Origin: Acidimicrobiia bacterium
Lineage (GTDB): Bacteria > Actinomycetota > Acidimicrobiia > Spongiisociales > ZC4RG35
DNA: 64,000 nt
NCBI GenBank assembly: GCA_965215185.1
Contig: OZ244034.1
Coordinates: forward strand, 1,024,001-1,088,000
Direction of reading: 5' to 3'
In this document: positions 1-64,000 of the stretch, in pieces
Layout: the number at the start of each line of letters is the position of its first letter
Position numbering within the stretch: position 1 is the stretch's first letter
Made by a program: the position numbers and the translations under genes
The notes under the pieces: generated by a model
What the model saw: only the letters and a program-made list of their open reading frames with translations
The model's database searches: none
What the model was told of the DNA's origin: nothing

Positions 1-240
1 GGCTTCGACCCAAGAGCTGATCTGGAGTCGTTCGACCTCGCCGCTTGGGAGAGTTATTACGGGGGCGTGTTGGTGGCGTTTGGGGCCAACACGGCCCCTC
101 AACTGGGGGGAAGCAACGCCGCCCAAGGTCATATGGACGGCATTCTTCTGGAGGCCAACTTCACCCTGGACGGTGTCCCAATCATTCAAAACGGCGAGTT
201 CGTGGAGTCGACCGGGCTACGCTCATCCGGAGGTCTTTAG
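1..240 (+). CDS. C-terminal fragment of M29 aminopeptidase / NicX-like metalloprotein (runs off window start)
   Basis: Frame 1 is open to TAG at 238-240: ...VAFGANTAPQLGGSNAAQGHMDGILLEANFTLDGVPIIQNGEF..., matching the GGxN...HxD...lDG..ii..G C-terminus of this fold. Confidence 0.6.
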   Translation, partial: GFDPRADLESFDLAAWESYYGGVLVAFGANTAPQLGGSNAAQGHMDGILLEANFTLDGVPIIQNGEFVESTGLRSSGGL

Positions 241-254
241 CAGATGATCAGGAC

Positions 255-1181
255 ATGACTCAGAGGCAAGGGCGTTCTTCCCTTTACTACGAGGCAAGCC
301 CCACAAACCGGCCGACTCTTTGGGTGGAGCCGGGTGAAGTGTTCGAGGTGGTCACCCAGATGGGTGGGGGTCCTGACCTCTCGGTGGTGCCTGATGACCT
401 TCGGGACGAGTGGTCGAGATATCACTCATATGAGGTCGAGCGCGGCAACCCGTCTTCGGGTGCAATCTGGGTACGGGGCGCCAGGCCGGGGCTGGCGATA
501 GAGGTAGTGATTGAGGCTATGGAACTGGCGCCCGTTGGTTACATCGCCTTCTGGGGGGACAATCCGCTATTTCCAAGGACACCCGTCACGACATCGCAAC
601 TGACCGCGGCGCGGGTGGTTCGGATCCAAGACGAACGGGTGATATGGAAGGAAGGGTTGGCTATTCGAGCCCAACCCATGGTGGGCATGGTTGCTGTTGC
701 TCCCGCCTATGAAGCGCAGTCGACTCTTCGGGTAGGGGAGTGGGGGGGAAACATGGATGTGCAGGAGGTTGGCCCGGGCGCCAGAGTGCGCCTGGCAGTC
801 AATGTCCCGGGCGCTTTACTGCATCTTGGCGACGTTCATGCACTGCAGGGCGATGGCGAGATAGCAGGAACTGCCATCGAAACGGGGGCTCTGATACGTC
901 TGCGGGTCGAACTCATGGAACGGCCAGCCGAGATGATCTGGCCCCGGATCGTAACACCGACTCGCATCTTGACGGTGGGTTCCGGTCGTCCTGCAGAAAC
1001 GGCTTTCCAGATTGCGGTGAGCGAGTTGATCAAGTGGCTTCATGCCGATTACCGGCTTCAACCCGAGGAAGCTGTTCTGCTTCTCGGTCAGGTTCTGGAA
1101 GCGCGCGCCACCCAGGTAGTTAACCCGACGATCACCTATGTCGCCGGCATCAAGGACGAAATACTGAGGAGACTCTTGTGA
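255..1181 (+). CDS. acetamidase/formamidase family protein
   Basis: GNPSSGAIWVRGARPG, GGNMD, HLGDVHALQGDGEIAGTAIE motifs; ATG 255 preferred because 45-240 overlaps the upstream gene. Confidence 0.85.
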   Translation: MTQRQGRSSLYYEASPTNRPTLWVEPGEVFEVVTQMGGGPDLSVVPDDLRDEWSRYHSYEVERGNPSSGAIWVRGARPGLAIEVVIEAMELAPVGYIAFWGDNPLFPRTPVTTSQLTAARVVRIQDERVIWKEGLAIRAQPMVGMVAVAPAYEAQSTLRVGEWGGNMDVQEVGPGARVRLAVNVPGALLHLGDVHALQGDGEIAGTAIETGALIRLRVELMERPAEMIWPRIVTPTRILTVGSGRPAETAFQIAVSELIKWLHADYRLQPEEAVLLLGQVLEARATQVVNPTITYVAGIKDEILRRLL

Positions 1182-1192
1182 AGAGACGCGTT

Positions 1193-1210
1193 CTCCCCTC
1201 GACTGGGGAG
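1193..1210 (+). terminator. possible terminator hairpin
   Basis: CTCCCC-tcgact-GGGGAG just after the acetamidase stop; weak U-tract. Confidence 0.35.
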
Positions 1211-1423
1211 GTCTTTGCCGTGGGTACTCCCTTGACGTTAAGTCACGCCTATGGCAATCTGTTTGTAGCTATTCAGTGTCTACAGTGGATCGATGTCAAA
1301 CAGGGATGAATGCGCCCCGGGGATACCCACACATAGGGACTTCTCCCCGAACAGGACATGCCCATTCTCGGACGTGACCCGCTCATTCGCGGAGGTGTCG
1401 GGCCACCCGGGGGTCACCACCCT

Positions 1424-1906
1424 CTAGTCAGGGTTGTTGACTAGGTGGGTGGCGGCGTTGTCGAAGTGCTCAAACATGAGAGCCCGGATCTCAGCGGGCA
1501 GCGGTCGGCCGGTGCCGTCGGCGAGGATAGCTTCGTCGAGTGAGGCTGTCATGTTTGCCATCCATGCGTCGCGTTCGGCCCAACCGATGGTGAAGGGCTG
1601 GTGGCGCATCCCAAGACGCGGGTGGCCTCGCACCTCGCTGTAACGGGGCGGGCCGCCCCAGTACTGGGCCAAGAAGCCAGCCAGTCGCGTCTTGGAGGGC
1701 CGCAGGTCCCTCGGATACATGGGCCGCAGCAGCGGGTCGCCCTCCACGGCCTCGTAGAAACGATTGACAAGATCGTCGAAAAAGCTCTGGCCTCCCACCG
1801 CCTCGTACACAGTAGGAGGCGCCTTCATCGCCTCTCGCAAAGACCCGCGCAGGGTCACCCCCGCCGGGTGACTCTCTTCGCCATCCATACTGTCAGACTC
1901 ACTCAC
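1424..1906 (-). CDS. glbO: group II truncated hemoglobin (GlbO-like)
   Basis: YEAVGG...FY...LRPMYP...FLAQYWGGP..YS..RGHPRLGMRH..F...ERDAW signature. Confidence 0.9.
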   Translation of the reverse strand: MSESDSMDGEESHPAGVTLRGSLREAMKAPPTVYEAVGGQSFFDDLVNRFYEAVEGDPLLRPMYPRDLRPSKTRLAGFLAQYWGGPPRYSEVRGHPRLGMRHQPFTIGWAERDAWMANMTASLDEAILADGTGRPLPAEIRALMFEHFDNAATHLVNNPD

Positions 1907-1961
1907 GACGCTCAGCCTATAAGACTGTTCCCTGTATTGATCACCTCTTAGGCATGTCCGG

Positions 1962-2195
1962 TGTCCTTCCCACAGAGGTGGGTTCCAGGTTCGGTGATAG
2001 GTGGTTGGTGTTGTAGTGAACTGTGGTGACTGTAGGTGCGGAGGAACCTGGTGAGGGTTCTGGAGGCGTTGTGGTTGGGTAGGGCGTTTGTGGGCGCATC
2101 CTTGGAGGAGGGTTTAGCGGAAGCATTCATTTTCCCGTTCGTTTGGGGCGGTGGGGTCTGATCAGTTTGTGGGTGGCGCCGATCTTTGTGCAGTC
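1962..2195 (-). mobile_element. degraded IS481-family transposase 3' end with terminal TGT end
   Basis: Minus-strand frameshifted pieces IGATHKLIRPHRP / QTNGK / ECFR*TLLQGCAHKR / RFLRTYSHHSSLQHQPPITEPGTHLCGKDT follow the IS481 C-terminal pattern and run into an end starting TGT at 1962. Confidence 0.7.
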
Positions 2196-2341
2196 GTTCT
2201 CACGGGGGCTTCCTTTGATCTCGACGGAATGTGTTATCCCCCGAATCGAACCCGGGAGGTCCTCAACAACCAAGCACCCTGTCAACCACATCTATGGAAA
2301 ATATACCTAAAAAAGGAACAGCCGCGGGGCTTCTCAATCAA

Positions 2342-2356
2342 GCATAATGTTATACT
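2342..2356 (+). promoter_or_regulatory. extended -10 (TGtTATACT) overlapped by near-palindrome GCATAAtgTTATAC, candidate GntR operator
   Basis: Seen directly; a similar site lies at 12127-12140. Confidence 0.5.
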
Positions 2357-2391
2357 AATTGCGAAGAATTCGGACAGAGAAAGGAACTCAA

Positions 2392-3639
2392 ATGCGGATC
2401 AAGAGAGGACGACTTGTCCCCCGGATAGCGGTGCTGGCTACATTGGCGTTGATAATTGCTGCCTGCGGGGACGACGCAACTACCGCGCCTGTGGCAACCA
2501 CCGCTGCTACTACTGCAGCGCCGGTACAGACTACCACTACTACCGCTGCACCCGTAGAAACTACCGCCGCGCCGGTGGAGACCACGGTTGCAAGTGAAGA
2601 TCCCGGGGTTGCTGAGGCCAAGGCCATCGTGGAGGCTCTCACCGCCGCGCCTTCCTTTGAGTTCGGCGGCCCGCCCATCGAGGTGGGGGACCAATTGCAG
2701 GGCAAACGGATCTATGCGATTGGCAATGGGCTGGAGTTCTTTTTCGTGAAGAACTGGCTCGCTGGCGTCGAGGAAGCTGCCGGGGAACTCGGAATGGAAG
2801 TGACCGCCGTTGATGCTGGCGTAAACGACCCGGTCGGGCTGATTGATCAGGCCGTGGCCCAAGCCTACGACGTAATTCTCATCCAGAGCGTCGACTCCGG
2901 TACGGTGGCGGCGCCTCTCGCAGACGCCAGGGATGCTGGGATCCCGACCATTGAGCTCACGACATCGGATGGACACCTGCCTACTGCTGAGGAAGCCGCA
3001 CGCGGAGTGTTCGGATACGTGTCTTTTTGCTATTCGTGTGCGGGCGCACAAATGGCCGCCTTCATTGTTGCCGATAGCGAAGGAACCGGTACCGGTGTTA
3101 TCTACACAGTGCCAGGTCTGGTGGTGAGTGAAGCTATGGTGACGGCTTTTCAGGCAGAGATGAATCGGCTTTGCTCGGATTGTGGCACCGCTGTCGTAGA
3201 AGCGCCCTTCGCCCAGTGGGGTGACCTGCAGGGTCTCACCGGTACTGCGATCGAAACCTACCTCGACGACGGGCCACTCTATCTCGTTGCGGTGTTCGAC
3301 GCGATGGTCCCCATCGGAGTGGCGGCCACCATTGCAGAGAAAGGTGTTGAGGATCAGGTAAAGATCGTTACCTACAACGGCACCGATGCAGGACTGTCCG
3401 GCGTTGCAGACGGCACCGTCGCCGCCGACATAGGTGGACCTCAGTCGTGGCTGGGATGGGCAACCGTAGATCAGGTTGCCAGGGCCCTGTTGGGCGAGGA
3501 TCCAGCCGCTGATGAGATGCTCCCACATCGGATCTTCTCTGCTGACAACATTGGCGATGTCGACCTGGGTGGCCCCGAATCCGAGTGGTATGGCGGAACT
3601 GATTTCCGAGCTGCCTACCGGGCCCTCTGGGGTATGTAG
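2392..3639 (+). CDS. sugar ABC transporter substrate-binding lipoprotein (RbsB-like)
   Basis: Lipobox IIAAC, Thr-rich linker, PBP type 1 features; SD GAAAGGA before ATG 2392. Confidence 0.85.
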   Translation: MRIKRGRLVPRIAVLATLALIIAACGDDATTAPVATTAATTAAPVQTTTTTAAPVETTAAPVETTVASEDPGVAEAKAIVEALTAAPSFEFGGPPIEVGDQLQGKRIYAIGNGLEFFFVKNWLAGVEEAAGELGMEVTAVDAGVNDPVGLIDQAVAQAYDVILIQSVDSGTVAAPLADARDAGIPTIELTTSDGHLPTAEEAARGVFGYVSFCYSCAGAQMAAFIVADSEGTGTGVIYTVPGLVVSEAMVTAFQAEMNRLCSDCGTAVVEAPFAQWGDLQGLTGTAIETYLDDGPLYLVAVFDAMVPIGVAATIAEKGVEDQVKIVTYNGTDAGLSGVADGTVAADIGGPQSWLGWATVDQVARALLGEDPAADEMLPHRIFSADNIGDVDLGGPESEWYGGTDFRAAYRALWGM

Positions 3640-3682
3640 TTTGGCTAAGGTAAAAAGCGTGGCCTGAGTCGATAGGAGGGTA

Positions 3683-5221
3683 ATGACAGACAGCCTGCCA
3701 CCGATCCTTGAGGCAAGGGGATTTGGCAAGACGTTCGGTGGCAGGACTGTCCTTCGGGATGCCGAAATGACCATCCATCCCGGCGAAATCCGAGGACTGG
3801 TGGGACAGAACGGTTCGGGAAAGTCCACATTCATCAAGATCCTCTCGGGTTATCATGGCCCCGATGACGGGGCCACCCTCGCAGTAAGGGGACGGCGCGT
3901 AGAGTTCCCCATTTCCCCCGACGAGCCAGCTCGACTGGGCATCAGCTTCGTTCACCAGGATCTGGGCCTCTTCGAGGCAGGGACGGTTCTTGAGAACCTC
4001 TTGGTCGGTCGTTACCAGACACGACCTGCATGGCGGATCTCCTGGCGGCACGAGACTCGCCGAACCCGTCAGTTGTTGGAGCCGTTTGGACTCGATGTCG
4101 ATCCTGCAACCCCGCTGACCAAGCTCACTGAAGTGGAGCGAGCCATCATTGCCATTGCCCGGGCGATGTCCGGGCTTGATTCAAACGGCGGACTATTGGT
4201 TCTCGACGAAGCGACGTCCCGGTTTCCCCGCGACACCGCCTACGCCTTTTTTGACGCGGTGCGGGATGTTGCCGCACGGGGTATGGGAGTGCTCTTCGTT
4301 AGCCATCGCTCCGAGGAGGTGCTGGCACTGACCGACACCATTACAGTGTTCCGTGATGGGGTTGTCGTTGCTGACCGTCCCACTACAGATTTTGACGAGC
4401 AAAACCTGGTCAAAGCCATCCTCGGGTTTTCCCTGGAGAATTTCTACCCCGAGCCCCATCACACGACTCAGGATTTGGTGTTAACGGTCACCGACCTCAC
4501 CGGTCCTATGGTCGACGGGTTCTCCGCTAGCGTCCACCACGGGGAGATCCTGGGTCTCACTGGCCTACTTGGTATGGGCCACGATCTAGTGCCACATCTC
4601 ATATTCGGGTCGATAGTTGCTACCGGCGGCGCCATCGAGATCGGCGGCGCGGTGTACTCGGCGGTCGGGATGACTCCCCGCCGTGCTATGGATGTTGGTT
4701 TGGCGCTGCTGCCCTCGAACCGGCTGCGGGAGGGCGGCGTGGCTGGAGCCTCCGTCGCCGAGAACGTGACACTGGCGATCCTTGACCGATTCCACGTAAG
4801 GGGTTTGTTACGGCGCCGGCGAGAAGAACAGACCGCAGAGCGTATGATGGCCGATTTCAAGGTGGAGCCCGTTGCTGCCGGGCTGCCCCTGGGCACCTTC
4901 AGTGGAGGGAACCAACAAAAGAGCCTTGTCGCCAAGTGGTTCGCTACCCAACCCCGCCTTTTGCTACTCGACGAACCCACCCACGGCGTGGACGTGGGCT
5001 CGAAGAAGCAGATCTTCAAACATCTCAGAGACAGCGCTGAGAGTGGCACGGGTATCGTTATTGCGTCAGTCGAAGCAGAGGATCTTGCCCAGGTCTGTGA
5101 TCGTGTCCTTGTCTTCCGCGACGGTCGGGTAGTGTCTGAGCTTACGGGTTCCAGACTTACTGCGGCAAGGATCCGGCAGCAGGCTCTGATCGGGAATGCC
5201 ACAGCCGCGACGACCTTGTGA
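3683..5221 (+). CDS. sugar ABC transporter ATP-binding protein (tandem NBD, RbsA/MglA type)
   Basis: GQNGSGKS, FSGGNQQK, LLDEPTHGVDVG. Confidence 0.92.
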   Translation: MTDSLPPILEARGFGKTFGGRTVLRDAEMTIHPGEIRGLVGQNGSGKSTFIKILSGYHGPDDGATLAVRGRRVEFPISPDEPARLGISFVHQDLGLFEAGTVLENLLVGRYQTRPAWRISWRHETRRTRQLLEPFGLDVDPATPLTKLTEVERAIIAIARAMSGLDSNGGLLVLDEATSRFPRDTAYAFFDAVRDVAARGMGVLFVSHRSEEVLALTDTITVFRDGVVVADRPTTDFDEQNLVKAILGFSLENFYPEPHHTTQDLVLTVTDLTGPMVDGFSASVHHGEILGLTGLLGMGHDLVPHLIFGSIVATGGAIEIGGAVYSAVGMTPRRAMDVGLALLPSNRLREGGVAGASVAENVTLAILDRFHVRGLLRRRREEQTAERMMADFKVEPVAAGLPLGTFSGGNQQKSLVAKWFATQPRLLLLDEPTHGVDVGSKKQIFKHLRDSAESGTGIVIASVEAEDLAQVCDRVLVFRDGRVVSELTGSRLTAARIRQQALIGNATAATTL

Positions 5222-5237
5222 CACAGGAAGGGTATTG

Positions 5238-6227
5238 ATGGCTGCTTTCCGGGAGACTCCGCCGAAAAACCATCTTGAGTCGCGTGTCCCGGTCTACTTG
5301 AACCGCTATGCGCTTCTAATGGCCTGGATATTGATCATCATCATCTTCGGCATTCTCCAACCTGAATTGTTTCTGCGTCCCCGTAACTTCCTAACCATTT
5401 TCAGCGAACGCTCGATCCTATTGATTCTTACTCTCGGAATGCTGCCGGGTCTGGCCGCCGGTGAGTATGACCTGTCTGCCGCTTCCACGATGGGATTGTC
5501 GTTTGTGGTCCTGGGCTGGCTCAATGTTATCCATGGATGGCCGGTGGCGCCCGCCATTGTCTTGGCTCTCCTTGCGGCTCTTGTCGTAGGAATTATCAAT
5601 GCTCTGGTGATCGTGGTGCTTGATGTTCCCTCGATTGTCGCCACCCTCGGCATGGCCACGTTGCTGGCGGGTACTGCTCTCGGTATCAACAACCTCATTG
5701 TCTCTGGCATTTCGCCGGGTCTTGTCAGTTTCGCCCGAACCAAGGTATTCGGCCTCCAGTTGGTGTTCTTTTACGCTCTGGCCCTTACCTTTGTCCTTTG
5801 GTACGTTTTTGCTTACACACCCTTGGGCCGGTATATCTATTTTGTCGGCGCTGGACGTGATGTGGCGCGTCTCACCGGGATCAGAGTGAACGCGATCCGA
5901 GCCGGAAGCTTGATCGCCGGTTCGGTGATCGCTGGATTGGCCGGTGTGCTCCTGGCAGGACGCAACGGATCGGTTGACCCCAACTTCGCCCCGGGTCTGC
6001 TGCTTCCCGCTTTCGCTGGCGCATTCTTGGGATCTACCACCGTCACGCCAGGCCGCTTCAATGCCTGGGGGACATTCATCGCTGTTTATTTCCTGGTAAC
6101 TGGTATCAATGGTTTGCAGTTGATGAAGATCACCGGGTGGGTGGAGCAAGTTTTCTTCGGGGCTGCCCTCGTCATCGGTGTTGTGTTCTCTCAACTCGCG
6201 GGTCGACGTAGGGTAATGGGGGCGTGA
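5238..6227 (+). CDS. sugar ABC transporter permease (RbsC type)
   Basis: Multiple TM segments, GEYDLS, VPSIVATLG, TPLGRYIYFVG motifs. Confidence 0.9.
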   Translation: MAAFRETPPKNHLESRVPVYLNRYALLMAWILIIIIFGILQPELFLRPRNFLTIFSERSILLILTLGMLPGLAAGEYDLSAASTMGLSFVVLGWLNVIHGWPVAPAIVLALLAALVVGIINALVIVVLDVPSIVATLGMATLLAGTALGINNLIVSGISPGLVSFARTKVFGLQLVFFYALALTFVLWYVFAYTPLGRYIYFVGAGRDVARLTGIRVNAIRAGSLIAGSVIAGLAGVLLAGRNGSVDPNFAPGLLLPAFAGAFLGSTTVTPGRFNAWGTFIAVYFLVTGINGLQLMKITGWVEQVFFGAALVIGVVFSQLAGRRRVMGA

Positions 6228-6418
6228 TGGGTGGGGTTTCGGTGCCCGAACAGACGAATCGGACGCCGGGATCGGCCGAGTCCGACAACATCCCGTGGCG
6301 CGGGACCCGCGGTTAAGACACGGCGGCGCTCTTCTTTACGGCGAAGTTGGCATGGTGTTGACTAGCTCAAAGCGGGCGCCCTCGTCGGTCTGCAATGATT
6401 GCCAAAGGAGGAAACCTG

Positions 6419-7612
6419 ATGCGACGGATCACCGACCCTGCCTCCGAACGGATCCTGGTGGGAGTCATGTGCGGCACTTCCGGAGACGGAATCAGCGTTG
6501 GCATCGTCGGCACTAAGGGTGGCGGGCGGAACCGCCAGGTCAGGGTGCTTCGACATGAAGTCATTCCGTATCCGGCCAAGGCGCGGGAGCAACTCTTTCG
6601 ACTCTTTCCCCCGCAGCGATTCTCTGCCAGCGAACTAGCCGTAACGCACCGCCTCTTCGGTCAACTCATCGGCGATGCCGTTGTGGCCGTCACCTCCCGA
6701 GCCGGTTTTGAGTCCGGCGATATCACCGCGGTGGTCTCCCAGGCGCCAACCCTAATTCACACACCGCCCAAAGGGGGAGAGGACGGTATTCACATCGAGA
6801 TCGGGGAACCCGCGGTGATAGCCGAGATAGTTGGTGTCCCAGTGGTTGCCGACCTCCGCCCAAGCGACGTTGCCGCCGGGGGTCACGGCGCTCCGCTCAG
6901 CGCTTACGCCGACTGGGTATTGTTTGCCCACCCTGTCCGCAGCCGGGCCGTCCAGAACATCGGTGGGATCGCAAATGTCACCTTTCTTCCGCCCGATCCG
7001 GGGCTCGAAGACGTTGTGGCCTTCGACACCGGGCCGGGGAACATGGTGATTGATGCGGTAGTGCAGGCGCTCAGCGGGGGAAAGAAAGCATATGACGAAC
7101 GGGGCGCTTGGGCATCTCGAGGCGCAGTGCATCGGGGTTTGATCGAGTGGATGATGCGTCATCCCTATTTGGCCGGTCCTATCCCCAAGACCAGCGGCCG
7201 GGAGGACTTCGGGCAGCCGTTTGCCGACGAGACCTGTTCCGCCGCCGCCGCGATGGGTGTGAGCGACGACGATCTGGTTGCCACAGTTACGGCATTCACC
7301 GTGGAGTGCATCGCTTTGCACTATGCGCGAGATCTGGAGCCTCGGGGCGGTGTTGACGAGGTGGTGCTCTACGGTGGCGGCGTCCACAATGCAACCCTCG
7401 TCGACATGTTGCGCAGCCGGCTTCACCCAACACCGATCCGGTTCCACGACGAGTTCGGCATCTCCGGTGACGCTCGAGAAGCGGTCACCTGGGTGATCCT
7501 TGGCGATGAGACTCTCGCCGGCCGACCCGCCAACGTGCCCGCTGCAAGCGGGGCTCACCACCAGGTGGTACTAGGCAAGATTGTCCGCGCTAAACCCATG
7601 CAGGATCAATGA
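6419..7612 (+). CDS. anmK: anhydro-N-acetylmuramic acid kinase family protein (divergent)
   Basis: GVMCGTSGDG, DVAAGGHGAPL, NIGGIAN, FDTGPGN, PKTSGREDFG, GGGVHN motifs; SD AAGGAGG before ATG 6419. Confidence 0.85.
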   Translation: MRRITDPASERILVGVMCGTSGDGISVGIVGTKGGGRNRQVRVLRHEVIPYPAKAREQLFRLFPPQRFSASELAVTHRLFGQLIGDAVVAVTSRAGFESGDITAVVSQAPTLIHTPPKGGEDGIHIEIGEPAVIAEIVGVPVVADLRPSDVAAGGHGAPLSAYADWVLFAHPVRSRAVQNIGGIANVTFLPPDPGLEDVVAFDTGPGNMVIDAVVQALSGGKKAYDERGAWASRGAVHRGLIEWMMRHPYLAGPIPKTSGREDFGQPFADETCSAAAAMGVSDDDLVATVTAFTVECIALHYARDLEPRGGVDEVVLYGGGVHNATLVDMLRSRLHPTPIRFHDEFGISGDAREAVTWVILGDETLAGRPANVPAASGAHHQVVLGKIVRAKPMQDQ

Positions 7613-8298
7613 CGATCCTGATCGTGGGAGCCCATGCCATGGATGCCGAGATCATGTCCGGCGCGTTCGCTTTGAAGGCAGCTCGGGATGGTCATCGGGT
7701 GGTGCTGTTTCATCTCAGCAGGGGTGAACGCGGCCACCCCACCACCCCGCCCGCCCGGTTTGGTCGACAACTTGAGGTTGAGATGGCCGAGGCGGCTACC
7801 GCCCTGGGTGTCGAGCAACAGTGGAGCGGGCTGCGGGCACCCCTCCCGCACCCGGATGAGGTAGCTACTGTTGTCGCCGCAAAAGTCGACAGCCTCAGAC
7901 CCGCCCTAGTGGTCACCCACTGGAAAGGATCGTGGCATCCCAGCCATCGCCGCTCCCATGATGCGACCGTAGCGGCGCTGGAGCTAACCGGTGGCGGGAT
8001 TCCGCTGGTGTACGCCGAGAATTGTGAAGACCTCAACGGGTTCCGGGTCGACTTATTCGTGCCCATCGACGAAGAGTACGAATCCTGGCTGGCGGCCCTC
8101 CGGTGCTATGAGTTGTTCCGCCGATCGGAACCAAGATCGAAGGATCCCAGCGCCATTCCCTACTGGGCCTATTACACTGCGGCGGCTCGCGTGAGGGGCC
8201 TGCAAGCCAACCTCGACCTGGCGGCGGCTTTCATGCAAGGGTTCGGACCGGCGCCCCCCTCTGGGATGGGCTTTCAACAGTGCCCGCCGACGGGCTAG
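7609..8298 (+). CDS. PIG-L/LmbE family deacetylase
   Basis: ILIVGAHAMDAE, LSRGERG, VVTHW...HPSH; start overlaps the anmK stop (ATGA). Confidence 0.8.
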   Translation: MTILIVGAHAMDAEIMSGAFALKAARDGHRVVLFHLSRGERGHPTTPPARFGRQLEVEMAEAATALGVEQQWSGLRAPLPHPDEVATVVAAKVDSLRPALVVTHWKGSWHPSHRRSHDATVAALELTGGGIPLVYAENCEDLNGFRVDLFVPIDEEYESWLAALRCYELFRRSEPRSKDPSAIPYWAYYTAAARVRGLQANLDLAAAFMQGFGPAPPSGMGFQQCPPTG

Positions 8299-10355
8299 AA
8301 GCGCCGTAGGATCAGGCTACCTACCCGATCAGGCTCCGCGGCCCAACCCGGTGCGATGACAGTGGTCGAGTCCAACTGCTCCACTATTGCCGGGCCTGCA
8401 ATCCGGTCGCCGCGTCTCAGGTCATCTCGGTTGTACACCGGGGTCTGGACCCATCCTCCACTGTCTCCGAAGAACACCTCCCGGTTTGAATGTGGCGCAG
8501 CTTTTTCACCTGCGGGAAGTTCGGGGAGCTCCGGACGATCCAGTCGGCCGATGCCTGCCACCCGCAGGTTTACGATCTCGATTGGTTCCTCTATGTCGGG
8601 GGCATGCCCATACTCCGCTTGGTGCATTTCCCCGAACAGAAGAGGCACCTCCTCGTGCATGTCCTCTCCGTAGGGGCCCGGTAGCTGCACATTGAGTTCG
8701 TGAGTCTGTCCGACATACCTCAGGTCCATCCCGTATACAACCTTCACGCGCTGGGACTCCATCCCCTCGGCAGCCAGAAGGTTCCGGGCCCGCCCGGCCA
8801 GCACCTCGTATCCTGCGGCCACATCGTCGGGTGTGACCTCATTTCTTGCCCTGAGGAAGGTAGTCACGAAGTCATGTCGTATGTCGGTGAGCAGTAGACC
8901 CAGAGCGGAGGTCACCCCCGGGTTGGGTGGAATCAGCACGGTCGTGATGCCCATTTCGTCGGCGACTTCAGTGGCGTGTAGAGGCCCGGCGCCGCCGTAT
9001 CCGACCATGACGAACTCTCGCGGATCCCGTCCGCGCTCTACCGTTCTCTGCCGTATGGAAAACACAATGTTTGAGACGGCCAGACGCCGGATCCCGTCGG
9101 CCATCGCCACGACCTCAAGGCCCAACGGGTCGGCCACGGTTGCCACGGCGCGGTGAGCTGCATCCGCTGAGAGCGAAATAGCTCCCTGCAGCAGATAGCC
9201 GGGGTTGAGACGACGAAGAACAACGTTGGCGTCGGTCAGAGTTGGTTCGATGCCGCCGCGCTCAATGCATGCCGGTCCTGGATCGGCTCCGGCGCTTTGC
9301 GGACCCATATGGAGCATGCCACCGGAATCAAGCCATGCGATCGTGCCGCCGCCTGCCCCGATGGAATCGATCTCGATCACCGGGTACGACACGGGAGTTC
9401 CGAATTCCAATTCGAAGTCGCTACGGAGATAAGGGTTACCGTTGTGCACCAGGGAAATGTCGGTGCTTGTCCCGCCGATGTCCATTCCGATGATGTTGGT
9501 CATTGACGCCTTCGAGCCGCCGGTGATGGGCGCTGGTTCGGCGTCGGACGCCAAGCCCAGCGCCAACTGCGCCAACACTCCGGCGGCCGGACCGGACCCG
9601 ATGGTGTAGGCCGGGCGTTGGAGGGCGGCGGCAGCAGTCGCCAGACCCCCGTTTGAGAGCATCAACAGCAGGTCGTAGCTGTAACCCTGAGCTCCAAGCG
9701 CCGACTCCAGGCGTTCGAGGTACTTGCTGAGGACCGGTCCGATATACCCGCTGACCACAGTGGTGGACGTGCGCTCGAATTCACGCCACTCCGGCAGAAT
9801 GTCGGAGGACAAGTAAATCGGCAAGCCTGGAAGAGCCTTGGTAATCGCAGACCGTACCGCACGTTCGTTCTCGCCGTTGAGATATGAGTTGATGAAGCAT
9901 ATTGCCAGCGAGCTAACACCTTCCTCGACGAGAGCCCGCGCCTCTGCTACTGCTGTTTCCAGGTCAGGGGTGCGGGTCACCTCTCCGAAGGCGTTGGTTC
10001 GTTCCGGAACCTCCCGGCGCCAACGGCGTAGCACCAGTTCTGGTGGCGGATCCCATTGAAAGTCATAGAGGGCGCCCCTGGTTGTGCGGCGTATCTGGAG
10101 CACATCCCGAAATCCCTGGGTAGTCAACAGACCAGTCGGCGCGCCACCCCGCATGATGACAGCATTGGTGGTAACGGTGGTCCCATGGGCGAATTGCCGG
10201 ACATCATCCATCGATACGCCTGTTTCCGCTACGGCTGCCAGCACAGCTCGCGAGGAATCGGAGGGCGTGGAAAGAACCTTGTGAACGGTCAGCTCTCCAT
10301 TGGACAGCAGTACGAGGTCAGTGAAGGTACCACCGACATCGACGCCGATTCTCAT
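8295..10355 (-). CDS. hydantoinase/oxoprolinase subunit A (ATP-binding)
   Basis: RIGVDVGGTFTD, HGTTVTTNA, SGPAAG, DIGGTSTD, GAGGG, SAGADPGPAC. Confidence 0.93.
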   Translation of the reverse strand: MRIGVDVGGTFTDLVLLSNGELTVHKVLSTPSDSSRAVLAAVAETGVSMDDVRQFAHGTTVTTNAVIMRGGAPTGLLTTQGFRDVLQIRRTTRGALYDFQWDPPPELVLRRWRREVPERTNAFGEVTRTPDLETAVAEARALVEEGVSSLAICFINSYLNGENERAVRSAITKALPGLPIYLSSDILPEWREFERTSTTVVSGYIGPVLSKYLERLESALGAQGYSYDLLLMLSNGGLATAAAALQRPAYTIGSGPAAGVLAQLALGLASDAEPAPITGGSKASMTNIIGMDIGGTSTDISLVHNGNPYLRSDFELEFGTPVSYPVIEIDSIGAGGGTIAWLDSGGMLHMGPQSAGADPGPACIERGGIEPTLTDANVVLRRLNPGYLLQGAISLSADAAHRAVATVADPLGLEVVAMADGIRRLAVSNIVFSIRQRTVERGRDPREFVMVGYGGAGPLHATEVADEMGITTVLIPPNPGVTSALGLLLTDIRHDFVTTFLRARNEVTPDDVAAGYEVLAGRARNLLAAEGMESQRVKVVYGMDLRYVGQTHELNVQLPGPYGEDMHEEVPLLFGEMHQAEYGHAPDIEEPIEIVNLRVAGIGRLDRPELPELPAGEKAAPHSNREVFFGDSGGWVQTPVYNRDDLRRGDRIAGPAIVEQLDSTTVIAPGWAAEPDRVGSLILRRF

Positions 10356-12100
10356 TTGGTCTCTTTATTCTTCATTGATGTTCTGAGATGTTCGGTCAGC
10401 TGGATGGCTACGTCGCCCGTCTCGCTGACTACAACCCCGTATTCCCGGGCGGCGTGCTCGACAGTGACATACCCGTGCCTGACGTCATTGGCCACCAGGG
10501 CCGGATCCCGATTCAGCGGGTCGCCGTACCCGCCTCCTCCGCCGGCGAGAATGGTAACCGTGTCTCCCGCCTGGAGCGGGAACCCAACCGCCTTCAGGGT
10601 GAGGTTTTCTTCTTCGGGTGTGGCGATGTTGCGGATCAATCCATGCTTTGCCCCCGCGCTGCCGCCCAGGACGCCGGGTGGCGGATAGTGCTCTCGGTCG
10701 CCGAGACACGAGAGCCGAACATTGGCATCGACAATGCGGAAGGTTTTACGAGATCCCACCCCTCCCCGATAGCGGCCTGGGCCGCCTGAATCGGGCCAAA
10801 GCGCCCACTCCTCGAAGACAATCGGATAGCGGCGCTCGAACACCTCAACAGGAGTGATTTTTGCGCCGCCTCCATACAACGAGACCAGGCCGGGAGGTCC
10901 ATCCTTGGTGGCCCTCGCTCCGAAGCCGCCCTCGGAATACAGGTAAGCAACGAAGTCGGAATCCTGGTGCTGGCCCCCGATGGTCAGATTGATGAGGTTG
11001 TAGGGGATCCCCACCGCTTGCTCCGGCACAGCTGCGGAGAGGGCTATTAATGCGGCCCCGATCACCTTCTCATACACAGTCGCAGCCATGCTGCTGATCG
11101 CTCTTGGGGGGCGGGCGTTAACTATGGTGCCCTCCGGGGCGGTGATCTGGATTGGCTTGAACACCCCATGGTTCATCGCGATCTCCGGGAAAAGCGACTT
11201 GACGGTCACGTAGACCGCCGACGCGGTGGAGGAGAAGGTGGAGTTTGATGCCGAAAGTGATTCCGGGTCCGATTCTGTGAAGTCGAAGTGCATCGAATCT
11301 CCATCAACTGTTAGCTCTAAGGCAATCTTCTTTGGGAAAGGTCGGTCGAGTGACTCCATGTCAACGAAGTCCTCTCCTTGGTACCGGCCATCGGGAATCC
11401 GGGATATTGCGCTGCGCAGCATCCGCTCTGAATGGGCAATGGCCTCGTCCATCGCCCCGGTAACCTGCTCCCATCCGTATTTGCCTGCGATTTCCTGTAG
11501 TCTCTGCTCCCCGATCCGAGTGGATCCCACCTGAGCCCGCACGTCGCCCAGACGCTCTGACGCGATGCGCATATTGGCTTCGATCACATCAAATACTGCC
11601 AGATTCGGTTCGCCCGCTATATACAACTTCATCGGCGGGAGGCGGAGGCCCTCCTGAAAGTGTTCCCGGGCGTTGGCAACGAAGCTGCCCGGTTCTTGGC
11701 CTCCCACGTCGGCCCAGTGCCCACATACCGCTACGAAAGCCATTAGTTCGCCGCCGCTGAAGACCGGCCGCACCACGCCCACGTCGTTGAAGTGGGTGCC
11801 GCCCACGAATGGGTCGTTCATTATGAACACATCACCGGGGTTGATATTTTCACTGAACCGCTTGAGAATTCCTTGAAGAGAGAACTCAAGCAACGCTACG
11901 AATACCGCCAGGTCCCAGTCACCCTGGGCCACAAGCCGTCCGTGCCGGTCGATGACTGCTCCCCCTATATCGCGTCCCTCGGTGATGACCGGAGAGTAGG
12001 CAGAACGGAAGAGGGCAAGATTCATCTCGTTTACGATGCTCTTGAAGCCGTTGGTGATCACGGGAAGAGTTATTGGATCCACTGGAAGTCTCCTTCCCAC
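10352..12100 (-). CDS. hydantoinase B/oxoprolinase subunit B
   Basis: DPITL...EM...RSAYSP, NDPFVGGTHFND, HWADVGG..PGS, QEGLRLPP, DSGGPGRYRGG, GGGGYGDP. Confidence 0.93.
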   Translation of the reverse strand: MGRRLPVDPITLPVITNGFKSIVNEMNLALFRSAYSPVITEGRDIGGAVIDRHGRLVAQGDWDLAVFVALLEFSLQGILKRFSENINPGDVFIMNDPFVGGTHFNDVGVVRPVFSGGELMAFVAVCGHWADVGGQEPGSFVANAREHFQEGLRLPPMKLYIAGEPNLAVFDVIEANMRIASERLGDVRAQVGSTRIGEQRLQEIAGKYGWEQVTGAMDEAIAHSERMLRSAISRIPDGRYQGEDFVDMESLDRPFPKKIALELTVDGDSMHFDFTESDPESLSASNSTFSSTASAVYVTVKSLFPEIAMNHGVFKPIQITAPEGTIVNARPPRAISSMAATVYEKVIGAALIALSAAVPEQAVGIPYNLINLTIGGQHQDSDFVAYLYSEGGFGARATKDGPPGLVSLYGGGAKITPVEVFERRYPIVFEEWALWPDSGGPGRYRGGVGSRKTFRIVDANVRLSCLGDREHYPPPGVLGGSAGAKHGLIRNIATPEEENLTLKAVGFPLQAGDTVTILAGGGGGYGDPLNRDPALVANDVRHGYVTVEHAAREYGVVVSETGDVAIQLTEHLRTSMKNKETK

Positions 12101-12103
12101 CTA

Positions 12104-12140
12104 TTGAAAACCCGGAGAATAATGGGGTATAATAGTATAT
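12104..12140 (+). promoter_or_regulatory. sigma70-type promoter TTGAAA-N18-TATAAT with overlapping operator-like GTATAAtaGTATAT
   Basis: In the 62-bp divergent gap between hydantoinase B and gntR. Confidence 0.55.
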
Positions 12141-12162
12141 TGTTTCTCTCTCATGGGTTCGA

Positions 12163-12927
12163 ATGGCACGAAATGACAATCTTAAGCTCGGGCCGAAGCG
12201 AGCCAACCGTAGCAAGCCGATCCCACTTTTTCTGCAGGTTGAGCAGAATATGTGTCTGCTTATCGAAACCGGCGAGTGGAGTCCTGGATATCGTCTTCCC
12301 AGTGAGAAGGACCTCGAAGACCTCTACGGGGCCAGCCGAATAACGATTCGGCGAGCACTTAACGACTTAGCCGCCCAAGGCAAGCTCATCCGAGAGCCGG
12401 GTCGGGGAACCTTCGTCCGTGAACCTACCTTGATCGCTGAACCACGTGGGGTTACTTCCTTCACCGAGGAGATGGTCCATCTCGGACTTCGAGCCGGCGC
12501 TCGGGTTCTCTATAGCGGTCTCGAGTCTGCTGATTCGATAACCGCCAGTCGGCTGCGCCTGGAGGAAGACGAACCTGTTGTCGTTATCCACCGGCTCAGA
12601 GTTGCCGATGACAAGCCTTTGGGGATTCAGCGGACTCGGTTACCCGCACAGAGATTTCCCGGACTCCAGGATGCCGATCTGACTGACAGGTCGCTTTATG
12701 AGCATCTTGATGGTGCCTTTGGAGTGACCCCCAGCGAAGCCGACGAGACGTTCCGAGTAGGCAGAGTTGCGGGGGAAGAGGCAAGTTTGTTGGAAGTTGA
12801 GCCAGGAACGTGCGCTTTCTTGGTAGACCGACTCACATTCGACAAAGAGGGTCCATTTGAATTCGTGGAGTCTGTCATGCGTGGCGACCGTTACCGAGTC
12901 CGCCTGGGATTGCGCAGTATCAGCTAA
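12163..12927 (+). CDS. GntR/HutC (UTRA) family transcriptional regulator
   Basis: LPSEKDL...ASRITIRRAL...GRGTFV wHTH and C-terminal UTRA domain. Confidence 0.92.
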   Translation: MARNDNLKLGPKRANRSKPIPLFLQVEQNMCLLIETGEWSPGYRLPSEKDLEDLYGASRITIRRALNDLAAQGKLIREPGRGTFVREPTLIAEPRGVTSFTEEMVHLGLRAGARVLYSGLESADSITASRLRLEEDEPVVVIHRLRVADDKPLGIQRTRLPAQRFPGLQDADLTDRSLYEHLDGAFGVTPSEADETFRVGRVAGEEASLLEVEPGTCAFLVDRLTFDKEGPFEFVESVMRGDRYRVRLGLRSIS

Positions 12928-12944
12928 ACAAGGAGAAAAAGACA

Positions 12945-13706
12945 GTGAACTCGTTCTTGGAAGCCCTCGGAGGCCTGATCACCAAACTCAAAGACACCCA
13001 GGATGGCCCCATCGACGAAGCCGCTGCCCTGGGGGCCGACGCCATAGCCGGTGAGGGGTGGGTGCATTTTTTCGGAAGTGGCCACTCTGTTATTCCAGTC
13101 CATGAGGCTTTCCCGCGCTATGGCAGCTTTGTGGGGCTGTACCCACTCACGGATCCTCGACTCATGTGGTTCAACGTGCTCGGCCCGGGTGGCGTGCGCG
13201 AACTGCTATGGATGGAACGTGCCGAAGGCTATATCGACAAATACCTCAGCCACCAGCCCCTCGCTCCTGGGGATGTCCTGGTTGTGTTTTCGCACAGCGG
13301 TCGTAACAGCGCACCTGTCGAGGCCGCCATGTATGCCAGGGATCGTGGCCTGTCGGTCGTAGCTGTTACCGCGACCGCCAACCTGGCCCGACCCGCCGGA
13401 CACTCCTCCGGTAAATTCACCGCCGATTTGGCGGATGTGGTCATCGATACAGGCGCCCCGGTCGAGGACGCAGTCGTCACCCTAGCGGGCTGGGGAGTGC
13501 CGTTGGGGGGTGTGTCAACCATCCTGGCCTGCGCAGTAACTGTAGAACTGCTCACACGCATCGCGGCCAAGTTGCTGGATCGAGGGATCACTATGCCTAC
13601 CTTCGTGTCACCGACCGTCCCAGGGGGATCGGTCAAGGGCAACGATGCGGTCTTTGACGCTTTCCGAGAGCGGCTGGACCAAGCCGGTCTTCGGCCTCAG
13701 CGTTGA
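12945..13706 (+). CDS. SIS-domain sugar-phosphate isomerase-like protein
   Basis: FGSGHS, FSHSGRN..PVEAA, LADVVID motifs; SD AAGGAG. Confidence 0.85.
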   Translation: MNSFLEALGGLITKLKDTQDGPIDEAAALGADAIAGEGWVHFFGSGHSVIPVHEAFPRYGSFVGLYPLTDPRLMWFNVLGPGGVRELLWMERAEGYIDKYLSHQPLAPGDVLVVFSHSGRNSAPVEAAMYARDRGLSVVAVTATANLARPAGHSSGKFTADLADVVIDTGAPVEDAVVTLAGWGVPLGGVSTILACAVTVELLTRIAAKLLDRGITMPTFVSPTVPGGSVKGNDAVFDAFRERLDQAGLRPQR

Positions 13707-13846
13707 TTGGGGGACGGAGTCGGCCAAGGTTGAAGGTGCTGGGTGGGAATCACCAATGAAACCAACTCCCACCAGGATCCCGACATGACTTTTATGTCCC
13801 GTCCCATCCGGCGCTGGACATTTGGGTGGTGTTGTCTTACTTTGCG

Positions 13847-14968
13847 TCAGCGATGGTGGATTTCTTGACCGTCCCGCAGGGTTCGTACCGTGCGAAAGTC
13901 GGCGTCGAGCACCACGACATCGGCGATGCTGAGCGGCACCAAGTCACCGATACCAGGGCGGCCTAGCAGGCGGGCAGGTGTTTCCGTGGCGGCCCGGAGC
14001 GCGGAGACAAACGGTATTCCCAAGTCGATGGTATTGCGTACCGCTTTGTCCATGGTCAATAGGCTGCCTGCCAACGTGCCGTCAGCAAGCTGGGCGCGGG
14101 TGCCGGTGAGGTTTATCCAACGGTCGCCCAACCTGATCCGGCCCCTGCTAGGTCCCCCCGCGGCGCAGATGGCGTCGCTGATCAACGCAATTCGGTGGGG
14201 GGCGACTCGGAAGATCAGTCTCACAATCTCTGGCGCAAGGTGATGGTTGTCCACGATGACAGTCACCGCCGCCCGGTCATCCGTCAAGGCGGCTCCCGGG
14301 ATGCCCGGCGAACGGTGATGAAGGGCGCTCTGGGCGTTGAACAGGTGGGTCACCGCGGTGGCGCCAGCCGCGAAGGCTGCGTGGGCAATATCCGCCGTGG
14401 CGTTGGAATGTCCAATGGCGACCAGTTTTCCGGCTTGGCTGAATACTTTGATTGCCTCCAAGCCGCCAGGAGCCTCCGGCGCTAGGGTTACCCAGCTAAC
14501 CGTTGGATGGGCAGCTAGGGCCGCCACGCGGTCGGGGTCGGGCGCCACTATGTTGGCCGGGTCATGGGCGCCGTGCTTGTCAGGGGAGAGGAAGGGACCT
14601 TCCAGATGGACGCCCACCATCCCGGGGGTGACCTTCAACGCTTCCGTAGCTTTGGCTAGAGCGAGGGAATAGCTGTCCCACGGGAGAGTAATGAAGGTGG
14701 GTTGGAAGGTGGTTACCCCCGTGGCAGCCATTGCTGATCCCGCCTGTTGGTATCCCACCGCATCGGCCTGGGAGAAGTCCACCCCCGCAAAGCCATTTAC
14801 CTGCAGATCGATATACCCTGCCACTGCCAGGTGTCTGCTTCCGTCTGGCGGTAGTCTGACCTCGGTGATCTGCCCATCGGCGATGCTTATGTCACCGCTG
14901 ATTATTTCACCGCCGACCAGCGCCGAATCCACTCCTAGTCGCTGTTTGCTCGCAAGGGGGGTTTGCAT
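13847..14968 (-). CDS. nagA: N-acetylglucosamine-6-phosphate deacetylase
   Basis: DLQVNG, HLEGPF, TLAPE, GHS, THLFNA, ISDA, LAGS motifs. Confidence 0.92.
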   Translation of the reverse strand: MQTPLASKQRLGVDSALVGGEIISGDISIADGQITEVRLPPDGSRHLAVAGYIDLQVNGFAGVDFSQADAVGYQQAGSAMAATGVTTFQPTFITLPWDSYSLALAKATEALKVTPGMVGVHLEGPFLSPDKHGAHDPANIVAPDPDRVAALAAHPTVSWVTLAPEAPGGLEAIKVFSQAGKLVAIGHSNATADIAHAAFAAGATAVTHLFNAQSALHHRSPGIPGAALTDDRAAVTVIVDNHHLAPEIVRLIFRVAPHRIALISDAICAAGGPSRGRIRLGDRWINLTGTRAQLADGTLAGSLLTMDKAVRNTIDLGIPFVSALRAATETPARLLGRPGIGDLVPLSIADVVVLDADFRTVRTLRDGQEIHHR

Positions 14969-14992
14969 GTTTTGAAACCTTACCCTTTCTTA

Positions 14993-15015
14993 GGTGTCCT
15001 TCCCACAGAGGTGGG
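14993..15015. repeat. second exact copy of 23-bp GGTGTCCTTCCCACAGAGGTGGG (IS481-type end; first copy 1960-1982)
   Basis: Exact match read directly; flanks differ. Confidence 0.8.
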
Positions 15016-15201
15016 CATCGTTGAGCCCCATTCTGCCCCCAGTCATCAACTCACCAATCAAACCTGTAGAGCTCCCCATTCGGAATGCTTCGAAGTTGGA
15101 AACCTGAGAGGTAGGTCAGAGATTTCTTACACGGCATACAGAGTCGGCTTTTCGGATAGCGGACAGGAGGCAGAGAACCGGCTGCGTTAGAATCGCTCGG
15201 C

Positions 15202-15714
15202 GTGGACCTGCGAAGATACATCCGTGACGTTCCCGATTTCCCGAAAGAGGGCATCCTGTTTCGGGATGTAACGCCACTGCTGGGGGATCCGCCAGCGTTT
15301 CGCTACAGCATTGACCAATTGTGCGTGCACGCGGCTCGACGGGACGCTTCCGTGATCGTGGGCATCGAGGCGCGGGGGTTCCTGTTCGGGGCGGCGATGG
15401 CAGCCCGCATGGAACTGCCGTTCGTGCCGCTGCGAAAACCCGGGAAGCTGCCGGCGGCCCGCTTGTCGGTCGAGTATGCGCTGGAGTATGGCAACAGCCA
15501 ACTCGACATCCACGAGGACGCGCTGTCGGTGGGGAAGCGGACGTATATCGTCGATGATCTGATGGCGACGGGGGGAACGGCGGCCGCGGCCGCGAAGCTG
15601 GTGGAGTTGGCGGGGGGAGAGGTCGTGGGGCTGGGGTTTGTGATCGAGTTGGAGGAGTTGGGTGGGCGGGCGAAGCTTGAAGGCTACGACACTATGAGCA
15701 TTATCCGCTACTAG
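15202..15714 (+). CDS. apt: adenine phosphoribosyltransferase
   Basis: PDFPKEGILFRD, GIEARGF, RKPGKLP, LEYG, VDDLMATGGT. Confidence 0.96.
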   Translation: MDLRRYIRDVPDFPKEGILFRDVTPLLGDPPAFRYSIDQLCVHAARRDASVIVGIEARGFLFGAAMAARMELPFVPLRKPGKLPAARLSVEYALEYGNSQLDIHEDALSVGKRTYIVDDLMATGGTAAAAAKLVELAGGEVVGLGFVIELEELGGRAKLEGYDTMSIIRY

Positions 15715-15741
15715 GGGCGGCGGTATTTCTTTCCTGTCGGG

Positions 15742-17424
15742 CTAGTTCGCCCGCGCCCTCCTCCGGACTTCGCTGAGCGTGGCGTGCGGGAGCAGCGCCT
15801 CGGGGTCGACCCGCAGATCCAGCACGGCGGGTACGCCAGCGGCGAGTGCCTGCTCGAATGCCGCAGGAAAGTCTTCGGTACGCTCAATCGTTGCGCCGAA
15901 GCCACCGAAGGCCCGGGCGTAGGCGGCGAAGTCGGGGTTGACAAGGTCCGTGCCGCTGGGTCGATCCGGGTAGGTGCGCTCCTGGTGCATTCTGATGGTT
16001 GCGAACATGCCGTTGTTGATCACCAACACGATGATCGCAGCGCCGTACCGCGCCGCCGTGGCCAACTCCTGGGCGGTCATGAGAAAGTCCCCGTCGCCGG
16101 AGAGGGCAACCACCGGAGCATCGGGGCGATAGAGCTTGGCGGCCACCGCGGCCGGCACGGCGTAGCCCATCGCCCCGCTTTGGGGTCCCAACTGGGTCCC
16201 GTACTGCTTGAACCGGTAGTAGCGCTGGAGCCATAGAGCGAAGTTGCCCGCGCCGTTGGTGAATATTGACTCCGGAGGCAGTCGACCGTCCAGGTATTTC
16301 GTCACCTTCCCGAGGTCCAACCCTCCCGGCGCCGGTAGCGGCGACAGCGTCGCTTCGTAGTCGGCGCGTGCCGCCGCAGTCCAGTCCCGCCATGGCGCGG
16401 CGTCGAGGGGCGACATGGTTGAGAGAGCGGCCACCGTCTCCGGAGCCCCTGCGTGGATGCCGAGCGTGGGCCGGTAGACCCGGCCCAACTCGCCTGTGTC
16501 AGGAAGAACATGAACCAGCGTCTGGCGGGGTTGCGGCGGTTCAAGCAACGTGTAGCTACGGGTAGCGGTGTCGCCCAGGCGCGTTCCGATAGCAATGATT
16601 AGGTCGGCGTCGATGATGCGGGCGGCCAAGCTCGTGTCGAGGCCCACGCCGGCGTGACCCACATAGCATGGCGATCGGTTGTCGAGGTAGTCCTGCCGTC
16701 GGAAGGACACCGCCACCGGGAGATTGCTCCGCTCGGCCCACGACGTCAGTGCTGGTCCGCAGTCGGCGTCCCATGTTCCACCGCCGACGATCACCAGCGG
16801 CCGGTTACACCCAGCCAGTAGGGAGCGCAATTCCGCCAGATCCTGTGGGGTCGGCGCTGACCGTTCGGGAGGGGCCGCCACGGGGGAGTCGGGCACCGCA
16901 ACCTCTGCAGCCAGCACGTCCTCGGGCAGCGACACAACCACCGGCCCGGCGCGACCCGCCCGCGCCACCCGGGCGGCCTCGGCAACAACCTCGCTAAGGA
17001 GTTCCGGCCGGTCCACTTCCACTGCCCATTTCGTCAGCGGGGCGAAGAACGCCTCGAAGTTCACTTCCTGGAAGGCACCCCGTCCCCGGTGGGCGGTCGG
17101 GACCTGACCCACGAATAACAGGAGGGGAGTGCCGCTCATATCGGCATTATGTACCGCTACCGAAGCGTGCGCCGCCCCTGGGCCCCGGGTCACGAAAACC
17201 ACCCCCACATCGCCGCGTAACCGGGCGTGCGCTTCGGCCATGATCGCCGCCCCGGATTCGTGGCGGCAGACGACGGTGCGAATCGCCGGTTCGTCGCGCA
17301 GAGCGTCCAACACCGCTAAAAAACTCTCGCCGGGCACTGTGAAGACAGTGTCCACACCGTGGCGGCGGAGTTGATCGACCAGCACCCGCCCGCCGTGACG
17401 CACGGTCGGATCCGAACCCGTCAA
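15742..17424 (-). CDS. thiamine-diphosphate-dependent acetolactate-synthase-like enzyme
   Basis: VPGESFL, RHE, TRGPG, GDGDFLM...NNG TPP-binding motif. Confidence 0.9.
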   Translation of the reverse strand: MTGSDPTVRHGGRVLVDQLRRHGVDTVFTVPGESFLAVLDALRDEPAIRTVVCRHESGAAIMAEAHARLRGDVGVVFVTRGPGAAHASVAVHNADMSGTPLLLFVGQVPTAHRGRGAFQEVNFEAFFAPLTKWAVEVDRPELLSEVVAEAARVARAGRAGPVVVSLPEDVLAAEVAVPDSPVAAPPERSAPTPQDLAELRSLLAGCNRPLVIVGGGTWDADCGPALTSWAERSNLPVAVSFRRQDYLDNRSPCYVGHAGVGLDTSLAARIIDADLIIAIGTRLGDTATRSYTLLEPPQPRQTLVHVLPDTGELGRVYRPTLGIHAGAPETVAALSTMSPLDAAPWRDWTAAARADYEATLSPLPAPGGLDLGKVTKYLDGRLPPESIFTNGAGNFALWLQRYYRFKQYGTQLGPQSGAMGYAVPAAVAAKLYRPDAPVVALSGDGDFLMTAQELATAARYGAAIIVLVINNGMFATIRMHQERTYPDRPSGTDLVNPDFAAYARAFGGFGATIERTEDFPAAFEQALAAGVPAVLDLRVDPEALLPHATLSEVRRRARAN

Positions 17425-17499
17425 CCCAGTGGCTCCTCGAGGAACACCCTCGCCCGCGGGCGGATGGGCCGGTCGGCGTGGACGCGGTCGGTGTAAGGG

Positions 17500-17660
17500 A
17501 ATCTTCGCCTGCCGACGTACTCGATGGGTAGCAGCATTACCCGCACGAGGCCGACTCCTTGGTCACCGACGATTCGGCGTACACCGGCTCGCGGCCGCTC
17601 TTGCACCACTTTGTCGCCCACGAGTTTGCACATACTCTCATCGGCAAACCTCAGCAAGTT
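17500..17660 (+). pseudogene. possible zinc-metallopeptidase fragment
   Basis: LHHFVAHEFAHTLIG (HExxH) with an in-frame TAG upstream, in an intergenic gap. Confidence 0.3.
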
Positions 17661-17675
17661 CCGGGAGGAGCACTG

Positions 17676-18884
17676 CTAGCGGTTGACTCGGGTGCGGGCT
17701 ACCCAAGCTTGCAGTTGGTCAACGGTTGGCTCCAGCAGGGTTAGTTCGGCGGATGCGGTTCCGGGCAGATCAGGGTCTTTAATCCCTGTCGATGTGCTGA
17801 TGGCAACCGTCAAGCCCGAGGCGCTAGCCGCAATATCGCGAGCTGCCGCAATCGCAACGGCAGACGAGATCTCCACATACAAGCCGTTCTCGCGCCCCAC
17901 TCGTTCCCTTTCGGCCAGATACCTGTCCTGATCGACCGCCGCGGCGTGCCCGCCGGAGCTACGCAGAACATTGAGGCCTTGCCAGTATGCATAGGTGTTC
18001 CCGATGGACCAGGCCGGAGATTCATGCCGTACTACCCGGGTTCGTTCCTGCGAGTTCGGATCCGGATCGGAGAGGGCCTTGGTAAAGGCTGCACCGGTGC
18101 TGGCTTCCGCGGCCACCAGAGCAGGCATCTTTTTAATGAGACCGGATGCGTGCAATTCTTGGAAACCGCGCCCGATTCCGGACAGGACATCACCCTTAGA
18201 GGTGGGGACGACAACGGTTTCGAGGTCGTCTCCATGGTCCCGGGCGAGTTCATAGGCGATGCTCTTGAAACCCTCGTTCCCGTAAGGGTTGCCACCCACT
18301 CGATCATCGGTAAATGCGGCCGGATACCAGCGGAGTTCCTTGACAGCCGCCTTTAACATGCGGTTGCGGTCGGCGGTTGACCGGTAGCCGATGAACGTGG
18401 CGCCGACACCGGCCAGCAGTTTTTCCATCACGGGGGGGATGCCAACGGTGGTCAGCACTATGCATTCCATCCCCGCCCGGGCTGAGTAGGCAGCGGCCGC
18501 CGCTCCGGCATTTCCACTGGAAGCCACCACCACGGTGGTCGCGCCGAGCTCCCGGGCCTTGGTCAGGGCGGCGCTCATACCACGGTCTTTGTGGGACCAG
18601 GTCGGGTTCGCTGCTTCGTTCTTGATCGCCAGCGGGCCGGAGCCCCGATCGGTGTGGAGTGAAACACTGGGTGTATTCCCCTCGCCGAGTGTCACCGGCT
18701 CCACGTGAGAGGCAATAGGGAGGGTTTCCCGCCACTCATAGAGGCCTCCTCGGAAGTTTCCGAGGTCATAGCCGGTGAGGTCCGCTAGGGGAGGGGCCAA
18801 GTTGACGAAGACGCCTTCTTCAGGGCAGACCGCACACCCCTCGTAGCCGGAGCCGGGTTTACCACATCTCGGGCAATGCAGCAT
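17676..18884 (-). CDS. threonine-synthase-like PLP-dependent enzyme with N-terminal CxxC...CxxC
   Basis: VTLGEGNTP, KNEAANPTWSHKDR, ASSGNAG; ATG 18884 overlaps the upstream TGA. Confidence 0.85.
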   Translation of the reverse strand: MLHCPRCGKPGSGYEGCAVCPEEGVFVNLAPPLADLTGYDLGNFRGGLYEWRETLPIASHVEPVTLGEGNTPSVSLHTDRGSGPLAIKNEAANPTWSHKDRGMSAALTKARELGATTVVVASSGNAGAAAAAYSARAGMECIVLTTVGIPPVMEKLLAGVGATFIGYRSTADRNRMLKAAVKELRWYPAAFTDDRVGGNPYGNEGFKSIAYELARDHGDDLETVVVPTSKGDVLSGIGRGFQELHASGLIKKMPALVAAEASTGAAFTKALSDPDPNSQERTRVVRHESPAWSIGNTYAYWQGLNVLRSSGGHAAAVDQDRYLAERERVGRENGLYVEISSAVAIAAARDIAASASGLTVAISTSTGIKDPDLPGTASAELTLLEPTVDQLQAWVARTRVNR

Positions 18885-19888
18885 CACGCCGGGTCCTTCT
18901 GAGCGATCTCGATGGGGTGCCAGCAGGCATACATGTGTTCCTTCCCTTCCAGTTGGGGTGTGGATGTTTGACACTTGGAGTCGTCACAGCGCTCACATCG
19001 GGGATGAAATGAGCACCCTGCCGGACGCTGCGATGGTTGGGGAGGCTCTCCCTTCAGGGTGGTGCGGGTTCGCTTCTGTGTCTGGTTGACCGACGGTATG
19101 GCGGAGATCAGTGCCTTGGTGTAAGGGTGGCGAGGCTGGCCGAAGACATCCGCCACCGGGCCCTGCTCGACGATACGACCCAGGTACATCACGGCTATCT
19201 CGTCACACACCTGCTCCAGAACGGAAAGGTCATGTGAAACCAGGACAACGGCTACCCCTCGGTCTCGGGCGGCCTTACCTATCAGGGACAGGATCTCCCC
19301 TCGGGTGGATACGTCCAACATCGAGACCGGCTCGTCGGCGATGATCACATTCGGGTCCAGCACCAGGGCCCTGGCAATGGCCACCCGTTGTCGTTCACCT
19401 CCCGACATTTGACTCGGCATCCGGTAGCTGAATATGTCCGGGTCGAGTTCGGCATCAGCGAGGGCGGCTCGAACCCGACGTTCCACCTCCGGTTTGTCTT
19501 TGACTCCCTGTGACTTCAGAGGCTCCGCGACGCTGTCGAAAACGGTAAACCGTGGGTTCAGGGAGTCGTATGGATCTTGGAAGATCAGTTGCACGGCCGA
19601 CCGAACCAGCCGCCACTCTGTCTGGTCGAGTTCGGCCACTTGCATGCCGTGGATGGTGATCGTTCCGTTGCTAACCGGGGCGAGGCCAGTGAGCGCTCTG
19701 GCCAGGGTGGTCTTTCCTGAACCGCTCTCGCCGGCGACCCCAAACACGGTGCCCGGTTGGATCGTCAAATTGATGTCCTGAATGATCTGAACCTGATGCT
19801 TTTTCAGCAGGGTGGACAATCCGCGAGCGGAACTATATACGACTGTGACGTTGCGTACGTCAATTGCGGCGGTTGGGGGGCTACCCAC
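18884..19888 (-). CDS. oligopeptide/dipeptide ABC ATP-binding protein (DppF-like)
   Basis: GESGSGKT, MSGGERQR, DEPVSMLD, HPYTKAL, GCSFHPRC; start GTG 19888 (alternative 19948). Confidence 0.9.
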   Translation of the reverse strand: MGSPPTAAIDVRNVTVVYSSARGLSTLLKKHQVQIIQDINLTIQPGTVFGVAGESGSGKTTLARALTGLAPVSNGTITIHGMQVAELDQTEWRLVRSAVQLIFQDPYDSLNPRFTVFDSVAEPLKSQGVKDKPEVERRVRAALADAELDPDIFSYRMPSQMSGGERQRVAIARALVLDPNVIIADEPVSMLDVSTRGEILSLIGKAARDRGVAVVLVSHDLSVLEQVCDEIAVMYLGRIVEQGPVADVFGQPRHPYTKALISAIPSVNQTQKRTRTTLKGEPPQPSQRPAGCSFHPRCERCDDSKCQTSTPQLEGKEHMYACWHPIEIAQKDPA

Positions 19889-21698
19889 CTGGGGCGTTCC
19901 TGTTTGGTGCTCCCGCTGGTGGCGTTGATGATCCGTGGGCGCTTCCAATCAGCATCCTGGTATACGGGTCTTGGGGGTTGGACACCACCAGATCAGTAGG
20001 CCCGGCTTCAACGACATCACCGTCCTTCATGACTATCAAGGCAGAGCAGGTCTCGGCAACCAGGGCAAGATCGTGGCTCACGATGATGATCGCCGTTCCC
20101 AGTTCCTCACGCACGCGTTCGAGGTCAGCCATAATCTGGTCCTGCACGACCACGTCGAGTCCGGTGGTTGGCTCGTCGGCGACCAGGACCGTTGGCTCCA
20201 GAACCTTGGCCATCGCAATGAGGGCCCTTTGTCTCATACCGCCGCTGTACTGATGCGGGTAGAGCTTGCCGCGAGCCGGGTTGATCCCCACCTGCTGTAG
20301 CGCGGTTGCACACATATCCCTTGCTTCGCTGCGGGTCACATCGCGGTGAACCCGGATCGCTTCGATGATCTGGTTCTCGATCCGTTGCACTGGGTTCAGG
20401 GAGTTCATCGCTGACTGCGGCACGAACGCGAGGTGCTCCCATCGCAGTGAGCGAAGTTCCCGCTCGCTGATTCCATAAAGGTCGCGGCCTTCAAACCACA
20501 GGCGTCCGCTGACGTCCGCGGTTGGGGGGAGTAGTCGAAGAAGGGCGCGAACGGCCGTGGTCTTGCCGGAGCCGCTCTCGCCGACGATGCCGATCATCTC
20601 GCCGGCGTCGAGCCGGAAAGAGATGCCCTTTACGGCCTGAATCTGTTTTTCCTCCGGAGTGCGAGGCTGGTAAGTCACCGCTAGGTTTTCTACGGCAATC
20701 AAGGAATCTGGGGGGCTGCCGTCAACCGAGAGGGACGCGCTTTGTTTCGAAGCCCGCCGGTCGCGGCGGGTAGACATGCCGATGTTGGGACTGTCCGTTT
20801 GTCTGAGGGCACGCTGAATTCCTCGACCGACGCTGTACACCGAGTACATGAAGACCATGAGCGCCAGCCCGGGAAACATCGGCCACCACCACGCCACCCT
20901 CATTCTCTGAGACGTGAAGGCATCGAACATGATGGTGCCCCACGAGAGCGAATCCGGCGGCGCGAAACCGAGGAAGCTCAGAGAAGCCTCTGCCATCACC
21001 GCCTCGGCAATGAGCAACATGCCGTAGACGAGGGTAAGCGCCAGGACATTGGGCGCGATGTGCGTATAGAGCACGCGGCGAGGAGAGGCTCCACCGGCAA
21101 TGGCGGCTTTCACGAAGGTTCGTTCCTTGGTTGTAAGCACCTGGGATCGAATTACGCGTGCCGTGGTGCGCCAGAACAGGAGTCCAATCACCGCTATCAG
21201 GATCAAGTCGGTGCGCCCAACGATTCCCACCAAAACGATGGCGAACGGCAGGAAGGGCAGAGCGTAGGCGGCGTCCGTTGTCCGCATCAGCAGGTTGTCG
21301 ACGCGACCACCGCGAAAACCAGCGATCAGTCCCACGTTGGTGCCTATGAAGACCGCCATGAAGGCGGCGATGGCCCCGACCGTTATAGTCCGCCGGGTTC
21401 CGACGATCAACTGGCTGAGGATGTCGCGACCGAAGTTGGTGGTGCCCATCCAATAGTCTCGTTGCGGTGGCAACAGCCTGGCCAGTTCTCCGTCGGCAGT
21501 ACGGAGTCGCTCCTGCGGATCGTAGGGGGCGATGATCGGGGCAAAGATGGCCACCACCACAATCAGGCCGAAAATGATCAGGCCAACCCGCACGTTATTT
21601 TCTCTCAGCGCCTTTCGGATCGGGCTGGGAGGCCGAGCAACGCGGTTGGAGGAGGTGTGCTCGGCATTGGCGGCGGGGTCGGTCTGACGCTCGGTCAT
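19881..21698 (-). CDS. fused peptide ABC permease (DppC) + ATP-binding (DppD) protein
   Basis: N-terminal GTTNFGRDI...EAA-like loop...EASLSFLG; C-terminal GESGSGKT, HQYSGGMRQR, ADEPTTGLDV. Confidence 0.88.
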   Translation of the reverse strand: MTERQTDPAANAEHTSSNRVARPPSPIRKALRENNVRVGLIIFGLIVVVAIFAPIIAPYDPQERLRTADGELARLLPPQRDYWMGTTNFGRDILSQLIVGTRRTITVGAIAAFMAVFIGTNVGLIAGFRGGRVDNLLMRTTDAAYALPFLPFAIVLVGIVGRTDLILIAVIGLLFWRTTARVIRSQVLTTKERTFVKAAIAGGASPRRVLYTHIAPNVLALTLVYGMLLIAEAVMAEASLSFLGFAPPDSLSWGTIMFDAFTSQRMRVAWWWPMFPGLALMVFMYSVYSVGRGIQRALRQTDSPNIGMSTRRDRRASKQSASLSVDGSPPDSLIAVENLAVTYQPRTPEEKQIQAVKGISFRLDAGEMIGIVGESGSGKTTAVRALLRLLPPTADVSGRLWFEGRDLYGISERELRSLRWEHLAFVPQSAMNSLNPVQRIENQIIEAIRVHRDVTRSEARDMCATALQQVGINPARGKLYPHQYSGGMRQRALIAMAKVLEPTVLVADEPTTGLDVVVQDQIMADLERVREELGTAIIIVSHDLALVAETCSALIVMKDGDVVEAGPTDLVVSNPQDPYTRMLIGSAHGSSTPPAGAPNRNAPGG

Positions 21699-22663
21699 GT
21701 CAGACGGACCCTCGGGTCCAGATACGTATACAGGATGTCTGCAAAGGCATTAACCATGATTGCCAGCGCCGCGATCGCCATGAAGGTTCCCTGCATCATG
21801 GGATAGTCGAAGCGGTTGACCGCATCAACTATCTCTCGGCCCATTCCCGGCCAGGAGAAGACGATCTCGATGATCACGGACCCTGCTATGAGGTGACCGG
21901 CGATCGACGGAATAAGGCTGACCATGGGCAATAGGGAGTTCCGCGCGGCGTGGAGGGTGATCCGGGATCGGGAGAATCCCTTGGCATGACCGAACTCGAC
22001 GAAGTCGTCGTTGAGTACCTCGGTCATCGAGGTTCTCATGGTCAGCAGAGGCTCGACAGTGAAGATTGCCGCCAGGATCACCAACGGCAGTATCAGGTGG
22101 GACAGTACGTCGCCTGTGAAGAATCGCTGGAATCCTTCGATACGAGGGGCTCCCGGGGTTGTCATGCCGCCCGATGGGGTGAGCCCCAGCCACAGGCTGA
22201 ACATAACCAGCGCCATCGTGGCGATCCAGAACGACGGCGCCGACTTCACAGAAAGGAAAAACTGTGTGATGAGGCGGTCGATGCGTGAGTGTGGACGCGC
22301 CGCTGTGTACGAGCCCAGCAAGGCGCCGAGGGCAAAGGCGATCAGCATTGCGGGCAGGACCAGCACGGCCGTATTTGCCAGCTTCTCGGCCAGTACCGTC
22401 GACACCGGTACCCGGTAGCGAAAAGACATACCCAGGTCGCCCTGGACCGCATTGGTCAGGTACGACCAGTACTGCACTCCCAGGGAGCGATCTAGTCCGA
22501 AGGACGCACGAATGGAGTCGGCGGCGCTGGCCTCGATCTCGGGTCCGATCAGCACCAGACTGGGATCGCCAGGCACCGCCCGGAACAAGAAAAACGTCAC
22601 GGTGATGACAATCCACAGAGTGAACAACATAACGCCGAGCCGTTTTGTCAGGTACTGGGTCAC
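21695..22663 (-). CDS. peptide ABC transporter permease (DppB-like)
   Basis: PGDP, FGLD...QY, GDLGMSF, AKG...HAARNSLLP, FSWPGMG. Confidence 0.92.
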   Translation of the reverse strand: MTQYLTKRLGVMLFTLWIVITVTFFLFRAVPGDPSLVLIGPEIEASAADSIRASFGLDRSLGVQYWSYLTNAVQGDLGMSFRYRVPVSTVLAEKLANTAVLVLPAMLIAFALGALLGSYTAARPHSRIDRLITQFFLSVKSAPSFWIATMALVMFSLWLGLTPSGGMTTPGAPRIEGFQRFFTGDVLSHLILPLVILAAIFTVEPLLTMRTSMTEVLNDDFVEFGHAKGFSRSRITLHAARNSLLPMVSLIPSIAGHLIAGSVIIEIVFSWPGMGREIVDAVNRFDYPMMQGTFMAIAALAIMVNAFADILYTYLDPRVRLT

Positions 22664-22691
22664 CTAATCCCTCTTTCATCTATTAAAGACG

Positions 22692-22723
22692 TGGGGCAGG
22701 CAGCCGAGTGGCCGCCTGCCCCA
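22692..22723 (-). terminator. stem-loop after substrate-binding gene (attenuator or mRNA stabiliser)
   Basis: TGGGGCAGGC...GCCTGCCCCA 10-bp inverted repeat. Confidence 0.6.
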
Positions 22724-22755
22724 AATGCTATTCGGACAACGCTATCGGGCAACGC

Positions 22756-24486
22756 TTATGATGCGCAGAAGCTCATGTCTCGATTGTCCGCATCTGACGG
22801 TGGATAGTAGAGGGTCCCGTCGTCACCGAACACATACCCGGCCGCCTCCAAGTGGGAGCGAGCAGCGTCGACGTCGTATGGGACGGGTCCCACATCGGGA
22901 TTGGCCCACAACGGAGGAGCGATGATCCCCTTGGAGACCGCCGCCACGCCCTCGTACACGATGTCGATCATGTCCTCGGTGGGAACCAGATACGACAGCG
23001 CGATCCGCATGTGCAGGTCGCAGAAGGGCTCGCGCCGCATGTTGTAGTGCAGGGCGTTGACACCGTGTCCGGTGTTGGACTCGATGGAAACTCCCTCGAC
23101 GCCTTCGATCAACGACAACTGGGTCAGGCTGACGAAGTCGCCCAGAACGTCGATTTCTTGGGTCTCGATTGCCGCCAGCAATCCATCCAGACTTCCGAAG
23201 ACCGCCCATATCAGACCTGATGCGGCCGGTGGGCTGAAGTGATCGGTATGTGCCATCAACCGCAGGTCCTCACCGAGTGCCCTCGACTCGAACTTGAACG
23301 GACCGGAGCCAACCGGCTCGTCATTGGCAAAGGCCGACGGGTCATCGATAGCAGACCAGATGTGCTCGGGAAGGATCGGGACCTGTGCCAGCGCCGTGGT
23401 GGCGAAAGCCGCGTTGGGCGCCGAAAGGGTGATCTCCACATTGTTGCCGTCGGCTGTCACCGACTCGACCGGCCCCAGGCGTCCTCCGTACAGCGGGGAC
23501 TCCTTTTCAACCAGGTAGTTGAAGGTGAAGGCCACGTCTTGGCCGGTAACCGCTTCGCCGTCGTGGAAGGTCATGCCGTCCCGCAGCGTCACGGACACCG
23601 TGGCGCCGTCGATGCTGTAGTCCGAGGCCGCCCAGTTGACCAGGTCACCGTCGGGACCGATCCGCAGCAGCGGGTCGTACATGTGAGCGATGGTGACTGC
23701 GGCTTCCGATGTAGCTGCAACGACCGGGTTGAGCGTATCAGCCCCGGACGTGAGGCCGATAACCAGCGGATCAGAGTGGCCGACGGGGGTCAAGCTGATC
23801 GCGTTCCAGAAGTGATAAACGGGCGTTCCCACCGACTTGACGAAGTTCGTCCATTCGGCGCTGTTGTATGCCCCGCCGATCACGATATGGATGAAGGGCG
23901 CCACCGGCTGATGATCGAAGAGCAGTTGCTGCATCTCGTGCACCGCGGCCAGCCGTTCCTCGAAGCTGGTGGCATTGACCTGAGTCTGGTAGAGATCGTC
24001 GTAGGCCGGGTTGGTATAGCCGGAGAGATTGGAGCCGTCTATTACCGCCTTGCCGGTGGTGAACCGGGCCAGGAAGTTCTCCGGATCCAAGCGGTCGGTG
24101 GTCGGGTCGTAGATGATGATGTAGACATCGAAGTCCTTGACCGTGAAGCCACGCCGTCCGAGCTCGGAGCTTTCGAGCGGCTCGATCTCGGCCGGGATGC
24201 CGGCGGCAGTCCACGACTCGGCAATTAGGCGAGCCTGTTCATACCGCGGCGGCCCTTCGGCGGCCGTCTTGGTGATGATCCGCAGCGTCGGCACCGGGCG
24301 CAGTTCCTCAGCCTCCTCCATGGGTGCCTCGGTGGTGGTGGGCGCTTCAGCGGCGGCGGCGGTGGTGGTTGGTGCTGCGGTCGGTGCGGTTTCCTCTTCA
24401 CCGCCGCATGCGGCCGCAATCAGCGCGAAGACGGCGAAATACGCCACCCAGCGGGACCATTGCGGTCTCTTGTATTGCAGGTTCAT
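22756..24486 (-). CDS. ABC transporter substrate-binding lipoprotein, family 5 (peptide/nickel)
   Basis: Lipobox AAAC, LRDGMTFHDG..VTGQDVAFT, PVGSGPFK; SD AAAGGAG. Confidence 0.88.
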   Translation of the reverse strand: MNLQYKRPQWSRWVAYFAVFALIAAACGGEEETAPTAAPTTTAAAAEAPTTTEAPMEEAEELRPVPTLRIITKTAAEGPPRYEQARLIAESWTAAGIPAEIEPLESSELGRRGFTVKDFDVYIIIYDPTTDRLDPENFLARFTTGKAVIDGSNLSGYTNPAYDDLYQTQVNATSFEERLAAVHEMQQLLFDHQPVAPFIHIVIGGAYNSAEWTNFVKSVGTPVYHFWNAISLTPVGHSDPLVIGLTSGADTLNPVVAATSEAAVTIAHMYDPLLRIGPDGDLVNWAASDYSIDGATVSVTLRDGMTFHDGEAVTGQDVAFTFNYLVEKESPLYGGRLGPVESVTADGNNVEITLSAPNAAFATTALAQVPILPEHIWSAIDDPSAFANDEPVGSGPFKFESRALGEDLRLMAHTDHFSPPAASGLIWAVFGSLDGLLAAIETQEIDVLGDFVSLTQLSLIEGVEGVSIESNTGHGVNALHYNMRREPFCDLHMRIALSYLVPTEDMIDIVYEGVAAVSKGIIAPPLWANPDVGPVPYDVDAARSHLEAAGYVFGDDGTLYYPPSDADNRDMSFCAS

Positions 24487-24558
24487 TGTGTTTCTCCTTT
24501 AACCAGGATCCGTGAGCATTTGTTGTGGCTGCTCTCAAGGTCGCAGTCATGTGTCGGG

Positions 24559-25806
24559 TTATCTTTGATGGGTGATCTCGTCGGTGGGTTGGGCTGGGGA
24601 GACGGCGGTTGCGATGTAAGAATCGATGTTCTCGTCGAACCGCTCGGAAGCCATGAAATTGACCGAATCTATAGCCTCGACGTGAACGAATGCCTCATCC
24701 AGGAACCGCACTTTACGTTGGAGAGTCTTCTGCACAACTTCTCCAACGGTATGGCCGTCTCCCACTGAGAGTCTCGAGTCGACGCCGATCGAGATGTCGG
24801 AGCGGACACGGTGCCCCATCCACCTCACCTGGCAACTGTTGACGCTGAGCACCCCTTTGACCGAGATCGCGACGCTTTCGATCTCGTCAACCAACTCCGG
24901 CTGGACGGCGTCCATGAGTCGTCCGTAGATGTCACGCGCCGCCGACCACATGACGCGCAGGATCACGATACCCACGATGATGCCTGCGATTGGGTCGGCA
25001 CGTTCAAAGCCCAGCCAAACACCGACCGCACTGGCGGCCACCGCCAACGAAGTGAACCCGTCAGCACGGGCATGACGTCCGTCGGCGATGAGAGCTGCCG
25101 AACCGATCGCCCTCCCGACGCGAATGCGATATAGGGCTACCAGTTCATTGCCGAGAAAACCCACTACTCCAGCGCCAAAGAGCACACCGAGGTGTTCGAG
25201 TTCGCGTGGATTGAAGAGCCGATCAATCGACTCCCAGAGAACCACGACCGCCGATATGAGGATCATCAACACCACAAAAAGCCCGGCAAGATCCTCCGCT
25301 CGGCGATACCCGTAGGTGTAGCGACGGGTCGCTGCCCTCCTCCCCATCCGAAACGCTATGAATAGAGGCACAGCGGTGAGTGCGTCCGAGAAGTTGTGAA
25401 TGGTATCAGCGATCAGGGACACCGAACCGGTGATCAAGACAATCCACGCCTGGATCACCGCGGTCACCATCAATACGGAGAACGAGATAATGAGCGCCCG
25501 GATACCCCGAGCGCTGCTTTCAAGGGCGCTGTCGATTGACTCGGCAGGGTCATGTGAGTGCATTCCGAACAACTCGCTCAATCCATGCTTGATCCCCGAC
25601 CAAAGCGAGTTTTTGGAGTCATGGCTGTGAGGGTGATCATGCCCGTGGCTATCTGCATGGGAATGTGACGACTTCGGGCCGGACTCGCCTAGGGAATGTG
25701 CGTGTGGCTTTTCCTCCGACCCGTTGTCCTTAGCGGACGGGGCGAATAGACCTCCCCCTGATTGAGGGTCGGTGTCGTGTTGGTGATCTGATCCCGTATC
25801 TTCCAC
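24559..25806 (-). CDS. cation diffusion facilitator transporter with His-rich N-terminus
   Basis: SVSLIADTIHNFSD, YTYGYRRAE, ADGRHARAD; HSHADSHGHDHPHSHD tract. Confidence 0.92.
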   Translation of the reverse strand: MEDTGSDHQHDTDPQSGGGLFAPSAKDNGSEEKPHAHSLGESGPKSSHSHADSHGHDHPHSHDSKNSLWSGIKHGLSELFGMHSHDPAESIDSALESSARGIRALIISFSVLMVTAVIQAWIVLITGSVSLIADTIHNFSDALTAVPLFIAFRMGRRAATRRYTYGYRRAEDLAGLFVVLMILISAVVVLWESIDRLFNPRELEHLGVLFGAGVVGFLGNELVALYRIRVGRAIGSAALIADGRHARADGFTSLAVAASAVGVWLGFERADPIAGIIVGIVILRVMWSAARDIYGRLMDAVQPELVDEIESVAISVKGVLSVNSCQVRWMGHRVRSDISIGVDSRLSVGDGHTVGEVVQKTLQRKVRFLDEAFVHVEAIDSVNFMASERFDENIDSYIATAVSPAQPTDEITHQR

Positions 25807-25855
25807 CTTAACTCCCTTAATTCCGAAATTGCGTGCGGACGTTATTGCGACACCT

Positions 25856-25894
25856 ACTATATTCCCATTAGATCACAGTTGCAACTGATAGCAA
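25856..25894 (-). promoter_or_regulatory. promoter TTGCAA-N17-TATAGT with palindrome CAGTTGCAACTG (25876-25887) over the -35
   Basis: Read directly upstream of the CDF gene. Confidence 0.55.
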
Positions 25895-26060
25895 TAAATA
25901 GAAAGATGGCCGCCAGGGGATAGGGATTGGGTGTTGAAAGGACCTCCCTCGCACGAGGTGTCTTGTTGGTGGTCAAGTGCTGTTGCCTTCCAGGAGACCG
26001 CCTCGCCCCCGCCTGGGATGTTCTCGACGCCACCACTCCAGCCACCTTTAGACTGGAGGT

Positions 26061-27344
26061 TTGGTGACAGATTCCAAGCCATTCGACCCGCAGCTACTTG
26101 AGCGGATACGAGAGCGGTTCCATTTCGCAGACCAGGATCCTGTGTCAAGTCGCCGCGTATTCCTCGATGCAGCCGCAGGGTCACTGCGTCTGAAACAGGC
26201 CGTGAGCACCCTGGCCGAGATGAGTCGATGGCCCGACGCCGCATGGCGTCCCAGCCCCGGGTCAATACAGGTGGACACTTCGGTAGAGCGGGGAATGGCG
26301 TCGGTTCGCGAATTCCTCGGTGGTGGCGACCGGGTGGTCATGCCGGCGATGAGCGCGGTACATGCCATTTTCCGTGTCGTTGGGGCCGTGTTGGCTGGGG
26401 GAGGGGGTGACAACATCGTGACCACTGACCTCGATCATCCGGCTGCATTCGATGCAGCGCATTTCTTCGGCCGTCAATTCGGAAAGCAAGTCCGCGTGGC
26501 TCCGCTGGACGCCGCCACAGGCAGGGTATCGGCTTCTAGCGTGCTGGATCTTGTTGATGAAGGGACCGATGGGATAGTCGTCACCCACGCATCGAATGAC
26601 ACGGGCGCGGTGGTGGATTGGGCTGAGATCGCCGCCGGGGCACGTTTGCGAAACCCCGACATGTTCACTATTGTCGACGGCGTCCAGTACGCGGCACACC
26701 GCCCGGTCGATGTCGACCGGTTAGGCGTTGATGCCTACATATTCGCGCCGTACAAAGTGTTCGGTATCAAGGGCATCGGCTTTGGTGTCCTTTCCGACCG
26801 CCTGGCGGCTCTCCCACACTGGAAAATGGAGGGAGCGCCACCCAATTCATGGAAGCTGGGGTCCATGGAGGACGCCACCTACGCCGCCTGGGGCGAGGTG
26901 GTGGACTACTTGGAGTGGCTGGGCGGGGAGTTGGGTGATCCGGCTGATCGTCGCGAAGCAGTGCTAATCGCCATGCAGGCCACTGCCCAGCATGATGCCT
27001 TCCTCCTTGAGCGATTCTGGCGCGGCTCGAATGCCACGCCGGGACTGGCCCACATCCCGGGGGTGCGCACCCACGGAGCATCGGACGGCATTGGGAACCG
27101 CATCTGCATCATGATGCTCAGCTTTGAGGCGGTCGATGCGGACACCGCCGTAAGGATGTATGAGCTATCCGGCATCGGCGTAAGAGTTCGGAACATGGAC
27201 GCGTATTCGGGCCGTGTGCTGACAGCTCTCGGCTGTGGCCCGGTAGTACGAGTGTCGACATGCCACTACACGACGCCGACCGAAGTCGATACATTCTTGG
27301 AGGTCACTGCTGCGATAGCGGCCGGTACCCACCCGTCCCGGTGA
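26061..27344 (+). CDS. aminotransferase class V / cysteine-desulfurase-like PLP enzyme
   Basis: FLDAAAG, DHPA, THASNDTG, VDGVQ, FAPYK, VRVS..HY. Confidence 0.85.
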   Translation: MVTDSKPFDPQLLERIRERFHFADQDPVSSRRVFLDAAAGSLRLKQAVSTLAEMSRWPDAAWRPSPGSIQVDTSVERGMASVREFLGGGDRVVMPAMSAVHAIFRVVGAVLAGGGGDNIVTTDLDHPAAFDAAHFFGRQFGKQVRVAPLDAATGRVSASSVLDLVDEGTDGIVVTHASNDTGAVVDWAEIAAGARLRNPDMFTIVDGVQYAAHRPVDVDRLGVDAYIFAPYKVFGIKGIGFGVLSDRLAALPHWKMEGAPPNSWKLGSMEDATYAAWGEVVDYLEWLGGELGDPADRREAVLIAMQATAQHDAFLLERFWRGSNATPGLAHIPGVRTHGASDGIGNRICIMMLSFEAVDADTAVRMYELSGIGVRVRNMDAYSGRVLTALGCGPVVRVSTCHYTTPTEVDTFLEVTAAIAAGTHPSR

Positions 27345-27476
27345 TTCCGTCAAACATTTCTGACCGGACCGAACTGGACCGGGGCAGCCTTTAAAGGAAG
27401 AGGGTGTGATGGGGTCGGAGCAAACCTATTCATCCCGGTCGATCCAGGCGGGTCTGGGCGGGCGCGCTAGGCGGGG

Positions 27477-28604
27477 TTGCTACCGGTGATCGACTTCGCG
27501 GTTATCGGCGGCGGTATCGCCGGTGTCTCAGCCGCTGCTCACCTGGCGCCACACGGGTCGGTCACTCTCCTGGAGATGGAGGACGCGCTGAGCTATCACT
27601 CAACCGGACGCTCCGCCGCGATGTTCCGCGTCAATTACCAGGACCCCGGTTCCAGAGCATTGGCCCGGGCGAGTCGACATTTTTTGGAGAACCCACCGGC
27701 GGGTTCAACAGACGCTCCTCTTCTGACCGATAGGGGATTGCTGTGGGTGGCGGACGAGAGCCAGAGGCTCGATCTTGAGAGAATCGGACAGGGAGGAGAA
27801 GGTGCGTTAACTGCCGGGCTGATCCTTGTCTCGGCCGAAGAAGTGATGGACATGGTGCCGAAGATGAGGCACGACCGAATAGCGGGAGGTCTCCACGAGC
27901 CAACGGCTCGTGATCTGGATGTGGCGGGTCTCCACCAGGCCTTCGTACGGATCGCCCGCCAGCATGAAGTTGAGATCCGGAGACGGGCGCCGGTCACCGC
28001 CATCGATCGCACACCGGGAGGCTGGATGGTGTCAGGCGACGGATGGCGCATGCGATGCGGAGCGGTCATCAACGCCGCGGGAGCGTGGGGAGATCATGTG
28101 GCAGTCATGGCAGGAGTTGAGCCGATCGGCCTCCAGTCATTTCGCCGGACCGTTTTCATGGTCCCTGGTAGGTCGGACTACGCTAGGTGGCCGATGGTGG
28201 TGGACGCCGACCGACGCTTCTACTTCAAGCCCGACGGCGTCCAACTACTCTGTTCACTCGCCGAGGAGGAGTTCTCCGTTCCCATGGACCCGCGGCCACG
28301 AACACAGGACGTGGCCCTTGCCATCGACCTTATCAACGAAGCCACGACTCTGGGCATTCGCTCGGTCAACTCCGAGTGGACAGGTCTTCGCACTTTCGCT
28401 CCCGACCGCGAGCTTGTTGTTGGCGAGGATCCGGCGGCGCCCGGCTTCTTTTGGCTGGTCGGTCAGGGGGGCACTGGCATCCGGACCTCACCAGCATATG
28501 GGGGTTTACTATCAAGCCAGGTACTGGGCGCCGGGTTGTCCGACGAACTGCTGGGGGCCGGCGTTGACCCGCGCACCACCCACCCGGAGCGCTTTCGCAG
28601 ATGA
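27477..28604 (+). CDS. FAD-dependent oxidoreductase, D-amino-acid oxidase family
   Basis: GGGIAG, HSTGRSAA, NAAGAW, WTGLRTF, GQGGTGIRTSPA. Confidence 0.88.
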   Translation: MLPVIDFAVIGGGIAGVSAAAHLAPHGSVTLLEMEDALSYHSTGRSAAMFRVNYQDPGSRALARASRHFLENPPAGSTDAPLLTDRGLLWVADESQRLDLERIGQGGEGALTAGLILVSAEEVMDMVPKMRHDRIAGGLHEPTARDLDVAGLHQAFVRIARQHEVEIRRRAPVTAIDRTPGGWMVSGDGWRMRCGAVINAAGAWGDHVAVMAGVEPIGLQSFRRTVFMVPGRSDYARWPMVVDADRRFYFKPDGVQLLCSLAEEEFSVPMDPRPRTQDVALAIDLINEATTLGIRSVNSEWTGLRTFAPDRELVVGEDPAAPGFFWLVGQGGTGIRTSPAYGGLLSSQVLGAGLSDELLGAGVDPRTTHPERFRR

Positions 28605-28935
28605 ACAGATGGGAGACGCGTGCCACAGACCCGATCCGTACATGTGGGACACTGGTCGGTCTGCCCCACCGCAAAGGTGTTGATGGTGAGCGAAGTTGGC
28701 GACCACTCCGATAGCATGGGATTGCCGTTCCTGCAATATGATCTGGAAAAACACTCGGGATACCTCATACAGAACCTGCTCCTCTTTGCGAACTCCTGCG
28801 TCGCCCCACCAACTTGCGTTCGCCGGTTTTGACGATGAATGCAGCCCTGGGAGCGGCCGATCCCATCCCCACGAAGACGGATAGGGGGGACGTATCTCCG
28901 GCCTGAACCTCGACACCCTCTCTACGCCGTTTGCC

Positions 28936-29985
28936 ATGGTGACGATCGATACCGTCGAGGCGAACATAGCTGCCATGCACAGACGGCTGGAAGAAGGTCA
29001 AATCAGCCTTCGCCCGCACATCAAGGTGCATCGCATCCCTGAGCTTGGTCGGATGCAGGCTTCGGCGCGTGCCATGGGTATCGCCTGCCAAACCCTTGAT
29101 GAAGTAGAGACCATGGTCGGAGCAGGTTTTGGCGAGATTCTGCTTACCAACTCGCTCGTGGACCGCAAGAAGCTGAGCCGTTTTGTGGGACTGATGTCTC
29201 AGGCGACTTTGGCGATCACCGCAGATTCAGACGAAGCCATCCAAGAATTATCCGCGGTTGCCAGAATCACAGGCCAGAAGGTCTCTGTGTACGTCGAGTG
29301 CGACATCGGGGGCGCTCGCACAGGTTTCGCTGACCCGAGCCTGGCCGCCGCGCTTGCTATCAACATCGCGCAATCGCCGACCCTCAAGTTCGCCGGGCTT
29401 GCCGGTTACCTGGGTGGCAATCCGAATTGCTCCGATATTGACAGCAGCGAGGCGATGCTTGCAGAAGTCGTGTCCCAACTCTCCCGCGCCGGAATCGCTG
29501 TCCCTGCGGTGAGCGTCGGAGGAACGGTGTTTACGATGCGCGCCTGGCCGAACTGTCCGCCGAACACTGTCACGGAAGCCCGACCCGGCAACTACTCGTT
29601 CTACGACGCCACCAAAGTTGAGTACGGACTGGTGACCTATGAAGATTGTGCATTGCGCGTTGTAAGCACCGTTGTTAGTCGGCCGAACCCTACCCGCGCG
29701 GTGCTCGACGCTGGATGGAGGATCCTTTCGAACAACGAGATTCCTAACCAGTCCACCTACGGGCACATCTTGGAGTACCCGCAAGCCCGAGTCATGCGCC
29801 TCTACACGGAGCACGCAGTGGTCGAGCTCCCAGACGGTGGTGAGCAGCCTCGCATTGGAGACCTTGTCACCATAGTCCCGAACTCCTGCGACGGGGTCCT
29901 TGCTTCAGCCAACACGCTGTATGGAATCCGGGGCGATCAAATCGAACAGGCGTGGCGCCTACGTGAGCAGGCGGTTCTGAAATGA
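28936..29985 (+). CDS. fold-type III PLP enzyme (D-threonine aldolase / D-serine dehydratase family)
   Basis: RPHIK, VECDIGGARTG, EARPGNYSFYD, CALRVVSTVVS, LDAG, EH; true start may be upstream (~28903). Confidence 0.85.
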   Translation: MVTIDTVEANIAAMHRRLEEGQISLRPHIKVHRIPELGRMQASARAMGIACQTLDEVETMVGAGFGEILLTNSLVDRKKLSRFVGLMSQATLAITADSDEAIQELSAVARITGQKVSVYVECDIGGARTGFADPSLAAALAINIAQSPTLKFAGLAGYLGGNPNCSDIDSSEAMLAEVVSQLSRAGIAVPAVSVGGTVFTMRAWPNCPPNTVTEARPGNYSFYDATKVEYGLVTYEDCALRVVSTVVSRPNPTRAVLDAGWRILSNNEIPNQSTYGHILEYPQARVMRLYTEHAVVELPDGGEQPRIGDLVTIVPNSCDGVLASANTLYGIRGDQIEQAWRLREQAVLK

Positions 29986-30537
29986 TTTCGCCGTACACGA
30001 ACGAGCACTTCCACTGAGTCCACGGTTTTGTTGCTCTTCATCGGATTTCATTCCATATCGGCCTAGCATTGTCCCCCAAATTCAAGGCAGCAGTCGGTTG
30101 GTCGATCCATCAATATGGGGCCACGGTGTGAAAGACCTTTCCTAAGGAGGCAACATCCACCCATAGTGGAAATCAGATAGCTGACGCCTTCTGCCACAAC
30201 CCCTGCACCAAGAAGTTGACCGGTGTGGCGCGCAGGTTCAATAAGGTTCAAAAATGAGGCACACGCGTCCATGTGTAACTCGACGGCACCGGGCCTGCAA
30301 TCATTCTGACCTGAGACGAGCAAGACATTGATCGCCGGACTTTACACGTGTGTTGGTGAGGGTATTGCTTAGAACACCGAGTGATAGACGCTAACGAAGT
30401 GTGTCGTTCAGCTACCACAGCGGCAAGCGTTCTATCTGAGAACAACCAAAGTAAAAAAACGACACGCAGGGCCTAAGTGGGTATTCTCTAAGCTGGTAAA
30501 TCCGCCTAGCGGAATTCGCTAACTGAAGGGAGTAAGA

Positions 30538-30648
30538 ATGGCAGGACACGACCCGCATGAATGTGACGGCCATGAGCATCATGGGGACGAGCCCGGGCAT
30601 ATGCACGACGACCACGAGTGTGACGGGCACGAACACCACGGACACTAG
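30538..30648 (+). CDS. 36-aa His/Cys/acidic repeat peptide, putative metal-binding (absent from ORF track)
   Basis: MAGHDPHECDGHEHHGDEPGHMHDDHECDGHEHHGH; SD GAAGGGAG; duplicated HECDGHEHHG differing only at synonymous sites; hairpin follows. Confidence 0.8.
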   Translation: MAGHDPHECDGHEHHGDEPGHMHDDHECDGHEHHGH

Positions 30649-30663
30649 CCCTATTTAAACCTA

Positions 30664-30700
30664 AGAGAGGACCCGCTGTCGAGAACAGGGGGTCCTCTCT
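30664..30700. terminator. probable bidirectional terminator
   Basis: AGAGAGGACCC...GGGTCCTCTCT 11-bp stem plus inner CTGT/ACAG, between convergent peptide and CDF genes. Confidence 0.7.
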
Positions 30701-30791
30701 ATTTAGCCGCTGTACGCGAAGACACCAGGTTCTTGCCTACTAGGAACGGTCAGGCAAGCCTGTTTTGGCGAGGTTGTGGAGTGGGTTTGGT

Positions 30792-31799
30792 TTAACCCAG
30801 AGGCTTGGAACGCGCAATCAGGTGCTCGACGTGATGGTCCTCAACACAACCTTCGAGTGTCTCCTCGATCTGTAGTGTCACGTGATCAATTTTGTATTTG
30901 TGATGGATAACTTCCGTCAGGTCACGTAACAGTCGCTCCCGGTCTCCCGTGTAGGACGGGTCAATCAAAATGTGGGCAGTGCAGGCCTCGAGACCCGAGG
31001 AAATGGTCCAGACATGGATATCGTGGATCAAGGTAACCCCTTCCACGTCTTCGATGTCACTGCAAAGCCGATAAACGTCTATGTGATCCGGTACTCCTTC
31101 CAGAAGTACCTTGAACACCTTGATGGTCAAGCGCCAAGAGCTGTGACCGACCAGCAGAGCAATCACCACGCTCAGGATGGGATCAACGATGGTCCATCCC
31201 AAAGTGACTATGAGGACACCGGAAATCACCAACCCAACCGACCCGAACAAGTCGGCCATAACATGTCGCAATGCTCCTTCGACATTCATGCTGTGCTTTG
31301 ATGAGCGGTGTAGCACCCAGGCGGCGGCCACATTTACCAACAGACCGAGGGTGCCGATCACTAGCATCAGGCCGCCTTCAATTTCGGGAACATCCTGGAT
31401 ACGGTGATACGCCTCGAACAGCACCCAGGCAGCTATCAACCAGAGGCTTAGAGCATTCAACATCGCTGCCAACACTTCGGCGCGGCGATATCCGAAGGTG
31501 CGTTCCGCAGAAGGGGGGCGTTCGGCCACATTCATGGCGAACAAAGCCAAAGCGAGTGACATCGCATCGGTGATCATGTGTCCCGCGTCCGACAACAATG
31601 CCAGGCTGCCGGACACCACCCCGCCGACTACCTCAGCCAGCATGAATCCCGTAATCAAGATCAGGGCGATGGTCAGGCTGCGTTTACTGGCTCCCCGCAG
31701 ATCATGTGAGTGATGATGACCGTGGTGGTCGTGGCTGGAGTGATTCTCGTGGTCGTGGTTCTCGTGGCTGGCGTGAGGATGAGAGTGTGGCTGTGTCAT
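30792..31799 (-). CDS. czcD: Zn/Co/Cd CDF exporter (CzcD/ZitB type) with His-rich N-terminus
   Basis: SLALLSDAGHMITD, RTFGYRRAEVLAA, NVEGALRHVMAD, HDIHVW, HVTLQIE; ATG 31799 preferred. Confidence 0.9.
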   Translation of the reverse strand: MTQPHSHPHASHENHDHENHSSHDHHGHHHSHDLRGASKRSLTIALILITGFMLAEVVGGVVSGSLALLSDAGHMITDAMSLALALFAMNVAERPPSAERTFGYRRAEVLAAMLNALSLWLIAAWVLFEAYHRIQDVPEIEGGLMLVIGTLGLLVNVAAAWVLHRSSKHSMNVEGALRHVMADLFGSVGLVISGVLIVTLGWTIVDPILSVVIALLVGHSSWRLTIKVFKVLLEGVPDHIDVYRLCSDIEDVEGVTLIHDIHVWTISSGLEACTAHILIDPSYTGDRERLLRDLTEVIHHKYKIDHVTLQIEETLEGCVEDHHVEHLIARSKPLG

Positions 31800-32198
31800 T
31801 TGTTGCGCATCATCGTAGCACTTGGCAACGCCGCGACAGGGTCTATCTGGCAACGCTCCGCCATGACTTCTGGCAGAAGATCGCATTTGCCTATTTGGGG
31901 CCACTTAACCTTTAAACAAGTGCGGGAGGTTATTTGATTAACAGGTGTTTCGGGAGGCTATTTGACAATGCCTATCAGTACAACCGCTGCCGAGGAGCGA
32001 TCATCGCAGCCGGGGCATCGTAGACGTCGATTTCTCCCTGGGCGGCACCACGGGGATGGGGTTGAGACCATCGAGGGCACGCTGGCCGATCTAACTGAGG
32101 TGGTTATCCGATCGTGCTGCTGACACAATGGTCAGTGTTTTCAATGAGCTTGCCCCAGAAGGCGACATGCTGTTGAAGGGTGGGTAGCTGTTCTGTAC

Positions 32199-32260
32199 AT
32201 GGGACAGGCGACTTCTCCCGGATAAATCCTGGTCGTTGATGATGCGGACGTGGTCCCCCA
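32199..32260 (+). pseudogene. response-regulator receiver N-terminal relic
   Basis: ATG..MGQATSPG*ILVVDDAD with in-frame TAA at 32223. Confidence 0.3.
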
Positions 32261-32654
32261 GCGAACCGGGCGGTGGCCCACGTCGCTCAAATGGCCAGGC
32301 GTTCAGATAGAGAATACATGCAGATCGGTCTTCTGAACGCCTTAGAACCTATTGTCGCCGGCGTCTGGAAACCCACCCCGTTTCCATGGCCTGTTTGGCG
32401 AAGCCGCCCATGATCCTTCGGGGAAGCTCCAGGGTGCCCCGGAACAGCGCTCCACCCACCATCACAACCAAACGAGGGTCACCTCAAAGCTCAAGGCCCA
32501 GGCACCGCGTCAGGTTGCACAGAGGGCGCAACGGCAAGTACCCTAAACGCCACATAAAGCCTCCGCATTCCCTGGCGGTGCCGGTTGTTATCATCAACGA
32601 CGGAGGCCGTCTTCTCGCCAGGGCGGTCCACCCAATTAGAAAGGAAGAACATTC

Positions 32655-32990
32655 ATGGACGTTACCAGCCAGCGCACAGATGCGGCGTTGATTGTTTCGG
32701 CCGAGGGTCGAGTCGATGGCGCCAATGCCCGCAAATTCCAAAAGGCTGTGGAGAATGTCATCAACGATGGCGACCGCGCCGTAGTCCTGGATATGGCAGG
32801 CCTGAACTACATCAGCAGCGCCGGCCTCCGCTCGATACTGCTCATCGCCAAGGGGCTTCAAAAGCGGAACTCTCAGTTCGCGGTGTGCTCGCTGCAGGAT
32901 CCCATCCGTGAGGTCTTCCGGATCGTCGGTTTCGACAAGATCGTGTCAATCTACGATTCGCAAGGTGAGGCAATCGACTCCCTCAGCTGA
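32655..32990 (+). CDS. STAS-domain anti-sigma-factor antagonist (RsbV/SpoIIAA-like)
   Basis: VVLDMAGLNYISSAGLR phosphoacceptor motif. Confidence 0.92.
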   Translation: MDVTSQRTDAALIVSAEGRVDGANARKFQKAVENVINDGDRAVVLDMAGLNYISSAGLRSILLIAKGLQKRNSQFAVCSLQDPIREVFRIVGFDKIVSIYDSQGEAIDSLS

Positions 32991-33013
32991 CAGTCAACAC
33001 AGGCGGCAAGACA

Positions 33014-34174
33014 GTGAACCGTCCACACAAGATCCTGGTTGTAGATGACGAGCCGGATCTTGAGCCGCTCATGCTCCAACGTATGCGCCGCCATATTCGA
33101 AAGGGCCTGTACACCTTTGTCTTCGCCCGCAATGGTGTGGAGGCTCTTGAAAAACTGAACGCGGATAAAGACATCGACATGGTGCTCTCCGATATCAACA
33201 TGCCTCAGATGGACGGGCTAACCCTGCTTGAACAGATCCCCAAGGTTGCCCCCAACATTCGAGCAGTGATTATCTCCGCATACGGAGATATGAAGAATAT
33301 CCGCACGGCTATGAACCGCGGCGCCTTTGACTTCATCACCAAACCCGTGGACTTCAAGGATCTGCAGATCACCATCGAAAGAACCCTGACGCACATGAAG
33401 GAATGGCGAAAGGCCCTTTCCTACCGGGACAAACTGGTTTCCATACAAAACGAGCTGGAGGTCGCCAGCCGCATTCAGCAATCCATTCTGCCGTCGGAAT
33501 TTCCCGAGGATCCCCGTTTTCAGGTGTTCGGCAACATGGAGCCGGCTCGGGATGTCGGGGGCGATTTCTTCGATATTCTGGACATTGACGGAGATCGCCT
33601 CGGCTTGGCCATTGCCGACGTCTCCGACAAAGGCGTACCAGCCGCGCTCTTCATGATGTCCTGTCGCACACTCTTGAAAGGGGTTGCCATCGGCCTGTCC
33701 GAACCGGGACCGGTCCTAAAAGAGGTCAACGAAATATTGCACAACGACAATGAGACGTTCCTGTTCGTCACCGTACTCTACGCCGTGTATGACCCTTCCA
33801 ACGGGCTTTTCACCTACGCAAGCGGCGGGCATGACGCGCCTCTGTTGGTCCGCGCCGACGGGACCGCCAGCCTCCTACCTCTTACCGGCGGCATAGCTTT
33901 GGGAGTGGTGCCTTCTTGGGAATTCGAACAGAAGACCATCGTACTTGAGCCGGGGGACACCCTTGTTCTCTACACAGACGGGGTTACAGAGGCTCAAAAC
34001 ACCAGTGATCAAGCTTTTGAAGTTGCGGGACTACATAAAATTTTCTCGGGAACCCTTGCCTCCCTTAATGCCAAAGAAGCGACTAACACCGTATTTGAAA
34101 CTGTTAGGACCTTTATGGGAGAGGCTCCCCAGTTTGACGACATCACTTGCCTGACCCTTCATCGAGACAAATAG
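33014..34174 (+). CDS. response regulator fused to PP2C/SpoIIE phosphatase (RsbU-like)
   Basis: ILVVDDE, SDINMP, KP; VGGDFFD, ADVSDKG, LYTDGVTEA, DDIT. Confidence 0.93.
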   Translation: MNRPHKILVVDDEPDLEPLMLQRMRRHIRKGLYTFVFARNGVEALEKLNADKDIDMVLSDINMPQMDGLTLLEQIPKVAPNIRAVIISAYGDMKNIRTAMNRGAFDFITKPVDFKDLQITIERTLTHMKEWRKALSYRDKLVSIQNELEVASRIQQSILPSEFPEDPRFQVFGNMEPARDVGGDFFDILDIDGDRLGLAIADVSDKGVPAALFMMSCRTLLKGVAIGLSEPGPVLKEVNEILHNDNETFLFVTVLYAVYDPSNGLFTYASGGHDAPLLVRADGTASLLPLTGGIALGVVPSWEFEQKTIVLEPGDTLVLYTDGVTEAQNTSDQAFEVAGLHKIFSGTLASLNAKEATNTVFETVRTFMGEAPQFDDITCLTLHRDK

Positions 34175-34184
34175 GCGGGCCGTT

Positions 34185-34601
34185 TTGAAGATATCCAAAA
34201 TAATCAGGATGAACCCCGACACCGCGGCACTCGAGACGGTGTTCGCTGAGGTGGAAGGGTTTGCGATGGAGGCTGAATGGCCTGCCGACGCAGTTTTCCA
34301 GGTGAAACTGATTCTGGAGGAATTAGTTGTCAATGTTATCAACTACGGGGCTCCCGGTGGTACCACTCCCATCGACATCAAGCTACAGTCTGATGGAGAA
34401 ACCATAACCATCGAGATACAAGATGTTGGCCAGCCTTTTGATCCATTGAGAGATGCTCCCTCTCCTGACCTTTCGCTCGGGCTGGAAGAGCGGCCGATAG
34501 GTGGTCTAGGCCTTTACCTGGTACGTACCATGGTGGATGAGATGCACTACCGGTGGGAGGGCGGCTTTAATCACCTTACGTTGATCACCCGCAGAACTTG
34601 A
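34185..34601 (+). CDS. anti-sigma factor / Ser kinase (RsbW-like HATPase)
   Basis: EELVVNVINYG, IQDVGQPFDP, GGLGLYLV. Confidence 0.9.
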   Translation: MKISKIIRMNPDTAALETVFAEVEGFAMEAEWPADAVFQVKLILEELVVNVINYGAPGGTTPIDIKLQSDGETITIEIQDVGQPFDPLRDAPSPDLSLGLEERPIGGLGLYLVRTMVDEMHYRWEGGFNHLTLITRRT

Positions 34602-35959
34602 TAGGAGAGGTTCGTCTGCCCAAAGACCGAACGTCGGCGCTGAGACTGGGAGTGACAATAGCACTTGTGGCTACGTTGTTTCTGGTTGCCTGCTCAACGT
34701 CGGAACCCGCTGATTTGGCCCCGGCGCCTCCGGCTTCCGATCCCTTGGTTCTAGCCGACATCGAGGAACAAATTGAACTGCTTTTCTCCGACGGTTCGTC
34801 CACTACCACCACTTCAGCTGAAACTCTCAGTACAGACCCCCCAGACCCTGTCGTAGAACAAGGGACACCGGGGGTGACCGCGGACCGAATTCTTTTCGGC
34901 CAGTCTGCAGCCTTTTCAGGACCCGCCGAAGCACTGGGCATCAATATGCGGTATGGAATTGAAGCAGCCTTTGCGGAAGTGAACGATCGGGGTGGTGTCT
35001 ACGGCCGACGACTGGATTTGGTCTCCTTCGACGACGCCTACGAACCCGAAGAGGCCATTGTCAACTCGCAGCGCCTGATTCAGGATGAGCAGGTGTTTGC
35101 GCTGATCGGGGCGGTCGGCACTCCGACTTCACGGTCTGCCACTCCTGTTGCCGCAGAATCCGGAGTTCCATACATCGCGCCTTTCACTGGTGCAGCTTTC
35201 CTGCGAGGGGAGGAGTTGCATGGAACAGTGGTGAACCTACGCGCCTCCTATAACCAGGAGACCGAGGAAATGGTCAAAGGACTGATCGAAGATTTGGGCA
35301 TCACCCAGATTGCCGTACTGTTCCAAGACGATTCCTTCGGCAGGGCCGGATACAACGGAATCCTGGCCGCTCTGAATCGTCGCGGCATGGAACCGGCGGC
35401 AGTAGGTTCCTACACCCGCAATACCACCGCCGTCAAAACCGCCATGTTGGACATCCAGGTCAGCGATCCGGACGCTGTAATCATCATTGGCGCCTACGAA
35501 CCAGCCGCAAGCATGATCTCCTGGTCAAGGTTCACCAACTTCAATCCTGTCTTCATCAACATTTCGTTCGTCGGAAGCAATGCTCTGGCTCAAGAACTCG
35601 GCGCATATGGCTTCGGTGTTTACGTGACTCAAGTAGTTCCGTTTCCAACCGATGACAGCATCCCCGTAGTGGCTGATTATCTCGCTGCATTAAATACTTA
35701 CGTCCCTACGGCGACTCCCGGATTTGTTTCGCTGGAAGGGTATTTAGCTGGACGTCTGGCCGTTGCCGCCCTGGAACGATGCGGACCGGAAGTCAGCCGG
35801 GAGTGCCTTACTGAACGCCTTCGCCAAGAGGGCACCTTTGATCTGGGTGGGTTCCAACTCAGCTACGGGGAAAGCGACAATCAGGGTTCAGACTCAGTGT
35901 TTTGGACAGTTCTTCGCGCCGATGGACGTTATTACCCCATAGAGAGAGTGGGACAATGA
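34598..35959 (+). CDS. branched-chain-amino-acid-type (PBP1) substrate-binding lipoprotein without ABC partners
   Basis: Lipobox LVAC, GQSAAFSGPA, DDAYEP, GAVGTPT, NLRASY. Confidence 0.85.
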   Translation: MIGEVRLPKDRTSALRLGVTIALVATLFLVACSTSEPADLAPAPPASDPLVLADIEEQIELLFSDGSSTTTTSAETLSTDPPDPVVEQGTPGVTADRILFGQSAAFSGPAEALGINMRYGIEAAFAEVNDRGGVYGRRLDLVSFDDAYEPEEAIVNSQRLIQDEQVFALIGAVGTPTSRSATPVAAESGVPYIAPFTGAAFLRGEELHGTVVNLRASYNQETEEMVKGLIEDLGITQIAVLFQDDSFGRAGYNGILAALNRRGMEPAAVGSYTRNTTAVKTAMLDIQVSDPDAVIIIGAYEPAASMISWSRFTNFNPVFINISFVGSNALAQELGAYGFGVYVTQVVPFPTDDSIPVVADYLAALNTYVPTATPGFVSLEGYLAGRLAVAALERCGPEVSRECLTERLRQEGTFDLGGFQLSYGESDNQGSDSVFWTVLRADGRYYPIERVGQ

Positions 35960-35963
35960 GGCG

Positions 35964-38138
35964 ATGATGAACTTCCTCAGGCGCCTGTTGGAGAGTCGTT
36001 TCCGTATCTCCACCCAACTCTATTCGGGCATTTGGGGGGCGGTGGCTCTCACGGTGGGAGCGGGTTTAATCGGTTGGTTCTCCTTCAACCAGGTGGGGGA
36101 GGCCCAAAGCGTGGTGAACGAAGACACGGTTCCGGAGTTGGTGACTGCTTTTGGGATAGCTCAGTACAGCAGCAATCTGGTGGACGCTGCCCCGCGCCTG
36201 ACGACCGCAGCCTCCACGGAGGAACTGGAGTCGATCGCCGCCGGCATTCAGGAAACCAACGTCGCATTCGTCGAACAAGTGGGCTTGTTGTCCCAGGTGG
36301 GAACGGGCAGCGAACGGTTGGAGCTACTCCGAACCTACGCGGATTCACTAATAGCCAACATTGATGCCATTTACCTCGCCGAGCAGGAAATTTCCCGACT
36401 CGCGACGCAAAGAGGGGCTCTTCGGGCCGAACTCGACACGCTCGGCAGCCAATTGTCTGTGATAGTGGTCCCAGCTCTGGATGACCAGTTCTTTTTCGGT
36501 ATGACCGGCTATCGCAGACTTGGCCAGTTACCGATTCCCAGAGAGGAATACCTGACGGAGGAGCAGTTGCTCATCTACCGCCACCTGTCGGAGATACAGG
36601 CCAACAGCAACATCGCCACCCAACTCCTGGCTACCGCGTTCAGTCTCTCCGACGCCTCTCAGGTCGAACCGCTGAGGGAACGTTTCGAGGGCGCCGCCGG
36701 TCAGATAGAGACGAGCCTGGCGATTCTGACCGAAAGCGATTTCCACACAGAGCTGTCTCAAGTCTTCTCTCAACTCTTCTTGAGAGGTCTGGGAGAGGGC
36801 GGGGCATTCGATCTGGCTACCCGAGAGTTGCGCCTGCTGGCCGATCAGGGTGACCTCCTGGAGAGCAACCGGCTTCTAGCGGTGGATCTTCTGAGTGAAG
36901 TGGACGGTTTGGTCAACGCGGCCCGGATACGAGCGGAAGAAGCCACCCTAGCTTCCGAGCAAGCGATTCTGACCGGTCGAAGGCTGCTGTTGGCGATCAG
37001 CATCTTGAGCGTCACCGGCGCCATTCTCATGGCATGGCTGTTTGTAGGCCGGGTGCTGCTCCGTCGGCTCAGCCAGCTTTCCGATTGGATGCTACGGATG
37101 GCCGAGGGAGACCTGGAAAGCCGGATCGAGATCAAAGGGCGCGACGAAGTGGCCGATATGGCTGCCGCCTTGGAGGTATTTCGTATCAATGCCTTGGAGG
37201 TGCAACGCCTCAACCTGGTGGAAAAACTGGCCGGGGAACTGGGGGAAAAGAACGCCGAGTTGGAAAAGGTGCTGGATGACCTGCAACGGGCCCAGGAACG
37301 GATCGTCACACAGCAAAAACTGGCGGCCCTTGGTGAGTTGACCGCTGGGGTGGCGCACGAGATTCGCAATCCGTTGAACTTCGTGAAGAACTTCGCCGAA
37401 GCATCCGAGGAGTTACTGGAAGAACTGCAGAAAATCCTGGAGGAGGCAACTCAAGATGTGGAAGAAGAAGACCAGGGGTACATTCTGGAGATCACAGGGG
37501 ACCTGAACGACAATCTCCAACGCATCCAGTCCCATACACATCGCGCCAACAATATTGTCGAAGACATGCTGAGGATGGGACGGGATTCGGGGGAAATTCG
37601 GGCCGCAAATGTGAACAACTTGGTGCAGGAGCACATGAAGCTGGCCTATCACAGCGCCCGCGCCAGGGATCCTGATTTCAATCTCACCATCCGCGAGGAG
37701 TACGACCCGAATGTGGGGGAGATGGAAGTCGTTCCCCAGGACCTGGGCCGAGTATTCCTCAATCTGGTAAGCAACGCCTGCTATGCAACAGATGAACGAC
37801 GGCGCAAACTGGAAGAAGCCGGCGAACGGGGGGACTTCATGCCGGAGCTAGGGATCAGCACCCACCGTGAGGAGGACCGAGTAGTCGTCCGCGTCGGGGA
37901 TAACGGCGGCGGCATCCCCGACGACGTCGTGGAAAAAATCTTCAATCCGTTCTTTACCACCAAGCCCACCGACCAGGGCACCGGACTCGGTCTGGCGCTC
38001 TCCAGCGACATAGCCCGGCAGCACGGCGGCCTTATCCGCGTCGAGACAACCCCCGGCGAATCCACCACCATGATCATCGAACTCCCCCTCTCAGCCGCCC
38101 ACCCCATAACCGCGTTCGCAGCTGGCGCCGACAGCTGA
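35964..38138 (+). CDS. membrane sensor histidine kinase (2 TM, large helical extracellular domain, HAMP, HisKA, HATPase)
   Basis: GRDEVADMAAAL HAMP, AGVAHEIRNPLNF H-box, NLVSNA, DNGGGI, FFTTK, GTGLGL. Confidence 0.92.
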   Translation: MMNFLRRLLESRFRISTQLYSGIWGAVALTVGAGLIGWFSFNQVGEAQSVVNEDTVPELVTAFGIAQYSSNLVDAAPRLTTAASTEELESIAAGIQETNVAFVEQVGLLSQVGTGSERLELLRTYADSLIANIDAIYLAEQEISRLATQRGALRAELDTLGSQLSVIVVPALDDQFFFGMTGYRRLGQLPIPREEYLTEEQLLIYRHLSEIQANSNIATQLLATAFSLSDASQVEPLRERFEGAAGQIETSLAILTESDFHTELSQVFSQLFLRGLGEGGAFDLATRELRLLADQGDLLESNRLLAVDLLSEVDGLVNAARIRAEEATLASEQAILTGRRLLLAISILSVTGAILMAWLFVGRVLLRRLSQLSDWMLRMAEGDLESRIEIKGRDEVADMAAALEVFRINALEVQRLNLVEKLAGELGEKNAELEKVLDDLQRAQERIVTQQKLAALGELTAGVAHEIRNPLNFVKNFAEASEELLEELQKILEEATQDVEEEDQGYILEITGDLNDNLQRIQSHTHRANNIVEDMLRMGRDSGEIRAANVNNLVQEHMKLAYHSARARDPDFNLTIREEYDPNVGEMEVVPQDLGRVFLNLVSNACYATDERRRKLEEAGERGDFMPELGISTHREEDRVVVRVGDNGGGIPDDVVEKIFNPFFTTKPTDQGTGLGLALSSDIARQHGGLIRVETTPGESTTMIIELPLSAAHPITAFAAGADS

Positions 38139-38423
38139 TTCGAGCCTACGGCATCCACAAACAAAGCCAGCGTTTGCAATCTCCATCGCAAGCAGAAAGT
38201 GCTCGACGGCCCGCCTCAAACAGTCTTTTGAAGATGAGTTTGCCCGACTTTCTAAGGCAGGAAAGACGCAGCCGCTTAATACAGGATTACGCAATGTTCC
38301 AGGGTGATCTCGTTTTCATGGCAATGTGTCCGTCTCATCAATGGACTCGTGGTCCAAGTATGGGTTTGCCCCAATGCGAAGAGGGGATTGTGACATCAGT
38401 GAGTGGCGGTATTGTGGCAGAAG

Positions 38424-39392
38424 ATGGTTGAAGAACAGAGGCAGTCCGATGCGGTGGTGGTGGACGGGTGCGCGCCTTTGCTGTCCAAGCCAGGTGCTTG
38501 GGAGGGGTGGTTGGTGGGCGGGGTGGACTTGGCGATTCCCACTGTGGCCACCCATGAGGGTCCGGATGAGGCGTTGCCACGGGTCAAAAAGTGGAGGCGT
38601 TGGCTGGAAGAGAACGAACGACTCTCTCATGTGACATCTCCTGCGGACCTGGACCGGTTGGGCGACGGGCGGCTGGGCGTGACGTTCCACTTCCAGAACG
38701 CCACGCCGCTCGGTGAGGACTTGGAGCATTTGGAGCAATACCATCGGTTGGGCGTTCGGATGATCCAGCTCACCTATAACCATCGGAACGCGGTGGGGGA
38801 TGGGTGCATGGAACCCGAGGACGCCGGGCTCACGGGTTTCGGACGGGATCTTTTGAGCGAGATGAACCGCCTGGGAATTGTGATCGACTTGTCCCACACC
38901 GGATACCGCACCACTTTGGAGGCCATCGAAGCTTCTTCGGTTCCAACGGTCTTTTCTCATTCCAACGCCAAGCGGGTATTCGATCACCCCCGCAACATCA
39001 CCGATGGACAGATCCGGGCGGTGGCCGAGCGGGGTGGACTGGTGGGGGTGAACGCGGTCTCGTCCTTCCTCCGTACCGACGGAGTGGGCGCCAACCTTTC
39101 GGACCTGTTGGACCACATCGAGTATTTGGTGGAAATGATCGGTCCGGATCAAGTCTGCCTGGGACTTGACTTCTGGGCGGATGGCGAGATCGACTTCGCG
39201 GAGTGGACCCGTACCGGCCGGTGGACCACCGACGATCTTTCGAAGATGGTCAACTGGCCGCAGGACATTACCGGCCCCGGGCACATTCCCTGTTTGGTGG
39301 AAGGCTTGGTGGAACGGGGCTATTCGGAGACGGCAATCGCCTCCATCATGGGAAATAACTGGGTACGGCTCTTCCGCCAACTCTGGATCTGA
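38424..39392 (+). CDS. membrane dipeptidase (M19) family protein
   Basis: QLTYN, GLTGFG, MNRLGIVIDLSH, SHSN, HPRN, GLD, MGNNW. Confidence 0.88.
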   Translation: MVEEQRQSDAVVVDGCAPLLSKPGAWEGWLVGGVDLAIPTVATHEGPDEALPRVKKWRRWLEENERLSHVTSPADLDRLGDGRLGVTFHFQNATPLGEDLEHLEQYHRLGVRMIQLTYNHRNAVGDGCMEPEDAGLTGFGRDLLSEMNRLGIVIDLSHTGYRTTLEAIEASSVPTVFSHSNAKRVFDHPRNITDGQIRAVAERGGLVGVNAVSSFLRTDGVGANLSDLLDHIEYLVEMIGPDQVCLGLDFWADGEIDFAEWTRTGRWTTDDLSKMVNWPQDITGPGHIPCLVEGLVERGYSETAIASIMGNNWVRLFRQLWI

Positions 39393-39396
39393 TCGC

Positions 39397-40392
39397 CTAC
39401 AGCGCCAGTCGGGCCCCCTCTACCCTCTCGATCAGGAATCCTCCCAACCGTTCCAACACCTGCGTGGTCTCATCGCTGGGCAACCGCGCCAGGGTCTGGG
39501 AGGCGACCTCGGCATGTCCCAGGGCCACCGAAAGCGCCCTGTCCACGTATTCTCCCTCGACCACCAGGGAGATCACTTCCTCCACTGCCTCCTCGGGATA
39601 GGGTGGGGGATGGGCCAGCAGGTCCCGCACCCGGTGGCCGTTGCCCCCGCGGGCAGCCAGCAGCACCGGGAGGGTGAAGGTTCCTTCCCGGATATCGGCG
39701 CCGGCCGGTTTCCCCAACAGGTCGGTTGTGGCCACCAGATCCAGCGCGTCGTCGGCGATTTGGAACACTCTGCCCAACTCAAAAGCCCAGAGACTGAGAG
39801 CATCCACCACCGGAGGTGGGGCGTCGCCGGCCCGGGCGCCTACGTGAACCGAGGTGCGAATCAGGCTGGCGGTCTTTAGATCGATCACCCGGTGGTAGTT
39901 GGAGATGTCCTGGTCGAGGTGGCCTATCAGTCGGAATTCGAGGGTTTGGCCCTCCACGAGTTCGGTATAGGTTATGGCCAGCATGCGCACCGACTCGATG
40001 TCCAGATAGGTGGAAGCCAACTCGGAGGCCCGAGAGATCAGAAAGTCCCCGGCCAGCACCGCCAGAGTGTTGGTCCAGTTGGCGTTCACCGAAGGACCGC
40101 CCCTGCGGGTGTCCGACTCGTCGATCACATCGTCGTGATACAGACTTCCCACATGAATCAGTTCCACCGCCGCTGCTGCCTCCACCGCCCTTCGATCATG
40201 AGCAGACCCCAAATTGGCCGCTAGCAGGGCCAACAGTGGACGAAGGCGTTTTCCTCCCGCCCGTAGAAGATGCTGGGAGATTTGAGTCATGTAGGGGTCC
40301 AAGGAGGTGCTCACCTCCAGGAGCCGTCCTTCTACCTCTTCGAGCCGGCGCCAAATCTCAGGGACATCGACGAGATGGCGAAAGTCATCCAT
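39397..40392 (-). CDS. polyprenyl diphosphate synthase (HepT/IspB type)
   Basis: GGKRLRP, SLYHDDVID...RRG, AGD, KTA, FQIADD, GKPAGADIREG. Confidence 0.92.
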   Translation of the reverse strand: MDDFRHLVDVPEIWRRLEEVEGRLLEVSTSLDPYMTQISQHLLRAGGKRLRPLLALLAANLGSAHDRRAVEAAAAVELIHVGSLYHDDVIDESDTRRGGPSVNANWTNTLAVLAGDFLISRASELASTYLDIESVRMLAITYTELVEGQTLEFRLIGHLDQDISNYHRVIDLKTASLIRTSVHVGARAGDAPPPVVDALSLWAFELGRVFQIADDALDLVATTDLLGKPAGADIREGTFTLPVLLAARGGNGHRVRDLLAHPPPYPEEAVEEVISLVVEGEYVDRALSVALGHAEVASQTLARLPSDETTQVLERLGGFLIERVEGARLAL

Positions 40393-40526
40393 TGGAATGG
40401 AAAACGTGAAACATATGGTGGAGTTGGCTTTATACTTTCCAGAGAAGGAACCCAAAAGGGTCCTATGGGTGTTATAGACTAGGAACCCCCGGCTGCACCG
40501 GGGAAGTAACGCAGTAAGGAGAGCCT

Positions 40527-43025
40527 TTGTTCGAGCGATTTACGGACCGGGCCCGGCGAGTGGTCGTCATGGCGCAGGAAGAAGCGCGCAAGATGAACCA
40601 TAAATACATAGGCACCGAACACTTGCTGTTGGGCCTTTTGGCGGAAGGAGAGGGCGTCGCCGCCAAGTCGTTGGGGAGCCTCGGCATCGATCTGAACAGC
40701 ACCCGGGAGACGGTGATCCAGACAGTGGGTGTCGGACATCAGGCCCCCACCGGTCACATACCCTTCACCCCCCGGGCCAAGAAGGTGCTGGAGTTGGCGC
40801 TGCGCGAAGCTCTGCAGTTGGGCCACAACTACATTGGCACCGAACACATTCTTTTGGGCCTGATCCGAGAAGGAGAGGGCGTCGCTGCCCAGGTACTCGG
40901 ACAGGCCGAAGCCGGACTGCAGAAAATTCGCCAGACGGTCCTGACGGAACTGTCGGGCTCCGGGGGAGAGGCCGGGAGAGCCAAGGGCCAGCCTCCCCCG
41001 CAGTCGGCTCGGACCGGGGCAGCACGGGAAAGCCACCGCTCGGGATCGAGCATCCTTGACCAGTTCGGACGCAACCTGACCCAGGCGGCACAGGAGAAGA
41101 TTCTCGATCCGGTGATCGGACGGTCGAGGGAGATCGATCGGATGATGCAGATATTGGCGCGCCGCACCAAGAACAACCCGGTGCTGATCGGAGAGCCGGG
41201 GGTAGGCAAGAGCGCCATCGTAGAAGGGTTGGCGCAGCGGATTGTGGCCGGAGAGGTCCCCCGCTCACTCAGCAACCAGATCCTCTACACCATCGACCTG
41301 GGAGCGATGGTGGCTGGCACCCGATACCGGGGAGACTTCGAGGAGCGGATGAAGAAGGTGCTGAAGGAGATCAAAAAGCGCGGCAACGTGATCATCTTTT
41401 TGGACGAGATCCACACCGTGGTGGGCGCTGGCGCCGCCGAGGGGGCCATTGATGCGGCCTCCATCCTCAAGCCCATGCTGGCGAGGGGCGAGTTACAGAC
41501 GATCGGCGCCACCACCCTGGAGGAGTATCGCAAGCATTTTGAGCGTGATTCGGCGCTGGCTCGGCGGTTCCAGCCAGTGAAGGTGGACGAGCCTTCCATC
41601 GCCGACGCGGTCGAGATCCTGATGGGACTCAAGGACCGTTATGAGAGCTTTCATCAGGTGATGTTCACCGATGAGGCGATCATCAGCGCTGTCCATCTGG
41701 CCGACCGCTATGTCTCGGATCGGTTCCTGCCCGACAAGGCCATCGATCTGATGGACGAAGCCGGCAGCCGCAAGAAGCTTTATAGCATGTCACCTCTTCC
41801 TGAAGTGGAGGAGTTGAACATCAAGCTCACCGATCTGCGGATTAAGAAGAGGGATGCCATCGAATCCGACGAGTTCGAGAAAGCCGCCGAATTCCGCGAT
41901 CAGGAAAAGGGGGTTCTCAAAGAACTCGACAAGGCTATCGCCAGGGGGGGAGTGGTGGACAGCAGCTCCTCGGTCATCGACGAGGAGGAGATCGCCGAGG
42001 TGTTGGCCCAGTGGACGGGCATCCCCGTTCAACGCCTCACCGAAGAGGAAACCGCCCGACTGGTGAATATGGAGGAAGAACTCCACCGTCGCATAGTCGG
42101 CCAACACGACGCCATCGCCGCGGTCAGCCGGGCCATCCGACGCACCAGGGCCGGGTTGAAGGATCCCAAGCGTCCCGCTGGTTCGTTCATTTTTCTGGGA
42201 CCTTCAGGAGTGGGCAAGACCGAGTCAGCCAAGGCGCTCACCGAGTTTCTGTTCGGCAACGAGGACTCTTTGATCCAGATCGACATGTCCGAGTACATGG
42301 AGAAGCACGCGGTGAGCCGGCTGATCGGATCACCTCCCGGATACGTGGGCTATGACGAGGGAGGACAACTCACCGAGGCCGTCCGGCGGCGTCCGTTCTC
42401 GGTGGTGCTTTTCGACGAGGTTGAAAAAGCCCACCCCGACGTCTTCAACATTCTCCTTCAGATTCTGGAGGATGGGCGGCTGACCGATTCCCACGGCAAG
42501 TCGGTGGACTTCAAGAACGTGGTGATCATCATGACCTCCAACCTGGGCACCAAGGGAATTCGCAAGAAGTCTGTTGGATTCCACACCGATTCGACCGACG
42601 CGAGCTACGAGCAGATGCGCAACAAGCTGTTCGATGAACTCAAGCGTCACTTCCGGCCCGAGTTTCTGAACCGGATCGATGAGATCATCGTCTTTCGAGA
42701 GCTGACTTTCGACGAGATCAAGGAAATCATCGATCTACTCATGGAACGCGTCAAGAATCAGCTTCGTAACCAACGCCTGGAGTTGGTGCTCGCTGATTCG
42801 GCCAAAGGATACCTGGCCAAGGTGGGTTATGACCCCGACTTGGGCGCCCGGCCTCTGCGGAGGGCGATCCAGCGTTACGTGGAGGATCCTCTGTCGGAGA
42901 AGGTTCTGGTGGGAGAATTCACAGCCGGCACCACCATCCTGGTCAGCCTTGATGAGGAAAACGACGAGTTGGTGCTGGAAGGCTTCGATGTCTCCACCCA
43001 GGTCGAGCCCGCTTCCTCGGGCTGA
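40527..43025 (+). CDS. clpC: ATP-dependent Clp protease ATP-binding subunit ClpC
   Basis: [13 protein letters not shown], two Clp-N repeats, [16 protein letters not shown]; SD AAGGAG. Confidence 0.97.
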
Positions 43026-43043
43026 TCTGCCCCCGCATCCGAT

Positions 43044-43991
43044 TCAATAGTCCAAGGTGACGGTCCGGTGGTGTTCGCCCATGCGGGAAGCCTCTGATCC
43101 CAGCACAGCCTCCGACCACAGGAAATAGTCGAGTCGGGGAGCGGTCACCGGCACTCCGACACGGTTGAGTTCCTCCACCAACCGATGACCGACATGGACC
43201 GTCGCCCAACGGATGGCGACTTCTTGTTGGGAGTGGCGGGGAATCTCGATCCGGGAGTCAACCGCTTCGGCCAGCGTTGATGAATATCGCAAAATCCCCA
43301 GATGGCGGAGAAACCGGGGGAGCATGTAGTCGGGATAGACCGGAAAAGAATCCATGCCCGACCAGGAGACCGAAGAGCGGGACGCCATGACGGCCGCCGC
43401 CAGATGGGCCAGTTTTCGGAAACGCAGGTGATATCCGCCCACTGAGACCTGATCCTCGAATCCGGGAACGGTGGAGGCCAACAACTCCACCAACCGTGGT
43501 CCGTCCCATCCCGCCTCTTCCACCAGATGCAAAACGGCGCCGTCCCAACGTTCCAACAGCGAAGCGGCCACGGCGGCCAGCCGGGCGCCTCTCTGGGAAA
43601 CCATCTGCAAAACGCCCTGGCCAGCGAACAGTCGATCGGCGTCGGCCGCGGTGAACTCCGCAAAGCGTTCCAGCACCTGCCCGGGCACCTGGCCCACCCA
43701 TCTGGTGAAGGCTGCGAACAGGGCCGGGGCGTCGGTGAGTCTTTGGCCCTGGTATTGGATGGACCACATTTGCTCGCCCTCGGGCGGCCATAGGCACGCC
43801 AGCACCGACACCGCCAGAGTTGAGTAGTCGAACCAGGCGCGGTCCCGGAGGCGGGCGGGCGGCCCCGGATAGTTGAACTTCGCAGCCGGGAATTGACGGC
43901 TGCCCCAGTGTCCGATCACCGCGGCGAAGGAGTCCTCCACCACTTCCACTCCCCACCCGGCAGGCGGCGGAGGCAAACGCGGATCGTTGAA
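43044..43991 (-). CDS. queuosine salvage protein (DUF2419/QNG1-like), start region missing or uncertain
   Basis: FRKLAHL, YPDYMLPRFLRHLGILRYS, EVAIR, LDYFLW, HHRTVTLDY; the ORF-track extension to 44630 is antisense of the ABC gene. Confidence 0.75.
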   Translation of the reverse strand, partial: FNDPRLPPPPAGWGVEVVEDSFAAVIGHWGSRQFPAAKFNYPGPPARLRDRAWFDYSTLAVSVLACLWPPEGEQMWSIQYQGQRLTDAPALFAAFTRWVGQVPGQVLERFAEFTAADADRLFAGQGVLQMVSQRGARLAAVAASLLERWDGAVLHLVEEAGWDGPRLVELLASTVPGFEDQVSVGGYHLRFRKLAHLAAAVMASRSSVSWSGMDSFPVYPDYMLPRFLRHLGILRYSSTLAEAVDSRIEIPRHSQQEVAIRWATVHVGHRLVEELNRVGVPVTAPRLDYFLWSEAVLGSEASRMGEHHRTVTLDY

Positions 43992-45069
43992 GAAGCAACG
44001 GGTGGAAATCGCCAAAGTGCTATTCCGAGGAGCGCGGATTCTCATTCTGGACGAGCCCACCGCGGTGTTGGTGCCCCAGGAAGTGGAAGATCTCTTCGTG
44101 TCCCTACGGGAGTTAAGAGCCAGAGGGGTGACCATCATCTTCATCTCCCACAAACTCGACGAGGTGCTCAACATAGCCGATGCGATAACCGTCATCCGGG
44201 CGGGCCGGACGGTGGCCACCGCCGACCCGAAAAACACCACCACTCGGGAACTGGCCGAACTCATGGTCGGCGCCGAACTGCCGACTCCCGACACCCGAGA
44301 GTCCACCGTCACCTCGCAGGTTCTATTTGAAGCAGAAGGCCTGGGCACACTTTCCGAAGATGGGGACCGGTGGCTGATCGAAGATGTCGGCTTCAAAATC
44401 CACCGCGGGGAAGTGCTGGGCATAGCCGGGGTGGAGGGAAACGGGCAGGGAGAACTTGTGGAACTGCTGGTCGGAATGCGGTCCGCAGACTCGGGATGGG
44501 TGAAACTCAACGGGAATAACATCAAGTCTCTGTCCACCCTGCGTCGCAGAGAAGCCGGAATCGGGCTTATCCCCGCTGATCGGCACCACCAGGGCTTGCT
44601 GTTGGAGTCGCCCCTGTGGGAAAACGCCATGCTGGGTTATCAAAGCCGTGTGCCTTTCACCCGGGGCCCGCTGGTGGATCGCAAAGGCGCCCGTCAGCGG
44701 ACCGAAGAAGTAGTGGAGAGTTACGATGTCCGCACTCCGGGAGTGGAGGTCAAGATCCACGCCCTGTCGGGTGGCAATCAGCAAAAGTTGTTAGTGGGAA
44801 AGGAGATGCTGGGCAGTCCCCAGGTGCTGTTGGCCTCCCATCCTACCCGGGGCGTCGACGTGGGCGCCCAGGCTGCGATTTGGGAGAGCATCCGCGAGGC
44901 CCGCGCCCAAGGTCTGGCAGTGCTGCTGATCTCAGCCGACCTCGATGAGTTGATCGGCCTCTCCGACACCCTGATGGTGATTCTCCGAGGAAAGCTGGTT
45001 GCCACTCTTGATCCCCAGGATGTCACTCCCGCCGAGTTGGGCTCCTATATGACCGGAGCGGCGCAATGA
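43987..45069 (+). pseudogene. N-terminally truncated nucleoside ABC transporter ATP-binding protein
   Basis: Begins at KQRVEIAK..ILILDEPT with no Walker A; second NBD LSGGNQQK intact. Confidence 0.8.
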
Positions 45070-46199
45070 AAGCCAACCGCCGCCTTATGTACGCGATTGT
45101 TTCTTCCGGTTTGGCGATCCTCTTCGCACTGGCGCTCTCGGGTGTGATCCTGGCAGTTTCAGGCAACAACCCCTTCGAGGCCTACGGGCAGATGTTCGAA
45201 TATGGAGCACGGATCGATTCGCTCGCCTCGGCGGTTAACCGAGCGGTACCCCTGTACTTCTCGGCCATGGCGGTGGCGGTGGGGTTCAAGATGGGACTTT
45301 TCAACATCGGCGTGGAAGGCCAGTACCGGATCGCCGTGCTGATCGCGGCGGCGGTGGGAGCGGCCATCACACTTCCCGGCCCGCTGCATGTGCTGGTGAT
45401 CATGCTCACGGCCATGGCGGTGGGCGCGGTCTGGTCGGGTTTCGCCGGGTATCTGAAGGTGAAACGGGGAGTGCACGAAGTGATCTCCACCATCATGTTG
45501 AACTACGTCGCCACCGGCTTGGGCGCGTTTTTGTTGGCCAACTGGCTGCGCCAGGAGAATCCCGCTGGCGATCTGGTGATCAAGACCCCCGAAATCCCGG
45601 ATTCGGGCCGGCTCCCCTCCCTGAACTGGGTGCTGGAGTTGGTGGGATTGGATCCGGGCCGAGTAGATCTCTATGGAATGGTGGTATTGGCGGTGTTGGC
45701 GGGGATTGGTTTCCATGTGCTGGTCAACCACACTCGCTTCGGGTTTGAGTTGCGCGCCTCAGGCGCCAGCCCGGGAGCGTCTCGGGCAGCCGGTATAGAT
45801 CCCAACCGGATGGTGGTGCTGACCATGGTGATCAGCGGAGCCATCGCCGGTCTGGTGGGGATGGCCCATCTGCTGGGATTCTTCCATCGCTACACAATCG
45901 ACTTCCCCACCATGCTGGGATTCACCGGCATCGCGGTGGCGCTGTTGGGCCGCAACCATCCGGTGGGAATGGCGGCAGGCGCGCTGCTGTTTGGGTGGTT
46001 CGACCGGGCCACCCAAATCCTCGACCTGCGGGGAATCCCCAAGGAGATCGTGTTCATTCTCCAGGGAGTGATCCTCTTGTCGGTGGTGGTTGCCTACGCG
46101 GTGGTGGAGGTGCGTACCAAGGCGGCTGAGAGCCGCGCGGTCACCGGCGCTCTCCAGACCGGCCAATCGCCCAGGGATGGAGAGGAGGGAGAATCATGA
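45066..46199 (+). CDS. nucleoside-type ABC transporter permease
   Basis: GLFNIGVEGQ, VHEVISTIMLNY, GFTGIAVALLGRNHP. Confidence 0.9.
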   Translation: MKANRRLMYAIVSSGLAILFALALSGVILAVSGNNPFEAYGQMFEYGARIDSLASAVNRAVPLYFSAMAVAVGFKMGLFNIGVEGQYRIAVLIAAAVGAAITLPGPLHVLVIMLTAMAVGAVWSGFAGYLKVKRGVHEVISTIMLNYVATGLGAFLLANWLRQENPAGDLVIKTPEIPDSGRLPSLNWVLELVGLDPGRVDLYGMVVLAVLAGIGFHVLVNHTRFGFELRASGASPGASRAAGIDPNRMVVLTMVISGAIAGLVGMAHLLGFFHRYTIDFPTMLGFTGIAVALLGRNHPVGMAAGALLFGWFDRATQILDLRGIPKEIVFILQGVILLSVVVAYAVVEVRTKAAESRAVTGALQTGQSPRDGEEGES

Positions 46200-47461
46200 C
46201 CAGTCTTTTGTCTCCCCGCGCTCAGATGATGCGGACCAACCGCTGGCTGTGGCTGGCCCTGGGAGTGGTGGCCACGCTCGCCATCACCCGGACGCTGGCC
46301 GACACTCCCGACCTCACCTCCAGCGGCACTTTCGGCTCCGCATTGCGACTGGGGACTCCCATATTCCTGGCCGGGCTGGGCGGGGTCTACGCCGAACGGG
46401 TCGGAATTGTGAACATTGGACTGGAGGGAATGATGATCCTCGGCACCTGGTTCGGGGCCTGGGCAGGATGGCTCTGGGGGCCGTGGACGGGACTGGCGGT
46501 CGGAGTGCTAGCCGGGGCGTTGGGCGGGTTGCTTCATGCCCTCGCCACCGTCACGTTCAATGTTGATCACATCGTTTCGGGAGTAGCCATCAACATCCTG
46601 GCCTTCGGCGGGATGAGGTTTTTGTCGGTGGTTAGCTATGGGGGTGACAGCGGGGGAGGCGCCACCCAGTCGCCCCCCATCGCCGGGGTAATAGGCAAGG
46701 TTTCGCTTCCCGTCCTCTCCGGTGGGCAGGTCCTGGGATGGGAAAGCCCCGATTGGCTGGGGACCCTGGAATCCCAACACTGGTTCTTACTCTCCGATTT
46801 AGCCGGGTTGATGCGAGGGCTGACCGTAGATGTTTCATGGGCGGTAATCTTGGCGGTCGTGCTGGTACCCGCCTCTTGGTGGTTTCTGTGGAAGACCCCA
46901 CTGGGACTGCGGATGCGTTCGGTGGGAGAGCATCCCGTGGCCGCCGAGTCCCTGGGAGTGAATGTCTATCGGATGAAGTATCTGGGAGTGATGCTTTCGG
47001 GGGGAATGGCCGGACTGGGCGGCGCCATGCTGGTGACAGAATTTGCTCGGATCTATCGAGAGGGACAGACCGGCGGGAGAGGGTTCATCGGCCTGGCCTC
47101 CATGATCATGGGCAATTGGCGACCGGGAGGGGCCGCTGCTGCCGGAGGGTTGTTCGGGTTCACCTTCGCATTGGAACTGCGGGACGAGCCGGCTGTTCAC
47201 GCCCTGCTGCTGCTGATCGCCATCGTCGGCATCGGGATGGGCATCTGGCTGGGATACCGGAAGAGGTGGATTCCCGCCGTCTGGCTGGTGGGCACCGCTG
47301 CGGCTGCTCTGTTGGTGTTCCTCTCCACCGATTCCGTACCCCGCGAGTTCGTGTTTATAGCTCCCTATGTGACCACCCTGGTGGTGATGTCCCTGGCCTC
47401 CCAACATCTGCGGATGCCGGCCGCCGATGGCCGTCCCTACCGGCGTGGCCAGCAGTTGTGA
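46196..47461 (+). CDS. nucleoside-type ABC transporter permease 2
   Basis: ERVGIVNIGLEGMM, VGEHPVAAESLGVNV, GRGFIGLA...GNWRP. Confidence 0.9.
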   Translation: MTSLLSPRAQMMRTNRWLWLALGVVATLAITRTLADTPDLTSSGTFGSALRLGTPIFLAGLGGVYAERVGIVNIGLEGMMILGTWFGAWAGWLWGPWTGLAVGVLAGALGGLLHALATVTFNVDHIVSGVAINILAFGGMRFLSVVSYGGDSGGGATQSPPIAGVIGKVSLPVLSGGQVLGWESPDWLGTLESQHWFLLSDLAGLMRGLTVDVSWAVILAVVLVPASWWFLWKTPLGLRMRSVGEHPVAAESLGVNVYRMKYLGVMLSGGMAGLGGAMLVTEFARIYREGQTGGRGFIGLASMIMGNWRPGGAAAAGGLFGFTFALELRDEPAVHALLLLIAIVGIGMGIWLGYRKRWIPAVWLVGTAAAALLVFLSTDSVPREFVFIAPYVTTLVVMSLASQHLRMPAADGRPYRRGQQL

Positions 47462-48690
47462 CGGACGGGTTCGACCCTTACCACCCCGATTTCATCTCCA
47501 ACCCGTACCCTGCTTATGCCTGGCTGCGGCGCAACCGCCCTATCTTCTACGACGAGAACTGGAATCTCACGTTCTTCGCCCGCCATTCTGATGTCGAACG
47601 CATCCTACGGGATCGTCGCTTCGGGCGGGACATCCGCCACGCCCCAGACGCCCTTGCCCGGGTGGATGCGCAGGTGTATGAGCGGATCTATCCACCGGAA
47701 TATCCGGTTTGGACCCGCCTGATCAGAGACTCGTTCATAGATCTGGAGCCCCCCCGACACACCCGCATCCGTCGATTGGTGCAATGGGCGTTCACTCGCC
47801 GCGCCTCGCAGAGCTACCGGGAGCGGATGGAAGCTGAGGCGCACCGACACCTCGACCTGGTGGCCGAAACCGGACAGATGGAAGCCATAGCCGATTACGC
47901 CACTCCCATACCGCTGGTGATGATCGCCGAACTGATGGGCGTGCCTGCTGCTGATCAGCCCCGACTGGTGGAGTGGTCGCATCGCATTGTGCGTCTGTTC
48001 GAGCAAGGTTGCACGCCAACCGAAGGGGAGGCCGGGGAGCGAGCCATTATCGACTTTCGGGACTACATGCGAGACCTGAACGCCGCCCAGCGGGGAAGGG
48101 AAGGTGACGACCTGCTGTCGCACCTGATCCGCTCCGAATATCAGGGAGACGTCCTGAGCGAAGAGGAACTGATCTCCACCGCCATCCTGGTCCTCAACGC
48201 CGGCCATGAGGCGACCGTGCAGGCCATCGGCAACGGGCTGATGGCGCTTTGTTCCTTTCCTGATCAGTGGCGGCGCTGGCGAGCGAATCCCCGGCTCAGT
48301 GCCACTGCGGTTGAAGAACTACTCCGCTACGACACCCCCCTGCAGATGTTCGAGCGATGGGTCACCGAAGACCTGGATTGGCAAGGGATGAAGCTGCAGG
48401 CAGGATCGAAAGTGGGGTTGCTTTTCGGGTCCGCCAACCACGACGAGGATGTCTTCTCCGACTCTCAGCGTCTGGACCTAGGACGAATCCCCAATCCCCA
48501 CGTCTCATTCGGTGGGGGAGTCCACTACTGCGTGGGTGTGGCGCTGGCGAGGGAAGAGTTGAAGGTGGCCTTCGAGGTGCTGCGGGACCGAGTTCGCTCC
48601 TTTGAGCTCCTGGACGGTGATCGCGACCGAATCCCCAGCCTGGTGTTTCGGGGCGTGCAGACACTCCCGCTTGGGTTGGAGTTCGTCTAA
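47458..48690 (+). CDS. cytochrome P450
   Basis: AGHEAT, EELLR, FGGGVHYCVG heme motif; GTG 47458 overlaps the permease stop. Confidence 0.93.
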   Translation: MTDGFDPYHPDFISNPYPAYAWLRRNRPIFYDENWNLTFFARHSDVERILRDRRFGRDIRHAPDALARVDAQVYERIYPPEYPVWTRLIRDSFIDLEPPRHTRIRRLVQWAFTRRASQSYRERMEAEAHRHLDLVAETGQMEAIADYATPIPLVMIAELMGVPAADQPRLVEWSHRIVRLFEQGCTPTEGEAGERAIIDFRDYMRDLNAAQRGREGDDLLSHLIRSEYQGDVLSEEELISTAILVLNAGHEATVQAIGNGLMALCSFPDQWRRWRANPRLSATAVEELLRYDTPLQMFERWVTEDLDWQGMKLQAGSKVGLLFGSANHDEDVFSDSQRLDLGRIPNPHVSFGGGVHYCVGVALAREELKVAFEVLRDRVRSFELLDGDRDRIPSLVFRGVQTLPLGLEFV

Positions 48691-49619
48691 GAGGCGGCCA
48701 CGGTAGTGGTCGTCGACTCCACGCTGACCGGGGCGGCCGCATAGCCTATCACGTTCATGCCTTGCACCGCCAACTCCTTGTATACCGTTCCATTGCGCAC
48801 CTCCGCGTCATAGACGGTGGTAATGGTCAAGGTGAGTTGGTTGGTACGCATTATGGCTAGGTCCAGGATCTGCGATCCGGGACGATCCACCAGGTTCAGG
48901 GGAACAGCCACACCGCTGTCACTTCCGGCCTCCATGGTTCGCACCCGGAAATTCTGAGAGAAGCGGGTCTCGTCACTGAGATTCACCCACTCCAATCGTC
49001 TCACTGTGATGGGCTGCTCGAAAACCATGTTGATGCTCACCTGGGTGCCGGGGGTTATGTCGGTCCATCGGATCTGCCATTCCCCGCTTTTTCCGTTGAT
49101 CAAATTGTCGCAGGAGAAATTGGCGCCCAACCCCTCCGGAGAGCACTGGACGCTCAGCACCCCCTGAGTGGTGGGAATCGGTGGGGGGGCGGTGGTGCTG
49201 GTGGTCTCATCGGAGGCCAGCGTGGTCTGCGAGGCCTCCCCCTCATCCTCCGAACCACCTGTAAAGAGGTTGAAGAGCAGGGCGAAAACTGCCACCGCCA
49301 GGATGGTCGTGCCGGTGGCGATCACCGCTCGGACCCGAGCATTGGTCCGGATAGCAGGCCGGGGAGCCAGAGGCATGTCGGAGTGGCTGAGCCGTATATG
49401 GCACTGTTCACAGTTTTGTCTGGAAGGTGGGTTGCGGTGCCCACACAGGGAGCATGCAATCAGGTTGGGCGCTGATGGTTGGTGGGTGGAAGAGGAATCG
49501 GTTGGAGTGGCCTCTTCACTAAGGGTGGAAGGGGCGACTCTTTCTAGAAGGGCGCCGCAAGAGGAACAAAAATCAGCGTCGCCGACATCGGCGCCGCATC
49601 GGCCACAAATTTGTCTCAT
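48687..49619 (-). CDS. zinc-ribbon membrane protein with extracellular beta-rich (discoidin-like) domain
   Basis: Four CxxC motifs, one TM, Thr-rich linker. Confidence 0.65.
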   Translation of the reverse strand: MRQICGRCGADVGDADFCSSCGALLERVAPSTLSEEATPTDSSSTHQPSAPNLIACSLCGHRNPPSRQNCEQCHIRLSHSDMPLAPRPAIRTNARVRAVIATGTTILAVAVFALLFNLFTGGSEDEGEASQTTLASDETTSTTAPPPIPTTQGVLSVQCSPEGLGANFSCDNLINGKSGEWQIRWTDITPGTQVSINMVFEQPITVRRLEWVNLSDETRFSQNFRVRTMEAGSDSGVAVPLNLVDRPGSQILDLAIMRTNQLTLTITTVYDAEVRNGTVYKELAVQGMNVIGYAAAPVSVESTTTTVAAS

Positions 49620-49769
49620 AGATGATCTATTCTGGCACAACCGAGAAAGATCCCGGTTGATTTCCTGAGTCGCTGAAGTATTAAGGCACCCACTGCTGGG
49701 ATAGTACTTCGGACAAACTCCACGATATTTTTTACCAAGGCTGTTTTCTGTCTTGCTACCCTGAAAGCT

Positions 49770-50843
49770 GTGGCGGGTGAGCACTTCTCCCAGGAAGTAG
49801 TGGAAAGACTATTCGCACATCGCCCCATAAGGGACGGACTGGAAAGAATCTTGCAATCGCGGGAGGGGGCGTTGATCGTCCTAGGGACCAATATGGAGTT
49901 GGGGAGCATCAACGTCGACGGTTTGCATTTGAGCGCAGCCTCCTTGGACGCGGCCCGCTTGGCTGAAGTCGCAAAGATGGATGGGGCCATCATTTTGGAT
50001 AACGATTGGAATTTCATTCTCGCCGCCAACGCCCATCTGGCGCCACCACCCAATGTTCCCACCACCGAATCGGGATCCCGCCATCGCACCGCCCAGCGGG
50101 CAGCCCAAATAACCGGACTACCGGTGGTGACGGTGAGCAAGGATCGGGCGGTGGTCACTCTCTACATCCACACCGAACAAGTTGATCTAACCCCCCGGTG
50201 GACCATTCGCGAGCGGATCTTTCAGCATCTTCAGATTCTGGTGGAAATCCGCGGACGGTTCGATAAGGCGGACGAGCGCCTGCTGCGGATGGAATTGTTG
50301 GGTCTGGTCACGGCTAGGGAAGTGACCCACATGGTCCGCATGGGTGAGATGGTGGATAGGGCCGCCTCTGTCATCAAAGCCATGCTCGCCGACTCCGTCG
50401 AAGACCCTTCCACCGTCGAGGCGCTCTTGACTGATCGGGTATTCGAGGTCGAGCGGCTCGTGCAGATGACCCTTAAGGATTATCTAGGCGAAGACGCCGA
50501 AGCTGCTCGCCAAAGGCTGTCCAAACTTCCGAACCACCAACTGGCCCACACCTGGGCGGTTGCGTCGGAGATCGGCCTGGAACAATTGGAGGACGGTTTC
50601 GTACCCAGGGGCAACCGGCTTCTCTACCAGGCCGGCATTACGTCCAAATACATGAGAGGGCTGCTGTTCAATGCCTATCCTGACGCCCAAGCCATGCTCC
50701 ATGCCTCCCTTGAGGGATTCATGGCAGTGAAAGGAATCGGAGTTAAGAGCGCCACCCGTTTGCGGCTGTGTTTCGACCGGCTGCTGGCCGCGGTTCACCC
50801 CATCGGACAACGTGTGTTGACCGACAAGAGTTCTACCGTATAA
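49770..50843 (+). CDS. disA: diadenylate cyclase DisA
   Basis: KMDGAI and GSRHRTA DAC motifs, C-terminal HhH VKGIG. Confidence 0.88.
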   Translation: MAGEHFSQEVVERLFAHRPIRDGLERILQSREGALIVLGTNMELGSINVDGLHLSAASLDAARLAEVAKMDGAIILDNDWNFILAANAHLAPPPNVPTTESGSRHRTAQRAAQITGLPVVTVSKDRAVVTLYIHTEQVDLTPRWTIRERIFQHLQILVEIRGRFDKADERLLRMELLGLVTAREVTHMVRMGEMVDRAASVIKAMLADSVEDPSTVEALLTDRVFEVERLVQMTLKDYLGEDAEAARQRLSKLPNHQLAHTWAVASEIGLEQLEDGFVPRGNRLLYQAGITSKYMRGLLFNAYPDAQAMLHASLEGFMAVKGIGVKSATRLRLCFDRLLAAVHPIGQRVLTDKSSTV

Positions 50844-50844
50844 T
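50817..50844 (+). promoter_or_regulatory. promoter TTGACC-N16-TATAAT, 8 nt before carD ATG (leaderless)
   Basis: Read directly. Confidence 0.6.
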
Positions 50845-50852
50845 CGTTTCGC

Positions 50853-51521
50853 ATGGCTAAGAGTCCCTCAACCGATAAAAAGCCACCTGTGGGTGGGAAA
50901 AAGTCGACCAGTACAAGAGTGCGACGGGCCAAGGCGCCAGGCCGTAAGGGTAAACCCAAGACGATGCCGCGATACGCACGTGGTGGGGGAATTGCGGAGA
51001 AAGTTGCCACCGAGGAGCCCAATTACAAAAAAGGCGACTATGTTGTCCACATTCAACACGGTGTGGCGCACATCTCAGATATCCAGGTAAAAAGCGATTT
51101 CGGCGAGACGCAAAAGTATTTCGTCCTGAACTTCCCCACCGAAGAAATGGTGATCAGCGTTCCGACCAACAAGACTCTTTACACCATTCGTCCCCTGATT
51201 AACAAGGCAGAGGCCGCCGACGTCATCGAAAAGCTCAAGGAACAGCCAGCAGAGTCTGGCGCCAACTGGAGTCGTTGGTACAAAGTTCTGCAAGAAAAGA
51301 TGTACTCGGGAGACATTTTCCAGGTGGCGGAGGTGGTCAGGGACTTAAGCTATTCCAATCAGACCAAGGGCATCTCTCCCGCTCTCAAAAAGATGCTCAA
51401 CCGCGCCCAGCATGCGCTGATAACCGAAGTGCGTTTCTCTTTGGGCATAGACGCCGAGGAGGCTGAGGCCAATATCAATCGAGCGTTGCCCACCTTCGAG
51501 CCTATCGCCCGCAAGAAATGA
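50853..51521 (+). CDS. carD: CarD family RNAP-binding regulator with basic N-terminal extension
   Basis: YKKGDYVVHIQHGVA, NWSRWYK, SGDIFQVAEVVRDL. Confidence 0.9.
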   Translation: MAKSPSTDKKPPVGGKKSTSTRVRRAKAPGRKGKPKTMPRYARGGGIAEKVATEEPNYKKGDYVVHIQHGVAHISDIQVKSDFGETQKYFVLNFPTEEMVISVPTNKTLYTIRPLINKAEAADVIEKLKEQPAESGANWSRWYKVLQEKMYSGDIFQVAEVVRDLSYSNQTKGISPALKKMLNRAQHALITEVRFSLGIDAEEAEANINRALPTFEPIARKK

Positions 51522-52024
51522 GCGAACCTCACCCGGGAGTGCGGGTGGGATGGGGTATGGATGCCCATCGATTGGGTGCAAACCCTCCCGTAATCCTGGC
51601 CGGGGTGGAGGTGGACAGACTAAGAGGGGTGTTCGCCACCTCCGATGGAGATGTTGTTGCCCATGCGGTGGCTGATGCGCTGTTGGGAGCTGCTGCGCTG
51701 GGAGACATAGGTGCGTACTTCCCGCCATCGGATCCACAGTGGAAAGATGCCAATAGCATGGATTTACTGGCCCAAGTGTTGGAGAGGGTCGAGCACACTG
51801 ATTGGCGACCCGCATTCTGCGACGTGACGGTGATCTCCCAATCGGTTCGGGTTTCACCCCATCGCCAAGCGGTGAGAGCAGCCCTGGCAAAAGTGCTGAA
51901 ATTACAGGAGTGCCAAATATCGATTAAGGCCACCACCACCGACGGACTGGGCTGGCTGGGCCGTGATGAAGGAATCGCGGCCATGGCGGCGGTGACGCTT
52001 ACCAAGTTCCAAAAGCCTTTGTGA
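51518..52024 (+). CDS. ispF: 2-C-methyl-D-erythritol 2,4-cyclodiphosphate synthase
   Basis: RVGWGMDAH, SDGDVVAHAVADALLGA, KATTTDGLG. Confidence 0.94.
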   Translation: MSEPHPGVRVGWGMDAHRLGANPPVILAGVEVDRLRGVFATSDGDVVAHAVADALLGAAALGDIGAYFPPSDPQWKDANSMDLLAQVLERVEHTDWRPAFCDVTVISQSVRVSPHRQAVRAALAKVLKLQECQISIKATTTDGLGWLGRDEGIAAMAAVTLTKFQKPL

Positions 52025-52094
52025 CAACGCTATGGCCAGCAGGCAGTTCCCCTAGCAAGGTCGATCCTATCTGTTCTTTAACATCTGCGATGCC

Positions 52095-53484
<1,390 letters not shown>

Positions 53485-53510
<26 letters not shown>

Positions 53511-54225
53511 GGTCGAAGGGCTTCCGGCCGTCGAGGCAGCCCTGGCTGCAGGCCGGGTCCTCAAACTCCGAGTCGCCCGCACTTCCACGTCTTCTCCCCG
53601 GGTAACCGAGTTGATCCGAACCGCCCAAGGGAGAGGAATCGAAATCGAGACAGTGCCTAGCCTGGAAGGAATCGCTGCCACCTCCTCACCGCAGGGAGTG
53701 GTGGCGGACTGTCAGAAGCTGCGAACCGTGCCCTTGAAACAATTGGTGTCCGAGGCCGAGCCGGCCGCGCTGTTGATTGTCGATCACATCTCCGATCCCC
53801 GCAATCTGGGAGCCATTGCCCGCAACGCCGTGGCGGCGGGAACCCCTCGCCTGGTGATACCTACCCACCGGGCCTCACCGCTAACTCCTGCGGCTTTCAA
53901 AGCAGCGGCGGGGGCTCTGGAGTCGACACGGGTTTGTCTGGTTTCATCCATAGCGGACACCCTTCGACAATTATCGGGTATGGATGTGTGGACCGTGGGA
54001 CTGACGGCGAAGGCCCCCACGTCTCTATTCGGGCTGGATCTGCTCATTGAACCGGTGGCGGTGGTGGTGGGCGGCGAGCATCGGGGGTTGTCCCGGTTGG
54101 TCGCAGAGCGGGTGGATCAGTTGGCTTCGATACCCATGGCCCCGCAGACCGAAAGCCTCAACGTTTCGGTGGCGGCCGGGCTCGCCCTCTTCGAATTGGC
54201 CCGCATGCGCGACTACTTTGGGTGA
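53485..54225 (+). CDS. rlmB: 23S rRNA (Gm2251) methyltransferase, TrmH/SpoU family
   Basis: DPRNLGAIAR, GGEHRGL, IPM...ESLNVSVA; follows cysS. Confidence 0.88.
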
Positions 54226-54275
54226 AACCCAGCAACAACTCGGCGCGGCAGTGCTACGATTCTCGTCGCAGCCCG

Positions 54276-54349
54276 GCTGGCGTAGCTCAGACGGCCAGAG
54301 CAGCTGATTTGTAATCAGCAGGTCGTGGGTTCGAGTCCCACCGCCAGCT
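54276..54349 (+). tRNA. tRNA-Thr (TGT)
   Basis: GCTGGCG/CGCCAGC acceptor, GCTGA-tTTGTaa-TCAGC anticodon arm, GGTTCGAGTCC T-loop. Confidence 0.95.
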
Positions 54350-54489
54350 CCGGACTGGGACTTTGGAACAAAAGAACCTTTTAGTGGTCGAGCGCCGATA
54401 TCCTTTCGGTGGGATGCGTAACTCTGTGTTTACCGACTTTTCGGAGCCGATGCGACCCTTGGTCATTGGAATGCCGGGGTCAACTGCGT

Positions 54490-55101
54490 ATGAAAGGTAG
54501 GCACACCGCGGGGGGATGGTCGCCTTTCTGGCGGGACATCCTGCTGCGATCCATCCTGGTTTTGCTGCTAATCGCCATGGCCGCCTTCATATGGTGGCTC
54601 TTCTCCGAAGACGACCTGTTTACTGAAGCTGTTCCCAGCACCTCGGAAGGGGTCACAACCGCCACGGCCGAAGCAGGCACCACCACCCCCGCAAGCGAAG
54701 TGGACACCACCACCCTCATCACAGCCGAAACCACCAGCACCTCAACAACATCTGCGGTAACCACCACGACCACCTCCGCACCCATCACCTCCACCACCAG
54801 CACCATCCCGCCACCACTGGCCCCAGACGAATTGGTGATCAAAGTGTTCAACGCCAACGGCGTCTCCGGTGTGGCGGGCAGAACCACCGCCCTGCTGGAA
54901 GAAGCGGGATATGGGGTGGAGTCGCCCGACAATCATCCACAGTTGCTGGACATCTCCCGGGTGTGGTACCGAGGCGACCTGAACAGGGAAGCTCAACAGA
55001 TTAAAGAGACGCTGCTACCCGACGCGTTGGTGGAACCCGTTCCACAGGAGCAGGAAGGGATAGACATTATGGTGGTCTTGGGACGCTCCTTCCAGGAGTG
55101 A
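54490..55101 (+). CDS. LytR C-terminal domain membrane protein
   Basis: TM, Thr-rich stalk, IKVFNANGVSGVAG...IMVVLG. Confidence 0.8.
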   Translation: MKGRHTAGGWSPFWRDILLRSILVLLLIAMAAFIWWLFSEDDLFTEAVPSTSEGVTTATAEAGTTTPASEVDTTTLITAETTSTSTTSAVTTTTTSAPITSTTSTIPPPLAPDELVIKVFNANGVSGVAGRTTALLEEAGYGVESPDNHPQLLDISRVWYRGDLNREAQQIKETLLPDALVEPVPQEQEGIDIMVVLGRSFQE

Positions 55102-56006
55102 CCCACCCAGGGGGACGCTCCGACCATAGGGTGGGTGCCTGGCGGCTGAATGGCTCAGTGATAGCCGTCCTGCTACTCGGGGTGGCGATTCGCCTTCTAT
55201 CACCTGCAATCTTTTTGGACATAGTGTCCTTGTGGCCGATCGCCGTGGTACTTGTGGCTTTGGGGTGGGTGGTGCAGCGAATATGGGCGGGCAGCCGACT
55301 AACCGCCGCTCCGATATTGCCGCTGTTGGTTTTTTCCTGGTTGGTGTTCTCAGCCTCGTTTTATTTTGCCGGTCTACCCAACCTGCCCTCACACAGCGCC
55401 AATCTGAGAGGCCCCCCGGTCGATCAAAGCGACTTCAGCACCCTTGCGGTGGAGATGAAAACGGGGCGTCTACTCCTGTCGCGGGGAGACGGACCCTCGG
55501 CATACCGCGTGAATGTGATCCGCCGCGGGGGTAGCGCGGGAGTGCCGGTGGCTGTGGAGAGCCGAGGAGAAAACGGCGGAGAGGTCTCGATTGTCGACGC
55601 CAGGGTACCTCTTCCCCTCGACCTCAATTCGATGGTCAAAGACAACGCTTGGCTGCGCTTTGCAGGATGGCAGGTGGGCTTGCATCCCCAAACCTTCTGG
55701 AACCTGACCCTTTCGTCTCCCGACCTTTCTGCCGATCTGCGACAGCTTCAAGTAGTTGGTCTGGTGGCAAACGGCGGGGGTACCATCAAAGTGGGTGAAC
55801 CGACCGGCCCGATGGGGATCCTGATCAACGGAGTTTTCACCATCGAAGTCCCCGACCAGGCTCCCGTGGAGGTGGCCGGAGTGGCAGTGGTCCCCGAAGA
55901 CTGGATGGTAGAAGATGATATGGCCTGGTTTGGAGAGCGAGGGGCCGGGTGGCACATCGAGATTTCCGAAGGTGGGTCGGCCCAGATCATCACCAGTACC
56001 CAATAG
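55098..56006 (+). CDS. membrane protein (LiaF-like N-terminal TMs, beta-rich C-terminus)
   Basis: LWP-containing TM hairpin followed by soluble domain; coupled to upstream gene. Confidence 0.55.
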   Translation: MTHPGGRSDHRVGAWRLNGSVIAVLLLGVAIRLLSPAIFLDIVSLWPIAVVLVALGWVVQRIWAGSRLTAAPILPLLVFSWLVFSASFYFAGLPNLPSHSANLRGPPVDQSDFSTLAVEMKTGRLLLSRGDGPSAYRVNVIRRGGSAGVPVAVESRGENGGEVSIVDARVPLPLDLNSMVKDNAWLRFAGWQVGLHPQTFWNLTLSSPDLSADLRQLQVVGLVANGGGTIKVGEPTGPMGILINGVFTIEVPDQAPVEVAGVAVVPEDWMVEDDMAWFGERGAGWHIEISEGGSAQIITSTQ

Positions 56007-56327
56007 CAGGGCATCCCCACAAATCAAATACCCGACACGCTAAAGCCGCACAAACATCCCTCTGACCTAACTCCACGCCACCTTCCCTGCCAAGAATCCT
56101 CGGGCAAGCTTGCTGCTTTCCGGCAGTGGCCGCCCCCCACCACTCTGTTGGCCAAAACGCCCTTAAGCACGCCTCCTAGAACACCTTTTTGGGAGCAACA
56201 CCGACTCTAACCACCCCGAACGACTCGTCGGATTAGATAGGGGGGTTCTCAGCTACAGGTCAAAAAAGAAGACTAAGGGGAAGGGCTCAAGCTGCTTCGA
56301 AACCTTTCGCCAACCTGGGGTGTCTGT

Positions 56328-57104
56328 TCACGGCAGAGGAGTGACATAGGAGGCGGTCAAACCTCCGTCCACCATGAAATCGGCGCCGGTGACAAACGAG
56401 GATTCGTCGGACGCCAGCCACAGAGCGGCCTGGGCTACCTCTGCTGCCTCCCCGAACCTGCCCATTGGGATATGGATCAGCCTGCGTTGTTTCTTCTCGT
56501 CAGTGTCGAGATACTGCATGAGCAACTCGGTGTGCAGCGGTCCCGGACAAAGTGCGTTCACTCTGATGTTCTCCTGGGCGTGGACCACCGCCAGTTCCCT
56601 GGTCAGCGAGAGCACCGCTCCTTTCGAGGCGGTATAGGCCAACTGCGGCGTGGCTGCTCCCACTTTTGCCACAAACGAGGCGGTGTTGATGATTGAACCG
56701 CCGCCGGAACGTCGCAGAGCAGGAATTCCGTACTTGCAGCCCAGGAACACTCCCTTTACGTTGACCGAGAAGGTGAAGTCCCATATTTCCTCGGTGGTCT
56801 CCACCGCATCCGAATCCTCGGGGTGGCTGACACCGGCATTGTTGAACAGCACATGCAAACCTCCGAAAGCCTCCTCAGTCTTCTGCACCATGGACCGGCA
56901 ATCGGCGTCCCGGCCGACATCGGCACGAACCGCCACCGCCCGGCCACCTGCTACGGTGATGGCCGCCACCGTCTCGGCCACCGTTTCTTCGTCGATGTCC
57001 ACTGCGGTCACCGCCGCTCCTTCCGAAGCGAACAGGCAAGCCGCCCGGCGGCCGATACCAGATCCGGCTCCGGTTATGAGAGCTACTTTGCCACTAAGCC
57101 GCAT
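56328..57104 (-). CDS. short-chain dehydrogenase/reductase
   Basis: TGAGSGIG, NNAG, YTASK, VNALCPG. Confidence 0.92.
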   Translation of the reverse strand: MRLSGKVALITGAGSGIGRRAACLFASEGAAVTAVDIDEETVAETVAAITVAGGRAVAVRADVGRDADCRSMVQKTEEAFGGLHVLFNNAGVSHPEDSDAVETTEEIWDFTFSVNVKGVFLGCKYGIPALRRSGGGSIINTASFVAKVGAATPQLAYTASKGAVLSLTRELAVVHAQENIRVNALCPGPLHTELLMQYLDTDEKKQRRLIHIPMGRFGEAAEVAQAALWLASDESSFVTGADFMVDGGLTASYVTPLP

Positions 57105-57138
57105 AGATCCACAGGTTATCCGGTTATAGTCCCAGCTA

Positions 57139-57810
57139 ATGACGATTCCCGATTTCACCCTCGACGACCAGGCGGGACAACCCTGGCGGTTGGGCGAGCA
57201 TCTGGATGCGGGGGTGGTGTTGGTTTTCCTGCGGGGTGATTGGTGACCCTACTGCAATGGCCAGTTGGCCAGCCTGGCCCAACGCCACGAACAGATCTTG
57301 GCCGCCGGATTCCGAGTGGCAGTGATCGATATCGACAGCCCCGCCCGCCACGCCGCCATGGTCGAGAAGCTGAACCTGCCCTTTCCGATGCTGTCCGACC
57401 CCGACCGCGGCGGGGCCATCGTCCCCTACGGGGTTGCCGACTACCAAGATCCACGCAGTTTGGCTCGCCCCGCCCTCGTGGCGGCAACTCCGGGAGGAAC
57501 CGAGGTTTATCGATTCGTGGCCCGGGACTATGCGGATCGCCTTCCCGAAGACGATCTGGTGGAAGTGCTCAACACGCAGGGGCTGGTGGCCACCACCCAG
57601 GCCCGGCCCACTCCGGGCGAACCATCTCCGGGCCCCCGGGCCATGCCGGTCAGAGCCATGATCCCCTACTTTCGGGGCGGTCGTTTCGCGGCGTTGGCCC
57701 TGGGGCTGCGACATCGGCATGTATCGGAGGAATTCAAAGCGGATGCCAAAGCCTTTGTGGCCGAGATGGATCGCTACGCGGATGCAATCAAGAAGCTGAG
57801 ATCGCCCTGA
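57139..57810 (+). CDS. AhpC/TSA (peroxiredoxin-like) selenoprotein, UxxC; in-frame TGA at 57244-57246
   Basis: MTIPDFTLDDQAGQPWRLGEHLDAGVVLVFLRGDW-TGA-PYCNGQ continues in frame into the 57265-57810 ORF (LPFPMLSDP...YGV). Confidence 0.8.
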
Positions 57811-57883
57811 GAGACAAGGCGACCCAGTCAGACCGCTCGGTATTCAAAACACCGAACCGCCGCAGGTACCCTAGAGGTTTCTG

Positions 57884-59107
57884 ATGCCCACTATCACCGA
57901 CGGCACACGTCTCAATCGGATAGTGGTGACAATCTGGGGGACCATCGGCACCCTGATTTTGACGGGCTTCGTGGTATGGATGGCGAGGGAGGTACGCATC
58001 ATTTGGCTGCCTCTGGTATTCGCCATCGGTATCGTCGTAATCCTCAACCCGGTGGTAAGTGTGTTGCATCGGCTGCGGTTACCCCGACTGGTCGGGGCAG
58101 CAACCGCCTACCTGCTCTCCCTGGTGGTGCTGGTCGGCCTTGGGTCGGCGTTGAGTGTGACGGTGGTGCAGCAGGCCGAAGAGCTGGCCGACCAGCTACC
58201 GGAGATCTATCAGGCCATCTATAGCCAGGTGAACGCGGTGGCCGACCGGCTGGGACTGGCCATCAGCATGCCCGAAAGCGCCGAGCAGATTAGCGAATGG
58301 CTGCGTAGCAACCTGGGGGGACTCGCCGACTCCCTGGGCGGCGAAGGAAACGGTGATTTAGGCGGTTTCTTTTGGCGTCTGCTGGGTGGAGTGGCCGAGG
58401 CGGTGGCGGTGATAGTCCTCGCTCCGGTGTTGGCCTTCTATCTTCTCATCGATCTGCCGCGGCTGCGATCACTGCTCTTGAGTCTCACACCCCACCGACA
58501 CAAGGAAGAACTGGTATACCTGATTGGTGCCATCAGCTCCACTGTCAGCCGGTTCGCCCGGGGACAGCTATTGGTGGCGACCATCGTGGCAATCCTGGGG
58601 AGCCTGGTGATGTGGGGCCTGAGTCTGCCCTTCTGGCTGATCGTGGGGGTGCTTTCGGGGGTGCTGAATCTCATTCCCTTCGCCGGTCCGGTAGCCGGCG
58701 CCGCCCTGGCCTTTTTGATGTCGCTTCTAGTGGGAAAACCGTTCACTGGCCTGGTGGCCATCCTTCTGTTCACCGCCATCCAACAGTTCGATAACCATCT
58801 CATCACCCCGCTTGTCCAGAAGTCCCGGGTTAAGCTCTCAGCCTTCACAATTGTGTTGGCCCTGGTGGTGGGCGCCTCGGTGGCAGGTTTTCTGGGGGTG
58901 CTGACCGCGGTTCCCGCTGTCGGCCTGTTCCGTCTGTTGGCTGGCCATTTCTGGCGCACTCGCGTCTTGGGTGAGGATTGGCATCAGGCCCGGGAGTCGA
59001 TCATCACCGACATCCGTCCACCGGCATGGTGGAGTAGAAGAGGCAAGCGGAAACCAGAAGAAAAGAGCGCCGGGCCTCCTTCGGAAGATCCCGACAGCGC
59101 AGCCTAA
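57884..59107 (+). CDS. AI-2E family transporter
   Basis: LNPVV, FYLLID, RGQ, LNLIPFAGP, QQFDNHLITP, GVLTAVP. Confidence 0.9.
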   Translation: MPTITDGTRLNRIVVTIWGTIGTLILTGFVVWMAREVRIIWLPLVFAIGIVVILNPVVSVLHRLRLPRLVGAATAYLLSLVVLVGLGSALSVTVVQQAEELADQLPEIYQAIYSQVNAVADRLGLAISMPESAEQISEWLRSNLGGLADSLGGEGNGDLGGFFWRLLGGVAEAVAVIVLAPVLAFYLLIDLPRLRSLLLSLTPHRHKEELVYLIGAISSTVSRFARGQLLVATIVAILGSLVMWGLSLPFWLIVGVLSGVLNLIPFAGPVAGAALAFLMSLLVGKPFTGLVAILLFTAIQQFDNHLITPLVQKSRVKLSAFTIVLALVVGASVAGFLGVLTAVPAVGLFRLLAGHFWRTRVLGEDWHQARESIITDIRPPAWWSRRGKRKPEEKSAGPPSEDPDSAA

Positions 59108-60291
59108 ATCTGATCCACCGTCCTCTTCACAAAGCGTCGGTTGACCGAAAAGGGAGACTCATCCAGACGGGCGGTCAGCAGATCGGCCAGTATTCGCCCA
59201 GCGGCCGGGGACCCCATGATTCCGTGTCCCGAGTAGCCGGTGTTGACCCACAGTCCCTCCACCGAGGTCTCTCCGATCAGCGGCCTATGGTCGGGAGTCA
59301 TCATGTACTGACCGGAATGAACCATCCACCGCAGTTCCCCTCGCCACCAGGCCTCGGCCCAGAAGGGACTGATTCGAGCAACCGACTCCGCACGGGAAGG
59401 GTCTAACACCCCAAACGCTATGTCGGAGTCGGGGGGGACATCTTCCACCGGTTCAATGCTCGCCCCGCGGGGGGCAGCATCCAACGCGTAGGCTCCCCGA
59501 AGCGCCGGTCGCCAGTGTGCGCCGGTGTCGTCATCAATGGTCATGGGAGCATCAGGCGGCACGCGGTCCAAGTGCGGAACCACCACCTTATGCCGGGGTT
59601 TCACCTCTACGGGCAGTTCCACGCCCAACATCTGGGCCAGTTTCCCCGAAAAGGGGCCCGCGGCGATTACCACCTGATCGGCTAAAAAAGTGCCCCGGTT
59701 GGTATCGATTGTGAAACCACCCGAAGCCACAGCCTGCATCGACACCACCCGGCAGGAGGTGTGGAGGGGAGCCTGTGAGGCTCTCAGCAACCCCAGGGTC
59801 AAAGCCTGCGGATCGACGAATCCGTCACCTGCCCGGTAACGGGCATGCACCACCTCGTAGCTCAGATAGGGGAACCTACGGCGGGCCTCCCGGCCAGTCA
59901 GCGTCTCGATGTCGGTTTGTCCCCAGGAGTGCTGAAGAGCCACCAGTCGGCGTTGCTCCTCGGCTCGTTCAGCCGAGGTGGTGGCCCACAAATACCCGGG
60001 CTGACGGATCGCCAACGGGCCGGAATCCTGCCCGGTGACCTCGGTGAAGTTGAGTATCAGTTCCACCGATTCCCGCACCAACTCGGTCTCCTCCAGGTTG
60101 TCGAATTGCAACCGGAAGGCGCCGGTGGAAGCCGGGGTGGTGAGAGAGGCCGCGGCAGGGCGAGCTTCCAGCACCACGGCAGACATTCCGGCCCGCGCTG
60201 CCCAAAAAGCCGTAGAGGCACCCACAACACCCGCGCCTATCACCACCAGTTCCGCTCCGGAGGGAAGCGGATCGGTCGAGGAGGTTCCCAT
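59104..60291 (-). CDS. FAD-dependent oxidoreductase (DAO / sarcosine oxidase beta-like)
   Basis: GAGVVG, VIAAG, TPDHRPLIG, GYSGHGIMGSPA. Confidence 0.88.
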   Translation of the reverse strand: MGTSSTDPLPSGAELVVIGAGVVGASTAFWAARAGMSAVVLEARPAAASLTTPASTGAFRLQFDNLEETELVRESVELILNFTEVTGQDSGPLAIRQPGYLWATTSAERAEEQRRLVALQHSWGQTDIETLTGREARRRFPYLSYEVVHARYRAGDGFVDPQALTLGLLRASQAPLHTSCRVVSMQAVASGGFTIDTNRGTFLADQVVIAAGPFSGKLAQMLGVELPVEVKPRHKVVVPHLDRVPPDAPMTIDDDTGAHWRPALRGAYALDAAPRGASIEPVEDVPPDSDIAFGVLDPSRAESVARISPFWAEAWWRGELRWMVHSGQYMMTPDHRPLIGETSVEGLWVNTGYSGHGIMGSPAAGRILADLLTARLDESPFSVNRRFVKRTVDQI

Positions 60292-60359
60292 CGTCAGAAA
60301 ACTAGCCGATGAGATGGCAAAGACACAAAGAACCCGCCGCGCAGTTAGCCTTGTCTGGC

Positions 60360-61091
60360 ATGAGTCGCGGAGGAGTCGCCCCCACCGAAGAGTTGGCCGC
60401 GCATGACGCCTATTTGGTGAGCGCAGAGGGGGTGATTCGGGAAGTCGTGGAAGAAGGAGTGGTACTCGACCGAACGCCCTTTTACGTCCGAGGAGGAGGG
60501 CAACCGGGCGATACCGGGGTAATCAGATGGCATGAGGGGGAGACGCAAGTCACCAACACCATCCGCCGAGGGGGAAGGGTAATCCATGTGGTACCCGAAC
60601 CGGGTTTGCTGGAGCCTGGCGTCCCGGTTGAGTCCACCATCGACTGGGAGCGTCGTTACACGATCATGCGCACTCACACCGCCCTCCATGCGCTGTCGGG
60701 AATAGTGTGGCGTGATTACAGAGCGAAGGTGACCGGCGGCGACATGAAAGAGGGGACTGCCCGGATGGACTTTGAGTTGGAGGGGATCTCCCAGGAGTTC
60801 GGGCGCGAAGTCCAAAAACGCCTCAACGCCGAACTGGTCAAGGGATATCCCGCCGAAGTGTTATGGATGGCTCGCGCCGAAGCGTTGCGCGATCCTGATC
60901 TGATCCGCACCAAAGTCAACCTGATTCCCGAATGGGTACAGGACATCCGGGTGATAGACATAGTGGGGCTCGACCGACAGGCTGACGGCGGAACTCATGT
61001 CCGCTCCACCTTGGAGGTAGGGGAGGTGGCAGTCGTCAAAACGGAAAGTAAAGGTCGGGCCAACAAACGCATGCGCATCGCCCTCGTCTAG
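60360..61091 (+). CDS. alaX: AlaX alanyl-tRNA editing protein
   Basis: TPFYVRGGGQPGDTG, MRTHTALH, DGGTHV. Confidence 0.88.
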   Translation: MSRGGVAPTEELAAHDAYLVSAEGVIREVVEEGVVLDRTPFYVRGGGQPGDTGVIRWHEGETQVTNTIRRGGRVIHVVPEPGLLEPGVPVESTIDWERRYTIMRTHTALHALSGIVWRDYRAKVTGGDMKEGTARMDFELEGISQEFGREVQKRLNAELVKGYPAEVLWMARAEALRDPDLIRTKVNLIPEWVQDIRVIDIVGLDRQADGGTHVRSTLEVGEVAVVKTESKGRANKRMRIALV

Positions 61092-61661
61092 ATGTTTGAT
61101 CTGATCGTATTGGCGGCCGGGGGCCTGTTGGCCCTGCGGGGCTGGCGGCGTGGACTGCTTCGCCAATTGGCCACGCTGCTCCCTTTTGCTCTCGGCTTGC
61201 TGATTGTGGTAAGGCTGACTCCTAGTTGGGCGACGGTGGTCGAGGAATGGCTGGGCATTCCCTACGGAGCCGCTCTGTTTCTGGTAGGGGTGGCACTGCT
61301 CGCCGCGGTGGGAATCGGGGGATGGATGGTGCTTCATGCCTTGGCGAGGGTGGCCAGATTCCCCGGCTTGAACACCGCCGATCGGGTGGCCGGCGCCATC
61401 CTGGGGGTGGTATGGCTGGTGATAGGGATCATGGCGCTGACATGGTTCGCATCGTTTCTGTCCCTTCCCGACAACGTGACGTCGATGCTGTCAGAATCGA
61501 GCGCAGTGGAACGCATTGCGGAACCCGACAGCCTGCCGCGCCGGGTTCTCGATGCCCTCACCAAGAACAGTTGGGGGCAGATGTTGCTCAAGGTGGAAGA
61601 TTTGTCCGGATCAGTCGACGACCTTCTCAAGGACCTGTTGGGGGAACAAACGCCCACCTGA
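61092..61661 (+). CDS. CvpA family membrane protein
   Basis: RGWRRGLLRQL, ADRVAGAILG, four TMs. Confidence 0.8.
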   Translation: MFDLIVLAAGGLLALRGWRRGLLRQLATLLPFALGLLIVVRLTPSWATVVEEWLGIPYGAALFLVGVALLAAVGIGGWMVLHALARVARFPGLNTADRVAGAILGVVWLVIGIMALTWFASFLSLPDNVTSMLSESSAVERIAEPDSLPRRVLDALTKNSWGQMLLKVEDLSGSVDDLLKDLLGEQTPT

Positions 61662-61662
61662 T

Positions 61663-62352
61663 ATGAGCGAACTTGCCAGGAACATGGAGGAAGCGATCGT
61701 GGAGGTCTTTTCATCCCATCGTGATCCCTGCCGAGCGGAGGGGATGAGCGCCTACATGAAACACCGCTTTCCCTTCTTGGGTATCTCCTCTCCCGAACGC
61801 CGTCGCCTGGCCCAGATCGCCCTTGCCGGCATGCCGCGACCCCAGGAGCGCGACTTGGCAGAATTCGCCCATTCCTGCTGGCGGCGCCCCGAACGAGAAT
61901 ATCAATATGCGGCGATCGACCAATTGCGCAAGGCAACCAAACGCCTACCCGAGGATTTTTTGACCGAACTGCGCTGGATGATTGTCACCAAACCCTGGTG
62001 GGATTCCTGCGATCCTCTCTCCAGCACGGTAGTGGGGGGGATAGTGAAACGTTTCCCCGCCTCGGCCGCGATGATGGAGGAATGGATTCGTGACGAGGAC
62101 CTTTGGCTTCGCCGGGCTGCGCTGTTGCATCAACTCAAATGGAGGGAAACCTGCGATCAGGACAGATTGTTCCGATTCTGCTTGTCGGCCATGGAAGAAA
62201 AGGATTTTTTCATTCGCAAGGCAATCGGATGGGCGCTCCGCCAACACGCACGCGTCGCACCCGAGCCAGTAATCCGGTTTCTGACCACTAACCGCTCCCG
62301 GATGTCGGGGCTCTCCTTTCGGGAAGCCGCCAAGCATCTGGACCTATCCTGA
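61663..62352 (+). CDS. DNA alkylation repair protein (AlkD-like)
   Basis: AYMKHRFPFLGI, REYQY, WWDSCD, LWLRR, FFIRKAIGWALR. Confidence 0.9.
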   Translation: MSELARNMEEAIVEVFSSHRDPCRAEGMSAYMKHRFPFLGISSPERRRLAQIALAGMPRPQERDLAEFAHSCWRRPEREYQYAAIDQLRKATKRLPEDFLTELRWMIVTKPWWDSCDPLSSTVVGGIVKRFPASAAMMEEWIRDEDLWLRRAALLHQLKWRETCDQDRLFRFCLSAMEEKDFFIRKAIGWALRQHARVAPEPVIRFLTTNRSRMSGLSFREAAKHLDLS

Positions 62353-62353
62353 C

Positions 62354-62950
62354 ATGTCTTCAGTGGGACCAGGGAGCGCCGACTGGGACGACATCTATCT
62401 TGGCGACGGCAGTGACACCGAACCTTTCGACGACCAGTTGCTGGCCGACGCCTTGGAACTGATACCGGGTAGAGCCCTGGACCTGGGATGCGGTGGAGGA
62501 GGAAACGCTATCGGCCTGGCGCAGCGGGGTTGGAACACCACGGGAGTGGACTCGGCGACCAATGCCATCCGGTCCGCTCGGATCAGCGCCGAAGCCGCTC
62601 ATGTCGAGGTGCGGTTTGCCGTGGCGGACATGACCAGCTGGCCACCCGACGGACTCTACGATCTGGTGGTCTGTTCTTACTCCTTGCCTCCCCGAGGCAG
62701 AGACCGGCAAGCTCTGCTGGCTACGGCCGTCCAGGCTCTGGCTCCCGGCGGTGTACTGGTAGTGGGGGAGTGGGAAGCATCCGGTGGCCCTCCCGACCAC
62801 TTCCCCACCCTCTCGGAGTTGACCGACGCCCTTTCGGATCTTGAGATCATCAGGGCCGAGTCGGTGAACTCCGACCCTCATCTGGTCCTCGGTACATCTG
62901 CAGCCGGGTCATGGCCTTCGGTGGTGGTGACGGCCCGCCGACCTGCTTAG
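62354..62950 (+). CDS. class I SAM-dependent methyltransferase
   Basis: GRALDLGCGGGGNA..LA..GW..TGVD. Confidence 0.88.
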   Translation: MSSVGPGSADWDDIYLGDGSDTEPFDDQLLADALELIPGRALDLGCGGGGNAIGLAQRGWNTTGVDSATNAIRSARISAEAAHVEVRFAVADMTSWPPDGLYDLVVCSYSLPPRGRDRQALLATAVQALAPGGVLVVGEWEASGGPPDHFPTLSELTDALSDLEIIRAESVNSDPHLVLGTSAAGSWPSVVVTARRPA

Positions 62951-63546
62951 GGACGGGGAATGCTGCGAGGACCACGGCTGGCCCACCAAGCGGCCACCAC
63001 CGCACCCAGCAAATTGGCGATCAAATCCTGCATGTTGTTGGCATAGTCGCCCACTCTGGCTTCCGAGACAGCCAAGGTGGCCAGATACTCACCAATCTCA
63101 ATCAGGGCCCCCACCGCATTGGCGCCCAGGAAAGCCACCAACGCCGCCTTCTTGCCGCTGCTGGCTTTGAGCATCCAAGCAGTCGCCTCCCAAACGGCCA
63201 GCCCTGCAGTGCCCAGTCCCAAGAAATGCACTACGTGGTCATATCCGATTCCCCGCCAGGATTGCTCGTAGAGCAACAGGTCGTCGATTACCACGTTGCC
63301 TCCCACCAGGTGACCGAAGCCGGAGACCGACAGCAACACCAGCACGTGGGTGGAGAGACGGACCCGACCATCCACATACATCACTATGGCCCCAACAGAG
63401 AGCATCCACACCAGATAGGGAAAGGCCAGCTTGGAACCTGTGCTCAGACCGTAGACCGTCCATGCCGCCACATAGATGCCCGATACCACAACAATCCACG
63501 GATGCCGACCCACACTGGTGCCGATCCGCGTTCTGCTTGGATTCAT
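62947..63546 (-). CDS. integral membrane protein (DUF2238-like)
   Basis: H..GG, YDHVVH, EIGEY, DLIAN..G motifs in TM segments. Confidence 0.6.
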   Translation of the reverse strand: MNPSRTRIGTSVGRHPWIVVVSGIYVAAWTVYGLSTGSKLAFPYLVWMLSVGAIVMYVDGRVRLSTHVLVLLSVSGFGHLVGGNVVIDDLLLYEQSWRGIGYDHVVHFLGLGTAGLAVWEATAWMLKASSGKKAALVAFLGANAVGALIEIGEYLATLAVSEARVGDYANNMQDLIANLLGAVVAAWWASRGPRSIPRP

Positions 63547-63550
63547 CAAG

Positions 63551-63623
<73 letters not shown>

Positions 63624-63789
63624 GGTGGTGGCGGGAAACTCGGCGCGAAACTGGATGGGTTTAGGGTTTATGGTAGTTGGGGTGGGGAGTGGGGGGTTGG
63701 TTGTTGTGCGGGTGAGGTTTGAAGTGGTGGGGGTGCTGGTTTTGGGTGTGTGGGCCGTGGTGGTCTAGGGCGGGGTGTTTTTTGGGGTG

Positions 63790-64000
63790 TTAGGCGGCTT
63801 TTTCGAGGGGTCCGGCTCGGGCGTTGGGGAAGTGGTTGCCGTGCCAGCGGGTCATGTCTTTGCCGGTGCGTGCGTGGTGGGCGACTAGGGCAGTGTTGGT
63901 CTGGTACAGGCTGTAGGCGATCCAGTTGAGTTTCAGGCTGTTTTTGTCTTGGGTGCGGAGCCGGTCGTAGTCCAGTTGTCTTTTGTAGGTCGCGAAGTGC
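63790..64000 (-). mobile_element. probable transposase C-terminus (runs off window end)
   Basis: HFATYKRQLDYDRLRTQ... resembles the post-catalytic F...K.....R.R segment of DDE transposases; strong C/A skew like the IS relic at 1962-2195. Confidence 0.45.

Follow-up and report, generated by a model that had tools for sequence, protein, structure and literature searches.

The locus studied here raises a plain question: is a 36-codon open reading frame, whose product would consist almost only of His, Asp, Glu, Cys, Gly, Ala and Pro, a gene, and what could such a product do next to a metal exporter? The sequence-only reading of the window (the whole stretch of 64,000 nucleotides that was analysed) had taken the product for a metal storage or chaperone peptide. 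The question touches on a wider one, as a passage of a 2024 review (PMC11672702) describes the make-up of the cytosolic zinc buffer as not known and histidine as implicated in it. The computational evidence presented below lends support to a storage or chaperone role through selection on the peptide, a conserved family and metal-transporter partners. We consider it fairly probable that the frame is a real gene whose product is a cytosolic divalent-metal (probably Zn) buffer or donor coupled to a CDF exporter.

The open reading frame and its two motif copies

The frame starts with the ATG at 30538 and stops with the TAG at 30646-30648, as given by reading of the sequence and by the ORF list (Table 1). 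Its 36-residue product, MAGHDPHECDGHEHHGDEPGHMHDDHECDGHEHHGH, contains, by hand count, 12 His, 2 Cys and 11 Asp or Glu residues and no Lys or Arg. At the position of the Shine-Dalgarno-like element, an alignment of 11 relatives shows GGAAGGAG or GAAAGG; the start codon and a GGAGG-type site are aligned in 12 of 12 sequences, which keep an intact start, stop and Shine-Dalgarno site. The frame, its composition and its own ribosome-binding site are therefore as originally described.

Table 1. Features of the peptide locus in window coordinates
Feature	Position	Strand	Basis or remark
His/Cys repeat microprotein gene, 36 codons, 2 HECDxHEHH motifs	30538..30648, stop included	+	ORF list
Shine-Dalgarno-like element GAAGGGAG	30526..30533	+	4 nt 5' of ATG; sequence reading
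Motif copy 1, HECDGHEHHG	30556..30585	+	Reading, codon count, genome motif scan
Motif copy 2, HECDGHEHHG	30613..30642	+	8/10 codons are synonymous variants of copy 1
Hairpin with 16-bp arms, probable bidirectional terminator	30664..30700	.	Between two convergent genes; repeat search and folding
CDF (CzcD/ZitB-like) exporter with His/Asp-rich N-tail	30792..31904	-	ORF list, Pfam, NCBIfam

The initial reading had also stressed that one decapeptide occurs twice, with 8 of 10 codons differing and every difference synonymous, and had taken this as a sign of selection on the peptide. Nei-Gojobori counting of copy 1 against copy 2 confirms the observation (S = 4.67, N = 25.33, Sd = 8, Nd = 0), and under a crude model of random placement the chance that all 8 differences would be synonymous is ~(4.67/30)^8, or ~3e-7. 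About 5.5 differing codons are expected at saturated synonymous sites, and the 8 of 10 observed are compatible with saturation. Since the differences fit saturated sites, the codon count points to a duplication that is old and has been strictly constrained rather than to selection for divergent codons. A motif scan of the entire 3.12-Mb genome finds the pattern only at these two sites.

Selection is also visible between genomes. A six-frame search of 40 relatives recovered orthologs of the peptide, 78-85% identical, in 11 congeners and in G033, a genome of another family of the same order. For the 12 orthologs of genus and order (32 aligned codons, 66 pairs), the mean pN is 0.063, the mean pS is 0.63 and the ratio is 0.10, with synonymous sites saturated between the window and the other orthologs; together with the synonymous-only copies, this bears out the proposed selection on the peptide. 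No RNA run is among the public sequencing runs listed as containing the locus. In the contigs of four public runs, which break inside the repeat and say nothing on expression, the coding sequence varies only at a synonymous Gly third position (30642) and by an A>C at 30538 that occurs in one short contig only, and the 240 nt upstream of it contain 11 variant sites. By these comparisons, the 36-codon frame is a real, strongly conserved gene under purifying selection.

Two other frames, the 77-aa ORF on the minus strand (30412..30645) and the +2 frame, were considered as carriers of the signal; the pattern of variation and selection is explained by neither. More generally, the locus might hold no gene at all, with the frame arising by chance, marking another frame or strand, or persisting as a decaying fragment of a CDF N-tail. 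We find this scarcely credible: although the frame is very short and of low complexity, has no family assignment and receives no fold from AlphaFold2, its divergence is synonymous-only in frame both within the gene and across 12 genomes, its start, stop and Shine-Dalgarno site are intact, stand-alone genes of its kind occur in more than 100 species, and the neighbouring CDF is complete with its tail.

The public contigs contain some further peculiarities. One contig set jumps from 30678 to 30790 with 75 other letters between. In runs X5-X7, 27-kb contigs of other organisms match ~41 nt of motif copy 2 (window 30605-30645), and short contigs of high depth do not reach the stop codon but continue beyond 30641 with another repeat unit. 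Because of these contigs with a further unit and the contigs of other organisms, the samples of runs X5-X7 are best described as mixtures in which longer variants or other carriers coexist.

Signals around the peptide gene

The terminator that had been assigned to the gene proved to be a strong hairpin past the stop codon with a weak U-tract. Its arms (30664-30679 and 30685-30700) are 94% complementary and enclose a 5-nt loop; the plus-strand fold reaches -29.2 kcal/mol (z -4.87), and none of 200 shuffles folds as well. The minus-strand fold, at -28.1 kcal/mol, is nearly as good, so the hairpin can probably end both convergent transcripts, that of the peptide gene and that of the CDF gene. A strict terminator scan passes over it, as its T-run amounts to no more than UAUUU.

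Upstream signals are few. A sigma-70 promoter scan gave no hit, and an Rfam scan of 29900-32100 at E ≤ 1 gave no RNA family and therefore no riboswitch of the NiCo/czcD type. The fold of the 5' UTR of the peptide gene is no better than that of shuffles (z -0.21). Comparison of the regions upstream of the peptide gene and of the CDF gene in the window found no common 11-mer (with up to one mismatch), palindrome or operator.

Upstream of the peptide gene in seven congeners (L002, L003, L006, L007, L008, L009 and L011), a palindrome of the form TGCAAAT-N7-GGTTTGCA (TGCAAA-N9-TTTGCA) occurs twice in tandem, ~100-170 nt from the gene (alignment A1, columns 60-165). The two copies overlap or run into a promoter-like TTGCAT...TACAAT pair, and the arrangement looks like a metalloregulator operator. 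The window, whose upstream gene differs, does not contain this tandem palindrome. Here, 550 nt without a recognisable gene (29986-30537) lie 5' of the peptide gene; they include an 86-aa minus-strand ORF (30063-30323) with no Pfam match, an 8-nt inverted repeat (30401-30408/30458-30465) and a direct repeat CTKAGAACA at 30368 and 30436.

A family of HECD-repeat proteins

An exact scan with the back-translated motif, run on one genome per species, found at least 122 motif stretches. The ORF set built from them, which omits 5 single chance-like matches and 4 Firmicutes loci, contains at least 110 distinct stand-alone proteins among the matches listed, each with 1-10 motifs and mostly with 4. In the 110 distinct proteins listed, 66 have 4 motifs, 16 have 2, 9 have 8, 6 have 6, 6 have 3, 4 have a single one, 2 have 10 and 1 has 9; the longest among the matches listed has 167 residues and 10 motifs. 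Their composition is extreme, with 34% His, 17.5% Glu and 15% Asp (Asp and Glu together 32%), 5.6% Cys, 0.5% Lys plus Arg and no aromatic residue. In the alignment of 65 four-motif proteins, a core unit HxHDxHECDxHEHH alternates with short variable linkers, 36 columns are invariant, and conservation is as strict for Glu, Cys and Asp as for His.

The window peptide, which consists of two such units, falls within this family: it carries the HxHDxHECDxHEHH unit, is far shorter than the ~170 residues that bound the family, keeps 21 of the 21 invariant columns of alignment A2 and matches the profile at E 4.7e-16. Family lengths of 36, 72 and ~135 residues fit the gain or loss of a 108-nt double unit. 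The 36-residue form occurs in 3 of the 12 genus genomes (G000, G001 and G005) and the 72-residue form in the other 9, and by this series the two-motif peptide of the window is a short version of a family that usually has four.

Outside this set, a profile search of 1.84 billion cluster representatives gave 30 clusters at E ≤ 0.001, all of 31-133 residues, a number from which the composition filters of HMMER may hide further clusters. A search with the 36 residues plus four in-frame upstream codons returned 11 homologues, none of the 11 with a source name. The sequence-only reading knew of no small bacterial metal buffer with this motif, and no library assigned a family: the window peptide has no Pfam match at E ≤ 0.1 and no NCBIfam match; the 72-, 132- and 167-residue relatives have nothing real in Pfam at E ≤ 1 (a JTB hit at E 0.13 is noise); the 72-residue relative has no match in a PDB sequence search at E ≤ 10; and the best ESM Atlas cluster, a 'hypothetical protein' at 0.77, lies below a meaningful level. 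A full-text literature search, taken from listings and abstracts, gave nothing on an HECD-repeat family, with the proviso that a family under a different name would be missed.

With regard to taxonomy, 58 of the 80 titled records listed are 'Dehalococcoidia bacterium' MAGs and 7 belong to other Chloroflexota; by title or taxonomy, 4 listed loci belong to Acidimicrobiia, among them Candidatus Spongiisociaceae. The proteins of L016, L064 and L089 are identical to those of the congeners G008, G001 and G013, respectively. In an even sample of the window's class, 2 of 301 genomes have profile matches (the window's own, G000, and G033), against 41 of 401 in the class of a Dehalococcoidia-titled genome. 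Therefore, the family has a scattered occurrence in the window's class and is more frequent in Dehalococcoidia.

The convergent CDF exporter and its link to the peptide

The exporter on which the peptide gene had been said to converge is indeed a CDF protein on the opposite strand. Its probable start is the ATG at 31799 (MTQPHSH...), and it matches Cation_efflux (1.9e-42) and ZT_dimer (6.8e-11) in Pfam and TIGR01297 (1.7e-79) in NCBIfam. The closest equivalog model is ZitB, with 260 bits, below the cut-off of 408. HxxxD sequences stand in TM2 (HMITD) and TM5 (HVMAD). The stop codons of the two genes are 143 nt apart and, because the genes are convergent, they do not form one transcript.

Flanks were available for 80 loci of the motif scan, 72 of them with full flanks, among the matches listed. 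A full-length CDF gene adjoins the peptide gene in 48 of these 72, always downstream or convergent, as in the window. Among the matches listed, the 48 comprise 28 loci in which the CDF is co-directional and directly downstream at a gap of 36-252 nt (median 159; L054 is excepted, as the start-codon rule gave an overlap), 17 convergent loci, 2 with a fused form only and 1 in which a fused CDF lies upstream of the small gene. Two more loci among the matches listed have only a partial CDF match. In the set of relatives, the window included, 10 of 12 loci have the CDF as a neighbour (9 in convergent and 1 in co-directional orientation), and the opposite flank is occupied by different genes: one for a YscW-like lipoprotein, for a short-chain dehydrogenase or for an ammonium transporter, and in the window a D-serine-dehydratase-like gene.

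In the 28 listed co-directional loci, the small gene directly precedes the CDF gene, with 36-252 nt between the two. This layout would suit a regulatory leader peptide, whose translation would respond to the supply of histidyl- or cysteinyl-tRNA or to metal and so govern the CDF gene behind it; leader peptides rich in His are indeed known, as in the his operon. We regard this as very improbable, however, given that the genes are convergent in the window, in 17 further listed loci and in 9 of the 12 loci of the relatives' set, that the products reach 167 residues and 10 motifs with Glu, Cys and Asp as invariant as His, and that the module is also found fused to the CDF protein itself.

This fusion is the second line of evidence for the coupling of the peptide to the exporter. 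In at least 7 genomes (G007, L031, L044, L054, L060, L065 and L133), a two-motif module stands in frame at the N-terminus of the CDF, where it precedes the usual (H-D/H-G) run of the N-tail; a free copy exists besides the fused one in G007, L031, L044 and L054. The window peptide and the CDF tail of G007 share 22 of 26 residues (E 5e-14). The sequence-only reading had allowed that the peptide might prove to be a detached His-rich tail of a larger protein. That suggestion holds in part, as the module is a CDF N-tail in some relatives. It fails for the window, where the gene has a start and a stop codon of its own on the other strand, is not continuous with the CDF membrane domain and adjoins a CDF that is complete with its own full His-rich N-tail. 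Because the window gene is independent and stand-alone genes occur in more than 100 species, the fusion links the function of the two and does not expose an artefact.

The third line is co-occurrence. Of the 17 genus genomes, the 12 that have the peptide, the window's own included, are also exactly those with a CDF ortholog (81-88% identity), a match that represents few independent events because the genus genomes are kin. G002, G004, G010 and G015 have no peptide and no CDF match at E ≤ 1e-40; G011 likewise lacks the peptide, and its CDF homologue reaches just 57%. CDFs of other families of the order are at most 41% identical to the window CDF (G027 39%, G038 34%). Among the matches listed, the peptide-linked CDFs of Dehalococcoidia-titled genomes are 56-64% identical to it and that of Spongiisociaceae 71%. 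This match of presence and absence and these identities across taxa suggest that the pair may be acquired and lost as a unit. Taking neighbourhood, fusion and co-occurrence together, the peptide is, as far as genome comparison goes, linked to the CDF by three independent kinds of evidence.

Some observations do not sit easily with a buffer or donor coupled to the exporter. No full-length CDF lies within 2.5 kb in 23 of the 72 listed loci; the two genes are far apart in G006 and G033; and in the window they are convergent and have no operator in common. In 7 of the 23 CDF-less loci (L037, L061, L062, L066, L071, L080 and L092, all of one Dehalococcoidia-titled lineage), the peptide gene stands in a conserved order NAD kinase-NUDIX-[peptide]-SdhA, with no obvious metal link and no transporter within 2.5 kb. 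The SdhA side is a succinate dehydrogenase/fumarate reductase flavoprotein gene, and L061 and L071 have one motif left.

Two other neighbours in the window are recorded here. A second CDF gene (24562-25806, minus strand; Cation_efflux and ZT_dimer, with a His-rich N-region) lies 5 kb off; its product shares just 25% of residues with the peptide-linked CDF and lacks the HECD motif. Just beyond the peptide-linked CDF, at 32655-34598 on the plus strand, is a partner-switching set of a STAS protein, a response-regulator-SpoIIE phosphatase and an HATPase_c_2 kinase. Such a set also adjoins the peptide gene in two CDF-less loci of Chloroflexota type (L027:195-2150 and L059:932-2173), and its presence could be chance or a regulatory link.

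Which metal

CzcD-type CDFs also move Co and Cd, and the His, Cys and carboxylate ligands of the peptide would also bind Ni, Co, Cd or Cu. Genomic context is somewhat more selective. The HxxxD pair of TM2 and TM5 is described as the Zn site of Zn-CDFs in a section of PMC10932157, where cytosolic His-rich loops of Zn transporters are likewise stated to recruit Zn to the membrane transport site. ABC-3, ZnuA and ABC ATPase genes flank the peptide gene in 10 listed loci (L010, L034, L035, L038, L048, L056, L058, L068, L082 and L085), in 5 of which (L010, L038, L058, L068 and L082) it follows the permease gene directly and on the same strand; in L034, a FUR-family gene is also near. Four Firmicutes CobW/COG0523 proteins (L014, L017, L024 and L079) carry the word HECDxHEHH, in 1-5 copies, in the His-rich linker between their domains; they are members of a GTPase family that the above review ties to zinc limitation (PMC11672702). 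On account of the HxxxD site, the ZitB best model, the Znu-type neighbours and the COG0523 word, zinc is our best guess; the context would narrow the metal towards Zn, with Co or Cd possible, and away from Cu. The homologues and neighbours that the sequence-only reading had called for were thus found, HECDGHEHHG-type proteins next to metal transporters, with CDF in 48 of 72 loci and Znu in 10 loci among the matches listed.

The Znu-type neighbours allow another view, in which the peptide is a zinc reserve or starvation helper that stores Zn or passes imported Zn on, together with ZnuABC under Zur, and in which the vicinity of a CDF gene reflects the clustering of zinc genes. The 10 listed loci, the 5 positions behind a permease gene, the FUR-family gene of L034 and the COG0523 linkers agree with it, and these neighbours suggest that certain members may be expressed under zinc shortage, not excess, which also weighs against coupling to an exporter as a general rule. 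Among the matches listed, however, adjacency to a CDF is far commoner (48 of 72 against 10 loci), and every fusion found joins the module to the exporter, none to a Znu protein; genomes of the genus that carry the peptide also carry one particular CDF subtype, and no Zur-box-like operator was identified in the window. We therefore hold a role in zinc shortage to be unlikely.

A peptide of the same kind could also serve another metal (Ni, Co, Cd or Cu) as a pure sink, like Hpn or a metallothionein, without hand-off to the CDF. Its His, Cys, Asp and Glu composition resembles that of nickel-binding His-rich proteins such as Hpn, CzcD-type CDFs move Co and Cd, and the window CDF gives a weaker match (3.5e-31) to the Co/Ni exporter model DmeF of NCBIfam. 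The two HxxxD sites, the ZitB-like best score and the Znu-type neighbours point to a Zn type instead, and a sink that never meets the pump would hardly account for the in-frame fusions to the exporter; we judge such a sink improbable. For the exporter-coupled buffer or donor that we prefer, it should be borne in mind that the metal is taken from context only.

Comparison with known systems

Small His-rich metal-binding proteins in general are an already known kind. SmtA and MymT (Cys-rich) and Hpn (His-rich) are small bacterial metal buffers, and Hpn and Hpn-2 of Helicobacter pylori are small cytosolic His-rich nickel-binding proteins. Hpn and Hpn-2 resemble the window peptide in being tiny, very His-rich, acidic, poor in Cys and foldless, and their part in buffering or trafficking of divalent metal is of the kind proposed here; Hpn takes up Ni(II) at several sites of each chain, in vitro as well as in vivo. 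The window peptide differs in having no long poly-His runs (its longest is HH) and no paired-Cys pentapeptides, with a single Cys in each HECD; in its strict 14-residue unit, repeated 1-10 times in the family; in its link to a CDF, whereas Hpn serves nickel supply for urease and hydrogenase; and in the phyla concerned. The library searches, in which no model matched, gave no sequence relationship to Hpn, and it is by these features that the two are set apart.

SmtA/BmtA (PF02069) and MymT are likewise small cytosolic metal sinks encoded near metal-resistance genes. SmtA/BmtA have about 9 Cys that form a Zn4 cluster, and such Cys-dominated clusters contrast with the 2 Cys and 12 His here; with 2 Cys in 36 residues and no Pfam family at E ≤ 0.1, the window peptide lies outside PF02069.

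The cytosolic His-rich tails and loops of CDF/ZnT/MTP proteins enter the comparison through the two-motif module, which forms part of a CDF N-tail in no fewer than 7 genomes. The window version is encoded apart from the CDF, on the other strand, and these CDFs otherwise have tails made of (H-D/H-G) runs that lack Cys, whereas the module has the fixed word HECDxHEHH. The COG0523 linkers of L014, L017, L024 and L079 (CobW/CobW_C) contain this word 1-5 times, but they belong to GTPases of ~380-410 residues, with an extra Cys (HECDCHEHHH) and another repeat spacing, and the window peptide has no cobW GTPase or CobW_C domain. Because the repeat spacing differs, convergence on a short metal-binding word seems likelier than common descent. 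The peptide does not belong with RiPP precursors either, and no radical SAM enzyme, cyclodehydratase, lanthionine synthetase or similar protein is found among the scanned neighbours (14, 73 and 75) or the 20 window ORFs.

A parallel in logic is offered by the CopZ/Atx1-type copper chaperones, which hand metal to P1B-ATPases with N-terminal metal-binding domains. In both cases, a free-standing, small, soluble copy of the exporter's N-terminal metal module is encoded beside the exporter. The chaperones have a ferredoxin-like fold, a CxxC motif, copper and a P1B-ATPase as partner, in contrast to a disordered repeat and a CDF here; hand-off is proven for CopZ and hypothesised here. To judge from its members, the HECD-repeat family is distinguished by its own strict repeat, its modular copy number and its free-or-fused relation to a CDF exporter.

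Structure and proposed mechanism

AlphaFold2 gives the 36-residue peptide a mean pLDDT of 54 and the 72-residue form one of 45, with almost no secondary structure. The models predict that the apo peptide is disordered, and such low values are as would be expected of a peptide that folds only on metal. A complex prediction with a CDF dimer, 4 Zn and the peptide, run without controls, scored 0.00, a value that weighs neither for nor against contact.

Based on the results presented above, we infer metal binding, the identity of the metal, a cytosolic location, buffering and hand-off in the following scheme. A cytosolic location would follow from the lack of hydrophobic stretches or residues and of a signal peptide. 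Each HxHDxHECDxHEHH unit would offer ~seven imidazoles, one thiolate and three carboxylates and chelate a divalent transition metal, probably Zn(II) and possibly Co(II), Cd(II) or Ni(II); the disordered peptide may become ordered only on metal. It would keep excess metal exchangeable and present it to the CDF pump, doing in trans the job that the His-rich N-tail of the exporter does in cis. The number of repeats would tune the capacity through gain and loss of 108-nt double units, with 2 here, 4 mostly and up to 10.

This locus illustrates well how synonymous-only divergence can establish that a microprotein gene is real. Trypsin would not cut the peptide because it has no Lys or Arg, which may help to explain why such peptides are overlooked in proteomics. 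With 36 residues, it is a simple and synthesisable test object, and the genomes offer natural experiments: free against fused modules, 2 to 10 repeats, and presence or absence that tracks one CDF subtype. To our knowledge, the CDF exporters have no described counterpart of CopZ, the soluble partner of copper pumps. A bolder proposal, which we put forward only tentatively and with more doubt than belief, is that the peptide is the first cytosolic metallochaperone for a CDF exporter: in a CopZ-like logic, it would be a free-standing copy of the N-terminal module of the pump, it would capture Zn(II) (or Co/Cd) from the cytosol and hand it to the pump with a capacity set by 2-10 units, and the pair would move as a unit between Chloroflexota and Actinomycetota that share a habitat.
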